Assembly (NCBI GenBank): GCA_963708075.1
Contig: OY970194.1
Location: forward strand, 5,504,001-5,568,000
DNA: 64,000 nt
Direction: 5' to 3'
DNA from: Sedimentisphaerales bacterium
GTDB lineage: Bacteria > Planctomycetota > Phycisphaerae > Sedimentisphaerales > Anaerobacaceae
Shown: positions 1-64,000 of the stretch, in pieces
How the letters are laid out: each line of letters opens with the position of its first letter
How positions within the stretch are numbered: the stretch's first letter is position 1
Notes under the pieces: model-generated
Databases searched by the model: none
The model's input: only the letters and a program-made list of their open reading frames with translations
What the model was told of the DNA's origin: nothing
Translations under genes and position numbers: made by a program

Positions 1-2
1 GC

Positions 3-314
3 CAACGTCATCCTGAAAAAAGGAGTCCTCTGAAGAGCGTTGAACTGCCTGACAGTAGGCGAGTGGTCTCAGACTGTGGGCGCTGGGCCATGATCGGGGG
101 ACAGGGCGCACACGCCTTTGCTGGCTTATCTGAGCCAGTCCTATCTGTGGCACCAGAGAGCGGTATCCGGAGACGCAACATTATCCTGCAAAAAATAGAA
201 AAGATCCTTGACACTGCGGGCGAATGTCCCACAATGGCAATCGTTGCGTTGCGCGAGGCAACCGGGCTGCGGAGAACGAGCCCAACTGATGAGACTATCT
301 TGGTGCGCAGGTGA
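3..314 (+). CDS. possible 3' end of a hypothetical protein running in from the window edge
   Basis: Frame is open from base 3 to TGA at 314. No recognisable motif. Confidence 0.25.
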   Translation, partial: QRHPEKRSPLKSVELPDSRRVVSDCGRWAMIGGQGAHAFAGLSEPVLSVAPESGIRRRNIILQKIEKILDTAGECPTMAIVALREATGLRRTSPTDETILVRR

Positions 315-582
315 ATTGAGCAGTTCTCATACAGATGCTTTGAGGGAACATCTCCTACCATAGCGCGATAGAATCCAGAGGTGCCTTAGGCGAAAGCCAA
401 CGCGGATCCCTCCGCGAATGGGTGGTGCATGGGGACTTCTCAGAATGTGCGCATCCATTTCGTGCGCGTTCCGTATCGTTCCGTATGGGTGAAAGGTGGT
501 GGTGTCTTATGAAATAACACAATTGTGCGCGTACAAAAGAATTTGGTCGGAGAAAGTGCAACTTTTTGTAGGGAGGCGAATC

Positions 583-1512
583 ATGAAGGTCGAAGTCTAC
601 AAACTGATTCTCGGGTTGGTCTTAGTCAGCCTTATGGGATTGTTGTACAGCGACGATTGCTTCGGTTACGAGTATGAGTATACGTGGAGTTGGGATATCA
701 GCAACCCTGAACCAGAAAGCTGGAGCGTCGCTCAGATGGGCTCTGGGTGGAAGTATTACGTAGCGCGGGGCCATTCGGGAGATGCGACGGCCGATCCAGC
801 CCCAGAAGATCCCGAACAAGACCCACCTCCCGCACAAATTGATTTTTCGTGCCTCGCCAGTGCATATGCCAACGCGGACGTCTTGAATCTATCTTCCGGC
901 AGCCTAAGCGCGAGCCATCAGTCGGGGTCGGGTGTCCGCGAGTGGTGGGATTGGACTGGTCCCGCCGGTAGCGAGCCCAACGTAAGATTCGTGATTAGCT
1001 ACGAGTACGGTGGAGACAGTGGTGCTTCAGCTGAGGTGCATGGGGAAGGCGTTTCCAGCGATCAACTAGGACCGGGGTGCGCAGGATGCTCGTACGCTGA
1101 GACAAACGCCGGTGGAGGCATGGCGGGCAATGATTATGAGTATCCCATCGTGGATTTCGCGGCACGTGGCCAAGGAGGGGGATATCTGGGCGGGACAGCA
1201 TTCGCGTGGGGTTCCGCGTACATTGACCCAGAGCTATCGGGCGATTGGACATCCATTGGGGACTCAGACCCCGGTGACTACATTTACGGTGGTGGGGCAA
1301 GCGTTGGCGTCGCTCGCCATGTCGGATCGTTTGGGACAACGTACAACATGCATCGTCTGAAGGTTTCACGAGGCGTTAGCTGCGACGCTCTTGCCGGCGC
1401 ATGGGCCTCATCGACGGGAGGCAGTGAAACATGGATTGCTGCTGGCCCAGCGGAGCCCGTCCACAGTGGTGCTGTGCTATATACAGACGTCGGCGTGGGG
1501 TGGGAGCCGTAA
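583..1512 (+). CDS. secreted hypothetical protein, Gly/Ser/aromatic-rich and acidic
   Basis: GGAGG at 572-576 precedes ATG 583. N-terminus MKVEVYKLILGLVLVSLMGLL looks like a signal peptide. No family recognised. Confidence 0.7.
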   Translation: MKVEVYKLILGLVLVSLMGLLYSDDCFGYEYEYTWSWDISNPEPESWSVAQMGSGWKYYVARGHSGDATADPAPEDPEQDPPPAQIDFSCLASAYANADVLNLSSGSLSASHQSGSGVREWWDWTGPAGSEPNVRFVISYEYGGDSGASAEVHGEGVSSDQLGPGCAGCSYAETNAGGGMAGNDYEYPIVDFAARGQGGGYLGGTAFAWGSAYIDPELSGDWTSIGDSDPGDYIYGGGASVGVARHVGSFGTTYNMHRLKVSRGVSCDALAGAWASSTGGSETWIAAGPAEPVHSGAVLYTDVGVGWEP

Positions 1513-1724
1513 CTTCTGCCCAAGTAGCCCCTGATCTGATGGCTATACGGGAAAAGGTCTTCTTTGAGAGAGGTCTGATCGATGAGACATGTGTGCCGGG
1601 AACAAGCAGGACGATGATTGCTCGCGTTCCCGGCACATCCTCAATCCTCTCAGAGGATTCATCTGAATTGCGCTGTTGAGCGATTCGTTGAAACGCGGAT
1701 AGCTAACACATAGGAGGACTTAAG

Positions 1725-2045
1725 ATGCAGAGGTTTCAACCACAGTGGAAGCGATGTTTGTCAATTTGGCTTATTGCCGGTGTTCTCGCGAGCCTCAATC
1801 TGTTGATTTATTGCAGTACCAAGTCGAATGCTGGTGACACGACGAAGTATGTGCTCCAACAAGAGGGTGCCATATCCAGGCCTGCTGAGCAACAGGTTCC
1901 GCAGGCTAGGCCCCAGGCTGATGTTGGTGGAGTCTATGAAGCATCGCTCGAAATGAAGGAGAATGTGGATTTTCTTCTTACCCCAGCAATGGTGATGCAA
2001 GAAGTGGTGTCCTATGAGTCTGTGATTACTTATACCTCGGAGTAG
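1725..2045 (+). CDS. small hypothetical protein with N-terminal hydrophobic anchor
   Basis: AGGAGG precedes ATG 1725. Hydrophobic segment LSIWLIAGVLASLNLLIY. Confidence 0.6.
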   Translation: MQRFQPQWKRCLSIWLIAGVLASLNLLIYCSTKSNAGDTTKYVLQQEGAISRPAEQQVPQARPQADVGGVYEASLEMKENVDFLLTPAMVMQEVVSYESVITYTSE

Positions 2046-2054
2046 ACAAACGCT

Positions 2055-3827
2055 ATGAAAGTGGGTATGAATCATTCGTCAGTCACGCTCCCTGTCTCGG
2101 GTCCATTGATAGTCATGACCCTGGTTCTGAGTGGATTGACAAATGCCCAGGTGGTGGCCCCAACCGGCAAGGCGCTGGGTGTCCTTCGATTCGACGCGAT
2201 CCTCGAACTTAATGCTCCCATCATGGAGACCCATGTGGTTTTCTTTGCACGGTATTGGGTTGGTCGGGATCATTATAGCGTTGGAGTAGTCTGGGCGGAG
2301 CCACATGAGGGAAACATCAACTTCCCATGTTACCCTGTGACTCTGGCGATAGAAAGCGACCGGGAGAAGTTCAGTCTCTCGCATCAAGTGCACCAAGGTC
2401 CAAATGCGCCATTTCCAAAGCCTGTTGGAAGACGGGGCCTCTTTCAGCACAGATTCAACGCATACGACCTGAATGAAATCAGGTTTGCTGAGGCCGATGC
2501 CACAGCTTCCCGGCTTTACACCCCCGATTTGGATCTCTCTTCCCTCCCCCAGGACGGCTGGACAGAGCGTGAACTATCGAATCGTGGCGAGGGTGTCGGA
2601 GATATAGGAGATATCCGGAAAATCAAGATCTTGACGCGTAGTGGACGATTGGAGGAAATGACGCTACTGGACAAAGACAACGAGGTTCTTAAGACGGTTG
2701 ACTACGAGTGGCGCGAGACGGAGTCCGGGTGGGCTGTTCAGTCTGAGAGAATTGCGCTTCCCTCAAGGCTGCTCGCAGCGGGTGGCGAGGGGACTACGGT
2801 GACAGTCAAGATGCACGGCAAGGAGCGTGTGCTCAATGAATTCGCCATTCGCCATCACGCAGGCGGACGCAGTGCAACGGTCCAGTACGAATCCACGAAA
2901 TTGGGCAGCGAGACGATCACAGTACCCGTTCGCATCGTCGTCAAAAGGACTGCTGACGGCTTGCTGTTACGTTCTGTGCGCATGTTCAACTTTGCGCGCG
3001 TGAACCAAGGTGCGACTGAATGTGCCCAGGCGGCCCGGCGCTTTGCCGCCCTCAGCGGCGGCGAAGAGCGCTGTCGGCAGATGCTTCTTAAATACTGGTT
3101 GAAGGATCCGTCCGATGTCAATCAGGCGGATGCGGAGGTCCTTAAGTCACTGCATCTTGACTTCACGCGCCAAGCTACCGAGGAAATAGAACCCGCTATG
3201 GCTCTAAAGCGCATCAACAAGTGCTTTGAAGTGGATTGGATGCTTGGAGATGGGACCACCCTGAAGACCGACTATTCGCACTACCTATCCATCTTGAAAG
3301 AATCGGACTTGAGCAAGACCATGTTGTTCGGGGGGTGGAGTGTGATCGAAACTAGTGTAAGGTGGGGTTTCCTTCGCCCGGCGAACGAGATGCTGCGCAC
3401 CTGGGTCGATGCAGTAGTCCCGATGCAGAATGTGGATTCTCTCCTCGAATTTGCACATTCGCAGTGTGAGCGTTCCCGTCTGTGGAGCACTGTTGTCCTG
3501 GCAGAGAGGTTACGTCAGAGCCCCTGTAGCACGGAACAGCGCTTTGAGATAGAGGCTTTGCGCTGTGAAGCGATCATAAAGTTGGTGACATCAATCGAGC
3601 GTGCTGAGGCTGTCAAAAGCGATTTCGTTGTTATGCAAGCGGGGTGGGTGGCATCGCAAATTGACTTGGCGACGCTTCGCAAGATGGGACGTGAAAGCTT
3701 GGCCGAGAGTAAGCTTCTCTATGCCCGGCTCACTGAACCATCGAACAGGTGCAACGCTCTTAAAAGCCGGATCGAAATGACGGCTCAACGCGTTTTAGAG
3801 AAGAACGCCTCCCAGGAGGACCAGTAG
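2055..3827 (+). CDS. hypothetical exported protein, 590 aa, helical-looking C-terminal half
   Basis: Long ORF with N-terminal hydrophobic segment (PLIVMTLVLSGLTNA). No family recognised. Confidence 0.7.
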   Translation: MKVGMNHSSVTLPVSGPLIVMTLVLSGLTNAQVVAPTGKALGVLRFDAILELNAPIMETHVVFFARYWVGRDHYSVGVVWAEPHEGNINFPCYPVTLAIESDREKFSLSHQVHQGPNAPFPKPVGRRGLFQHRFNAYDLNEIRFAEADATASRLYTPDLDLSSLPQDGWTERELSNRGEGVGDIGDIRKIKILTRSGRLEEMTLLDKDNEVLKTVDYEWRETESGWAVQSERIALPSRLLAAGGEGTTVTVKMHGKERVLNEFAIRHHAGGRSATVQYESTKLGSETITVPVRIVVKRTADGLLLRSVRMFNFARVNQGATECAQAARRFAALSGGEERCRQMLLKYWLKDPSDVNQADAEVLKSLHLDFTRQATEEIEPAMALKRINKCFEVDWMLGDGTTLKTDYSHYLSILKESDLSKTMLFGGWSVIETSVRWGFLRPANEMLRTWVDAVVPMQNVDSLLEFAHSQCERSRLWSTVVLAERLRQSPCSTEQRFEIEALRCEAIIKLVTSIERAEAVKSDFVVMQAGWVASQIDLATLRKMGRESLAESKLLYARLTEPSNRCNALKSRIEMTAQRVLEKNASQEDQ

Positions 3828-4020
3828 CGACCTCGCCCTCCCGCTCCAATGCCGAGAGGTTATTCCTTACCGATGGCACGCCATTTCGCGGGGAAACGGC
3901 CATGAACATACTCTCTCGTTGGAAGTCATAGCCCAAGAGTCCATAAGAAACTGCCGGGATCAGTCCAATCCGCGATCGCAAATCCGCAATCTGGCCGTCC
4001 CATAATCTGCAACTGGGCCC

Positions 4021-4049
4021 TTGACACGCGGGCGGGGCGGGGGTAGAAT
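4021..4049 (+). promoter_or_regulatory. sigma70-type promoter for the prepilin-type genes
   Basis: TTGACA (4021-4026), 17-nt spacer, TAGAAT (4044-4049). Confidence 0.7.
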
Positions 4050-4338
4050 TGATGGTTCGGTGAAGGACTGTCTCAATCGTGGGCCGGCACCGGGTGGAGT
4101 GGTTTAATCCGGCACGGCGGACAGCCTTTTGCATCTCATTGCGGCAGAAAAGGGTAAAAACATCGCACGGGAAGTGCCGAAGAAGGGAACAGTTATCGAG
4201 GCACGCGCATCTGTGCTTGGTACTGCGGCGGAATCGTGGGTGCAGCAGATCCATGGCAGGGCCAATGATGCATCCGGAGACTGCCGGTGGTGGGTAGAAT
4301 CGCCCATGTGGCGATAGAAGCTGATAAGGAGCCGCACA

Positions 4339-5199
4339 ATGGGTAAGCGTAAAGCGTTCACGCTGATCGAGTTGCTGGTTGTCATCGCGATCATCGCACT
4401 GCTGATGTCCATCCTCATGCCGGCCCTCGGCCGCGTGAGGAGGCAGGCCCGAGCAACAGCCTGCCTGGCGCAGCTCAAACAGTGGGGTTTGGCGTTTTCC
4501 CTGTATTGCCAGGACAACGACGGGTATTTCTTTAGCGGGGAGGTCCAGGGAGGCACCGCCAGCGTCGCCGCCACCATCGACGGAGTGACGAAATCGTGGA
4601 ATATAGGATCCGGCGGATTCTGGCGAATCACCATGGCGCCGTACTCCAAGGACCCGAAGATGTGGTGCTGCCCCCAGGCCCTCAAACCACTACCGGCCAA
4701 CAGTGCCACTATACCAGCAGGCGGCTGGACGTACGTGGCATGGAAGGTGGACGGCACCGTAGGCAGCTACGGCCTCAACGGCTGGGTCCTGAATTGCAAA
4801 GCCGCGAAGCAACCGGGCAACCGCACGACTGTATGGGGGCGGGCGGACAATGGTCGGCATTGGGGCGCCCCTCCGTCCCAGTACAGCAACGACGTGCCCG
4901 TATTTTCAGAGGGTTGGTGGGTGGACTTCTGGCCGCTTGACATTGACAACCCGCCGGCAGTCGAAGGGGGCCCGCAGGATATTGTCGGTCGCGACGAGAT
5001 GATCCGCGCTTGTGTCAATCGGCACGACGGCTTTGCGAACTCCGTATTCTGCGACTGGAGCGTAAGGAAGGTCGGCCTCAAGGAGCTGTGGACCCTCAAG
5101 TGGCACAAGACCTACAACACCCGCGGGCACTATACGAAGGGCGGCGGGATAATTGAGTCGGAATGGCCGCAGTGGATGAGGCACTTCAAGGAATACTGA
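4339..5199 (+). CDS. prepilin-type N-terminal cleavage/methylation protein (DUF1559-like, H-X9-DG family)
   Basis: [25 protein letters not shown] methylation motif. C-terminal RHDGFANSVFCDWSV is a variant of H-X9-DG. AAGGAG RBS. Confidence 0.9.
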   Translation: MGKRKAFTLIELLVVIAIIALLMSILMPALGRVRRQARATACLAQLKQWGLAFSLYCQDNDGYFFSGEVQGGTASVAATIDGVTKSWNIGSGGFWRITMAPYSKDPKMWCCPQALKPLPANSATIPAGGWTYVAWKVDGTVGSYGLNGWVLNCKAAKQPGNRTTVWGRADNGRHWGAPPSQYSNDVPVFSEGWWVDFWPLDIDNPPAVEGGPQDIVGRDEMIRACVNRHDGFANSVFCDWSVRKVGLKELWTLKWHKTYNTRGHYTKGGGIIESEWPQWMRHFKEY

Positions 5200-5292
5200 C
5201 AAATGATTGCCGATCCGGGCCTTCATGCGATGGCTGGGCGGTGTTTTTGACGATAGTGGGTGCTGACGCAGAATCGTGTAAGGAGCCGTACT

Positions 5293-6153
5293 ATGGACAA
5301 GAGCAGAAAAGGCTTTACGTTGATCGAATTGCTGGTCGTAATCGCCATCATTGCGTTGTTGATGGCCATCCTGATGCCTGCGCTGCAGCGGGCCAAAGAG
5401 CAGGGCCAGCGAGCGGTCTGCATGGGTACTCTCAAGCAGTTGACGCTCTGCTGGATCATGTACTCGGACGCCAACGACGATAGGCTGGTGAACGGCGAGG
5501 CCGGATTCCAACCCAATACCACGACCCACGTGAAGGAAATCGCCTGGGTCGGCAGGTGCTGGAAGGAGCCGTACAATTCGCCGACCGGCAAGCAATGGGC
5601 TATCGAGGGCACCAACGGCCAGAAAGCCAATATCATGAACGGCTCCATGTGGAGCTACACACAGGAACTCGACATGTATGCCTGTCCAACCGGTATCCGT
5701 GGCGAGTTGCTCACATACAACCTCATGGACGGCGTCAACGGCATGCCAAGGAACGGGACGCACACCAACGGCGTGGCCACGATTGGACCCAACGGCAAGA
5801 AAATGTGGGTCAAGAAGCGCGCCGAAATCGACCAGCCGACCTATAGATTGGTTTTCATCGACGAAGGCGCATCGACACCCGACAGCTTTGCCGTGAACTG
5901 GAACAGCAGCGTCACCACGTGGTGGGATGACCCGCCGGTCCGCCATGGGGACGGCACCGTCGTGTCATTTGCCGACGGCCACGTCGAGCACAAGAAGTGG
6001 AAGGCCGCGCAGACAATCAGCTTTGGCAGGCAGTATGCCAACTACAAGAGCCCCAACGGGTTCACTGCGTCAACCCCGGAGGAATTGAGCGATATCGAGT
6101 TCATTCACAAGGGCTGCTGGGGTCAGTCACATTCCAGTTTCCCCAAGTATTGA
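5293..6153 (+). CDS. prepilin-type N-terminal cleavage/methylation protein (DUF1559-like, H-X9-DG family)
   Basis: [25 protein letters not shown] and [24 protein letters not shown] before ATG 5293. Confidence 0.9.
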
Positions 6154-6230
6154 GCGATTGGACCCTGGCGCAGCGAATGGGTGACCTGTTCGATCATCGC
6201 CTTGATAACCTGCTCGTGAATCGCAAACAC

Positions 6231-6266
6231 ACAGGCACAGTCCGATGGATTGTGCCTGTTTCATTT
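6231..6266 (+). terminator. intrinsic terminator, possibly bidirectional
   Basis: Hairpin ACAGGCACAGTCC-GAT-GGATTGTGCCTGT followed by TTCATTT, between convergent genes. Confidence 0.7.
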
Positions 6267-6277
6267 GTGCCGGCTGG

Positions 6278-6475
6278 TCAATCGGGGGGTCTGCAGGTGA
6301 GTACGACGGCCAGGAGGATGTGCCGCAGGCGGTCCAGGCTGACCGCATCGAGGTAGTCGTCCGTGAAGTCGAGCTTGAGGGCGTCCTGGAAGCCCTTGAT
6401 CTGCATCTTCAGCTCCTCCCTGCTGAGAGTAGCGATGGCGACCACACTGTGTTCGAAGTAGCTGCGAGCGTCCAC
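6278..6475 (-). CDS. small hypothetical protein
   Basis: 65 aa with natural amphipathic composition (LDFTDDYLDAVSLDRLRHILLA) and GC3-biased codons. GTG start. Confidence 0.6.
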   Translation of the reverse strand: MDARSYFEHSVVAIATLSREELKMQIKGFQDALKLDFTDDYLDAVSLDRLRHILLAVVLTCRPPD

Positions 6476-6704
6476 TTGTCCAAGCCTTACAATGGTTTGT
6501 CATTGCGGCTTGCGCTGTCCCGTCTTGCCGCCGCACAAGAGCTATCGGCCGCCCCGGCACGCGCGCTTCTGCGAAACCTGAGGCACGCTCGGCAATCCCC
6601 TCCAACAGCCAATTATTGGGCACAGAATTTTTTGTCGCCGGCGCGGCCGTCTGATAATCTGATACGATGGTTTTGGGAATCTTCGCGGCCTGGTGTCAGC
6701 ACTT

Positions 6705-6785
6705 GGGTGGCAGCGGCAAGCGCCGGCTTGCCGATGGTTTGCCCATCCGCCATCGGCAAAGCCTTCGACCTTGCCGCTGCCACCC
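6705..6785. repeat. REP-like palindrome, GGGTGGCA family
   Basis: Terminal inverted repeat GGGTGGCAGCGGCAAG ... CTTGCCGCTGCCACCC with an inner TTGCCGATGG/CCATCGGCAA stem. Confidence 0.8.
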
Positions 6786-6833
6786 GGAGACGTACTGTTT
6801 GCTGCAAGACTCACTCATAATCGTCTTGATGCC

Positions 6834-7886
6834 ATGAATATAGATCAGCTTGATTACGAGCTGCCGTCCGAGTTGATCGCGCAGGAGCCCGCTGCGGTGC
6901 GCAGCGAGTCCCGGCTGCTGGTGCTGGATCGGGCGACAGGGGGGCTGACGGACACGCGGTTCAGCCGGGTGGGCGACTTTCTGCGCCCGGGCGACTGCCT
7001 CGTCCTCAACGATACCCGCGTGCTGCCGGCGCGGTTTTTCGCCCGCCGCCGGACGGGGGGCAGGCTGGAAGGCCTGTTCCTGCGCACGACCGACATGCCT
7101 GAAGTCTGGGAGGTGATGCTCAAAGGCCAGCGCCGGCTCAAGTCGAGGGAGCACATCCAGCTCCAGAGCCGCGATGGATGGGATTACTGCCCGGCGGAAG
7201 TGCTCGCGAAAAAGTCTGATGGCGTCTGCCTGCTGGCCGTACCGGGAAAACCAACTCCGGAGGCGGTGCTTGCAGAGATCGGTTTTCCTCCGCTGCCGCC
7301 CTACATCCGCCGGGACCGCGACTTGGACAAAGCCCTCATTGACCGCGAGCGGTATCAGACCGTGTACGCCCGCCATCCGGGAGCCATAGCCGCCCCGACC
7401 GCCGGCCTGCACTTCACGCAGGAGCTGATTCAGCATCTGCAGGAGCAACAGGTGCGCTTCGCCCGCGTCACCCTGCACGTCGGCGCCGGCACGTTCAAGC
7501 CGATCGCGACCGAGCGCGTCGAAGATCATCCCATCCATCAGGAGTGGTACCGGATCGATGAGGAAAACGCGGCCGTCATCAACGCTGCCCGCGACGGCGG
7601 CGGACGCATCATCGCCATCGGCACGACCGCCGTGCGGACCCTGGAAACCGTCGCCGATGCCGGCCGGGTGAGCCCCGGCGCAGGCACGACGGACATTTTC
7701 ATCACGCCCGGCTACACCTTCAAAATCATCGATGCGATGATCACGAACTTTCACCTGCCCAGGTCCACGCTGCTCGCCCTGGTCGCCGCGTTCGCCGGCC
7801 TGGAGGAAATCCACAAGGCCTATCGCCACGCGATCGAGCAACGCTACCGCTTCTACTCCTATGGCGACGCCATGCTGATCATCTGA
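6834..7886 (+). CDS. queA: S-adenosylmethionine:tRNA ribosyltransferase-isomerase
   Basis: Motifs DYELPSELIAQEP, LVLNDTRVLPAR, PLPPYIRR, AAPTAGLHFT, TLHVGAGTF, TNFHLPRSTL, YRFYSYGDAMLI. Confidence 0.97.
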   Translation: MNIDQLDYELPSELIAQEPAAVRSESRLLVLDRATGGLTDTRFSRVGDFLRPGDCLVLNDTRVLPARFFARRRTGGRLEGLFLRTTDMPEVWEVMLKGQRRLKSREHIQLQSRDGWDYCPAEVLAKKSDGVCLLAVPGKPTPEAVLAEIGFPPLPPYIRRDRDLDKALIDRERYQTVYARHPGAIAAPTAGLHFTQELIQHLQEQQVRFARVTLHVGAGTFKPIATERVEDHPIHQEWYRIDEENAAVINAARDGGGRIIAIGTTAVRTLETVADAGRVSPGAGTTDIFITPGYTFKIIDAMITNFHLPRSTLLALVAAFAGLEEIHKAYRHAIEQRYRFYSYGDAMLII

Positions 7887-8416
7887 CGAACTGCGAGAGT
7901 GGCATCGTCAATCGCTGTTCGTAGTGACGCCGAGAGGCGTTCCTGCGTATGCCCTTACGGGCACACTACAAACAAAGCCCGCGGCTTTGGCGAAGGCCTG
8001 CTTGAATGCGCCAACGACCATCGGCACGCTGCGCTTGCCGCTGCCACACGGAGAACACGCTGCTTTTCACGGGCCTTTGGAGATTCTCCTGCCGCGCTTT
8101 AAGGAAATGCCTTACGACTCATCGCACAGTGCCGCACCGTATGTATGCACAGGTACGGCTCGTGCTGAAGGAGTGGGTGCGATTTCGTTACGCCATGGGG
8201 GTGGATATGACGGAAGCCGGATCAAGGTCAGTTGCCGACACTCAATCGTTCGTGGAAACGGATGTTGATGTCTGAGTAGCTCCGCCGGCAAGAGTATTGT
8301 GCAGTGCCGGTCGCTGCGATGCAGTCAACAGGAATTGCCTCCGAGAGCATCGTCCGGCCGGCGGAGGGGCGCCTCCTGGGAGAGGCGCCCCATATTTGAA
8401 CTGGAATTGAAGAAAC

Positions 8417-10396
8417 ATGGTAACACAGAAGTTCACAGGCGAAACCGTCTCCCCCGGGGCGGCCAAAGGACGCCTGGTATTCTTTCAGGATGAGTATGAC
8501 TATGGCTTCTCTGGATTGGAAGAGGCGGCCACAGGCGATGTGCAGCGGCAAATCGCCCGGTTCGAGGACCATGTGGAGTTTCTTGTCAAGGAGTTGACGG
8601 AAGCGGTCTATGTTCTGGAGCACGAGTCGGCGATCGAAGAGGCGGAGATCCTCAGGACTCATATCTATCTGGTCAAGGACCCCAAGTTCCATCAGGACGT
8701 GCGCCAGGAGATCATCGAGCATGGGCGGGCGGCGGAAACCGCTATCGAGGCTACGCTGCGCAAGATGATCGTCGCCTTCGAGCGCTCGGAGAATGATCTG
8801 ATTTCCGAGCGGGCCGGCGATATCCGCGACATCCTCAGCCGGTTGAGCCGGCGGGTGAACCAGCAGAGCCGTCAGGCCTTCGAGGCGCTGCGGGGATCGG
8901 GAGCGATCGTTCTGGCGACAAGGGAGCTGTTGCCCTCGATCGTGCTGGAAGCACGGCATAGCAGCGTCGTGGGTTTCGTGGTCGAGCGGGGCAGCGGCTT
9001 ATCTCACGCCGCTATCCTGGCCAAGTCGCTCGGCTTTCCAATGATCCGCGTGGATGACCTGCGGGCGCTGGAGACGGCGGCGAACCAGGAGGTGCTCATC
9101 GATGCGACGAACGGCAGCATTGTCGTAGCGCCAGGCATACAGGAGGTCGTGCAGAGCCTGGACCCGGCCTCCTCACTGGGCAGGCTGGACCGCGCCACAC
9201 TGCCGGCTCGATTATGGGTGAACGTTGCCGATCCCGGCCAAGTGTCGTCGGGACTGCTCGAGAGGGTCGAGGGCGTCGGGCTCTATCGCACCGAGGTCCT
9301 GTTCATGGAGCAGACGGATGATTTCCCGAGCGAGCAGCAGCAGTACGAGGTGTATAAGTCGCTCTTTGAGACGTGCCGGCCGGACCATCCTGTGACCATT
9401 CGCACGGCCGACATCGGCGGCGACAAGACGCTGCCCTATTTCTCGTTCGGTTCCAGGGAAAATCCCTATCTGAGCATACGGGCCTTGCGGGTCTACCGCG
9501 AGCACCCGGAGATCTTCATCATCCAGATGCGGGCCATCCTGCGGGCGGCGGTCAATGCTTCGGGGCTGCGCGTGATGTACCCCATGGTCGCAAGCGTGGA
9601 GGACCTTGCCTTCCTCCGCAAGCTGATCACCGAAGTGATTCGCAGCCTGGAGGCCCGCGGCGAGACGTACCAGAGCAATTTCCAGCAGGGGATCATGATC
9701 GAGGTCCCCTCGGCGGTCTGGAACTGCAAAGAGCTTCTCGACGTGGTCGATTTTGCCAGCGTGGGCACGAACGATCTGCTCCAGTACTTCTTCGCAGTCA
9801 ATCGCGACGACATCGACGCCACCCAGGGCTACCGGGTGCAGAACCCCGTGGCGTTGCAGATGCTCAAGCACATCGTCGATTGTGCGGGCAAGGCGGGCAA
9901 GCCGTTGAGCATCTGCGGCGAGATCGCCTCGGACCCGCAATTGGTGCCCCTGCTGATCGGGCTCGGCTTTCACGACCTGAGCGTCGATGTTCACTTCGTT
10001 TCGCAGATCGAGCAGATCATATCGGGCCTGGACCTTGCCGCGTGCGAGCGGCTGGCGGACCAGTGCCTCAAGGCGCACAGCTCCCAGGAAGTGAGAAAGC
10101 TGTTGAGCGACTCCGTCGTCACGCGAAAGTCCACGGGCAATGGCGGCACACCCGGCCACGGCCGCGCGATCGATCCGGTGTGCGAGATCCTGATGGACAT
10201 CGCCGACAGCAGCCTGGCCATCACGCGCGAGGGTCGAACGCTGTATTTCTGCTCCGCACGATGCCGGGATGAGTACTTCCGCCGGGAGTTGTACAACGTT
10301 GAACGTGCGGTGAATCCGTCCGGCAAGCTGTACACTATCGCAGTCGCTCCGGAGGGCTGGGCGGCAGCCTGGCGAGGTGGGAAAAGTCTCCAATGA
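8417..10396 (+). CDS. PEP-protein phosphotransferase (PTS Enzyme I-like) with C-terminal YHS/TRASH domain
   Basis: Phospho-His motif GSGLSHAAILAKSLG. PEP-binding motifs GVGLYRTE, IRTADIGGDK, ENPYLSIR, SVGTNDLLQY, ICGEIASD. C-terminal IDPVCEILMD...YFCSARC. Confidence 0.9.
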   Translation: MVTQKFTGETVSPGAAKGRLVFFQDEYDYGFSGLEEAATGDVQRQIARFEDHVEFLVKELTEAVYVLEHESAIEEAEILRTHIYLVKDPKFHQDVRQEIIEHGRAAETAIEATLRKMIVAFERSENDLISERAGDIRDILSRLSRRVNQQSRQAFEALRGSGAIVLATRELLPSIVLEARHSSVVGFVVERGSGLSHAAILAKSLGFPMIRVDDLRALETAANQEVLIDATNGSIVVAPGIQEVVQSLDPASSLGRLDRATLPARLWVNVADPGQVSSGLLERVEGVGLYRTEVLFMEQTDDFPSEQQQYEVYKSLFETCRPDHPVTIRTADIGGDKTLPYFSFGSRENPYLSIRALRVYREHPEIFIIQMRAILRAAVNASGLRVMYPMVASVEDLAFLRKLITEVIRSLEARGETYQSNFQQGIMIEVPSAVWNCKELLDVVDFASVGTNDLLQYFFAVNRDDIDATQGYRVQNPVALQMLKHIVDCAGKAGKPLSICGEIASDPQLVPLLIGLGFHDLSVDVHFVSQIEQIISGLDLAACERLADQCLKAHSSQEVRKLLSDSVVTRKSTGNGGTPGHGRAIDPVCEILMDIADSSLAITREGRTLYFCSARCRDEYFRRELYNVERAVNPSGKLYTIAVAPEGWAAAWRGGKSLQ

Positions 10397-12595
10397 AATC
10401 GCAGAGCGATTCAAACGATAACAAGGCGTCGCACGAGCACGTCACGGAGCACGTGGAACACGTCCGGCACGGCGAACGATACGAGCGCGTGCATCGCCAT
10501 CCGAAGCCCGAGCACCATGAAGCCGCCGGGCGCAAGAGCACATAGCGCACGAGAAGGACCAGTTGGCGGCCCATGCTCTGCACGGTCCTCACGCAGGCGG
10601 CCACGCGGCTCATCACTCCCACATGGTGGAGGACTTCCGCAGGCGATTCTGGATCTCCCTCGCGGCGACGGTGCCCATCGTGGTTCTCTCGCCGATGGTT
10701 CAGGAGATGCTTGGCTTTCGGCTCGCCTTTCCGGGCGACGTGTGGGTCCTGTTCGCCCTCTCCACGTTCGTCTTCTTCTACGGCGGCCGGCCCTTCCTGA
10801 AAGGGCTTGTCGATGAGCTGCGGGACCGGCTGCCGGGCATGATGACGCTGATCGGCCTGGCTATCACCGTCGCGTATGCGTACAGCAGCCTGGTCGTCTT
10901 CGGCCTGCGCGGGCAGCTCTTCTTCTGGGAGCTGGCCACGCTGATCGACATCATGTTGCTGGGCCACTGGATCGAGATGCGCTCCGTGATGGGCGCGTCG
11001 AGGGCGCTGGAGGATTTGGCCAGGTTGCTGCCGGCCGAGGCGCATCGGCTCGAGGCGGACGGCTCTGTTCGGGACGTCCCGCTGGGTCAACTGCAGCAAG
11101 GGGACAACGTGCTGGTCCGCCCCGGCGAGAGGATTCCCGCCGACGGCCGGATCGTCTATGGTGAAAGCGAAATTGACGAGTCCATGATTACCGGCGAGTC
11201 CCGGCCGGTCGCCAGGAAACAGGACGACCAGGTGATCGGCGGCTCCGTCAACGGCACCGGCTCGCTGACCATCGACGTGACCCGGACGGGTGAGGATTCC
11301 TACCTGTCGCAAGTGGTCAAGCTCGTCGAGCAGGCCTCCGCCGGCAAGTCTCGGCGCAGGGCTTGGCGGACAAGGCCGCGTTCGCGCTCACCGTGATCGC
11401 CCTGGCGGTCGGCACAATCACACTCGTCGTGTGGCTGGTTCTCGGCCAGCGGTTCGCCTTCGCCCTGGAGCGGATGGTCACCGTGATGGTCATCACGTGT
11501 CCGCACGCCCTCGGACTGGCGGTGCCGCTGGTGGTCGCGATGATCACCGCGGTGTCGGCCCGTAACGGCCTGCTGATCCGCAATAGAATCCAGTTCGAAA
11601 ACGCCCGTAACCTCGACACGGTCGTCTTCGACAAGACGGGAACGCTGACGAAAGGGCAGTTCGGCGTCAGCGACGTGGTCAGCTTCGGCGGCTGGAGCCG
11701 GGACGACCTGCTGCGAAAGGCCGCCTCCATCGAGCAGAACTCGGAACACTCCATCGCCCGGGGCATCGTGCGCCAGGCACAGGAGAAGGGCTTGCCGCTC
11801 GCGAGCGTCACCAACTTCGACTCCATCCCCGGACAAGGCGCGAAAGCGGCCGTGGATGGGGAGGAGATTTACATCGGCAATATGCGAATCCTCGCGAGCG
11901 CCCGCGCCGATGCAAGTCGGGTGCTGACGAAAGTCGATGAGATCGCCTCGCAGGGCAAGACGATCGTGCTCGTCGCCGCCGGCGGCAAGGTCCATGGGCT
12001 GATCGCCCTGGCGGACATCATCCGCGAGGAGTCCCGGCAGGCTGTCGCGATGCTCAGGCAGCAGAACCTGCAGGTCGCCATGATTACCGGCGACAACGAA
12101 GCCACCGCCCGCTATGTGGCCGGGGAACTCGGGCTCGATACGTACTTTGCCGAGGTCCTGCCCGACCGGAAATCGCAGAAGATCAAGGAGCTTCAGGAGC
12201 AGGGCAGGCGAGTGGCCATGGTCGGCGACGGCGTGAACGACGCCCCGGCGCTGGCGCAGGCCGACGTGGGCATCGCGATCGGGGCGGGAACGGACGTGGC
12301 CATCGAGACGGCCGACGTCATTCTCGTCGAGAACGATCCGCGGGACGTGGCCGACGTGATTTCGCTCTCGCGGCTGGCGAATCGCAAGATGATGCAGAAC
12401 CTCGTCTGGGCGACGGGCTACAACGTGATCGCCATTCCGCTGGCAGCCGGCGTGCTGTATGGGTACGGCATCATCCTGCCGCCTGCCGTCGGGGCCCTGG
12501 TCATGTCCCTGAGCACCGTCATCGTAGCCATCAACGCCCGGCTCATCCGCTACGGCAAACGCGGCAACAGGATGGCCGGGGGAGAATATCGATGA
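10393..12595 (+). CDS. copB: copper-exporting P1B-type ATPase (CopB/P1B-3 type) with His-rich N-terminus; two apparent frameshifts (~10530, ~11355)
   Basis: ATG overlaps the EI stop (ATGA). His-rich leader HEHVTEHVEHVRH. Motifs TGES, CPHALGLA, DKTGTLT, GDGVNDAP, GYN and MSLST are spread over three frames. Confidence 0.88.
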
Positions 12596-12732
12596 AACCC
12601 GGCGGGCCGTTGAGCATCGAGCACAGGCTGATCGAGCGGATGGTCAGGCTGCTCGCCGACGAGCTGCGGGCGATGATCCACGAGAAATACCGGAGACTCG
12701 TGGAAGAGAACGAAAAGGCGCTGGCGCGTTGA
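12592..12732 (+). pseudogene. 46-codon internally deleted remnant of a hemerythrin/HHE-domain protein
   Basis: MKPGGPLSIEHRLIERMV resembles the N-terminus, and MIHEKYRRLVE the C-terminus, of a hemerythrin-like family (recalled, not searched). ATGA-coupled to copB. Confidence 0.6.
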
Positions 12733-12767
12733 GAATTTTCGGGTGCAGGGAAAACCGGGGACTGAAA

Positions 12768-13826
12768 ATGGATACCAGTCATATACTTTCTGCGAGCGAT
12801 CTGTACCGCTGGGTCGATGACCTCGTCGGCCGGTTCCGCGTGTTCGGGCCGGTCCTTCAGAAGAGAAACCAGACCACGTTCGAGCCGATCCACGACAGCG
12901 GACAACTGAACCTCGACTACTGCAGCACGATGCTCGGCCCGCGGTCATTCATCTACCCGTCCGTACAGAAGCTCCTCGAGATCGACCACAAGACAAACGC
13001 GTACAAGGTCGTCGATCCTGGGCCGGAGCAGACGCAACTGATTTTCGCCATCCACCCGTGCGATATGCACGCGATCACTGTGCTTGACAGGACTTTCCTC
13101 GGCTATTTTCAAGATTATTACTACTCCAAGCTGCGGGAGGAAACGTTTACAGTGGTGCTGAACTGTAATCGGGCCTGTGACAAGGGATTCTGTCCGTCGA
13201 TGGGCACGGGCCCGTTCCTGCGGATTCAGGAAGGGTACGATGTCGAGATGACCTCTCTGGGTGACGAGTTTCTGCTGGAGAGTGGCTCCGAGCGAGGCCG
13301 CGAGCTGATCGAGGCCGCCCCGGGCGTCAGGACCGCGAGTGAGGAACACCTGCAAAGGAAGGCGGCGATCGAGGAGCAGGCGACGGCCTCTTTCAAAAAG
13401 AGTATCGATACAGACGGTCTACCCGAGCTATTGATGCAAACTCTCGATCACCCGGTATACAAGGAGGTCGCCGACGAGCGCTGCCTCGGGTGCACGAATT
13501 GCACGATGGTCTGCCCGACGTGCTACTGCTACAACGTCGTGGATCGCTCGGACTTCGGCCCCGAGCCGATTGAGCGGAGGCGGCAGTGGGATTCGTGCCA
13601 GGACCTGTACTTCGCACAGGTCCACACGGGCAATTTCCGCGCGCCGCAACAGGCCCGCCTGCGGCAGTTTCTCACCCACAAGCTGGGCACATGGCTCGAG
13701 CAATACGGGTGCTTCGGTTGTATTGGCTGCGGCCGCTGCATGACCTGGTGTCCCACGGAGATCGACATCACGGAAATGGCCAAGGAGATTCAACGCGCCC
13801 CGGCGAGGGGATTGGAGCAGGAGTAG
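12768..13826 (+). CDS. sulfhydrogenase beta subunit (HydB/AsrA-like 4Fe-4S dicluster protein)
   Basis: CLGCTNCTMVCPTCYC, WDSC, GCIGCGRCMTWCP and HPCD motifs. Confidence 0.9.
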   Translation: MDTSHILSASDLYRWVDDLVGRFRVFGPVLQKRNQTTFEPIHDSGQLNLDYCSTMLGPRSFIYPSVQKLLEIDHKTNAYKVVDPGPEQTQLIFAIHPCDMHAITVLDRTFLGYFQDYYYSKLREETFTVVLNCNRACDKGFCPSMGTGPFLRIQEGYDVEMTSLGDEFLLESGSERGRELIEAAPGVRTASEEHLQRKAAIEEQATASFKKSIDTDGLPELLMQTLDHPVYKEVADERCLGCTNCTMVCPTCYCYNVVDRSDFGPEPIERRRQWDSCQDLYFAQVHTGNFRAPQQARLRQFLTHKLGTWLEQYGCFGCIGCGRCMTWCPTEIDITEMAKEIQRAPARGLEQE

Positions 13827-14690
13827 ATGACGATGAGCAGACTGGCTGTCAATCCGTTAGTCGCCGAGCTGGCTCGCGTCGAGGGAAAAGTCGAGGAAAC
13901 CGCCGACACGATTTCGCTGCGGTTTTCGCACATCAGTTCTGAGCCGCTGGCTTATAAGCCCGGCCAATTCAATATGATCGGCTTCCCGGGATTTGGCGAG
14001 GCGCCATTCTCGTTCAGCTCCCTGGATGCCGGCGATGGGACATTCGTTCACACGATCCGTGCGGCGGGAAATGTGGTCTCCGCCTTGCAGCGGCTTGAGC
14101 GGGGCGATCAGTTGGCATTCCGCGGCCCGTTCGGCACCGGCTGGCCACTCAAGGGCGCCCGGGGCAAAAACCTGCTCATCGTGGCCGGCGGGATCGGCAT
14201 GGCCCCCCTGCGCCCGGTCGTGTACTACGTGCTGAAGAACCGGGACAGCTTTCGCGATGTCTATCTGCTCTACGGGGCGAAGAAATCCGATGATCTGCTG
14301 TACGAGCGAGAGTTTGCCCGTTGGAGCGAGGAGATGACCGTGCTGCTGGCCGCCGAGCAGAGCCTGCCCTCGACCAGATCGAGGGTGCAGGGCGAGTTTA
14401 ATCTGCCGGTCCACGAGGGTCTTGTGACGAAGCTGTTCAAGTCTGTGCATGTACCGCTGCCCGAGACGATCACGTTCACGTGCGGGCCTCAGGTCATGAT
14501 CAAATTCGTCGCCGGCTTGCTGATCCTCGACGGGCAGCGGCCGGACGATATCTACCTCTCTCTCGAACGCAGAATGAAGTGCGGCATCGGGCATTGCGGC
14601 CATTGCCAGATCGGCGCCAGGTACGTCTGCCAGGACGGCCCGGTCTTCCCTCTGGCCGATATCACCCGGTTTCAGGACACTCTGCTTTAG
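13827..14690 (+). CDS. sulfhydrogenase gamma subunit (FAD/NAD(P)-binding, 2Fe-2S; HydG/AsrB-like)
   Basis: PGQFNM, RGPFGTGWP, VAGGIGMAPLR, CGP, ERRMKCGIGHCGHC..VCQDGPVF. Confidence 0.92.
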   Translation: MTMSRLAVNPLVAELARVEGKVEETADTISLRFSHISSEPLAYKPGQFNMIGFPGFGEAPFSFSSLDAGDGTFVHTIRAAGNVVSALQRLERGDQLAFRGPFGTGWPLKGARGKNLLIVAGGIGMAPLRPVVYYVLKNRDSFRDVYLLYGAKKSDDLLYEREFARWSEEMTVLLAAEQSLPSTRSRVQGEFNLPVHEGLVTKLFKSVHVPLPETITFTCGPQVMIKFVAGLLILDGQRPDDIYLSLERRMKCGIGHCGHCQIGARYVCQDGPVFPLADITRFQDTLL

Positions 14691-14699
14691 GAGCAGTCT

Positions 14700-14770
14700 G
14701 TAGGGTGGGTCCTTGACCCACGCGTTTGCCATCGAGGGTTCCTGCCGCGTGGGTTAAGAACCCACCCTAC
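14700..14770. repeat. GTAG-type REP doublet inside the hydrogenase operon
   Basis: Inverted pair GTAGGGTGGGTCCTTGACCCACGCG ... CGCGTGGGTTAAGAACCCACCCTAC. Confidence 0.8.
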
Positions 14771-14804
14771 ATGTTGGCGTGACATCTTTTCGGAAGATCG
14801 AGTT

Positions 14805-15593
14805 ATGAGCGACGGCAAACCCAGGATCGGGGTGTTCAAATACAGTTGCTGTGCGGGCTGTGAGTTCCAGTTGATCTTCTTTCAGAAGTACGTACTGGAG
14901 ACGTTCGAGACCGCCGAGATCATTTATTGCCCGATGCTGCAATCCGGCGGCGTGGAGGACGGTCCCTTCGACGTGGCGCTGATCGAAGGGACGGTCACGG
15001 AGGACTGGCAGGCGGAGCAGTTGAGGAAGGTCCGGAGCATCAGCAAGTGGGTGATCCCCATCGGCTCCTGCGCCGTCTGCGGCGGTGTGCCGGCGATCAA
15101 GAACACACAGGAGGAATACCTCGTTCAGAATCGAGTCTACGCGGACACGTCCAAGGTGCATTCGGTCCGGGCGCACTCCATCGACCAATATGTCCCCGTG
15201 GACGGCTATATCAAGGGCTGCCCGATGGGCGATCGCGACCTGACGGAATTCGTGACCTCGCTGCTGCTGGGCAAGCGGCCGGATTTCCTGTGCTCGGCCG
15301 TCTGCGTCGAATGCAAGCTCAAGGGCAACATCTGCGTGCTGGTCGCGTACGGCTGGCCCTGCATGGGGCCGGTGACCAACTCCGGCTGCGGCGCCCTGTG
15401 CCCCTCCCATGACCGAGCCTGCTACGGCTGTTGGGGGCCCATGGCCTCCGCCAATTCCAGGGCGCTGGCCAACCGGTTCTCGCGGCTGGGACTCACGCCT
15501 GAGGACGTGTACAGGAAGTTTACGGAATTCGGGGAACCCACCAGGGAATGGAAAGCCGGACAGGTGAGAAAGTGGGAAGTCGCACAAAAATAG
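14805..15593 (+). CDS. [NiFe] hydrogenase group 3b small (delta) subunit
   Basis: CCAGC, IEG, IGSCAVCGG, GCP, VCVECK..C, CMGPVT..GCGALCP...CYGC. Confidence 0.92.
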   Translation: MSDGKPRIGVFKYSCCAGCEFQLIFFQKYVLETFETAEIIYCPMLQSGGVEDGPFDVALIEGTVTEDWQAEQLRKVRSISKWVIPIGSCAVCGGVPAIKNTQEEYLVQNRVYADTSKVHSVRAHSIDQYVPVDGYIKGCPMGDRDLTEFVTSLLLGKRPDFLCSAVCVECKLKGNICVLVAYGWPCMGPVTNSGCGALCPSHDRACYGCWGPMASANSRALANRFSRLGLTPEDVYRKFTEFGEPTREWKAGQVRKWEVAQK

Positions 15594-16830
15594 AAGTGAA
15601 TTACATAGCGAGGGTGGAAGGCGAGGCGGCGCTGGCTGTGGAGCTCGATGGCGAGACGTTCCTGCAATTGAAGATTTTCGAGCCCCCGCGGTTTTTCGAG
15701 GGCTTTCTCGTCGGCCGCAAGTATGACGAGGTCGGGGACATCGTCTCGCGGATCTGCGGGATCTGCCCGGTGTCCCACATGATCACGGCGATCCAGGCCG
15801 TTGAGAGAGCCACGGGGATCGAGGTCAGCGAGCAGACACTGACGCTGCGGCGGCTCATGTGCCTCAGCCAGATCGTCGCCAGCCACCTGGTGCACTTGTA
15901 CGTGCTGGCAATGCCGGACTATTACGGCTTTCCCGGAATCGTCGGTATGCAGGAGCGATTCGGCGACCGGCTCCTGCGGCTGATGCGGATGAAGGACGTG
16001 GTGAACAAGCTGACCGGTATCATCGGCGGCCGGGCGCTGCACCCGGTGACCGCGTTGCCCGGCGGCTTTACGGCAATCCCGAAGCAACGGGATTTTGCCG
16101 ACGTTCTGGAGGAACTGAAAGCGATCCGGCAGGACGCCGCGCAGGTGGTCCACGACGTCGCCGATTTCAAGATGCCCGACTTCCACGCGGATTGTGAGCA
16201 CCTGGCCCTTAATGTCGAGCAGCGGTACGCGATCAACGGTGGCACGATCGTCTCCGACAAGGGGCTGGCCATCGAGATCGAGCAGTACGGCGAGTATTTC
16301 CATGAGACCGAAGTCCCGTATGCGTTCACCAAGAAATCCACGATTGGGGACCAGACCACGATCCGGGTCGGTGCCCTGGCAAGGATGAACAACAAATTCG
16401 ACAAACTCCAGGAAGGTACGAAATCGCTCGCGCGGGAGATCGGCTTCTCGCCGCCGGATGATAATCCGTTTCATAACAACCTGGCGCAGAGCCTTGAGGT
16501 GGTGGACGGGGTCGAGCAGTGCATCCAGATCCTTGAGAACCGCCTCATTCGAGGACGAGGAGATTTACGCAAGCCCGGAGGCGGGCGAGGGCGGCGCGAT
16601 GACCGAGGCGCCTTCGCGGCCTGCTGTACCACTGGTACAGGATCGACAGGCAGGGAGTCGTCGAGGAGGCCAACATCGTTACGCCCACCTCTCACAACTT
16701 CCGGGTCATCGAGAGGGACCTGAAGGAGTTGGTCACCCGGCACCGGGACCTGGAGTCATCCACGCTGCGGCTTCTGTGCGAACAGCTCGTGCGGGCCTAC
16801 GACCCGTGTTTCTCCTGTTCCGTGCATTGA
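15572..16830 (+). CDS. [NiFe] hydrogenase group 3b large (alpha) subunit; two apparent +1 indels (~16548, ~16614)
   Basis: RVEGE, EPPRFFE, L1 motif RICGICPVSH, EAP(R)GLLYH, and L2 motif RAYDPCFSCSVH followed directly by TGA at 16828-16830. Start codon uncertain. Confidence 0.9.
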
Positions 16831-16867
16831 ATCATAAATAGATAATCGTGAACCCCAGGGGTGTAAC

Positions 16868-17275
16868 ATGATCGAGTATGGATTCGTCAAAGAGCTGGAT
16901 ATGGATTTTGAATCGGCCCTGGAAACGGTGAAAAACTCGCTGAGAGAGGAAGGCTTCAACATCCTGACGGCCATCGACGTCCGGGAGAAACTACAGGAGA
17001 AGCTCGGCGTCGATTTCCCGAAGTACGTGATCCTCGGCGCATGCGACGCCACCAGTGCGCACAAGGCGCTGATGGTGGAAGAGAATATTGGGTTGATGCT
17101 GCCCTGCAATGTGGTCGTGCACGAGAGCGACGGCAAGACCGTCGTGGCGGCGATCCGGCCGACCGTCGCCATGCAGATGATCGATAATCTCGATCTGCGG
17201 CGCATCGCCAAAGATGTCGAGCGCAGGCTCAAGCACGTCATCGACTCCCTCCAGCCGGTGGAGGCACTGACATAG
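16868..17275 (+). CDS. DUF302 domain protein
   Basis: EGFNILTAIDV, YVILGAC, IGLMLPCNVVV pattern. Confidence 0.85.
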   Translation: MIEYGFVKELDMDFESALETVKNSLREEGFNILTAIDVREKLQEKLGVDFPKYVILGACDATSAHKALMVEENIGLMLPCNVVVHESDGKTVVAAIRPTVAMQMIDNLDLRRIAKDVERRLKHVIDSLQPVEALT

Positions 17276-17305
17276 GTCACAGACTGCCCGCCGGCAAATA
17301 ACGGC

Positions 17306-17380
17306 GGGTGGCAGCGGCAAGCAGAGAGAGGCGGAGCTTGCCGATGCCACCCAGCACAGTGCCCTAAAACTCGCACAGAC
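17306..17380. repeat. REP-like palindrome, GGGTGGCA family; inverted near-copy at 52743-52817
   Basis: GGGTGGCAGCGGCAAG...CTTGCCGATGCCACCC plus ~28 nt of flank shared with 52743-52817. Confidence 0.8.
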
Positions 17381-17485
17381 GCGCGCGGACCGCCGGATTT
17401 TTTGTGCTGGACTTGTGACCACCCATCGGGTATCAGCGAAGTCAGCTTTGATAACTGGGGCGCCCCCCTGATGGAGGACAAGGCC

Positions 17486-19474
17486 ATGCAGGAGTCTGAC
17501 CGTGCGGCAATTGTGCGTTGGTGGTTGTGTGCAGGACTCGTGGCTCTTGCGCTGCGGCCCGGGAGCGCTCTGGCGGAGGAGACCGACAGCACCATCCCTT
17601 GGCCGCGTCAGTACAAGATCAAGCCCCATGAGAAAGACCGTTTGACTGCGGCCGACGTTGTCGGACCGGATGGAATCGTGTACCCCAACTGGACCCGGTG
17701 CGGCGTGCAGGGGGGTATCCCGACAGTGGAGGTCGTGGCGAACGTCGAAGACTTCGGGGCTGTGGCCGATGACGATCTGGACGACTCGAAGGCCCTCCAG
17801 GAGGCCTGTGACCGCGCGGGCCGCACGGGTGGCGCTGTCCTGATTGGCGAAGGGACGTACCGCCTGGATCGGCCCGTGACCGTTCGGCATGACAAGGTGG
17901 TCATCAGAGGCAAAGGTCCGTCACGGACTCGCCTGATCTTCCGGTATGCGATCCCCAAAGAAGGAGTGACCTTCTTCAGCCCTCCTGCCGACTCGCGCAT
18001 AGGCGGGGATACGCGGATCGAGTTGCACTGCCTGCCCGCGGGCCTTGCGAAGATGACGCTGATGATTGACGGCACCACGATTGGCGCCTGGGCCTCAGGC
18101 CAGCACTCGGGGAACACCTTCAGTTTTGCCGTGTACGCAAGAGCAATCCCTAAAGAGGTGCCCGATGGCCGACACACGCTCAAAGGCATCGCGGAATACC
18201 GGGACGGCTCCAGGCGAGTCGCTGAGATCCCCATCGTCCTCGATCGTACGTTCAAGGACAGGCGATTCGTCCCCGACTCGCGGGCGGCCATAACGTTCGC
18301 GGGACAAGGGACGGTTGGCGAGAAGCTGGAGCTCGCAAGCGATGGCAAACGGGGGGATGCCGAGCTGCACTTGCAGAGCACGGGAGACTTGAAAACCGGC
18401 GATTGCATCTTCATCGATGGCCCGGCGACGAGCCGATGGAAGAAGCTGACCCGAAATGCGTGCGAGTGGGGCATGTACCGCAACTATGAAGCTGTCGTTA
18501 CAGGCATCGCCGGCGGGTCTGTCTCCATCAGTCAGCCGCTGCGCATTGAGTTTCCGGTGATCGACGGTTCGTACGTGCAGAAGGTCGTCCCGATCCAACG
18601 CTGCGGAATCGAGGACCTCTACCTGGAGCAGACCGAGAATCTGTGGATCACGGGCGTGCTGTTCGCCCACGGGTGGAACTGCTGGGCGCGCGGCGTGACG
18701 GTGAAGAAATGCGGGCGGTTTCCCGTCTACGGCTCGATGGCCAAGTGGTGCGAGATCCGGGACTGCACCTTCGATGACGCCTGGTTCAAAGGCGGTGGGG
18801 GGACGGCGTACACGGGCTGGGATCGCTGCTGGGATTGTCTGATGGAAAACGTCGAAACCTTCCAAATGCGACACGCGCCTTTGTTTCAGTGGGCGGCCAG
18901 CGGATGCGTCATCCGCAAGAGCACGTTTCATGAGAGTGATGCTCAGTGGCACGCCGGCTGGACGAATGAGAATCTGATCGAGCAATGCGTCGTGGAATCC
19001 GTCCAGGGTCACGGCGGGTACGGCTATGGCATGTGGGCCTCGCCGCCGGAAGATACGGCACACGGGCCGAATGGACCCCGGAACGTCGTCTACAACTGCG
19101 ATATCCGCTCGCAAAAAGCCGGGGTCTGGATGGGCGGCATGAACGAGAATTGGTTGATCCTGCACAACCGGTTCACCATCGACGGCGGCCCCGGCGTCTT
19201 TGCCAAGGCGACCAGCTTCGATCACATCGTCAAGGGAAACGTTTTCGTATTGAAAGATGGCAAGTCGCCGATGATCCAACTGGCCGCTGCGGATTGCATA
19301 GGCGTTGAGGTGGTCGGCAACAGTCTCTATGGAGGCAACGGTCACTTCGTGTCAGGCCAGGCACAGCCGGTTTTGTCCGAAGAGAACCAGGCATTTCCGC
19401 TCTCGCCCGCCTCCCGGCCGCAACCCCAGGTGCCATCAATCTATGAGTGGCAGCGCCGGAATCAAGACCATTGA
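17486..19474 (+). CDS. secreted right-handed beta-helix protein (pectate-lyase-like fold), probable carbohydrate-active enzyme
   Basis: GGAGG RBS. Signal peptide ending ALA. Beta-helix N-cap NVEDFGAVADDDLDDSKALQEA...VLIGEGTYRL followed by repeated short beta turns. Confidence 0.75.
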   Translation: MQESDRAAIVRWWLCAGLVALALRPGSALAEETDSTIPWPRQYKIKPHEKDRLTAADVVGPDGIVYPNWTRCGVQGGIPTVEVVANVEDFGAVADDDLDDSKALQEACDRAGRTGGAVLIGEGTYRLDRPVTVRHDKVVIRGKGPSRTRLIFRYAIPKEGVTFFSPPADSRIGGDTRIELHCLPAGLAKMTLMIDGTTIGAWASGQHSGNTFSFAVYARAIPKEVPDGRHTLKGIAEYRDGSRRVAEIPIVLDRTFKDRRFVPDSRAAITFAGQGTVGEKLELASDGKRGDAELHLQSTGDLKTGDCIFIDGPATSRWKKLTRNACEWGMYRNYEAVVTGIAGGSVSISQPLRIEFPVIDGSYVQKVVPIQRCGIEDLYLEQTENLWITGVLFAHGWNCWARGVTVKKCGRFPVYGSMAKWCEIRDCTFDDAWFKGGGGTAYTGWDRCWDCLMENVETFQMRHAPLFQWAASGCVIRKSTFHESDAQWHAGWTNENLIEQCVVESVQGHGGYGYGMWASPPEDTAHGPNGPRNVVYNCDIRSQKAGVWMGGMNENWLILHNRFTIDGGPGVFAKATSFDHIVKGNVFVLKDGKSPMIQLAAADCIGVEVVGNSLYGGNGHFVSGQAQPVLSEENQAFPLSPASRPQPQVPSIYEWQRRNQDH

Positions 19475-19618
19475 GTCGGATGGGTGCCTGGATTGTCGTA
19501 ACTTCAAGCGTGGGTAGACGTTGCAGTCCGCCACGAAAACGGGTATCCTGACACGGCCGTTGTGCAGGCGGCATTTTGGGTCCGCCGGGCCTATGGTAGT
19601 TGACTAGGAGTGCAGATC

Positions 19619-20590
19619 ATGAAAAATGCGCTGTGGATTGTTCTGTTTGTCGTTGTGGCCGGCTTGCTGGTGGCTGTGGGAGTGCTCCGCAAGGGCGGCG
19701 GTGAGACGCCCAGGCGAATCGGGGTCGTGCCCAAGGAGACGGCATCGGTGTACTGGGAGGGCGTCCGGCAGGGGGCGCTGAAGGCGGGGCAAGAGGAGAA
19801 GTATGAGATTCTCTGGAACGGTCCGGAGATCGAGACGGACTGCGAGCGGCAGATTCAGATCGTCGAGGACATGATCGCCCAGAAGGTCGCCGGCATCGTC
19901 CTGGCCCCGAGCAATCGCAAGGCTCTTGTCCCGGCCGTCGAGAAGACCTACGGGAAGAACATCCCCTGCGTAATCGTCGATTCCGGCGTAGAGACCGACA
20001 AGTACCTCTCCTATATGGCCACGGACAACCGCAAGGGCGGCGTTCTGGCCGCCAAACGCATCGGCGAAATCCTCGGCGGCAAGGGCCGGATCATCGTCGT
20101 GGCGTGGACGCCCAACTCCGCCTCCACGGACGCGCGCCTCGAGGGCTTCCGCGAGACGCTGGCAAAGGAATTCCCCGGCATGGAGATCGTTGACACGCAA
20201 TTCCCCAACCCGCCCACGATGGACAAGGCCCGCGACGTCACCCAGGACATGCTGACGCGGAACAATGATGTGGCGGGCATCTTCGCCTGCAACGCCACGA
20301 CGGCCGGCGGCGCGCTGACGGCCCTGCGGGACTTCCAGAAGGGCGAGAAGAAGATCAAGATGGTCGGGTTTGACGCCTGGCCGCTGCTCGTGGACGGGCT
20401 GAAGGAGGGCGACCTCGACAGCCTGATCATTCAGAACCCCTTCAAAATGGGCTACGAGGGCGTCAAGGCGATTGTCCGCCAGATCAAGGGCGAGCAGGTC
20501 CCCAAAGAGGTGGATACGGGCGTCGAGCTGATCACGAAGGACGGGCTCAGCGACCCCAGGATCAAGGAGTTGCTCGAATCGCAGATATGA
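19619..20590 (+). CDS. sugar ABC transporter substrate-binding protein (RbsB-like)
   Basis: VVPK..YW, GIVLAP, ATDNRKGG, R..GF, VGFDA, IQNPFKMGYEGV. N-terminal anchor. Confidence 0.92.
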   Translation: MKNALWIVLFVVVAGLLVAVGVLRKGGGETPRRIGVVPKETASVYWEGVRQGALKAGQEEKYEILWNGPEIETDCERQIQIVEDMIAQKVAGIVLAPSNRKALVPAVEKTYGKNIPCVIVDSGVETDKYLSYMATDNRKGGVLAAKRIGEILGGKGRIIVVAWTPNSASTDARLEGFRETLAKEFPGMEIVDTQFPNPPTMDKARDVTQDMLTRNNDVAGIFACNATTAGGALTALRDFQKGEKKIKMVGFDAWPLLVDGLKEGDLDSLIIQNPFKMGYEGVKAIVRQIKGEQVPKEVDTGVELITKDGLSDPRIKELLESQI

Positions 20591-20696
20591 CCGGCACAGG
20601 TGAGAAGTATGATTTTTGATGGTTGATTTTTGATTTTGGAGGTCCGCACACATCAACAATCACAAATCAGAAATCACACTTCCAACGGCCCTGCGC

Positions 20697-22172
20697 ATGA
20701 CGGGTATCTCCAAGCGGTTCGGCCCCGTGCAGGCGGTGCGGGATGTCCATCTGGCCGTCCGCAAGGGCACGGTGCACGCGCTGGTCGGCGAGAATGGCGC
20801 GGGCAAATCCACACTCATGAAAATCCTTGCCGGCGTGTATCAGCCCGACTCCGGCTCCATCGAGATTCACGGGCGGTCCGCGATCTTCACGAATCCCGCT
20901 CAGGCCATCGAGGCGGGTGTCTCGATGATCTATCAGGAGTTGGACCTGGCCGAGCATCTGACGGCGGCCGAGAATATTTACCTTGGCGCCGAGCCCAAAG
21001 GGTCCCTGCCGTTTACGATCAGTCACAAACAGATGCTCGCAAGGGCAAACGAGCTCGCCGGGCGATTTCACTTCGAGATCGATGCCGGCGCCAAGGTCGA
21101 GGACCTTCCCACCGGTGACTGCCAGATCGTCGAGATTCTCAAGGCCCTGCGCCGCAACGCCTCGATCATTGTCATGGACGAGCCCACGTCCTCGCTCTCG
21201 GAGCGCGAGGCGGAAAGGCTCTTCGAGGTCGTTCGCCGGCTCCGCAGCGAGGGGCTCTCGATCATCTACATCTCGCACCGGCTGGAAGAGATCGTCGATC
21301 TGGCCGACGAGGTCAGCGTCCTGCGCGACGGGGAACTCGTTACGTCCGAGGCCATGACGAGCCTGGACATTCCGAAGATCGTGCACCACATGGTGGGACG
21401 CGAGCTGACGGACTTCTTCCCGCAGCGCAGCATCAGCCTCGGCGAGGTCCTCGTTCAGGTCACGGACCTGTCCTCCGAGGCGGGCATTCGCGACATCGGG
21501 TTCGAGGTCCGCCGGGGCGAGATCGTCGGCATGGCCGGCCTGGTGGGCGCCGGCAGGACCGAGGTCGCCCGGGCCATCTTCGGCGTGGACAAGAAGACGA
21601 CCGGCCGGGTCGTCCTCGACGGCCGGGAATTGAATATCGACTCGCCCGCCGAGGCTATCGCCAGCGGCATTGCTTTGCTCACGGAGGATCGCAAGCGGAC
21701 TGGCCTGTGCCTGGAGCTGCCCTGCAGTTGGAATATCACGCTGCCGAACCTCGGCCAGATCGGTTTCAAGCCATTCATCAAGCCGGCGCAGGAGACCCGG
21801 ATCGCGGCCGAAGTGGGCTCGCGCATCGCGGTCAAGTGGTCCTCGCCGCAAGCGCCCGCCAGCTCCCTGTCCGGCGGCAACCAGCAGAAGCTGCTCATCG
21901 CCCGCTGGCTTCTGGCCGACTCGAAATTCATGATCTTCGACGAGCCCACGCGGGGTATCGACGTCGGGGCCAAGATCGAGGTCTATACCCTGCTCAACAA
22001 ACTCGCCGAGCAGGGCAAGGCGATCCTGTTCATCTCCTCCGAGTTGCCCGAGTTGTTCGGCGTCGCGGACCGAATCCTTGTGATGCGCCGGGGAAAGCTG
22101 GTCGGCAACCTTGTGACCGCGGAGACGACGCCTGAGGGAGTGATGCACCTGGCCGCTGTGGAGGAAAACTGA
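20697..22172 (+). CDS. sugar ABC transporter ATP-binding protein (RbsA/MglA-like, two ABC domains)
   Basis: GENGAGKST, MDEPTSSL, ISHRL, LSGGNQQK, DEPTRGIDVGAK. The true start may be upstream at 20652. Confidence 0.95.
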   Translation: MTGISKRFGPVQAVRDVHLAVRKGTVHALVGENGAGKSTLMKILAGVYQPDSGSIEIHGRSAIFTNPAQAIEAGVSMIYQELDLAEHLTAAENIYLGAEPKGSLPFTISHKQMLARANELAGRFHFEIDAGAKVEDLPTGDCQIVEILKALRRNASIIVMDEPTSSLSEREAERLFEVVRRLRSEGLSIIYISHRLEEIVDLADEVSVLRDGELVTSEAMTSLDIPKIVHHMVGRELTDFFPQRSISLGEVLVQVTDLSSEAGIRDIGFEVRRGEIVGMAGLVGAGRTEVARAIFGVDKKTTGRVVLDGRELNIDSPAEAIASGIALLTEDRKRTGLCLELPCSWNITLPNLGQIGFKPFIKPAQETRIAAEVGSRIAVKWSSPQAPASSLSGGNQQKLLIARWLLADSKFMIFDEPTRGIDVGAKIEVYTLLNKLAEQGKAILFISSELPELFGVADRILVMRRGKLVGNLVTAETTPEGVMHLAAVEEN

Positions 22173-23129
22173 ATGAACAAATTCACGCGACAATTGCTGC
22201 CCTTTGCAGGGTTGATTCTGCTCGTTGCCGTCCTGGCGGCTCTCAAGCCGAACACATTTGCGACGGCCGAGAACTTCTTCAACGTCCTGAGCCGCTCCAG
22301 CGTCAACGGCATCATCGCGATGGGCATGACGGCTGTCATCATCTCCGGCGGCATCGACCTGTCCGTCGGCTCGATGATGGCCCTGTGCGGTATGGTCGCG
22401 GGACTGATCATGACGAAACACGGCGAGATCGTCCCCACCATCGGACTGATGTGGATCGGGACGTTCGCCGGCGTCGGCACGGGGCTTCTCTGCGGCCTGC
22501 TCAACGGCGGCCTGATCACCAAGCTCAACCTGCCGCCCTTCATCGTCACGCTCGGCACGATGAGCGCCTTTCGCGGCATCTCCTACGTGATGAACAAGGG
22601 CATGATGTTCGACGTGCCTACCTACAAATTCCTCGGCCAGGCCACCCTGGGCGGCATCCCGGTCAACGTGCTGATCTTCCTTCTGATCGTTCTGCTCGCG
22701 TTCTTCCTTCTGCGGTACACGCCGCTGGGCCGGTACACCTACGCGATCGGCTCGAACCGCCAGGCCGCGTATCACGCCGGCGTGAACGTGGACCGCAACC
22801 TGCTGGCGATCTACACTCTCACCGGCCTGTTCGTCGGCATCGCCGCCATGATCGCCACCAGCCGAACCGTTTCCGCCCAGCCGACCGCGGGCATCAGCCT
22901 GGAGCTCGACATCATCGCCGCCGTCGTCATCGGAGGCGCCAGCCTCTCCGGCGGCCGGGGCACCATCATCGGCACGATTATCGGAACCCTGCTCATCAGC
23001 TTCCTTCGCAACGGCCTGACCCTGCTCGGCATCTCCACCAATATCCAGCTCGTCGTCATTGGCGCCATCATCATCACCGCCGTCGCCGTCGACCAGATGG
23101 CCCGAGCCAAAGCCGTCGAAAGCCGGTAG
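22173..23129 (+). CDS. sugar ABC transporter permease (RbsC-like)
   Basis: GGIDLSVGS, PPFIVTLG, ELDIIAAVVIGGASLSGGRG. Confidence 0.95.
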   Translation: MNKFTRQLLPFAGLILLVAVLAALKPNTFATAENFFNVLSRSSVNGIIAMGMTAVIISGGIDLSVGSMMALCGMVAGLIMTKHGEIVPTIGLMWIGTFAGVGTGLLCGLLNGGLITKLNLPPFIVTLGTMSAFRGISYVMNKGMMFDVPTYKFLGQATLGGIPVNVLIFLLIVLLAFFLLRYTPLGRYTYAIGSNRQAAYHAGVNVDRNLLAIYTLTGLFVGIAAMIATSRTVSAQPTAGISLELDIIAAVVIGGASLSGGRGTIIGTIIGTLLISFLRNGLTLLGISTNIQLVVIGAIIITAVAVDQMARAKAVESR

Positions 23130-23490
23130 CACCGATTACAATCGGGTATCTCGGGTATCTCGTCCCTCCCGGGTGGCAGCGGCAGATGGAGTCTGACGAT
23201 GGTGGGTGGGCTGCCATTCATTGCATCGAATGAATAGCGATGGGAGTGGTCCACGAAGAGCGTCCGAAAACATCGACTCCTTCGGTTCGCCAGTCCCTAT
23301 TTGCGTCCATCGAAGCACGCCGGCGACTGGTCCGGAAAGACCCCATAGGTAATACGAGATTGTTTATGGGGCGACTGCTGCCGGTCGTCGGGATGGGCAT
23401 TTGGGGTTAAAGCGGCATCGGTGCCCTGTCGAACTCTATCCCAGGGTTTCATACCCTGCAACGATAAGGTCCTTGTGAACGTGGAGACCT

Positions 23491-24123
23491 ATGAGTCAGA
23501 CTGAACGACAGAAACGGCTTCGCCTGCTGGTCAAGAAGCTCAACCGGGAACGCAAGCGGCAGGCGAACAAGGTGGATATCCTGTGCAATGACCTGATCGG
23601 CGCACAGCGGGAGTTCATGCACCGGCTGAACCAGATCGGCTTTGCCGCCCGTTTCTACAAGGGCCTGCTGGGCGCCGCGGACCTCAGGACTGTGGTCGTT
23701 CATGCCGGCCGGCTCCTCCGGGAGGAGCTGCACGGCGCTCGCGTCGTGTTCTTTCTGCGCCAGGGCGACGGCGGCGAGACGCGCCCCTGGGACGTGGACC
23801 CGGCGTGTGGCGACTGCGAAGACGTGAGGTTGGAGGACTACCTGACGCCGGGCCTGGCGGCGGGCATCTCCAAATCGAATCGCCTGTGCACGATGGACGA
23901 TCTGTTCGGCATGGGCCTGGAGGGCAACCGCCAGGTGCTCAATGGGCTCTCGGCCGTCACGGTCCCGCTCAGCGATCTGGGGCGGTCTCTGGGCTTCGTG
24001 CTCCTGTGCCGGACGACGGATCACCCGCTTCACAACGACGAGGTAGAGAGGGTGACTCTCGTCGCCTGCGGCCTGTCCCAAGCCATCCGAACCTGCGGCG
24101 TGCCTTCACTGCCACGGGAATAA
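23491..24123 (+). CDS. hypothetical protein with basic coiled-coil N-terminus and GAF-like C-terminus
   Basis: GGAG RBS. AVTVPL..LGRSLGFVLL...PLHNDEVE resembles the end of a GAF domain. Confidence 0.7.
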   Translation: MSQTERQKRLRLLVKKLNRERKRQANKVDILCNDLIGAQREFMHRLNQIGFAARFYKGLLGAADLRTVVVHAGRLLREELHGARVVFFLRQGDGGETRPWDVDPACGDCEDVRLEDYLTPGLAAGISKSNRLCTMDDLFGMGLEGNRQVLNGLSAVTVPLSDLGRSLGFVLLCRTTDHPLHNDEVERVTLVACGLSQAIRTCGVPSLPRE

Positions 24124-24256
24124 CGGCTGAAACCGGCTCCCCCGATGGCGTCGGCCAGTAGGAAGTGTCCTTCCCAAGGCCGCGAATTCCCCATTTGCGG
24201 GCCCAACACCGCGTCCCGATCGTAGCGACATAATCGCGACCTGCCCAAGAATTTGC

Positions 24257-24284
24257 TTGCATTTTGGTCGGGTGGGCCTATAAT
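24257..24284 (+). promoter_or_regulatory. candidate sigma70 promoter
   Basis: TTGCAT, 16-nt spacer, TATAAT, upstream of the gene at 24414. Confidence 0.45.
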
Positions 24285-24413
24285 CCTGCACAGCGTTCGC
24301 AGCGAGGCGGTGTCCCCCCGCCCGATCTCACGCCGGCCTGCTGCCATGACGCCGGGGGATGCGGTGCGTTCTCATCTCCGATAGACCAAACAGCCGTAAT
24401 AGGGGATCCAGAC

Positions 24414-25124
24414 ATGAACGAGGGACCGGTAAGCCAGGGTGCGATGATCGAAACCACCGACTGCCTTGAGGCCGTGGGTGTCTTCCGAGGGTGGAAGAAT
24501 CTGTTCTTTCTGATTATGGTGGTCTGTCTGCTGCTGGTGCAAGCGGCTTTCTGGCTTGTGGATCTGAAGATGGTTCCGGCAGGTGGAGATGGTTCAGCTC
24601 CCGTGGTCAGTACCGCGCCGGCCGATGCGAACGCCGTCGCAGGTGCGGCCGCCGAACCCAACCAGCCTTCCCGCCGCGTTGCCGATGTGGCCAAGCTGCC
24701 CGCCCAACTCCTTGGGAGGCTCGACGCCGGGCATCTGGCACGCGCCCTTGAGCTTATCAACGGCATCCTGATCGTCGCCGTCGTGCTCTACGTCCTGGCG
24801 ATGTTCTTCAACCTGATCGTCTCGCTGGTCGGCAGGCTGGGCGGCATCCGGCACATCTCCCGCGCCTTCTTCCTGTCCGTGATCGTGCTCGTGCTCGTCA
24901 TCCCGTGGCAGACAGTGGTCGGCTCGCGCGTGCCCGGCGTGCTGTACACCCTGCCCGAGCTGCTCGATTGGATGGCAGGCAAGAACGAGAGCCTGTTCAA
25001 CACAGTCATGTACTACCTCCGCTTCAGCGGCTACTGGCTGGCCTTCCTGCTGCTGGCGCTCATCTGCCAGTTGCGAAGCGCCCGCTGGACCAAGTCCATC
25101 CTCCGCCGGCTGGAGATCATCTGA
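24414..25124 (+). CDS. hypothetical integral membrane protein (about 4 TM segments)
   Basis: Several long hydrophobic stretches and GC3-biased codons. Confidence 0.75.
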   Translation: MNEGPVSQGAMIETTDCLEAVGVFRGWKNLFFLIMVVCLLLVQAAFWLVDLKMVPAGGDGSAPVVSTAPADANAVAGAAAEPNQPSRRVADVAKLPAQLLGRLDAGHLARALELINGILIVAVVLYVLAMFFNLIVSLVGRLGGIRHISRAFFLSVIVLVLVIPWQTVVGSRVPGVLYTLPELLDWMAGKNESLFNTVMYYLRFSGYWLAFLLLALICQLRSARWTKSILRRLEII

Positions 25125-25262
25125 CCTTCCGCTATGGCTGAGCAGGTCTTTTGTGCCGGTGACAGTAAGTCTGTCTGCGCAGACGTTCTGCGCCTCATAG
25201 CCGGGACTCACATCAGTACCACGACCATTCTGACAGTGTATGTAGAGAATAGCGATTACGAT

Positions 25263-25299
25263 GGGTGGCAGCGGCAAGCTCCGAAGACTCCTGCCACCC
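25263..25299. repeat. short REP-like palindrome, GGGTGGCA family
   Basis: GGGTGGCAG...CTGCCACCC. Confidence 0.65.
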
Positions 25300-25329
25300 G
25301 ATACCCACAAGATTAGCGTAGCGGCAGTA

Positions 25330-26959
25330 TCAGAATCGTTGTCTCATACTGTGCAGGCCGGAGGCGCCGGTGGGCTCGGGAGGGGCGGGGGTGACGATTT
25401 GGGGGGTGGAGCCGGCGTCGTAGCAGCGGACGGTGAAGGTGTGCTCGCCCGGCTCGAACGGCCAGTCGTAGCGCCAGAGCACCCAGGTCACCTCTGATAG
25501 TGGTGTGCGCAGGGCTGCCTGCTGCCAGGGGCCTTCATCGACCTGCACCTCGACCCGCGAGATTCCCCTGGCGCCGGCGTGGGCGATCCCGCCGATGGGC
25601 ACGGGCGTCCCGCGATCCGCATAGACGATATTCATATTCATCCCGACCGTGTCGATGACGGATGTGGCTTTCATCCGGGCGACCTCGTCCCACCCGCGAA
25701 CGACCCAGTAGCCCGGCTCCCAGCGGTCCGTCGCCTCGATGGTCTCGATCCACTTGGGCTGCTTCATGCCGTACACGTCGGGGATGTAGATCCGCAGTGG
25801 GAAGCCGTGCCCGACCGGCAGCGGCACGCCGTCCCACGCATAGGCCAGCATCACCCGCTCATCCGACCTGGCGATCTCCAGCGGGACGACCTCGTAGAAC
25901 GCATCGGCCGAGCGAATCTTCAGGTGCGTGGCCTCGGGCTTGAGGCCGAGGTCCGCCAGCAGGCGCTGCAGGCTCACGCCGGTCCAGCGGGTCGTGCCGA
26001 TCAGGTCGCCGCCGACGGGGTTGGAGATACACGACAGGGTAATGAACTGGTGCATCGGCTCGTAGTGCCGCAGCTCGTCAAGCGTCAATGCCAGTGGCTT
26101 CTCAACCAGTCCCTCAACCTTCAGCCGCCACTCTTGCTCGTCGATCCTCGGTGGGATTGTGTTGATGTCGATGCGGTAGTGCTGTTCGAGGTGCGTGTAC
26201 TCCGCCCGCGTCCCCGGCGCAGGCTCGACGGCGGCGCCGGCGTTGGGCAGGGGGTGCGTGGCGGACCATCGCTCGCCGCCTGCCGCCGTGGCCTCTCTGC
26301 TCCGGCGGCTTTGCGACAGCGCGCCGACCACCGCCCCGGTCACTGTGATCGCTGCGGTCATGCCACCGAGCCGGATCAGGAACCGCCGCCGGCTGACCCG
26401 CTCCGCGAAAGGAGGCGCCGCCGAAGTGCTCTCCGCGGAAACGCTGGCTGCAAGGAGTTGTTGGTAAACCCAGCCGAAGGTCACGCCCCAGAGAATGAAA
26501 ACGGCAAGGATCCAGATTGCGCTGATGGTCGGTGAGACCTCGGCCGTATGGCTGAGGGAGCGGCTGATGAGCATGACGGGAACACCCACGGCGATGCCCA
26601 TGATGAGCCCCAAAGGATAGGCGAATCGGCCTCGAAGTGCGCAAGAGGGCGAAGAGCACTGCTCCGGCGACCACACCCGTGACGAACAGGCCGGTGATCC
26701 CCATCGCCTGCTCGGCCATCTTGGCGACAACGGACGTCGGACCCAGGTTTAGCGCCCGAATGACCGCCACCATCGATCCGATGCCGAAGGCGATGACCCT
26801 GCCGGGCAGGACGCGGGCGACCCAGTCGAACACGTCAAACGGGACAAACGGCAGCCCGGCGAGCTGCCAGCCGGCATAGAACACGGCGATCAGCGCCGCC
26901 GTCAGCATGGCTCCTACCAGTGCCCCCGCAAAAATCCCCGGCCGTCTCAGTGGCTTCAT
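25330..26959 (-). CDS. membrane-anchored molybdopterin-dependent oxidoreductase (sulfite oxidase family); one frameshift (~26640)
   Basis: YRIDIN, WRLKVEGLV, TLSCISNPVGG (Mo-ligating Cys), WTGVSL, HGFPLR, YGMKQPKW, GYWVVRGW, C-terminal dimerisation domain. The TM N-terminus is in another frame. Confidence 0.88.
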
Positions 26960-26989
26960 GGTCCACACCCCTTCTTAAGTCAGGAAGAC

Positions 26990-27069
26990 GGGTGCCATGT
27001 TCGTGCTTGCGTGGACACGTTTCCGCGATCGCGATAAGACATGCTTGCGCAAGCATAAGCATGGCACCC
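26990..27069. repeat. REP-like palindrome, GGGTGCCATG variant
   Basis: Termini GGGTGCCATG ... CATGGCACCC. Confidence 0.7.
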
Positions 27070-27265
27070 GGCACGGTAATCATGGTTTCCACTCCACCAT
27101 ATCGGCGCGATTCGCTCAATGAGCCTTTTCCCTACACCCGACCGAGCGATGATCGCGAACTCTCCACGTAGAGCCTGCCCCTGACCCGATCAGGAGTCGT
27201 GCGTCCCCGCACGCGCCCCTGGGTGGAAGTAGTCGCACGCACAATGTAAGGGTGCGGTCGGCATG

Positions 27266-27575
27266 CGGTGGCGACGTGTGGCCGCCGTGTGCGGACCGTC
27301 CCTCTTTCGTCCCTTAGGGGACTGGCTTTTATCCTTGGCCCCGGTTCCCCAGCGATAAATCGCTGGGCTATTCTCTATCGCCCTGCGGGCTTGGACTGTG
27401 CCCCAGTCCTCTTGCCTCGGCCCATTCGCCCCACAGGGGCGAGCGATAATAGCCCACCGTTTCAACGGTGGGTACCGATAGCCAATTATATTCCAAAGCC
27501 CCGCAGGGGCGAAAGAAGACTGCGCTCTTGTGTCCGGTGGGATCGCAACCCGCCACCCAATGCCGGCCGCACACC
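27266..27575. mobile_element. MITE-like non-coding element, copy 1 (inverted copy at ~52336-52717)
   Basis: About 310 bp, collinear in reverse complement with ~52336-52717. Internal palindromes CCCAGCGATAAATCGCTGGG and CCCACCGTTTCAACGGTGGG. Confidence 0.75.
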
Positions 27576-27599
27576 AATGCAAAAATGCAAATATGTTAG

Positions 27600-27627
27600 T
27601 TGACAGAAAACGGCCATCATGTATGAT
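27600..27627 (+). promoter_or_regulatory. sigma70-type promoter for the HNH-AP2 gene
   Basis: TTGACA, 16-nt spacer, TATGAT. Confidence 0.55.
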
Positions 27628-27692
27628 TGTACATGCGTGCTACGCTGTGACGCCCCGGTGTGCCGGGACCATCGAACCGGAAGGGAGAACGC

Positions 27693-28547
27693 ATGGCCGG
27701 ACCGTGCTGTGACAATTGCGTGTATTCCGTCTGTGATCCGGAGCTGACGAAGCGACTGCTGTGGCTGGGCGAGCCGATCGTGCCGAGGTGCGCCAACCAT
27801 CCTTTCTGGCCGGGCCGGTTGCACGACGTGCCGGGCGTCCCCTGCCCGAATTACCGCCGCAAGCCCGCCTTGCCCGCAGGCGACGTCCGCATGATCCCGC
27901 TGGGCGACGGCTTCTACGCCTACGTTGACGCCGCCGACTACGAATGGCTCAGCCAATGGAAGTGGCACCTGCACAGCGGCGGATACGCCGGGCGCAGCGA
28001 GAAGGGCAAGACGATCCTCATGCACCGCCAGATCATGCGCCCGCCAAAGGGGATGCTCGTAGACCACGCCGACGGCAGCAAGGCCAACAACTGCCGGTCC
28101 AATCTCCGCTTCTGCAACCGCTCTGAGAACCAGCGCAACTCGCGTAAGAAGACCGGCTCGGCCTCCCGATACAAAGGGGTCTTCTACGACAAGCGATGCA
28201 ACAAGTGGTTCGCCAGGTATCGCCAGAACGGCAAATATCACGGGCTCGGCTATTTCGACCTGGAGGTCGATGCGGCCCGCGCGTACGACTATGCCGCCGT
28301 CCTGCACTACGGCCAGTTCGCCCGCCCGAACTTCCCCGAAGAATGGCCCCCCAACCGCCGAGCCCAGCTCCTTGCCCAGCACGACGGGGCGAAGAGCGAA
28401 AGCAAGAAGGGAGGAAGGTCAGAAGGTAAGAAGGCCGGAACGGCCAAAGCCAAGAAAGCAGAATCTCGTAGGGGCGAATCATCATTCGCCCGCAAATCTT
28501 CACCACGGAGGACACGGAGACCACGAAGAAAACGCAACCGCGGATGA
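27693..28547 (+). CDS. HNH endonuclease with AP2 DNA-binding domain and Cys-rich N-terminus
   Basis: HNH motif MHRQIM...VDHADGSKANNCRSNLR...EN..N. AP2-like SRYKGV...W.AR...LGYF..EVDAARAYD. GGGAG RBS. Confidence 0.88.
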   Translation: MAGPCCDNCVYSVCDPELTKRLLWLGEPIVPRCANHPFWPGRLHDVPGVPCPNYRRKPALPAGDVRMIPLGDGFYAYVDAADYEWLSQWKWHLHSGGYAGRSEKGKTILMHRQIMRPPKGMLVDHADGSKANNCRSNLRFCNRSENQRNSRKKTGSASRYKGVFYDKRCNKWFARYRQNGKYHGLGYFDLEVDAARAYDYAAVLHYGQFARPNFPEEWPPNRRAQLLAQHDGAKSESKKGGRSEGKKAGTAKAKKAESRRGESSFARKSSPRRTRRPRRKRNRG

Positions 28548-28770
28548 ACCAGATGAACGCTGCGAAGGAGCCGCGACACGGCAACGGCGAGAGCCGGTAT
28601 GGTGGGCTCCGCCCACCGGTTCTTCTGACAACCGACAACTGACTACCGACTACTGGCCTTCCATCCGCAGATTTCGCCGATTGACGCAGATTTTGTAGGG
28701 TGTGCATCGCACACCGATTCCCTTTCGTGCCAGGCATGTCATTCCCGCCGAGTCGGGAATCCAGGTCTCT
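28468..28770. repeat. mosaic of short REP-like and heptamer repeats (left arm)
   Basis: GTAGGGGCGAATC..ATTCGCCC, CACCACGGAGGACACGGAG, TGACAACCGACAACTGACTAC, GTAGGGTGTGCATCGCACACC, GTCATTCCCG..CGGGAATCCAG. Confidence 0.7.
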
Positions 28771-29001
28771 TCACCGCGAAGAACTGGAGGCCACGAAGGG
28801 GAACGCGCAGGCGGATCGGAATTCACAAGAAATATCTGACATCTTCAATTCTCCTGCGTGTCAGAATGTGAAATGTGTAGGTGTGACCCCCTATTTCTGC
28901 GTTGCAGGGCTGTATTAGGACGCAGTTGCTTGACACTTGGCCCCTAATAATGGTATGATGATCTGTGTGCCGTTATTGACCGTCGATGGAGAGAACCACC
29001 A

Positions 29002-29283
29002 ATGAAAGCGAAGAAACGCGAGATCATGCTTATGGTCTTGGTAACCCTGATTCCCACTGTGTGGACTGTTGTGCAAGATGGGGACAAGCCAAGTGAAACC
29101 GTTCCACCATTCAAGTACACCGTAGTAGACGAAGGCGACACGCTTCGCGGCCTGCAAGAAGTAAAAGTTGCCACGGAGGACTTGAGACTGGGGGTGGAAC
29201 GACTCGGCTTGACTAGGCAGACCGCTTATAGCCTTGCCAAGAAGTGTATGACTGTCGAGCTTGGCAGGGGCACTACGGCATAG
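29002..29283 (+). CDS. small hypothetical protein with N-terminal hydrophobic segment
   Basis: GGAG before ATG 29002. Signal-like N-terminus. May be truncated. Confidence 0.45.
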   Translation: MKAKKREIMLMVLVTLIPTVWTVVQDGDKPSETVPPFKYTVVDEGDTLRGLQEVKVATEDLRLGVERLGLTRQTAYSLAKKCMTVELGRGTTA

Positions 29284-29299
29284 TGTGAAGGTTTATTGC

Positions 29300-30130
29300 A
29301 TGAGCATACGCAAGAGGTTCGGTGAAATCTTTGGTGTGGAGGACGGTCTTGAAGACGAAAGGAAGCGGTTCGTTGAAAGGGTAAATCAGGCCATCTTCCA
29401 CCGCATAGATACGGAGAGACCAGTTAGTTGGGAGTTCAATTATCCCGAGTTGTTCAGAGCCGTATGTTTTGAATTGGGTATTAATGCTCATACCATTCCG
29501 CCAAGAAGAAGGATGCTCACAACTAATGAGCCTTTACCCGCCGAGATAAGGACTCTGACAGACGGCACTTTCACTGCAACGCTTGTGGTGCTATGTGCCA
29601 TGTACCAACATCTGGCGGAAAAAGGTCCGTACGAAAGTCAAGAATGGTTGTCCCAAGAGATTGAAAAGGTGCTGTCCCGTTGCACCTGTGATATCGGAGT
29701 CCGATGGAAGGAAGGATTCTTCTATTTAGCCGGTGCGGAGGAGTTAGACAAACCTCTTATTGAGGATGCGCTGACCTGGTTAAGGGACTACCCGAGTGAA
29801 GAGAAGGACTACCGAGCTGCTTTACATCATTACACAGCGCGAGATTCCTTAGCTGATGTTGTCACGAACTGCTACTCGGCCGTAGAGGGACTGGCAAGGA
29901 GTGTGCTCGGGAACAGGAAAACGCTGGACAAGAACAAGGATGAGTTACTGGCCAAAATAGGTCTGTCAAACGGATGGAAGTCGTTGATGGCCAATTACAT
30001 CAACTATGCTCATGACTACCGGCACTCGTCCGAGACAAGGCATACAATAACGAAGCAAGAGGCCGAAGCGTACTTGTACATGACGGGTTTGATAATCCGG
30101 CTGACCATTGAATCCGGTTTGGCCACATGA
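29300..30130 (+). CDS. hypothetical protein with AbiJ-like/HEPN-like C-terminal domain (candidate defence protein)
   Basis: Pattern NCYSAVEGLAR..LG..KTL ... YRH ... EA resembles HEPN domains of AbiJ-type proteins. Lower GC than flanks. Confidence 0.6.
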   Translation: MSIRKRFGEIFGVEDGLEDERKRFVERVNQAIFHRIDTERPVSWEFNYPELFRAVCFELGINAHTIPPRRRMLTTNEPLPAEIRTLTDGTFTATLVVLCAMYQHLAEKGPYESQEWLSQEIEKVLSRCTCDIGVRWKEGFFYLAGAEELDKPLIEDALTWLRDYPSEEKDYRAALHHYTARDSLADVVTNCYSAVEGLARSVLGNRKTLDKNKDELLAKIGLSNGWKSLMANYINYAHDYRHSSETRHTITKQEAEAYLYMTGLIIRLTIESGLAT

Positions 30131-30517
30131 CACATGAGGCGAATCTGGGGACGCCATACTCAATTCAGGACCAAAATAAGTAAGCTGTCCCCGGATTTCC
30201 CTTTGGGGACGAGGAGGGAGGTGGGGCCGCGTCTTTAATCATATAATTATCTGAGCAGTTCGAATGAAAAAGACAGTTGTCGGTTGCTGGTTGCTCGTTG
30301 TTGGTTGATAGCTGTAATCGGCGGAAGAGGAACGGGGGCGTTGGATTTTTGATTTATGATTTATGGTTGGGCAGGAGGCCCCGGTTGCGGATTTGGGATT
30401 TCGGATTGCGGAATGAGGCCGGTTGTTGGTTGCCGGTTGCCAGTTGTCGGTTTGAAATCCGTGTCGAGTAAGAGCCCTCAGTCCAAGGCGGGCTCGCGGC
30501 GGGATAGGATTTGGCGG

Positions 30518-30546
30518 TTGCTGCGTCCGGCCGGCGAGCTTATAAT
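30518..30546 (+). promoter_or_regulatory. sigma70-type promoter of the toxin-antitoxin operon
   Basis: TTGCTG, 17-nt spacer, TATAAT. Confidence 0.55.
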
Positions 30547-30591
30547 CGTTTCAGATACAGGTTAAGCCGGGCAGTCGTTCTTGAGGAGTAT

Positions 30592-30819
30592 ATGACGTTC
30601 ACACGTATTACAATCGATCCGGAGAAGATGGGCGGGGTTCCATGCATTCGGGACCTGCGCATGCCGGTGGCGACTGTCGTGGCGATGGTCGCTGAGGGCA
30701 TGACCGAGGAGGAGATCCTCGAGGCGCATCCCACCCTGGAGCAGGAGGATATCCGCGAAGCTCTGCGGTACGCCGCTGAGGCTGTCAAGGAGCGGGCCTT
30801 GCCCTTGACCAGTGCATGA
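30592..30819 (+). CDS. DUF433 antitoxin
   Basis: RITIDPEKMGGVPCIRDLRMPVATVV...EEILEAHPTLEQEDIREALRYAA. GAGGAG RBS. Confidence 0.92.
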   Translation: MTFTRITIDPEKMGGVPCIRDLRMPVATVVAMVAEGMTEEEILEAHPTLEQEDIREALRYAAEAVKERALPLTSA

Positions 30820-31187
30820 GATTCCTTGTGGATAATCCGGTCTCGCCGCTGGTGGCTGCATCGCTTTGCCGAGACGGCCATGATGCCGTTCACGTCCTTG
30901 ACTATGGGCTTCAGGCGGCATCGGATGCCGCCATCTTTGAGCGTGCGTCGCAGGAGGATCGAATCGTCGTGACGAGCGACACAGATTTCGGCCTCTTGGC
31001 GGCGCGGACCGGGGTACGCAAGCCTTCCATTATCCTGTTCCACCACAGCTTCTCTCACCGGCCGAGCGAACAGGCAAGAATCCTTGTCAGAAACCTTCCA
31101 CCGCTTCGCGCCGCGCTGGAACAGGGAAGTTTAGTCGTGCTCGAAAGCCATCGTATTCGGATTCGTTCGCTCCCGATCATCGGCTAA
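30816..31187 (+). CDS. DUF5615 PIN-like toxin
   Basis: MRFLVDN..S, GHDAVHV, D..I, RIVVTSDTDFG. ATGA overlap with the antitoxin. Confidence 0.9.
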   Translation: MRFLVDNPVSPLVAASLCRDGHDAVHVLDYGLQAASDAAIFERASQEDRIVVTSDTDFGLLAARTGVRKPSIILFHHSFSHRPSEQARILVRNLPPLRAALEQGSLVVLESHRIRIRSLPIIG

Positions 31188-31199
31188 GGGGCGGGACGG

Positions 31200-31648
31200 C
31201 GTTTGGATTGCGGATTGAAGAGGCAGGGATCGGGAGTTGGGGATCAGGGGCCTGTGCTTTGTGATTTACGATTTTTGATTTACGATTGCGGGGGCAACCC
31301 GAGTCGCGTGCCTTCTCCGTGATCTCCGTGCCTCGGTGGTGAAGAAAGTAGTTGTCGGTTTTCGGTTGTCATTTCTCAGAAGATGGATTCCTGCTTTTGC
31401 AGGGTACGTGTTTAGCGTGAAGCCGACCGTTCGCCGGGTGGCACCGCCAAACTCGTTTGACGGTGCTCATTCGACCGAGTCTGGTCAATCGGGACCCCCA
31501 CGGGCAAACAAGTTTGCCCGTGCCACCCAGGACTGGGCGCATCCAGGCTAAACACGTACGTCGCAGGAATGACAGAATCGGAATCCCTGTTCATCGGTGT
31601 GAATTCGTGTCGAACAGGTGAGGGCGGGCGAATGTGATTCGCCCCTAC
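31200..31648. repeat. mosaic of heptamer and REP-like repeats (right arm), including nested palindromes
   Basis: Reverse-complement versions of the units at 28468-28770. GTACGTGTTTAGC/GCTAAACACGTAC enclose a GGGTGGCA...TGCCACCC unit. Confidence 0.7.
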
Positions 31649-31741
31649 GAGGGTGGCGTGGGTCGGGTTTGGGCCGTTTGGCCCGGCGGATGTGCGGCGG
31701 GAGGCTTTACAGGGCGGTTGGCGAAGCTATACTGGCTGAGT

Positions 31742-33595
31742 ATGGTTGGAAATGAAGAAAATACTGTGGGGCTGGTGGAGACCCGGACGATTCGCGTTGT
31801 CGAGCAGGATAATCCGCTCCTGCTGGACTGTGGCAAGAAACTCGGGCCGATTGATGTCGCCTACGAGACCTACGGGCAACTCAATCAGGCGGGCGATAAC
31901 GCTATCCTCATTTGCCACGCGTTGAGCGGCAACGCCCATGTGGCGGGCTACCATAACGCGGCCGACGAGAAGCCGGGGTGGTGGGAGAGCATGGTCGGGC
32001 CCGGCAAAGGAATCGACACGAACAAGTACTTCGTGATCTGCTCCAACTTCCTTGGCGGCTGTTCGGGCACGACCGGACCGTCGTGCATAAATCCTGAAAC
32101 GGGCAGACCTTACGGCTTGGACTTCCCCATCATCACTATCGCCGACATGGTGCGCGTCCAGAAACTGCTGCTCGATGCACTGGGGATCAAGCACCTGCTG
32201 GCCGTGCTCGGCGGGTCCATTGGCGGCATGCAGGTCCTGCAGTGGGCAATCGCCTATCCCGACATGATGGCGGCCGCGATTCCTATCGCCACGACCACGC
32301 ACCTCGGGGCGCAATCCATCGCGTTCGACGCCGTCGGCAGAAACGCCATCCTCGCCGACGCCAATTTCGCCGACGGGCAGTACCACGAAAAAGGGGTTCC
32401 CGCCCAGGGACTGGCCATCGCCCGGATGATCGGGCATATCACCTACCTGTCGGAGGAGGGCATGCGGCAGAAGTTCGGCCGACAGCTCCGAAGCGCCGAC
32501 AGGTACAGCTACGAGTTCAACTCGGAGTTCGCTGTCGAGACGTACCTGGATCACCAGGGCCAGTCCTTCGTCGAGCGGTTCGACGCGAACAGCTACCTGT
32601 ATATCACGAAGGCGTCGGACTATTTCGATCTGCCGCGAGATTACGGCTCGCTGGAGGAGGCGTTCGCCAGCGTCAAGGCGCGGTTTCTCGTTGTGAGCTT
32701 CAGCAGCGACTGGCTCTTTACGCCGGTCCAGTCCGAGGCCATGGTCGATGCCCTCGTCGCCAATGGCAAGGACGTGAGCTACTGCAATATCGCCTCGTCC
32801 TACGGCCACGACGCGTTCCTGCTGGAGAACCCGGACGCTTGGCGCGTTTCTGTCGAGCTTCCTGGAGGTGACGCACAAGCCGGGCGTAAAGACTGGCTCC
32901 ATCGCGAACTGCTGCGGGTCGAGGCGGCCGCGGACGCGCTTCGAGCAGGCCCATCGCACCCGCGTCGATTACGAGCTGATCGAGTCGCTGATCGAGCCGG
33001 GCAGTACGGTCCTCGACGTCGGCTGTGGCGACGGCGAGCTGCTCGCGAGGCTGACCGCCGACAAGAAAATCCGGGGCAAAGGGGTGGAGCTGGATGAGCC
33101 CCAGGTGCTCGACTGCGTCTGCCGGGGGATTGCGATTATCCAGCGCGATATCGACCGCGGCCTGCAAAGCTACTCTGATAAGAGCTTCGATTACGTCATC
33201 CTCTCGCAGACCGTGCAGACGATCAAGGACCCCGAGCGGGTCTTTCTGGAGCTGCTTCGCGTGGGACGCAAGGTGATCGTCAGCTTCCCGAACTTCGGGC
33301 ACTGGCGCTGCCGCTGCAACTGCTCTGGAGCGGCAAGGCCCCGGTGACCCGGCAACTGCCCTTCCGCTGGCACAATTCGCCGAATATCCACTGCCTGTCC
33401 CTGAAGGATTTCGAGGACTTCTGCGAGCGCCTCGGCGTGATCATCGAACACAGAATCCCCATCGTAAGAGCCCGCCGCAACCCCGTCCGCCTCACCCCCA
33501 ACCTCTTCGCCGAGCAGGTCATTTACATGACAAGCAAGAAAATCTTGACAGCCCCCACGGCCATCAGTTCTAATACACCGACCTCGGGCGATTAG
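31742..33595 (+). CDS. metX: homoserine O-acyltransferase fused to a MetW methyltransferase-like domain; two apparent indels (~32828, ~33314)
   Basis: CHALSG, NFLGGCSGTTGP, nucleophile motif GGSIGGMQ, RFDANSY, GHDAFL. MetW motifs VLDVGCGDGELL, FDYVILSQTVQ, VSFPNFGHW, PNIH. Removing one A at ~32828 joins the domains. Confidence 0.88.
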
Positions 33596-33659
33596 CTCAG
33601 TTGGCTAGAGCGCACGGATCACACCCGTGAGGTCACAGGTCCGAATCCTGTATCGCCCA
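33586..33659 (+). tRNA. tRNA-Val (CAC)
   Basis: Acceptor stem GGGCGAT/ATCGCCC plus discriminator A. D-arm GCTC/GAGC. Anticodon arm CACGG-ATCACAC-CCGTG. T-arm ACAGG-TCCGAAT-CCTGT. CCA not encoded. TTGACA at 33545. Confidence 0.93.
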
Positions 33660-34105
33660 TTCACGTAACTTCTTTTCTTGCATGGCTTTACGGCGATCTC
33701 CGGTATTCCGATTCGCCTCTGAGGCCTCGGCATCTCTTGCCGCCGAACCGGCAGCGCGCGGGTTTTCCTCGTTTTTGATTCGGCCTTTCGCTGGCCTCGA
33801 TTCTCAAACCGCAGGGATGCAAGACCTTGCACCTCCACGGAAAGGTCGAGTTCAGCCAAAAGACTAAATCGGAAGCAGGAGAATCCCGCTGGCCGCCAGG
33901 CCGCCGGCGATAGATATACAGGTACTGACTAAGGGTCCATAGGACAGTCAAAGTGCCTGAATTTGAAGTGCATTGTGCCCATCCGGCGAGACAAGAACCA
34001 GCAGGCCGAGATCATCGCGAGAACGGAAGAGCAGATGAGTTGAACGACTTGACTTGAACTTGTGCCGGGAACCGTGCCTTTCTAATTCAATCAAAAAGGG
34101 GAATA

Positions 34106-34771
34106 TTGGTGCAAGAACCGGCCCAACCCATCCGTCACGAGCCTCGCTGGCCCGTCGCACTCGCGATCCTCGCGGTACTTTTGGTGCTCACGTTGTTGCC
34201 CGCTCGCACCAGGCTGTTCCCCTCCTGGTTTCCCTACGCCATCGGGATCGGCCTGCTCCTGCCGATGGTCGGCGTCTGGCTGAGTGGCGCCGATGCGCGG
34301 TGGCTGCGCGTCGAGCGGACGACCACGCTGGTGTTCTCCGTGCTTGCGGAGGCCGTGACCCTCACGACCGTGCTGTATCTGGTAGTCGAGATGCTGGACC
34401 GACCGACGGACTTCAGCGGCCGTCAACTGCTCACGTCAAGCATCGGGGCGTGGCTCACCAACGTGCTGGCGTTCTCGCTGGTGTATTGGCGGATCGATCG
34501 TGGCGGCCCCGAAGCCCGGGCGAACGACGCGGGCACGAAGCCGGACTGGCTCTTCCCGCAGACCGGGGTTCCCGAGGAGGCGCCGCCCGACTGGCGGCCG
34601 ACGTACGTCGACTACCTGTTCCTCGCGTTCTCGACGGCGATGGCGTTTAGCCCCGCCGATGCCCTGCCGCTGACGTCCCGGGCGAAGATGCTGATGATGC
34701 TTGAGAGCGCGGTCTCGCTCCTGACGCTCGTCACCGTCGCGGCACGCGCGATTAACGTCCTCGGCAGTTGA
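34106..34771 (+). CDS. DUF1345-like membrane protein
   Basis: W..NVLAFSLVYWRIDRGGP, DWLFPQ, WRPTYVDYLFLAFST...FSPADALPL, AARAINVL. Confidence 0.8.
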   Translation: MVQEPAQPIRHEPRWPVALAILAVLLVLTLLPARTRLFPSWFPYAIGIGLLLPMVGVWLSGADARWLRVERTTTLVFSVLAEAVTLTTVLYLVVEMLDRPTDFSGRQLLTSSIGAWLTNVLAFSLVYWRIDRGGPEARANDAGTKPDWLFPQTGVPEEAPPDWRPTYVDYLFLAFSTAMAFSPADALPLTSRAKMLMMLESAVSLLTLVTVAARAINVLGS

Positions 34772-34917
34772 TGAAACGGAAGAATAGGATAGCAAGACAG
34801 AATCTTTCCAGCTCTCTAGCGTCGAATGGAGTATAATGTGGAACTCAAAGGTAAGACGGCACTCGTAACAGGGTCAGGAGGAGGAATCGGCAGTGTAATG
34901 CCCTCCGGGAGAGAACG

Positions 34918-35559
34918 ATGGCGACAACTCCCTCGATAGCGATCTCAGCCGGAGAGATGCTGGCATTTTTCTTCCTTCTGCTCGGGCCGATCAAGATCCT
35001 CGGGCCATTCGTGAAGCTGACGCGAGGCGCCGAACCCCGCTTCCGCCGGCAGCTCGCGGTCCGGAGTGTCCTGCTGGCGGCCGGCGCTCTGGTGGCCGCC
35101 GCCATCATCGGCGAGAAGTTTCTGGACAACTTCCGCATTCGGGTGCCGGTGCTGGCCATTACCGGCGGCCTGATCCTCTTCCTGGCGGCGCTGGATACGG
35201 TTATGCAGCAATTCCGTGGACCGGTGGGCACCGACGCGGAGGACACGCCGCTCTCTCTGAGTCTGGCGGTCAGCCCGCTGGCCTTCCCGACTATTGTCAC
35301 GCCCTCCGGCATTGCGGCGGTGATCATTTTTGTGACGCTCAGTCCGGATCTGGCGGGGAAATTGACGATCGGCCTGTTGCTGCTGGTGATCCTGATCCTG
35401 GATCTGGTCGCCATGCTGTACGCGCGGGCCATCCTGAAGTGGCTGACGCTGCCGCTGTACATCCTGGGGGTGGTGCTCGGTGTCATTCAGGTGGCTCTCG
35501 GCCTCAATATCATATTGGTGAACCTCAGTCGGATCGGGGTGTTCACCCTGACCCCCTAA
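34918..35559 (+). CDS. MarC family membrane protein
   Basis: LLGP.K..PF, GGLILF, AVSPLAFPTIVTPSGIA. About six TM segments. Confidence 0.85.
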   Translation: MATTPSIAISAGEMLAFFFLLLGPIKILGPFVKLTRGAEPRFRRQLAVRSVLLAAGALVAAAIIGEKFLDNFRIRVPVLAITGGLILFLAALDTVMQQFRGPVGTDAEDTPLSLSLAVSPLAFPTIVTPSGIAAVIIFVTLSPDLAGKLTIGLLLLVILILDLVAMLYARAILKWLTLPLYILGVVLGVIQVALGLNIILVNLSRIGVFTLTP

Positions 35560-35625
35560 GCCCTCCGGCAGGCGGTGGCGACGAACGGCTCGCCCCTGAA
35601 TGTCGCAGAGCGATGAGCAGGAACA

Positions 35626-37140
35626 ATGAGATCGTGGCCAAGATATCCCGTGATTTATGAAATCAACACCTGGGTCTGGCTTGACGAGCTGAGCCGGAAA
35701 TACAACAGGTCCGTCGCGCTCTCGACCGTGCCGGCTGAGGAATGGGATTTCTTATCCTCCTTCGGCTTTGATGCCATATGGCTCATGGGTGTTTGGGAAC
35801 GAAGCCCTGCGGGCATCGCCATTGCGAATCAGAACCAGGGTCTTTTGGAGGACTTCCGGCGGGCTCTTTCCGATTATCGGTCGGAGGATAACGTGGGGTC
35901 TCCTTATTGTGTGCGGCAATACGTGGTTGACGAACACCTGGGAGGTCCCGAAGGTCTGGCCGTTGCCCGGAGAGAACTCGCCAGGCGGGGGCTCAAGCTT
36001 ATTCTCGATTTCGTCCCGAACCACGCGGCGCCGGACCATCCATGGGTCATCCATCATCCTGAATACTTCGTTCTGGGGGACACTGAGGATGCGAGGAACG
36101 ATCCGGCGTCATTCATTGAGACGGCAGGAAAGGTGTTTGCCTGTGGCCGGGGCTCCTGCTTTCCTGCATGGTCGGATCTGCTGCAACTGAATGCCTTTCA
36201 GCCGGAACTCCGCCAGGCGGCGATCGAGACTCTTTCGGATATCGCCGGTCAGTGCGATGGTGTGCGCTGCGACATGGCGATGCTCCTCATCAACTCTATC
36301 TTCGAGCGTACCTGGGGTAGCCGTGCGGGTCAACGGCCGGCAACAGAGTACTGGGTGGATGTGATTTCCGCCATACGGAAAGCGCATCGGGATTTCCTTT
36401 TTGTGGCGGAGGCTTATTGGGACCGCGAGCGGGAACTCCAGCAGCAGGGGTTCAATTACAGTTACGACAAACGCCTGTACGATCATCTGGAACACGACAG
36501 CGCAGAGAGCGTGCGGCTCCATCTGCGCGCCGACCTTGCCTACCAGGGAAAGCTGGTCCGCTTTATAGAGAATCACGATGAGCCTCGCGCCCTTTCCGTG
36601 TTTTCGCCCCCCAAGGAGCGCGCTGCCGCCGTGACCATGGCCACGATTCCGGGAGCAAGACTCTTTCATGAAGGGCAGTTCGAAGGAAGAAAGGTCAGGC
36701 TTCCTGTCTTCCTCGGCCGCCGTCCGGTTGAACCCGTGGACTCTGACCTCCAGGCTTTTTACCGTACGCTGCTGAAAACCGCTTCCCTGGAGGGGCTGCG
36801 GAATGGTCGCTGGCAACTCTGTGATCGAACCGGCTGGCCGGACAATGCAAGTTACCAGAACCTCGTTGCCTGGTGCTGGCGCAGCGCCGGCGAGCATCAC
36901 CTGATCGTTGTGAATCTCTCGGCCTCGGGTGCGCAAGGGCACGTCCTGCTGCCATGGGAGGAACTCAAAGGCAGGACATGGCAGATGACCGACCTCTTCA
37001 ACGGAAAGGAGTACGAATGGAGCGGCGATGAGATGTACACCCGAGGATTGTACGTGGATCTTCTCCCCTGGGGATACCATGTCCTGACCCTGGTGAAGAA
37101 GAAACGGCAGGGCGCGCTCTCCTCGAAACAGAATGAATGA
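35626..37140 (+). CDS. alpha-amylase family (GH13) glycoside hydrolase
   Basis: LDFVPNH, GVRCDMAML (nucleophile), FVAEAYW (acid/base), FIENHDE. Confidence 0.9.
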   Translation: MRSWPRYPVIYEINTWVWLDELSRKYNRSVALSTVPAEEWDFLSSFGFDAIWLMGVWERSPAGIAIANQNQGLLEDFRRALSDYRSEDNVGSPYCVRQYVVDEHLGGPEGLAVARRELARRGLKLILDFVPNHAAPDHPWVIHHPEYFVLGDTEDARNDPASFIETAGKVFACGRGSCFPAWSDLLQLNAFQPELRQAAIETLSDIAGQCDGVRCDMAMLLINSIFERTWGSRAGQRPATEYWVDVISAIRKAHRDFLFVAEAYWDRERELQQQGFNYSYDKRLYDHLEHDSAESVRLHLRADLAYQGKLVRFIENHDEPRALSVFSPPKERAAAVTMATIPGARLFHEGQFEGRKVRLPVFLGRRPVEPVDSDLQAFYRTLLKTASLEGLRNGRWQLCDRTGWPDNASYQNLVAWCWRSAGEHHLIVVNLSASGAQGHVLLPWEELKGRTWQMTDLFNGKEYEWSGDEMYTRGLYVDLLPWGYHVLTLVKKKRQGALSSKQNE

Positions 37141-37233
37141 CGAAAGGTCCGGCAGATGCGGTTCTCATTGTGCGGGGTATTCCGCCATCTCCTTGTCGTG
37201 TCATACGAATTATGATTAATTCGTGCGTCCTGC

Positions 37234-37327
37234 TTGTCATTCTGAGTGCAGCGAAGGATCTGGGCCGCGAGCGAGAGAGACCTCCTTTTCGGTGGCCAGA
37301 TCCTTCGGCTTCGCCTCAGGATGACAA
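37234..37327. repeat. REP-like inverted repeat, GTCATTCTGAG family
   Basis: TTGTCATTCTGAGTGCAGCGAAGGATCTGG ... CCAGATCCTTCGGCTTCGCCTCAGGATGACAA. Confidence 0.75.
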
Positions 37328-37435
37328 CATCGGTAGTGCGCCACAACTTTTCCGAATCCGTACGGAATTATACCTTTGGCAAAGCACGTCCCGAATAAGT
37401 GAAGGTTGCTGTGTCTGTGGGCCGATAATACTCCA

Positions 37436-38305
37436 ATGCCCAGACACGACCTGCTACGCAAATACGACAGGCTGAAAAGACAGTGCAAGACCGCATTGTA
37501 CAGGCAGGAGAACACCCTACTCCTGGATGAGATATATGCTGAGTGTTTGCATATTCTCGGCGATGCATCAAGGATCGCCCTAACCTCAAAGGTCGAAGAC
37601 AAGGAGTATTTCGCCTTCCGCAGCAAGGGAAGAATGTCGCGAGCAATTAATCAAAGCCTTTTCTATGAGTGCCAGCGGGATTGGGAAAGACTCAACGCTG
37701 CTATGGCACGTGGCACGCTTGGCACATTCACTGCGGAGCAGATTACCAAAGTCCTGTACAGCATGGCCGTTTCCTTTTGTGCCTGTGTTGACCTCCTAAA
37801 GAGCGGAGACCAGAAGACACCAGGAACGTTCTTTGAGTATTTCGTTGCGTACTTTTTTACGTGGCGGGTGGGGGTGGAGCCATGCAACTCGATTCAGATT
37901 CTCAATGTAGACAATGAGGACACAAGGCTGCGAACGGACTTCGTGTTTAACCTCGGCCCGCGCAAGCGCAAGTTCCACATGCCCATCAAGACCTCTAGCC
38001 GGGAACGCTCTATTATGTTATGGGCTCACCAACGCTTGTTAGACGGCGTTTATGGTGTCGAGCGATTCATGGGAACGCCGGTACTTCTTGCGGAAACCAA
38101 AACTGACAAGGCCAAGAGGGAGGTAGTCGAGATATGCTTGCCAGATCAATGGCGTGTGTACCAACTCTACATCGCGAAACTCAAACGAATCTACTACTTC
38201 GATGTACCGACTGCCTATGCCAAACTGAATGATGAGTCGCCCCCAATACGCGTCCGGCCGTTTGGGGACTTCTTCTTTGAATGGTCAGAGCTTTCGCCCT
38301 CGTAA
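37436..38305 (+). CDS. putative type II restriction endonuclease (PD-(D/E)XK fold)
   Basis: PGTFFE, RTDFV and KTSSRER resemble the EcoRII/Ecl18kI-like KTxxRER motif. Lower GC. Convergent with a DNA methyltransferase. Confidence 0.6.
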
Positions 38306-39142
38306 ACCAGCCTGCACACCGTTGCTGCCAGCCTTGCGGTAGACCATGAAGTAGGAGTGGTTCTTCCGTGCATGATACTGTCGCGTCATAAGGCGCGAAA
38401 CGCCGGGCTTGTTTTCGCGGACAACGACAAATAGATCCTCAACGACGAACCCGTACCTCCCATACTCGTTTGTGATCTCTATGTGCGTGAGCCGCTGCCT
38501 GTTGGCGCACACCTCATCCTGGCACTTCACGATGAAGATTCCGCCCTTACGCAAAACACGCCAAGCCTCCCGTCCAGACCGGAAATAAAGATCAAGCACC
38601 GCCTCGTGGTACTTGGGCGGGATTCCGTTGTTATCCTCCCGTACCTGCTGAGTGACTTCCGGGTCCTCTTCGGCATTATTGGCGTAGTATGCTTCGTAGT
38701 TCTGGTGGCCGTTGTGAGCTGTACCTCCGGGCGTGTGCATGTATGGAGGGTCAAACACAACCACATCAAAACTCTCGTTCTCGTAGGGCAAACGCCGACT
38801 ATCAATCCCGCCGCGACACCGCTTGGGCAGGTCGCCCACCTTTAGGTCGCTCGCCGAGAGGCGATAGTGCGAGGTGTTCACCTGTCGCCAGAAAACTCCT
38901 TTGCCGTAGGTGATATCTGCCACCTGTGAGCCATCTGGAACATAGAGTTCCAGTATCATGGGGAATACCACGTCGTTTGACGCTTGATAGGCGGAATGCA
39001 CAAGATCGTTCGTTGCGTTCCCCCCATTGACTCTCACCGTCTTCTTGGGTTTTTTCCTCGGCAATTGGATTCCCTTACGAAAAGTGCGTGATGTAGGACC
39101 GCGCGATATTTTGTGTGCCATTGTCATGCTCTCCGGCGTCAT
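38285..39142 (-). CDS. amino (N6-adenine or N4-cytosine) DNA methyltransferase
   Basis: SAM-binding-like DITYGKG, catalytic [25 protein letters not shown]. Confidence 0.85.
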
Positions 39143-39333
39143 CCTTTCCCCTCCCCTGATTTATGCTCCTTGATCTTCCTGGCCTCACGCAACAGCACCG
39201 ACCTTGCCCACGACGAGGCGTCCAAACCTAATGAATGTGCTGCCTCAGTAAACGCCTTATGTTCATCCTCCAGCAGCCGAAGCTGGAACAGCTTTGTGCG
39301 CCTATCCCGGTCGGATTTCTTGGGTCGTACCAT
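39139..39333 (-). CDS. small ribbon-helix-helix-like DNA-binding protein
   Basis: Strand FQLRL followed by helices [12 protein letters not shown] and [17 protein letters not shown]-coupled to the methyltransferase. Confidence 0.7.
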
Positions 39334-39339
39334 GCCTGA

Positions 39340-39367
39340 ATTGTAACAGCCAGAACGGGGTAGTCAA
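39340..39367 (-). promoter_or_regulatory. sigma70 promoter predicting a leaderless RHH-methyltransferase transcript
   Basis: Minus strand reads TTGACT, 16-nt spacer, TACAAT, 6 nt, ATG. Confidence 0.65.
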
Positions 39368-39487
39368 AGAATTTGTTGTGATTTTTATAAAATTACACTT
39401 GACTGTCATGTTTGTGTGGGGGTCAGGAAGGGTCAGGCTTTGGATTTAGGCATTGCCAAAAGCATCGATGGGCGGCAGTCTCTTGTC

Positions 39488-39649
39488 ATGCCTCGCAGAT
39501 CGAGAATTGAGTATGGCGGAGCGTTGTACCAGGTGCACAATCGCGGCAACTACCGCCAGGACCTGTTCACGGTCGCGGATGCCGGGTCGTGGAATCTCCG
39601 TTGGGAGGGCGGCTTCCTGCTCCGACCCTATCGGCCTGCAGCGACATAA
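39488..39649 (+). pseudogene. N-terminal fragment of a Y1 (IS200/RAYT-like) transposase
   Basis: MPRRSRIEYGGALYQVHNRGNYRQDLF matches the typical N-terminus. No HUH motif follows. Confidence 0.7.
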
Positions 39650-39792
39650 TCGCGACCTATCCCGACTTCGTGGGTTCGGGCTAAAATATGAGGCCTGAGC
39701 CGGAAGGAGAATTCGGCCCAGGCCTCGTGTAGCTACATGCACTCTCTGATCATCACAGCGTGGTGGACCATCGCGGATGACCAGCGACTGAT

Positions 39793-42700
39793 TTACCACT
39801 CACCGGCCAGATAGCGGACCTCGCCGGAGGACAACGCCTTGTCGTAGATGCGGAACTCCTGAACGGCCCCGATCCACTCGGGATCACCGGTGTAACCGCC
39901 CTTGGCCAGGTAGGCGAAATTCGGGCTGATGCCGCTGATCTTGTTGGCCGCCGACAGCGGAGTCGTTGCGATCAGAGCGCCATCGATGTACAAGGTGATG
40001 TTCGTGGCGTTGATCGTGCTGACCATCAGGTGCGGCAGGCCATCATCGTACTCCTTTCCATTGGCGCCGCTCTCTGCGGACCAGGGGGCGGACGTGTTGC
40101 CGATGGAGATGCCGGTACGGCTGACGTTATCGCCACGGGCCGAGCACAGGAAGTAACCGTTCGAGCCAAAACCGCCGACGGAGTCGCCGAAGTAGGCCAG
40201 CATGGTGTAGCCCGTGTTGGCGCCGGCCTTCGGGGTGAACCAGGCGGCGATACTCACCTCTTTGTACGTGTTCATGGCGATTGTCCCGCCGGGCATTTCC
40301 ATCCATTGGTTCTGAACTGCAGTGACCATGGCGCCCTCGACAACCGCGGCGCCGCCGACCAGCGTGCCGTGGGCCTGGCCCACGCTGTCATTAGCCGTGC
40401 CGTCCTCAAAGGCATACTGGTGCTTCAGATTCTTTGTGCCCGGATCCTTGGGCATCGTGTTGGACAGGTACAGGACCTCGGCAGAGGACAACGCCTTGTC
40501 ATAGATGCGGAACTCATGAATGGAGCCGATCCACTCCGGATCGTTGCTGTAACCGCCCTTGCCCAGGCAGGCCATCGTCTGGCTGATGCCACTGAGCTTG
40601 TTGGTCGCGGACAACTTGGTCGTCGAGATGAAAGCGCCGTCGATGTACAGCGTGATGTTCGTGGCATCGATCGTGCTGACCATGAAGTGCAGCTTGCCGT
40701 CGTCGTACTCCTTGCCGTTGGCGCCGCTCTCGGCGCTCCAGGGGGCGGAGGTATTGCCGACGGAGATGCCGGTACGGCTGATATTATCGCCGCGGGCGGT
40801 GGTCACGAAGTAGCCGTTGGCGCCCAGGCCGTTGACCGAGTCACCGAAGTAGCTCAGCATCGCGTAGCCGGTGTTGGCGCCGGCCTTCGGGGTGTACCAG
40901 GCGGCAACCGTCACCTCCTGGTAGGTGTTCATGGCGATTGTCTCGCCGGGCATTTCCATCCACTGATCCTGGGCCGCAGTGACCAGGGCGCCATCGACAA
41001 CCGCAGCGCCGCCGATCAGCTTGCCGTGGGCCTGGCCCACGCTGTCGTTGGCCGTGCCGTCCTCAAACGTGTACTGGTGCTTCAGATTGCCCGTGCCGGG
41101 ATCTTTGGGGAGTATCACGGTGGCGAAGCTCAGGACGCTGCTTTCCCAGGCGGGTGTGGCATCGGCCTCGTTGACTTCGACCACCTTCCAGAAGTAGGTC
41201 TTGTCCGGATCGACCGTCGCCGAGTAGCCGGGCTCAGTCACCGTGGCCACGAGGGGCAGGTTGTCCTTGTCGGTTCCCAGATAGACCTGGTGCGTCACGG
41301 CGTTGCGGCCGGGACGCCAGCTCAAGGCCACCGGGCTCTCCAGATTGAGCGTTCCGGAAACCGGGCTCGAGTTGGTCGCCTTGGCCGGGATGTACAGGAA
41401 GCGCACCTCACTCAGGCCAAACTGCGGGAATACCTCGCCCCAGTTGCTGTTGATCGTCAGCTTGACGAATTTGACGGGGGCGTCCTTGAAATCCACGAAC
41501 GTATTCGCGGCGTAGTTGTCCTCGCCGGGAGCCTGGGCGAATTCCACGTTGCCCAAGCTGGTCCACGTGGCGCCGTCCACAGAGTACTCTACCGTGACAT
41601 CCATGGCGCCGTAACCGACGACGGACTCCATCGCCGAGTTGGCGTTCCAGACCAGCATCTCGTTCAGGCAGTAGGTCTGGTCAAATTCATACTGAATCCA
41701 GGCGGGCTTTGGCCCGTCCTTGGCGCTGAGCCACATGTCCGTGTCCAGGGACGAGTGTCCATCGGTGGCGTTGAGGCCGGAGCCATCGACGGTCTTCTCG
41801 GGTCCCGTCTTGTCTGAATGCGAGCTGGACGCGGTGGCTTTGATGGCCGCTTTGCCGAGCGTGTAGGCGAAGGGCTCGACCGTGAACGTCCAGACGTTGC
41901 CCTTGTAGATCACGAAGTCGGGAGCGGGCCCCACTTCATCGACGCGCCAATAGTAGGTTGTGCCGAACTCCATACGGCCGGGGTCAAACGAGGTTCCTGA
42001 CTGGCCCTTGCTCGCCGCCACGCCCTTGGGGTTGGCGCTGTCGGCCGTCAGGACGTCGTCGAGGACCGTCCCAAAGTAAACATCGTGCGTCTCGGCGACC
42101 GGTCCGGCGGTCCAGCTCAGCTTCTGGTTCGGCAGCACGAGAGTCGCCTTGTCGGCCACGACGGGCGTGTTGGCCACGCCGTAACCCAATCCGCCCTGCA
42201 TGACATTCTTGATATCGTCCTGTGTCAGTGAACGGTCATAGATTCGAAGCTCATCCAGAGCGCCCATAAAGAGGGCATCCGGCCACTGGGACTTGCCCAG
42301 CCAGTTCTGGGTGGTGTTGCCCATGTCCTTTGGCAGCAACTCGGTGGCGCCACTGGCGACCACTTCGCCATCAACGTACAACTTCATGGTCATGGTTGCA
42401 CTGTCGAGGGAGGCCGCCACGTTGTGCCAGCCGGAGGCCAGTGTCGCGGGGGAGTTCAGGATCTGCTCGCCCACCGTGGCGGTGCGGATGGCGAACCGCA
42501 TCGGGCCGTTGGTTCCGCTGCGCGGGCACAGGAACATATAGGGGGAATTGCCGGAGCCCGAACCGAAGTCGAAGATTCGCTGCCAGGCTCCGCCGGCATT
42601 GGAGAAGTTGACCCAGATCGTGAACGTTGAATCGCTCAATGTGCTGATGAGCGGGCCGATGGGCAGGGTCACGAAGTCATCGGTGCCGTCGAACTGCAGA

Positions 42701-42897
42701 CCGCCGCCGATCTGCCCGGCGATCCACGCCGGGTCGCCCGTCAGAACGCCGTTATTGCCTCCCACGGAGTCGGCGGCGGCGGTGCCGGACGTCTCATCCA
42801 GCTTCCACCAGCCGACCGGTCCCGAGCTGGACGCACCGGCCAGCGCCGGACCGATCAACAAAAGGATAGTCGTCAGACAAACCAGTCTCTTACACAT
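39793..42897 (-). CDS. secreted LamG-like jellyroll / discoidin (F5/8) multidomain protein
   Basis: Signal peptide. Motifs WWKLDE, FDGTDD, WQRIFDFG, DELRIY, TYYWRVDEV, GLSEVRF. Two tandem near-identical C-terminal LamG-like domains. Confidence 0.88.
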   Translation of the reverse strand: MCKRLVCLTTILLLIGPALAGASSSGPVGWWKLDETSGTAAADSVGGNNGVLTGDPAWIAGQIGGGLQFDGTDDFVTLPIGPLISTLSDSTFTIWVNFSNAGGAWQRIFDFGSGSGNSPYMFLCPRSGTNGPMRFAIRTATVGEQILNSPATLASGWHNVAASLDSATMTMKLYVDGEVVASGATELLPKDMGNTTQNWLGKSQWPDALFMGALDELRIYDRSLTQDDIKNVMQGGLGYGVANTPVVADKATLVLPNQKLSWTAGPVAETHDVYFGTVLDDVLTADSANPKGVAASKGQSGTSFDPGRMEFGTTYYWRVDEVGPAPDFVIYKGNVWTFTVEPFAYTLGKAAIKATASSSHSDKTGPEKTVDGSGLNATDGHSSLDTDMWLSAKDGPKPAWIQYEFDQTYCLNEMLVWNANSAMESVVGYGAMDVTVEYSVDGATWTSLGNVEFAQAPGEDNYAANTFVDFKDAPVKFVKLTINSNWGEVFPQFGLSEVRFLYIPAKATNSSPVSGTLNLESPVALSWRPGRNAVTHQVYLGTDKDNLPLVATVTEPGYSATVDPDKTYFWKVVEVNEADATPAWESSVLSFATVILPKDPGTGNLKHQYTFEDGTANDSVGQAHGKLIGGAAVVDGALVTAAQDQWMEMPGETIAMNTYQEVTVAAWYTPKAGANTGYAMLSYFGDSVNGLGANGYFVTTARGDNISRTGISVGNTSAPWSAESGANGKEYDDGKLHFMVSTIDATNITLYIDGAFISTTKLSATNKLSGISQTMACLGKGGYSNDPEWIGSIHEFRIYDKALSSAEVLYLSNTMPKDPGTKNLKHQYAFEDGTANDSVGQAHGTLVGGAAVVEGAMVTAVQNQWMEMPGGTIAMNTYKEVSIAAWFTPKAGANTGYTMLAYFGDSVGGFGSNGYFLCSARGDNVSRTGISIGNTSAPWSAESGANGKEYDDGLPHLMVSTINATNITLYIDGALIATTPLSAANKISGISPNFAYLAKGGYTGDPEWIGAVQEFRIYDKALSSGEVRYLAGEW

Positions 42898-42964
42898 AGC
42901 GATTCCTCCAAGTTCGAATTTTGGTACTTCAATTTCCAAAGCAGCGTCGCATCGGCGGCGCGGT

Positions 42965-45900
42965 TTATCGATCTCCCGCGAGGTAACGAACCTCAGAATC
43001 CGACAACGCACGGTTGTAGACGCGGAAGTCATCCAGAACACCGGCGAAGAACGGATCGGCGGTAAACTGCGATCGACCCAGCCAATTCTGGGTTGTGACG
43101 CCCAGATCCTTCGGCAGCGTCTTGGTTGCCGCGCTGGCAACGAACGCACCATCCTGGTACAGTCTCAGGGTCATGCTTGCGGAGTCGATGACGACGGCCA
43201 AGTGGTGCCAACCGGTTCCCAGTGCGACAGGCGCACGCACCAAGGACTCGGCTCCCGCGGCATAGCCGTTGGTGCTGATGGCAAACCTCGCGCTGGTCGT
43301 GGCAATGTCCTCTGCTGTCAGGAACATGTAGATGAGCGGGCCGGTGCCGAAGTCGAAGATTCGCTGCCAGGCAGCGCCGGTGTCGGCATAATTCACCCAG
43401 GTGGCGAAAGTCCCGCTGGTCATGGTGCTCAACAGTGTGCCGATGGGCAGATCCGCGTAATCGTTCGTCCCATCGAGGCTCAGTGCCTTACCATAGCCGG
43501 TCTGTCCGTCGACGAACGCCGGGTCGCCGGAGGCCGTGCCATGGTTGCCTTTGCCTGACGTGTCCTTCACATCGCCTTCCATCGCGTACAGCGCCACCAG
43601 GCCGGTATTGCCCGGATCGGCGGGAGTCACGATCTGCGGAGGCGCTGCGTATAGCAGGATATCATCGATGAAGAGGGTCCCGGTCCCGCCGGAAGAACCG
43701 TCGCCCACGCCGATGGCGAGCGTCTTGATGCTCTTGAGGTTCAGGCCGGCCACGGAAGCCAGATCGATGTTCCACTGCCTCCAGACGGGAAACGCCGTAC
43801 TGGGAGCGCCGCCGTTATAAACCACCTTCGTGCCGTTGATCTTGGCATAGACCGGCGCGGAGGTATTGGTCATATCGCCCCGGAAGAACACCACCAGCGT
43901 CGTGATGCCGTGCTTGCTCCAGTCCTGCGGGGGCGTGAACGTGCATTCGGTTCTCGGAGTACCGGGGAGCCCCAGTGTTGTCATAGTACAGGGGCATCGA
44001 TTGCGTGCCGCCATGGACGAGAACCGGTTTCCATGATGTCGCCGGCCTCAGGATCATAGCCGACCAGCGAGCCGCTGTTGTTGCCTGCACTGCCGTTCGG
44101 GAAGAAGTCATCGGGCGAGAAGCCTGCGCCATCGATCCAGGTCTGGAAGAGCCTCTTGGGGGAGTCATTGGTGTAGCTCTCAAAATCGTCTACCGCGACA
44201 TACGGGGCGGTTGAGAAACTCCACGCATCACTCGACCACGTTGTCGGCTGTGCGCTTTCATTGACCTCGACGACCTGCCAGTAGTAGGTCTTGACCAAGT
44301 CGGCCGAGACTTCATAACTGGGTGTGGAAACGGTGGTCGCAAGGGCCAGGTTGTTGACGTCGGCGCCCAGGTACACCTGGTGCGTGACGGCCTCCCGGCC
44401 GGCCCGCCAGGTCAAATTCACCTGCGGATGGACGTCGTTCGCATCGTCCGCGGGGCTGGGCTCTCTGGCGGATACCGGGACATAGAGGAAGCGGACTTCG
44501 CTAAGACCGAATTGCTTCACCATATCGTACCAGTTGCTGTTGATCGTCAATCTGACGTACTTGGCGGGCACGCCGACGAAATCAACAACGGTATCGGCCG
44601 CGCAAGGGCCCTCTCCGGAGGCCTGAACGAACTCGAAGTCTCCCAGGGCCGTCCAGCTCTGCGCGTCACTGGAGTATTCAACCGTGACGTCCTTGGCTCC
44701 GACGCCGACTGTTCCCTCCATGGCCTGGTTGGAGTTCCAGACGAGCATCTTGTCCAGCTTGTACGTCCTCTCGAAATTGAACTGAATCCAGGCCGGCTCG
44801 GGCCCCTTGTTCTTGCTGAGCCACATGTCGGGCGAATTGGTTGAATGCATGTCGTTGGCATCGAGAACCGGAACCGTTGATCGCCTTCTCAGGTCCCGTT
44901 CCCGTGGCGTGGACGCTGGAGGCCGCGGCGGTGATGCCCGTGATCGCATAGGAATACGGCTCGACCGTGAAGCTCCAGACGTTGCCTTTGAAGATCGTGT
45001 AGTCAGGGGCCGCGTTGACCTCATCGATCCGCCAGTAGTAGGTTTGTCCCAGATCCAGGCGGGCGGGCGGGTCATACGAATTGGCATCCTGCCCCTGGCT
45101 GACGAGCACGCCCAGCGCGTTGGTCCGGCTGGCGTTGCTGACGCTTTCCTGGGACGTGCCGAAATAGACATCGTGCGTTGCCGCTGTGTCACCCGCCCTC
45201 CAATCGAGGTTCGTGCTGCGCAGCACGTCTGTGGCGGCATCCATTGGGATGGGACCGGCGGCTGTGCTGGCGCGGTATCCGTCGGGCCCAAGGTCATGCT
45301 GCTTCTCCCGTTCCGCCGCAGACAGTGCGCCCTGCCAGAAACGGACTTCGTTGAAAATGGCATTGGCGGTGTTGTCGCCCCATTGCGACCGTCCCAGCCA
45401 GCAGTTGGTGTCGTCCAGGGTGGACAGCCGGTTCAACGTCTGGAACGTGCCCTGGGCGGCTCCCAGATCGGCATCGCCGGCCGGCGCGGTGTACCAGGTC
45501 ACCGTGGCTCCGTCAAACACAAAGACGATGTGGTATTCCGTCCCCAGCGTATAGGGGGCGTTGGTGTTGTCCGATGTGTTGTTGCCGGCCGGACCGAGCC
45601 ATTCCACCCGATCCGCGGTGGCAGTGGTTCCCTGCGTCCAACTCATGAATACGTTGTGCGTCGTGCTGCTGCCGAAATCGAAGATGCGGGACCAGTTCTG
45701 CACGGAGACTTGCGTAGCCCAAATCTCGATCGTGGCGGAATCGCCGAGGCCGCTCAGGATCCGATCGGCCAGATCGATGTAGTCGGAGCCGTCCTTGCCG
45801 CCGCCGGCCAGGGTGACAGCGGTGTCGGACAGGGTGGCGTTGTTTGCCCCCTGGTCCACAATCACGGCATCCTGCCCTCCCACGGAATCCGTGAGATCGC

Positions 45901-46000
45901 CGTTGAAGCTCCAACGGTGCGCCAGGTCGGCCGCCCACCCGGTCGCGGCCGTGCCCAACAGCACGAAAGCCGAGATCAGACATATCCATCTCATGCGCAT
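42965..46000 (-). CDS. secreted LamG-like / discoidin multidomain protein; about three apparent frameshifts (~44865, ~44020, ~43950)
   Basis: Signal peptide MRMRWICL. HRWSFNG, WSRIFDFG, YYWRIDEVN, GLSEVRF, DDFESY, DDFRVYNRAL continue across frames. Confidence 0.82.
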
Positions 46001-46214
46001 ATCATCTCTCCTTTTCTGCAAGTTCGTATCACGTCCCTTCGCACAACAAAACTTGTCCTGTCCGACATGTTGCCGGGATCCCTCCGTGTTGCTCTGCAGT
46101 GTCCAGGCTGATTTGTCCCATGGGAATAAAAGGTCGCGTGATCACCTCCTTCCTGCCAGCGAGCGCCCGAGCCAAGAGAACAACAGGTCTGCGCGGAGCT
46201 GCCGCCCGAAAGCT

Positions 46215-46342
46215 GTACGGGCGGGTTTCAAACCCGCCCCTACTGTACCACCTGAAATCATCCAGCCCTGACCTCCAACACCTCGTTGAACCGCGTGATC
46301 CTGCGTCCAACCGTGCTGGGGCGAACACGGATTCGCCCGTAC
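46215..46342. repeat. GTA(C/G)-type REP units
   Basis: GTACGGGCGGGTTTCAAACCCGCCCCTAC and GGGCGAACACGGATTCGCCCGTAC. Confidence 0.65.
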
Positions 46343-46578
46343 GACACCCGTCCCTGCCTTATGAAGAAGCCTTGGCGACCCACTTGCGCCATCATGCATT
46401 ATCGGCCATACCACCTCTCGGGACAATGCAGTCTTGCGTTTTTCTTTCACCATTTTGCGAAGACATTCCCATGCCGCGTGAGCGGGCCCCGCTAATTGTA
46501 GATTGATGTAGTCTTGTTTGTTCGCGGGCGGGTGCGTGACCGTTCTTGCACACGTGTCGCGGGCCGGTGCCATTCTGA

Positions 46579-46784
46579 GGGTGCGTTTACCGCTTTGCGG
46601 GTACCGATGGGGAGCTTGCCCATCGGTACCACAGGAGGTACACTGGCAATGCCGGCTCGGAGGATAGGGCAACGCTGGCGAGCGACCTGAGCGCCGCAGC
46701 CGGTGGTATACGGTGGGGAGGGCCCGGCCTCTTGCCGGGCCTTCCACTCTCCCCATCGGTACCCAGAACGCGATAAACGCACCC
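46579..46784. mobile_element. ~205-bp MITE-like element with 36-bp imperfect terminal inverted repeats
   Basis: GGGTGCGTTTACCGCTTTGCGGGTACCGATGGGGAG ... CTCCCCATCGGTACCCAGAACGCGATAAACGCACCC. Confidence 0.55.
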
Positions 46785-46847
46785 CATCGAAGACGCCACC
46801 ATAGTTGCTGTGCTGAAGCCGCAAAGACTGTCATGCACCCTGCGCGG

Positions 46848-48070
46848 TAGGGCTATCGCATCTAAATTGAGCCTTTGTAGGTGTGGTTTCGTATTCTTCT
46901 CAGAAGCAAGACACTCAGATTAGAGAGGAATACGTTCTTGATGAGCAAGTCGATTTGGGATCATTTTGCCGCGGTTCCTGATCCTCGCGTGGAGCGGACG
47001 AAACGGCATGAATTACAGGATATTCTGGTCATTGGCGTCTGTGCCGTGATCTGCGGGGCTGAGCACTGGACGGACGTAGAGATGTTCGGCAACGTCAACG
47101 AGGAATGGTTTGGCACGTTTCTGGACCTGCCCAATGGCATTCCATCGCATGATACCTTTGGTCGGGTCTTTGCCGCCCTGGACCCGGATGCGTTTGAAGC
47201 GGTCATGCAGGCGTTTGTGGCGGATCTGGCCGGCAGCAGCCGGGGCAAGCACATCGCCATCGACGGCAAGACCCTGCGAAACAGCTTTGATCGGGTCCGT
47301 GCCAAAGGCCCGTTGCACATGGTCAGTGCCTGGGTCCACGAGAACTGCGTGGCTTTCGGCCAACGGGCGGTCGATGCCAAGAGCAATGAGATCACCGCGA
47401 TCCCGGAGTTGCTCAAGCTGCTCGACGTGGAGGAGGCAACCATCACGATTGACGCCATGGGTTGTCAAAAGGAGATCGCCGAGCAGATCGTCGATCAGGG
47501 CGGCGACTATGTGCTGGCCCTCAAGGCTAACCAAGGGACTCTGTACGAGGATGCCCGGATGTACATGGAGGACGGCATCGCCCACGGGTTTGCCGGCGAG
47601 CAGGACTTCTGGGAAACCGTGGAAAAAGGCCATGGACGACTGGAAACCCGCCGGGTGTGGACTACCAGCGATGTGGGATGGCTGCAAGGGCGTCACGACT
47701 GGCCGGGTCTGGGCAGCCTCACGGCCATCGAGCGAGAGCGTCAGGTCAACGGCCAGTGCGAACGAAAGCGACACTACTTCATCAGCTCCCATCCGGGACA
47801 CTGTGCCCAGCGTCTGGGGACATTGATTCGCCATCACTGGTCCGTGGAGGTCCAGTTGCACTGGTCGCTGGACGTGAGTTTCCATGAGGACGCCAGTCGA
47901 GTCCGAGTGGCCAACGCCGCCGAGAACTTCTCGCGATTGCGTCGAATCGCCCTGATGCTGCTCAAGCAGGAGAAGACGGCCAAGGGCGGCATCGCCGCCA
48001 AACGCCTCCGAGCCGGCTGGGACCGAGACTACCTGCTTAAGGTCCTTGGCATTTAGATGCGATAGCCCTG
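46848..48070 (+). mobile_element. complete ISAs1-family insertion sequence
   Basis: 19-bp perfect inverted repeats AGGGCTATCGCATCTAAAT (46849-46867 and 48051-48069). 10-bp direct target duplication CCCTGCGCGG (46838-46847 and 48071-48080). Confidence 0.93.
46941..48056 (+). CDS. ISAs1 family DDE transposase
   Basis: [71 protein letters not shown]. Confidence 0.95.
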
Positions 48071-48089
48071 CCCTGCGCGGGGTGCGGTC

Positions 48090-48119
48090 TTGACCCGGCA
48101 TGGTGCTTCCTGCTATAAT
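48090..48119 (+). promoter_or_regulatory. sigma70 promoter with extended -10 for the CotH gene
   Basis: TTGACC, 18-nt spacer, TGcTATAAT. Confidence 0.6.
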
Positions 48120-48185
48120 GGACAAGTGCGGGAACACATTTGGAGTTTGCTCCTGCAGTTCTTTTGCCGCCCAGGAGGTGTGAGT

Positions 48186-51100
48186 TTGTCTGCCATTCGG
48201 AAATGTGGGATATCCGGTCGTTCAAAAGTTCTGCGGATTCTGTGGGTGTTGTTGGCGTGCCTGCTGCAATGGGGACCGGGTCTTTGTCCGGCGGTGCGGG
48301 CGAATGATGGTTCGCCCCTGCGGATCAACGAGGTCCTGGCAGCCAACAACAGCGTTCTGGAAGACCCTCAGAAGGAGTACGACGACTGGATTGAGATTTA
48401 CAATGCGGGCGCAGTGCCCGTGGATGTCGCGGGGATGTATGTCACCGATGACTTGGGCGAGCCGACCAAATGGCAATTCCCGTCGGGTCATCCGGAGCTC
48501 ACGGTCATCCAACCCGGTGGATTCCTCCTGCTTTGGGCCGATGGTGATACTGCGGACCCGGGCCTCCACGCGGGCTTCAATCTCAGCGCCGATGGAGAGG
48601 AACTCGGTCTGTTCAACTCCGATGGGGTCACGCTGGTGGACAGCCTATCCTTCGGCCCCCAGTCTGTGGATGTCTCCTACGGCCGTTACCCGGATGGCTC
48701 GAGCGAGCTGCGGCCCATGGGCTGGCCCACCCCGGGCGACAAGAACATCAGCACCTATGCCGGGGCGGTCGCCCAGCCGCAATTGTCTCAGACCCGAGGG
48801 TTCTACGACCAGGCTTTCACTTTGGAGCTGACGACAGAAACCGAGGGCGCCACCATCTACTACACGCTCACCGGCGTCGATCCCCTTGTTGGAGCGGGGC
48901 GCGTGCCGGTAGGGACACGGTACACCGAGCCGATCCAGATCTCCCGAACGACCTGCGTGCCGCGCGGCGGCCACTAAGGCCGGCTGGATGCCGACGGCTA
49001 CAGTCACCTCCACCTACATCTTCCTCGACACCGTCATCCGGCAGCCTGTGTTGCCATCGGGGTTTCCGTCAAATTGGGGGTCGACCCGGGTTGATTACGA
49101 GATGGACCCCGATGTCGTTAATAGCCCGGCCTACGCATCGACCATCAAGGATGACCTCAAGACAATCCCATCCGTGAGCGTCGTCCTGAGCAATGACGAT
49201 TTCTTCGGCGCCCAGAAAGGCATCTACGCCAACACCCAGGCCCATGGAATCGAATGGGAGAAGCGGGCCTCGATCGAATGGATCGATCCGATGAAGGGGG
49301 ACAACTTCCAGGTGAACGCAGGCCTGCGTGTGCACGGGAGCCAGTACGGCAGAACAGCCGGCGTGGCCAAGCATTCGCTGCGGGTTCTCTTCCGGAATGA
49401 ATACGGTCCCTCCCGGTTGGAGTATCCGCTCTTTGAGGACAGTGACATTGACCGCTTTGACTGCCTGATCCTTCGCGGCATCTGGAACTACTCGTGGTTC
49501 GGCGACAGCGCGGCGTGCGGCGGCATTGGAACCAGCCATGCGGATTACCTGCGGGACCTCTACTCACGGGACACGGTCCGCGACCTGGGCCGGCTGAACC
49601 CGCGCGGCAGACCCGTTCACGTCTATATCAACGGTCTCTACTGGGGCCTCTACATTCTGTCCGAAAGGCCCGACGACGGTTTTGCTGCGGAGCATCTCGG
49701 GGGAAACAAAGAAGACTACGACGTCCTCTACGCCAATGGCTCGATGGAAGTAGTCGCAGGCGATCTGGCGGCGTGGAACACGATGCTGACTGCTGCGGCG
49801 GGCGATCTGAGCAGCCCGCAGGCATACGAGGCATTCCAGCGGCTCGTGGATGTCCCTTCCATGATCGATTACCTGCTGATGGTTTACTACGTGGGCAGCC
49901 GGGATGCGCCCGTGCTCCTGTGCAACAATCAGGTGCCCCGCAACTTCTACACGCTGCGCCGCCGCAATCCGGCAGGGCCTTTTGTATTCCTGCCGTGGGA
50001 TGTAGAGTGGACTCTTGAATCGCCGACGGAAGACCGGGTGAGAGTCGTCGGGCAGGCCAACCCGCACTACCTGCTCAGCCGGCTGAATGCTAACGCGGAT
50101 TTCCGCGTGCTGCTGGCCGACCACATCTATCGGCAACTCTTCAATGACGGAGCGCTGACCCCGTCCAACTCGGCTGGACGCTATATGGCGCGTGCGACTG
50201 AGATCGATCGCGCCATCGTCGGCGAGTCTGCCCGATGGGGCGACAGCATCAGATCCAATCAGCCTTATACGCGTGTGGACTGGATCGCCGAGCGCGACCG
50301 GTTGGTGAATCAGTATTTCTCCAGCCGTACCGACACCGTGATGAGTCAGCTCCGGCAAGCGGGTTTCTATCCATCTGTTTCGCCGCCCGACTTCCTCGTG
50401 AACGGCAAGCCGCAACGGGGAGGCAACATCGACGCCGGAGACGCGGTCACCCTGAGCGCTGTCACGGGGACAGTCTGGTACACCCTGGACGGCAGCGACC
50501 CGCGGGTACCGGGCGCGACGGCTTCCGGCGAGCAGCCGCTTACGTGGGTACCGGAGAACGCTCCCAAGAAAGTGCTCGTGCCGACTGGCTCGATCGGCGA
50601 CGCCTGGCGGAGTGACGCCGATTTCGACGACTCCACATGGATCAGTGGCTCAGGTGGCGTCGGGCTCGAACGAAGCAGCGGTTACGAAGCGTACTTCAGC
50701 ATCAACCTGATGAACTCGATGTACGGGAAAAATGCGACTTGTTATATTCGCATCCCGTTCGATCTCTCGGCACAGGATTATAAGGATATATCGGGGCTTC
50801 TCCTGCGGGTGCGCTACGATGACGGCTTTGTTGCCTGGCTCAACGGTGTAGAGGTCCAGCGGGCCTTGTTCAACGGCGCGCCTGCATGGAACTCGTCGGC
50901 AACCTCCAATCATGACGACAGGGACGCGGTCAACCTCGAGACGTTCGACATCTCCGCGCACATCGACAAACTCAGGAATGGTCGGAACGTCCTGGCGATT
51001 CAAGGTCTCAACGCGGGAGCGACCAGCTCCGACTTCCTGATCAGCGTGGAGTTGGCGGGGAGCAAAGGGGCGACAGGAGGGACTCCCAGCGGAGTATCCC

Positions 51101-51711
51101 CGACCGCCATCCGCTACCAGGGTTCGTTCACGCTCGATGCCAGCGCCCACATCAAGGCCCGGACTCTCAGCGGCAGCACCTGGAGCGCACTGAACGAGGC
51201 GGTCTTTGCCGTCGGGCCGGTGGCGGAGAGCCTGAGAATCAGCGAGATCATGTACCATCCGGCCGAGACAGGCGATCCCAACGATCCGAACACCGAGTAC
51301 ATCGAGCTGACCAACATCGGCAGCCAGGCCATCAACCTCAATCTGGCTCGATTCACCAACGGTGTGGATTTCACATTTGGGAACGATGAACTGGCTCCAG
51401 GCGGCTACTGCCTCGTCGTGAAGGACGCGGCGGCGTTCGAGGCCAAATACTCCTCCGGTCTGCCCGTGGTTGGGCAGTATACAGGCAGCTTGAGCAATGC
51501 CGGCGAGCGGATCGAATTGCAGGATGCGGCGGGCAACATCATCCATAGCTTCAGGTTCAATGATGGTTGGTTTGACGCCACTGATGGCCGCGGCTTCTCA
51601 CTGACCGTCAAGGACCCGAGGACAGTGGATCCGAACGCTCTCAATGATAAAAGCGTCTGGCGGCCCAGCGCTCGGACAGGCGGTTCCCCCGGCTCGAACG
51701 ACAGCCCTTGA
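48186..51711 (+). CDS. secreted lamin-tail-domain / CotH kinase-family protein; one frameshift (~48960)
   Basis: Lamin-tail motifs RINEVLA..DWIEIYN and ISEIMYHP..EYIELTN. Chitobiase-like IYYTL / WYTLDGSDP. CotH-like VYINGLYWGLY..ER, NFY, PWDVE. Start uncertain (TTG after AGGAGG). Confidence 0.82.
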
Positions 51712-51730
51712 CGGGAGCGGGGGACGACGA

Positions 51731-52204
51731 TCACTGCCTGTTTGCGCCGCCACCGGAATCGTTGCAGACCTCTATCGTATCTCCTGTGGCGATCCAGCCG
51801 GAATTGACGACCTTTGCGAAAATGCCCTCGCGGGGCATGATGCAGTCCCCGATCTGAGAGTAAATGGCGCATCGGCTGTGGCACTGCTTGCCGTGTTGGG
51901 TGATCTCCAGCACGGCCGCATCGCCGATTCTGAGTCTGCTGCCGACGATCAGCTTGCTCAGGTCGATGCCCTCGGTCGTAATATTCTCTGCAAAAGCGCC
52001 GGGCCTGACGCGGCCGCCCTGCGCCGCCATCTTCTCAATGGATTCGACGGCCAGAAGGCTGACTTGCCTGTGCCAGGAGCCGGCGTGGGCATCCCCGACG
52101 ATGCCGTGATCGCACTCCAGTTGCGCCCCCGCAACGTTGGTCTTGGACACACCTTTGTGCTCGGAAACCGAGATGGCTTTCACCGAGCCCGTGATAGTCG
52201 CCAT
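51731..52204 (-). CDS. MOSC domain protein
   Basis: GIVGDAHAG.WHRQVSLL, PGAFAENITTEG, LEITQHGKQCH..C.I...GDCIMPREGIFAKV. Confidence 0.9.
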   Translation of the reverse strand: MATITGSVKAISVSEHKGVSKTNVAGAQLECDHGIVGDAHAGSWHRQVSLLAVESIEKMAAQGGRVRPGAFAENITTEGIDLSKLIVGSRLRIGDAAVLEITQHGKQCHSRCAIYSQIGDCIMPREGIFAKVVNSGWIATGDTIEVCNDSGGGANRQ

Positions 52205-52335
52205 TTCTGCCTTTGGTCCTGCTTCACAATACGCGACGTTTCGCCCGCACCCCTCGCCGGGCGGCGGCAAACTCATCGCGCTTATCTTCGGTGGGAAGGC
52301 CTCGACCGTCAAGCCCGATTTGCGCACCGGCGCCG

Positions 52336-52717
52336 GGTGCGGCCGGCATTCGGTGGCGGGTTCGGAATCCGCCCGACACAAGAGCGCAGCGCAGTCTTCT
52401 TTCGCCCCTGCGGGGCTTTGAGATAGGATTGACTATCGTACCCACCGTTGAAACGGTGGGCTAGTGTCGATCGCCCCCGTGGGGCGGACGGGCCGACGCA
52501 AGAGGACTGGAGCGCAGTCCAGGCTCGAAGGGCGATAGAGAATAGCTGCAACACCTGCGGGATAGTGATCGATCGGTCCGGGTGCTGTCCAAGCCCGCAG
52601 GGCGATAGAGAATAGCCCAGCGATTCATCGCTGGGGAACCGAGGCCGAGGACAAAAGCCAGTCCCGTAAGGGACGAAAGAGGCGCAGTCCGCACACGGCG
52701 GCTGCACGCCGCCACCG
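52336..52717. mobile_element. MITE-like non-coding element, copy 2 (inverted relative to 27266-27575), with an internal ~70-bp expansion
   Basis: Collinear with the reverse complement of copy 1. AGGGCGATAGAGAATAGC occurs twice. Confidence 0.75.
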
Positions 52718-52742
52718 AATTCCGACCACACCCGCCGGCAGT

Positions 52743-52817
52743 GTCTCTGCAGGTCTTGGGGCACCGTGTTGGGTGGCATCGGCAAGCTCCGTTTCTCTCC
52801 TCTTGCCGCTGGCACCC
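52743..52817. repeat. REP-like palindrome, GGGTGGCA family
   Basis: Reverse-complement near-copy of 17306-17380. Confidence 0.75.
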
Positions 52818-52878
52818 TACCACCAGACTGTCTTCACAGATACGATACCGCCGCCAGTTCACTGATGGATGTGCGCGG

Positions 52879-55364
<2,486 letters not shown>

Positions 55365-55394
55365 CGTCTTTCTCCTTTCAGCAGTTGTCGTGCT

Positions 55395-55847
55395 TCATAG
55401 ATCGTTGCCGATAGCCGATGTCGCAGCCCGCGCCATCGTCTCAGAAATACGGTTCAGAAACTCGACCAGGGTATCTGCTTCGTCGGGCCGCAAGGCCGCC
55501 AGCAGGCGCTGCCGCACCGGCTCGCTGTCCGCCCACAGCCTATCATATACCTGCCGTCCCTTACGCGTCAGCGTGACGCTGCGCGCGCGGCGGTCGGTGG
55601 GATGTCCCTTGCGTGCCACCAGGCCGCGGCTCTCCATCCGCACGAGCATGGCGCGAACCGTATTGGCGTCGGATGAAGCCCGTCGGACGAGTTCCTGTTG
55701 AGTGATCCCATCCTGTTCCGCCAGGAGGGCCAGAAGGACGAATTGATCGGCCGTCACCCCGCCCCTGGCAAGCCGCGCCTGTGTCCGGCGGTGCATCCCC
55801 CAGTAGGCGGCTCGCAACCCCATCGCAATGTCATGCCCGGACGCCAT
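55395..55847 (-). CDS. MarR family transcriptional regulator
   Basis: VTADQFVLL, GITQQEL, MESRGLVAR..HPTDRRA..VTLT.KG. Confidence 0.92.
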   Translation of the reverse strand: MASGHDIAMGLRAAYWGMHRRTQARLARGGVTADQFVLLALLAEQDGITQQELVRRASSDANTVRAMLVRMESRGLVARKGHPTDRRARSVTLTRKGRQVYDRLWADSEPVRQRLLAALRPDEADTLVEFLNRISETMARAATSAIGNDL

Positions 55848-55867
55848 CCCTTCACCCCGGCAAGAAT

Positions 55868-55881
55868 ATACGTATACGTAT
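55868..55881. promoter_or_regulatory. candidate MarR operator
   Basis: Perfect 14-bp palindrome ATACGTATACGTAT, 20 nt upstream of the marR start, overlapping a TATATT -10-like hexamer on the minus strand. Confidence 0.6.
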
Positions 55882-56245
55882 GAGTCTGGCGGAAAGTCTA
55901 CGGCCGCATGACAGAAAGGTCAACCGGAAAATGCAAGCTTTGTGGGAGCAGTGTCTGTGCAGGTTTCTTGAGGATTATGCCACCCAAATCTCAACCATGT
56001 GGGACGAACCCGACGAGTTTGGCGGTGCCGCACGGGGACATGGAATACCTGGTCGCCGTCGGCTTAAAGCACGCGTGGGTTGCCGCCTGTACGGGCGAAA
56101 CATTCTTCGCCCCTGCGGATCAGGCGACAACCCACGCGAAATCCTTATCCTTGCTCGGAGGATCGGCAAAGGAGCAAGCGATCCTCAACGTCACCGCAGG
56201 GCCACTTTCCGGCGGTCCACCTGCGTTTCTTCACCCATCGTCCGG

Positions 56246-59211
56246 TCAGAGCGGCTTGTACACGGGCGCCGTTCTGTCGGCCAGGCCGGCCACTTCCGCC
56301 CCGGTCAGCGGGCGGTTATAGATCCGCACGTCATCGACCGATCCGCGCATGGGCTCGGTGGGGTAGTCGATGCCGATTCGCAGATCCTCTCCGACGGCCA
56401 TGAACAGCGGGGTGCCCGTGACCACCATGGTCCTGACCAGGATGCCATTGACGTACATCTCGACCGTGTCGGCGGGGTCATCAAGTACATAGCAGATGTG
56501 ATACCACTCACCCGTCGAGAGAGCCGCCGGGACATCGATGGTCGTACTCAACCAGGCGGTTCCGTTGCCGATGTCGGCGTGAACGAGGGTGGCGCTGACC
56601 TTCAGATCGAACGTGTATTCACCGTTGAATCGCGTTCCTATGATTCCGCGATTGCCGGCGATGTCGGAGACGTTCACCCAGGCCGCTACGGTGAAGGTGT
56701 TGAGTGCCAGATCGGCCGCGTAGGGCACGTTGATGTACTGGTCGAGCGTAACGTTCAGCGCCTGACCGAACTTGCCGTCCACGAATGTCGGCACGTTGAC
56801 CAGCGTGCCATTGTGTTTGCCGGTCGCATCCTTGCCATCCCCGTCGAGAAGATAGTGGGCCACCAGGCCGGCCGTACTCGGAGCAGCCGGCGCAGTCATT
56901 TCAACAGGCTTGGGGTACAACCGGATATCATCGATGAGCAGCGTGCCGGCTGCCCCGGCGCCCTCGATGCCGATCGTCAGCTTCGAGACGCTCTTCAGGT
57001 TGACGCCGGCCTTGGCCAGGTCGACGGCAAATGTCACCCACATGGGCTGCCGGAGATCACCCGCGGCACCCTCGTAGAACAACTTGGCGCCGTTGTTGAC
57101 CTGGACATACAGTTGGGCGTCCTTGTTGTCCGCCATGCCGGTGAAATACAGGGCCAGCGACTGGATGCCATGTTTGGTCCAGTCCTGCGGCTCGTCGAAC
57201 GTGCGTGTCGTCCCGGAGGTCGCCTTGCCCTCGTAGCCGTAATAGAACGGCGCGGACAGGCTGCCGCCGTGGATCCTCCTGGTCTCCATGATGTCGCCTG
57301 CCTGCGGGTCATAGCCGATCAGCGCGCCGGTCCCATTGCCGTCGTTGCCCTTCGGGAAGAAGTCGTCCGGCGAGAACCCCAGGCCGTCGATCCAGGTCTG
57401 GAAGACCCGCATCGGCGATTCGTTCGTATAGCTCTCAAAATCATCGAGCGCAATAAACGGTTCTGCGGTGAAGCTCCAGACATCGCTTTCCCAGACGGCC
57501 GGATCTTCGGCGGCATTAGCCTCGACCACCTGCCAGTAATAGGTCTTTCCGAGATCCACGTCGACCTCGCAGGTCGGCTCGGTCACTGTGGCGACCCTGG
57601 TGAGATTGTTCGGATCGACGCCCAGGTACACGTCGTGCGTTGCCGCTTCGCGCCCATAGCGCCAGCTCAGCATCGCCGCCGCAGCCACGTTGGAGGTGTT
57701 GTTCGCCGGCTGGGGCTGCCGCGCCCGCACCGGCACGAAGAAGAAGCGCACCTCGCTCAGGCTATACTGCTTGACCTTGCCGCCCCAGTTGCTCTTGATT
57801 GTCAACTTGACATACTTGGCGATGGCTCCGCCGAAATCCACGGGTTTGTCGCCCGCATACGCCGGCGTGCCGGACGCCCTGCCAATCACATAGTCGCCCA
57901 AGGCTTTCCAGGTGTTGGCGTCTGTGGAGTATTCGATGGTGACGTCTTTCGCCCCGACCCCGAAGAGGCTTTCGTAGGTCTGGTTGGAGTTCCAGACCAC
58001 CATCTGGTCCAGTTTGTGGACCCGGTCAAACTCGTACTGAATCCACGGCTGCGGGTCGGAGGCTCTGCTGAGCCACATGTCCGCGGCCACGGTCGAGTGC
58101 TGCCCGGCGGGGTTCAGGCCGGAGCCATCAACCGTCTTTTGAGGCAGGCTGTTCTTGTCATAGGTACTCGAGGCCGTGACCTTGACATCCGTGACGGCAT
58201 AGGAGCGAGGCTCGACCGCAAAGCTCCACACCCTGCCCGCATAGATTGTGTTGTCCGGCGGCGCATTGACTTCGTCGATGCGCCAATAGTAGGTCTGTCC
58301 GAAGGCAAGCCGGCCCGGATCAAACGTATTGGCATCCTGAGCCTGGCTGACGAGCACGCCTCTGGGATCGGTCCTGCCGGCCGCCGTGACATCCGCCAGC
58401 GATGTTCCAAGGTACACGTCGTGCTTGGCGGCCCAGGGGCCGGGGGTCCACGAAAGGACGACGCCATCGCGCAGCAGGTCGGTCTGGCCGTCGGCCGGAC
58501 TGGGATGGGACGCCAACCCGGGTCCGAGAAGGACCTCATTGGTGATGCCGTAGAAGTGCATGCCGTAATTAGTGACGGTAACGGTGAACTGGAACGTGAC
58601 GTCCGTGTCGTCGGCGGTAAACGTGTAGTCCAGGTAGTGAGCCCCGCCGGCATCCTCCCAGAAGCTCATCGTATCGACGAATGCGCCGTTCCTATCTCCA
58701 TCCGCTTTGAGGTTGAAGACCCTCGATGCATCCGAAGGCTCCGTCCATGTGCGATAGTAGAAGCGGGTGGAATATGTCGTCCTGGGGACTAGATTCGACA
58801 GTGTCAGCCGCATGGCGTCGCCCACAGCCGGGGAGGCGTGATAGACCATGTCCCACAGTAATTCTACGCAACCTCCATCCGCCTGAGTGGACGGGTCGCT
58901 GCCCGCGTGGGTCGCTGAGATGTTCGTCGTGGCCCGCGTGTCTGAGATCGTATAGCCATACCCTTGGCTGCTGGTGCCGGTATACGCGGCGGTCAGGTTG
59001 GCGGTCGGTCCCCGTTCGAAAACGACCCCATTGATCGTAGTGGCGCACGGCTGCCGAAGTCGAAGGCGTGGGTGTACGTCTTACTGGTGCTGATGCCCGT
59101 GGCGGCGTCGGTGCCCTTCGCCGGCAGATCAACGATGGTGAATGTCCCGGCCTGGGCGGTCATGCCCACCGCCAGCAGACAACAGATGACGATGAAGAAT
59201 CGTTTACACAT
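56246..59211 (-). CDS. secreted discoidin / LamG-like multidomain protein, paralog of 59395-62364; two apparent frameshifts (~59040, ~58865)
   Basis: Signal peptide MCKRFFIV. TFTIVDLPA, YTHAFDFG, YYWRIDEVN, YSLSEVRF, DDFESY, DDVRIYNRPL. Confidence 0.85.
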
Positions 59212-59307
59212 GGCCTCGGCCCTCCAAAACAGCAAGGATACACATTGCCTGATGCTCCATGAATGCACGCACGATATCAGATAGGTCATGTTCCTGCACG
59301 CAGCCGA

Positions 59308-59340
59308 GGCCTGGACCCGTGGTTCGCACGGGTCCAGGCC
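59308..59340. other. perfect 14-bp GC-rich hairpin between the tandem paralogs
   Basis: GGCCTGGACCCGTG-GTTCG-CACGGGTCCAGGCC, with no U-tract. Confidence 0.6.
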
Positions 59341-59394
59341 CCGGAGATGCGCGTGTACTGCGCGTTTCTATCCTGCCGGTTCCCTGACCACCGA

Positions 59395-62364
59395 TCAGAA
59401 CGGTGTGTACACGGGGGCCGTTCTGTCGGCCAGGCCGGCCACTTCCGCCCCGGTCAATGGGCGGTTGTAGATGCGGACATCATCGATGCTGCCGCGGAAG
59501 ACCTCGCCGGGATAGTCCACGCCGATCCGCAGGTCCTGCCCGGACTTCATCATCAACGGCACGCCGGTAACGGTCATCTTCCTGGCCAGCATGCCGTTGA
59601 GGTACATCTCGACCGTGTCGGCGGGGTCATCGAACACGTAGCAAATGTGGTACCACTCGCCTGTCGAGAGGGCCACCGGGATATCGACAGCCGTATTCAA
59701 CCAGGCGGTCCCATTGCCGATGTCGGCGTGAACGAGGGCGGCGCTGACCTTCAGATCGAAGGTGGTATCGCCGTTGAAACGGGTCCCTATGATTCCGCGG
59801 TTGCCGGCGATGTCGGAGACGTTCACCCAGACTGCCACGCTGAAAGTGTTGAGTGACAGGTCGGCCGCGTAGGGCACGTTGACGTGCTGGTCGAGGGTGA
59901 CGTTCAGCGCCTGGCCGAACTTGCCGTCCACGAATGTCGGTACATTGACCAGCGTGCCATTATGAGCACCGGTCGCATCCTTGCCGTCCCCATCGAGAAG
60001 ATAATGGGCCACCAGGCCGGTCGTACCCGGGGCAGCCGCCGTAATCAACGCGACAGGTTTGGCGTACAGTCGGATGTTATCGATGAGCAGCGTACCGGTT
60101 GCACCGGCGCCCTCGACGCCGACCGTCAGCTTCGAAACGCTCTTCAGGTCGACACCGGCCGCGGCCAGATCGGCGGCGAATGTCACCCAGATGGGCTGCC
60201 GGAGATCATCTGCAGCGCCCTGGAAGGACAGCTTGGCGCCATTGTTGATTCGGACATATAGTTGGGCGCCCTTGTTAGCGTTCATGCCGGTGAAATACAC
60301 AACCAGCGACTGGATGGCGTGCTTGGTCCAATCCTGTGGCTCATCGAACGTGCGTGTCGTTTCGGAGGTCGCCTTGCCGTCCGCGCCGTAATAGAACGGC
60401 ATCGACAGGCTGCCACCGTGGACCCTCTTGGTCTCCATGACGTTGCCCGACAGCGGATCATAACCGACCAGCGCGCCGGTCCCATTGCCATCGTTGCCCT
60501 TCGGGAAGAACTCGTCCGGTGAGAAGCCTACGCCGTCGATCCAGGTCTGAAAGACCCGAGTGGGCGAGTCATTCGTATAGCTCTCAAAATTATCGAGCGT
60601 GATATACGACTGTGCGGTGAAGCTCCAGACATCGCTTTCCCAGACAGCCGGATCTTCGGCGGCATTGACTTCGACCACTTTCCAATAATACTTCTTGCCG
60701 AGATCCACTCCGACCTCACAGGACGGGTCGGTCACTGTGGCTGCCAGGGCCAGGGCGTTCGGATCGGTGCCGAGATAAACCTCGTGCGTTGCCGCCTGCC
60801 GCCCGTAACGCCAGCTCAGAGTGGCCATGGCGGCCACATTGGTGGCGTTATTCGCCGGCAGGGGCTGTCGTGCCTGCATCGGTACGGAGGAGAAGCGCAC
60901 TTCGCTCAGGCTGTACATCGGCATAAGGCCGCCGCCCCAGTTGCTTTTGATCGTCAATTTGACGTACTTGGCGACCGCGCCGCCAAAGTCCACGGGCGTG
61001 TCGCCCGCATAGTCCTCCGTGCCCGGCGCCTGGCCGATCACATAGTCGCCCAGGACCTTCCAGGTGGTGGCGTCCGTGGAGTATTCGATAGTGACGTCCT
61101 TCGCCCCGAGCCCGAACAGGCTTTCCGCCGCCTGGTTGGAGTTCCAGACTATCATCTGGTCCAGGCTTTGGACTCGGTCAAATTCGTACTGGATCCACGG
61201 CTGCGGGTCGGCGGCGTTGCTGAGCCACATATCCTCAGGCTTAATCGAGTGCTGGCCCGTGGCGTTCAGGCCGGAGCCGTCGATCGTCTTTTCAGGCTGG
61301 CTGTTCGGATCGTTGAAACTCGAAGCGGTGACCTTGAGATTCGTGACGGTATAGGAGTGAGGCTCGACCGTGAAGCTCCAGATCTTGCCTGCATAGATCG
61401 TGTTGTCCGGTGCGGCATTGACCTCATCGACGCGCCAATAGTAGGTCTGTCCGAACACAAGCCGGCCTGGATCGAACGTATTGGCATTCTGAGCCTGGCT
61501 GACCAGCACGCCTCTGGGATCGGCCCTGCCGGCCGCCGCAACGTCCGCCTGTGACGTCCCAACGTACACGTCGTGCGTGGCGGCAAAGAGGCCCGAGGTC
61601 CACGAAAGAGCCGTGTCGCGCAGCACGTCGGTCTGGCCGGTCGCCGGACTTGGCTGTGAGGCACACGCGGGTTCGCGAACGACCTCATTGGTAAAGCCAT
61701 AGATGTGCACGCCGTAGTTGGCGATGGTGGTGATGAACTGGAACATGACATCCGTATCGTCGGCGGTAAATGTATAATTGACGTAATGAGCCCCGCCGGC
61801 GTCAAGCCAGACGTTGATCACATCGGAGAAAGTGCCATTGCTCTCTCCATCCGCTTTGAAATCGAGTTTTCTCGACGCGTCCGGCCCCGTGAGGGACCAG
61901 TTGCGATAATAGAATCGCGTCGAATAGACCGTCCCGGGGACGAGGTTCGACAACGTCAGCTTGATGCCCTGGTTTATGACCGACGCACCGTGATAGATCA
62001 TGTCCCACAACAACTCTTTGGAATTTCCATCCACCTGGGCGGACGGGTCGTTGCCCGCGTGGGTTGCTTGAATGTTCATAGTGGCCCGCGTGTCGGCGAT
62101 TGTGTAGCCATACCCTTGGCGGCTGGTGCGGGTATAAGCGGCGGTCAGGTTGGCCGTCGGCCCCCGCTCAAAAACAACACCGTTGATCGTGACAGGCGCA
62201 CGGCTGCCAAAGTCAAAGGCGTGGGTGTACGTCTTATTGCCGTTGATGCCGATGGCGGCATCTGTGCCCGTCGCGGGCAGATCGACGATGGTGAATGTTG
62301 CGGCCTGCGCCGTCAAGCCCGCCGTCAGCAGGCAACACAAGGAGATGCTGATTCGTTTCCACAT
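59395..62364 (-). CDS. secreted discoidin / LamG-like multidomain protein
   Basis: GGAGG RBS and signal peptide MWKRISISLCCLL. Same domain string as the downstream paralog, in one uninterrupted frame. Confidence 0.9.
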   Translation of the reverse strand: MWKRISISLCCLLTAGLTAQAATFTIVDLPATGTDAAIGINGNKTYTHAFDFGSRAPVTINGVVFERGPTANLTAAYTRTSRQGYGYTIADTRATMNIQATHAGNDPSAQVDGNSKELLWDMIYHGASVINQGIKLTLSNLVPGTVYSTRFYYRNWSLTGPDASRKLDFKADGESNGTFSDVINVWLDAGGAHYVNYTFTADDTDVMFQFITTIANYGVHIYGFTNEVVREPACASQPSPATGQTDVLRDTALSWTSGLFAATHDVYVGTSQADVAAAGRADPRGVLVSQAQNANTFDPGRLVFGQTYYWRVDEVNAAPDNTIYAGKIWSFTVEPHSYTVTNLKVTASSFNDPNSQPEKTIDGSGLNATGQHSIKPEDMWLSNAADPQPWIQYEFDRVQSLDQMIVWNSNQAAESLFGLGAKDVTIEYSTDATTWKVLGDYVIGQAPGTEDYAGDTPVDFGGAVAKYVKLTIKSNWGGGLMPMYSLSEVRFSSVPMQARQPLPANNATNVAAMATLSWRYGRQAATHEVYLGTDPNALALAATVTDPSCEVGVDLGKKYYWKVVEVNAAEDPAVWESDVWSFTAQSYITLDNFESYTNDSPTRVFQTWIDGVGFSPDEFFPKGNDGNGTGALVGYDPLSGNVMETKRVHGGSLSMPFYYGADGKATSETTRTFDEPQDWTKHAIQSLVVYFTGMNANKGAQLYVRINNGAKLSFQGAADDLRQPIWVTFAADLAAAGVDLKSVSKLTVGVEGAGATGTLLIDNIRLYAKPVALITAAAPGTTGLVAHYLLDGDGKDATGAHNGTLVNVPTFVDGKFGQALNVTLDQHVNVPYAADLSLNTFSVAVWVNVSDIAGNRGIIGTRFNGDTTFDLKVSAALVHADIGNGTAWLNTAVDIPVALSTGEWYHICYVFDDPADTVEMYLNGMLARKMTVTGVPLMMKSGQDLRIGVDYPGEVFRGSIDDVRIYNRPLTGAEVAGLADRTAPVYTPF

Positions 62365-62574
62365 GGTTTGATCCTCCGAAGGCAACACACACAGGGGATT
62401 CCACACGCTTGTCACGATGTACCAAGCATGAACAATTCTCCAAAGCCCTTCCTCATGCCTCCACCCGTACGGCCTCTCCGCACGTACACTCACACATTCT
62501 TAACACTATAGGCCATTTCCCGCCACAACTCCAGCAGGAAGCGCCCTTGTTTTGCGACATTCTCTCCCCCCGTG

Positions 62575-64000
62575 TCACTGCCCGGACGTCAGCGTAATGG
62601 CGACGGTCGCCAGCAGCTCGCCCCGGCCATCATATGCTCCCAGCGTATACGGGCCCGGGGCAAGGTCGGCTGGAAGCCGGGTCTCCCAGGACGTCAGATT
62701 GGACCAGTCCAGAGCCAGCGTCTGACTTGTTTCCACGATGCGGACCTCCTGTACATCGATCCACCCCCGCCCCCGGACCGGCGTGGAAAGCGACGGCAGG
62801 ACCCTGTCGGCGGGCGTGGTGACGGCAAATGGAATGGGCGGGCCGGCCTTGGCCATGATCTGGCTCATCGCATTCTGACTGCGGCCGTCGATGTAATCCA
62901 GCCAGCCGGACCACCCCTGTTCCGGCAGCAACTGCCCGTAGTGCGACGCCCACGTGGACAGGTACGTCCGGTTGAAGCTGACCTGCAGGAACTGGTACAC
63001 GTGTCCGTAGAAAGCGTGGGCCCAGGTGGGCGTCTGGAGGAGCTTGCGCAGCACGTCGTTACTCTCCAAGGCCTTGTTCTGCTGGAACGCAAAGTCCAGG
63101 TCGTGCAGGAAGTATAGAACTCTCTTATCGGTGGGCCGGAAATAGAACATGGCGTTGTGCTGCGAATTGCTGATCCAGTTGTCGCCGACGCCGGTGGTTG
63201 ATCCCACGGCGAATGCGCAGAGCCACTGATCCACGTCGATCATCTCTGGGACGGCCTCGGCAAATGCACTGGAGCTGAGACTGAGCGTTCGCGTCAGATC
63301 GATCACGGGACCATAGTCGTCCATGTCCCGATTGTTCTTGATCAGGAAGTGCCAGCGGTATTTCTCCTTGTCGGTCCCGAGGTAGTCGGTGACATTCCGC
63401 CCATACACGCCGCCGCCTTCCTGGGGAATCTTGAGCCCCTCAGGATCGTTGCCGACGGTCTGGGCCAGGGTGTACACCAACTCGTATTCGAAGACCGTGC
63501 CGCTGCCGCCGTCATCGCCATAGGCTTCCTTGCAATAGACCGGGCCGTAGCGGGCCAATTGGACTTCGGCGCCGCTGCAATACTGCTCCCTCGGGGCGAT
63601 CAGGTAGCCGAGGTCGTGGTACTTGGAGAACCCGCCGAAGCGGTTCATGGCCGTGTGGAAGAACATCTCCCGCTGGCCCGTCTCCTGGCCGTCGGACCGG
63701 TCGAAGCCGACGCTCTGATGCACGCCCCGGAACAGTTTCTCCGGGCTGAATTCGATCTGGAAGCCGATGCGCGCGTCCTTGGGCCGGCCGTGCTCGCTGC
63801 CTTTGAGTCGCACCCCGACGTCGTAGTACACGTCCTGCTCGTTCACGATCAACGTGGCCCCGATGTGCTCGTTGCTCATCAGGTTGGTGGGCTCGAACAG
63901 GAAATTGGTCTGCTCATCGCGCATGACAATGCGATAGTTGAACACCCCCGTGGTTCTCGGCGCAAATGGACCTGTGACTTGGCCCCATGGCGGCCGGGTC
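62575..64000 (-). CDS. C-terminal part of a CotH kinase-family protein (runs off the window)
   Basis: YYDVGVRLKGS, IDVDQWL, D.W...QHN..FY, HDLDFAF. Confidence 0.8.
   Translation of the reverse strand, partial: TRPPWGQVTGPFAPRTTGVFNYRIVMRDEQTNFLFEPTNLMSNEHIGATLIVNEQDVYYDVGVRLKGSEHGRPKDARIGFQIEFSPEKLFRGVHQSVGFDRSDGQETGQREMFFHTAMNRFGGFSKYHDLGYLIAPREQYCSGAEVQLARYGPVYCKEAYGDDGGSGTVFEYELVYTLAQTVGNDPEGLKIPQEGGGVYGRNVTDYLGTDKEKYRWHFLIKNNRDMDDYGPVIDLTRTLSLSSSAFAEAVPEMIDVDQWLCAFAVGSTTGVGDNWISNSQHNAMFYFRPTDKRVLYFLHDLDFAFQQNKALESNDVLRKLLQTPTWAHAFYGHVYQFLQVSFNRTYLSTWASHYGQLLPEQGWSGWLDYIDGRSQNAMSQIMAKAGPPIPFAVTTPADRVLPSLSTPVRGRGWIDVQEVRIVETSQTLALDWSNLTSWETRLPADLAPGPYTLGAYDGRGELLATVAITLTSGQ

Follow-up and report, generated by a model that had tools for sequence, protein, structure and literature searches.

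A clade of PTS Enzyme I proteins with a C-terminal YHS/TRASH tail and a putative link to copper

Within the window, the 64-kb stretch of DNA that was analysed, a single open frame encodes an Enzyme I (EI) that continues into a YHS/TRASH tail (EI-YHS; P0001). It is followed directly by a copper P1B-ATPase gene, with the EI-YHS stop codon (10394-10396) overlapping the ATPase ATG (10393), and then by a hemerythrin remnant, a set of sulfhydrogenase-like NiFe hydrogenase genes and a DUF302 gene (Table 1). No sigma-70-like promoter was found at 7850-8450. Short REP-like repeats, present in dozens to more than 150 genome copies, flank the cassette at 7900-8060 and 17280-17380. A joint between 8032 and 17336 in run X1 raised the possibility of an excisable element, which we rejected because both of its ends copy these genome-wide short repeats.

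Table 1. Features of the EI-YHS gene and the cassette downstream of it, in window coordinates
Feature	Coordinates	Strand	Basis
EI-YHS gene (P0001)	8417..10396	+	single open frame, 659 aa
EIN, with the HPr-binding alpha subdomain and the subdomain of the phospho-His (His197, 9005-9007)	8417..9136	+	Pfam PF05524/PF00391; alignment to 2HWG
Shortened EIN-EIC linker, bounds approximate	9137..9211	+	His-to-GLYR distance; alignment
EIC PEP-binding/dimerisation barrel and C-terminal helices	9212..10108	+	Pfam; alignment to 2HWG; clade residue counts
YHS/TRASH module, putative ligands D586, C589, C612, C616	10166..10280	+	motif spacing as in PMC4626032
Lineage-specific C-terminal extension, runs into the start of the following gene (overlap ATGA; GAGGT upstream)	10290..10396	+	
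Copper P1B-ATPase, His-rich N-terminus, CPH motif	10393..12595	+	sequence/profile matches; intact orthologue L037
Hemerythrin (HHE) remnant	12580..12726	+	gene intact in L037
Sulfhydrogenase-like NiFe hydrogenase genes beta, gamma, delta, alpha	12729..16831	+	Pfam/profile matches; neighbour of EI-YHS
DUF302 gene, closes cassette	16868..17275	+	Pfam

As the initial annotation had proposed, a complete EI runs in one frame (8417-10396) into the tail (about 10166-10280): the protein has the Pfam domains PF05524 (residues 8-132), PF00391 (165-233) and PF02896 (266-537), and passes TIGR01417 (PTS Enzyme I) with 389.1 bits against a cut-off of 341.7. It reaches neither the PtsI equivalog PRK11177 (315.6 versus 824 bits) nor the EI-Ntr/PtsP equivalog PRK11061 (339.2 versus 583 bits), a Pfam search found no GAF domain in it, and the PEP synthase and PPDK profiles match its C-domain in part only, at scores far under their cut-offs. 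The catalytic motifs picked out at that stage align with E. coli EI (2HWG), pairing the phospho-His of SHAAI, His197 (codon 9005-9007), with His189 and the active-site Cys of ICGE, Cys500 (codon 9914-9916), with Cys502. The EIC barrel carries R291, R329, D332, R355, E429, N452, D453, R463 and C500, and the enzyme is predicted to be soluble.

Since genes adjoining EI-YHS contain frame breaks, we checked the EI/YHS junction against contigs from two sequencing runs. A contig from run X1, possibly the source sample, spans 9560-10249 with 2 differing letters and no gaps, and one from run X2, which belongs to another study, spans 10039-10317 with 4 differing letters and no gaps. The fusion predicted from the window is therefore confirmed in read-derived contigs, with no indel or stop separating its two parts, and the same architecture (EI plus four-ligand tail) is present in 177 homologues. 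An assembly artefact, for which the frame breaks next door might have spoken, is refuted by these two lines of evidence, and we put its probability close to nil. Several frame breaks do lie in the copper ATPase (10393-12595; two breaks, near 10540 and 11352) and in the hydrogenase large-subunit (alpha) gene (15548-16831; near 16540-16620). These are likely long-read assembly errors, because two of the broken regions, one of them near 11352, are covered by short-read contigs with a single gap each, and an orthologue of the ATPase (L037:9898-12123) is intact and passes TIGR01511.

To place the protein among other EIs, we combined three homologue searches with trees of the EI part alone. When representatives at 50% identity are listed, the tail is borne by 25 of the top 32 (24 by pattern, one by eye), and below these the list drops to ordinary EI. 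A profile of the EI part only, built from 24 tail-bearing proteins and scored on 327 near-full-length proteins with fragments left out, separated 195 proteins that reach at least 600 bits, a set that includes a few near-duplicates, from 132 that score lower. The 115 non-redundant members are monophyletic in FastTree (0.999), as are the 11 of them that were included in IQ-TREE (100/1). Their well-supported sister is a three-member tail-less group (P0151, P0154, P0289) that keeps the full linker, and the two together join seven Pfam-verified GAF-EIs, the host's included, with moderate support (0.85; 89.9/0.995). Given this support and an outgroup taken from the top matches, we suggest only tentatively that EI-YHS descended from the PtsP side.

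Source names in the clade include Sedimentisphaerales, Phycisphaerales, Deferrisoma camini, Marispirochaeta aestuarii, Zixibacteria, Rhodothermia, Gemmatimonadota and Deltaproteobacteria. Of 24 genomes from the host's genus, 7 have EI-YHS; it is present in none of 37 other relatives at a clade-level score, and 400 sampled genomes of the phylum gave no full junction match besides the host; this patchy distribution fits lateral spread of the gene. One genus-mate (G011) has two copies from different subclades, L120 inside a YHS-rich island and L117 outside it, and the copy in genome G021 is broken. Among the matches listed from 530 matching plasmid records there was only ordinary EI, at 30-34%, and the five loci matched in viral contigs were likewise all ordinary EI. 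The nearest ESM Atlas clusters, at 0.90, were ordinary EI with no YHS, a blank that is not informative there. A weak search at E 1e-60 returned no longer fused forms of EI-YHS, and long clade members showed no extra Pfam domains.

Thirteen active-site positions (H197, R291, E293, R329, D332, R355, R358, E429, N452, D453, R463, C500, G501) are kept in 115 of 115 non-redundant members, and EI-YHS is therefore very likely catalytically active, the roles of the single Arg, Asp and Glu positions being those that we take them to have. The window copy also has the clade-typical W267, R361, W435, C543 and C550, of which the two cysteines are conserved in 110 and 100 of the 115 members, respectively. 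The alpha subdomain retains I78, H82, D88, R132, D135 and D138. Where 94 of 132 other EIs have a Tyr (E. coli position 122), Tyr does not rank among the five residues most frequent in the clade, and the equivalent of F73 is also changed; we take the six retained positions and the Tyr122 equivalent to face HPr. The distance from the phospho-His to GLYR has a median of 94 residues (90-98) across the 115 members versus 107 (100-114) in other EIs, owing to a clade-wide deletion in the helical linker between EIN and EIC; some 13 residues are lost there, the TxDG motif among them, a stretch that the tail-less sister group keeps. All 115 members thus have a shorter linker than the long helical one typical of Enzyme I. 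In E. coli EI this linker forms part of the network for allosteric closure (PMC13598208, PMC8295985). With the Tyr122 equivalent gone and the linker short, neither the use of HPr nor ordinary domain closure by EI-YHS can be taken as assured.

The tail of P0001 (IDPVC...YFCSARC) has the spacing D586-x2-C589-x22-C612-x3-C616. The isolated tail scores 21.4 bits with PF04945, under the cut-off of 30.3, and is unlisted in the whole-protein search. The window copy is thus divergent, and many homologues exceed the cut-off (for example P0318, the Deferrisoma camini protein, with 44.1 and P0337 with 36.8 bits). Its closest PDB matches, which are weak (best E 0.009), are TRASH-type ribosomal L24e proteins. 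All four ligands are intact in 177 of the 195 clade proteins, among them proteins named for Deferrisoma camini and Marispirochaeta aestuarii, and 167 of these 177 have the 22-residue spacing. The same spacing is found in the C-terminal YHS domain of a Mycobacterium phlei adenylyl cyclase belonging to class IIIc (D178/C181/C204/C208), in which Cu2+ is reported to switch the enzyme on, with no such effect of Zn, Fe, Cr, Co or Ni, and EDTA to reverse the copper effect (PMC4626032). The cyclase thus shows that copper can specifically turn on a dimeric enzyme through a C-terminal YHS; the study reportedly included no Cys or ligand mutants, and Cu(I), Ag and Cd were not among the metals tried. It also describes an L24e TRASH domain that bound Cd in the crystal and a hydroxylase YHS that bound nothing, and a Sec-containing YHS family is listed elsewhere (PMC13188914).

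The tail is not intact in 12 of 66 near proteins, which form the window's subclade, versus 6 of 129 distant ones, although part of these counts may reflect frameshifts or contig ends. Three close relatives (P0005, P0009, P0011) have lost the FCSxxC half through internal deletions, and the naturally tail-less clade members retain every catalytic residue. Pooled dN/dS over eight near loci is 0.38 for YHS, compared with 0.24 for EIN and 0.18 for EIC. The value for YHS reflects purifying selection on the tail; since it exceeds those of both EI parts and tail loss is more frequent nearby, the tail appears to be selected yet relaxed in the window's lineage.

The host already has a ptsN-ptsH-ptsI cluster (C1:6.44 Mb) and a GAF-EI (C1:58 kb), so EI-YHS is the third EI of the genome, beside PtsI and GAF-PtsP. 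There is one HPr (PF00381) and there are six EIIA domains (PF00359) in the genome; all of these matches fall outside the window, bearing out the earlier remark that it contains no HPr or EII gene. The EIIA domains stand alone, sit on two HTH-like N-termini or end one membrane transporter-like protein, labels that we apply presumptively. In the host genome (93% complete) there was no match to PF02378, PF03609, PF03610 or HPrK. With no EIIC, EIIA-Man or HPrK match, the host PTS is regulatory and not a sugar-uptake system. Five of five other carrier genomes have one HPr each, the metagenome contigs L037, L038 and L045 being outside this count.

We then compared the neighbours of EI-YHS with those of ordinary EIs in one search over 17 clade loci (224 kb) and 71 ordinary EI loci (842 kb). 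Copper-type neighbours (P1B ATPase, CsoR, HMA or other YHS) were found at 9 of the 17 clade loci versus none of the 71, in a comparison whose query proteins came from clade loci, whose related loci are not independent, and in which three of the nine positives (L040, L042, L120) are circular, their sole marker being another YHS protein; P1B, CsoR or CusA markers were found at 6 of 17. HPr or EIIA neighbours occur at 0 of 17 clade loci versus 15 of 71 others. Where neighbours could be typed they were of copper type (TIGR01511 for the ATPase of L037, a RicR/CsoR-like repressor in L044), and the RND protein of L041 is of the CusA/CzcA type. The order of genes in L037 is nearly that of the window cassette. 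All seven loci beyond the window's subclade have copper-type neighbours, as opposed to 2 of the 10 within it; the other eight adjoin PRC-barrel, AI-2E, CheX or trehalose genes, one of them (L117) with a CDF transporter. Genus-mates with EI-YHS also match the copper-ATPase cassette in 6 of 6 cases, versus 5 of 17 without it, with only 12 candidates scored in each of the 23 genomes. The ATPase cassette stands without an adjacent EI in all eight genus stretches that were fetched, and no neighbour is common to all clade loci.

In the clade islands, YHS is attached to unrelated proteins (thioredoxin-reductase-like, P1B ATPases) or stands alone. A YHS fused to a thioredoxin-reductase/AhpF-like flavoprotein lies downstream of EI-YHS at L040:6435-7496, L043:1052-2167 and L120:2653-3693, with DUF5676 present in two of these loci. 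A CheX phosphatase gene lies directly 3' of EI-YHS at L035:8869-9339 and L036:6876-7403, and two distant loci (L044:9784-11491, L045:9882-11719) have methyltransferase and periplasmic binding protein neighbours in common. As for the cassette of copper ATPase, (hemerythrin), sulfhydrogenase-like operon and DUF302 itself, up to 11 of the 23 genus-mates have all or some of it (10393-17275; L177-L182, L184).

Invariance of the ligands, the precedent from M. phlei and the copper-gene neighbours together support a metal link for EI-YHS, most likely to copper. The metal-responsive entry point to a phosphorelay envisaged in the initial annotation is upheld to this extent, although the link is weaker in the window's own subclade, where 8 of 10 loci are copper-free and 12 of 66 tails are not intact. 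As a working model, on which our confidence is evenly divided, we propose that EI-YHS is a copper-gated accessory EI feeding the host's HPr. Copper would bind the four-ligand tail and, once bound, switch the PEP-driven phosphorylation of His197; the phosphoryl group would then pass in trans to the only HPr of the host and from there to the EIIA proteins; and the output would be an altered phosphorylation of EIIA, whether lone, borne by HTH-like regulators or borne by the membrane transporter-like protein. We infer copper as the ligand from the M. phlei precedent and the neighbours, and by the same analogy copper would activate the enzyme rather than inhibit it. HPr is the presumed acceptor because the alpha subdomain is retained and no other carrier was found.

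Several other readings would fit parts of these data. EI-YHS might be an ungated backup, co-expressed with copper genes and supplying EI when copper poisons the thiol-dependent housekeeping EI, while its tail buffers copper or holds a structural zinc. The attachment of YHS to many unrelated proteins in the islands, the natural tail-less members with all catalytic residues, and the Cd-bound L24e TRASH and empty hydroxylase YHS described in PMC4626032 would suit such a role. We nevertheless consider it unlikely, since the enzyme keeps the catalytic Cys500 and so has no obvious protection against copper, the linker shortened throughout the clade suggests that control has changed, and the sole tested enzyme-YHS fusion that we found is gated. 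A role of the three cysteines in sensing the oxidation of thiols, or a soft metal other than copper (Ag, Cd, Hg, Zn), is rather improbable: the YHS-thioredoxin-reductase-like neighbours at three loci, the CDF transporter adjoining L117, the extra conserved C543 and C550 and the listing of a Sec-containing YHS family are all compatible with this, but the neighbouring pumps and regulators are of copper type where typed, and the M. phlei effect is reported to be copper-specific and EDTA-reversible (PMC4626032). In the window's lineage the gene could also be a relaxed passenger that is losing its tail, with a copper role only in distant members. Against the internal deletions, the losses among near proteins, the copper-poor subclade loci and the broken G021 copy, which all lean this way, stand the window copy, which keeps four ligands and overlaps the ATPase start, and a YHS dN/dS below 1; we regard this reading as very improbable.

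The acceptor is a separate matter. A copper-gated EI-YHS whose drifted alpha subdomain phosphorylates a protein other than HPr would account for the lack of HPr/EIIA neighbours at the 17 loci, for the changed Y122 and F73 equivalents and for the movement of EI-YHS among phyla as a lone gene. Such an acceptor seems improbable to us, as the six positions that we take to face HPr are kept, no neighbour is common to all loci, the (weak) search found no fused acceptor, and HPr is present in 6 of 6 carrier genomes tested. A bolder form of the idea, which we likewise consider a long shot, would make EI-YHS a mobile one-gene copper-sensing phosphoryl donor, the PEP-fuelled counterpart of a sensor kinase, which the short linker keeps off until copper binds and which acts on a target other than HPr.

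Set against known systems, our preferred reading of EI-YHS as a copper-gated accessory EI comes nearest to EI-Ntr/PtsP, which is also an extra EI paralogue with a small appended sensor in a regulatory PTS, and which is the nearest large group in both trees, with moderate support. In PtsP, glutamine on the GAF domain inhibits autophosphorylation (PMC4848567). EI-YHS differs in having its sensor at the C-terminus and of a Cys-rich metal type rather than as an N-terminal (glutamine) GAF, in its linker, shorter by about 13 residues, and in its place among copper genes, in a host with a GAF-EI of its own. It shares the three-domain core, all catalytic residues and TIGR01417 with PtsI (about 31% identity to the host's), but is not beside ptsH, carries the YHS tail and shortened linker, and is patchily distributed. 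The M. phlei cyclase, also a dimeric signalling enzyme whose C-terminal YHS has the D-x2-C-x22-C-x3-C spacing, has an unrelated catalytic domain, an output of cAMP rather than phospho-His, and 8 residues before the YHS in place of the roughly 20 variable ones in EI-YHS (PMC4626032). The same motif on copper P1B-ATPases and L24e is N-terminal on pumps or stands alone, whereas here it is borne by a phosphotransferase. A full-text search of literature outside subscription journals returned no description of EI-YHS and no report of testing copper as a switch of its relay; JGI automatic names on fragments read 'EI component/YHS domain-containing protein'. By its sequence, EI-YHS is a genuine clade of EIs, so far uncharacterised, and appears to be a variant among the sensor EIs.

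The inputs known for Enzyme I signal carbon and nitrogen status (PEP, alpha-ketoglutarate, glutamine). If the copper-gated reading is correct, a dedicated clade of EIs that end in a metal-binding module would open the PTS to a toxic metal as input, and would constitute a third type of EI beside PtsI and PtsP, spread with copper islands through mostly uncultured bacteria, where automatic annotation conceals it as plain ptsI. EI-YHS is directly testable, as two named species carry the gene, the protein is predicted to be soluble and standard assays exist, and its natural tail-less and short-linker forms bear on the control of EI domain closure. Should the reading as a mobile donor instead be true, PTS chemistry would have been reused outside the PTS for metal stress.
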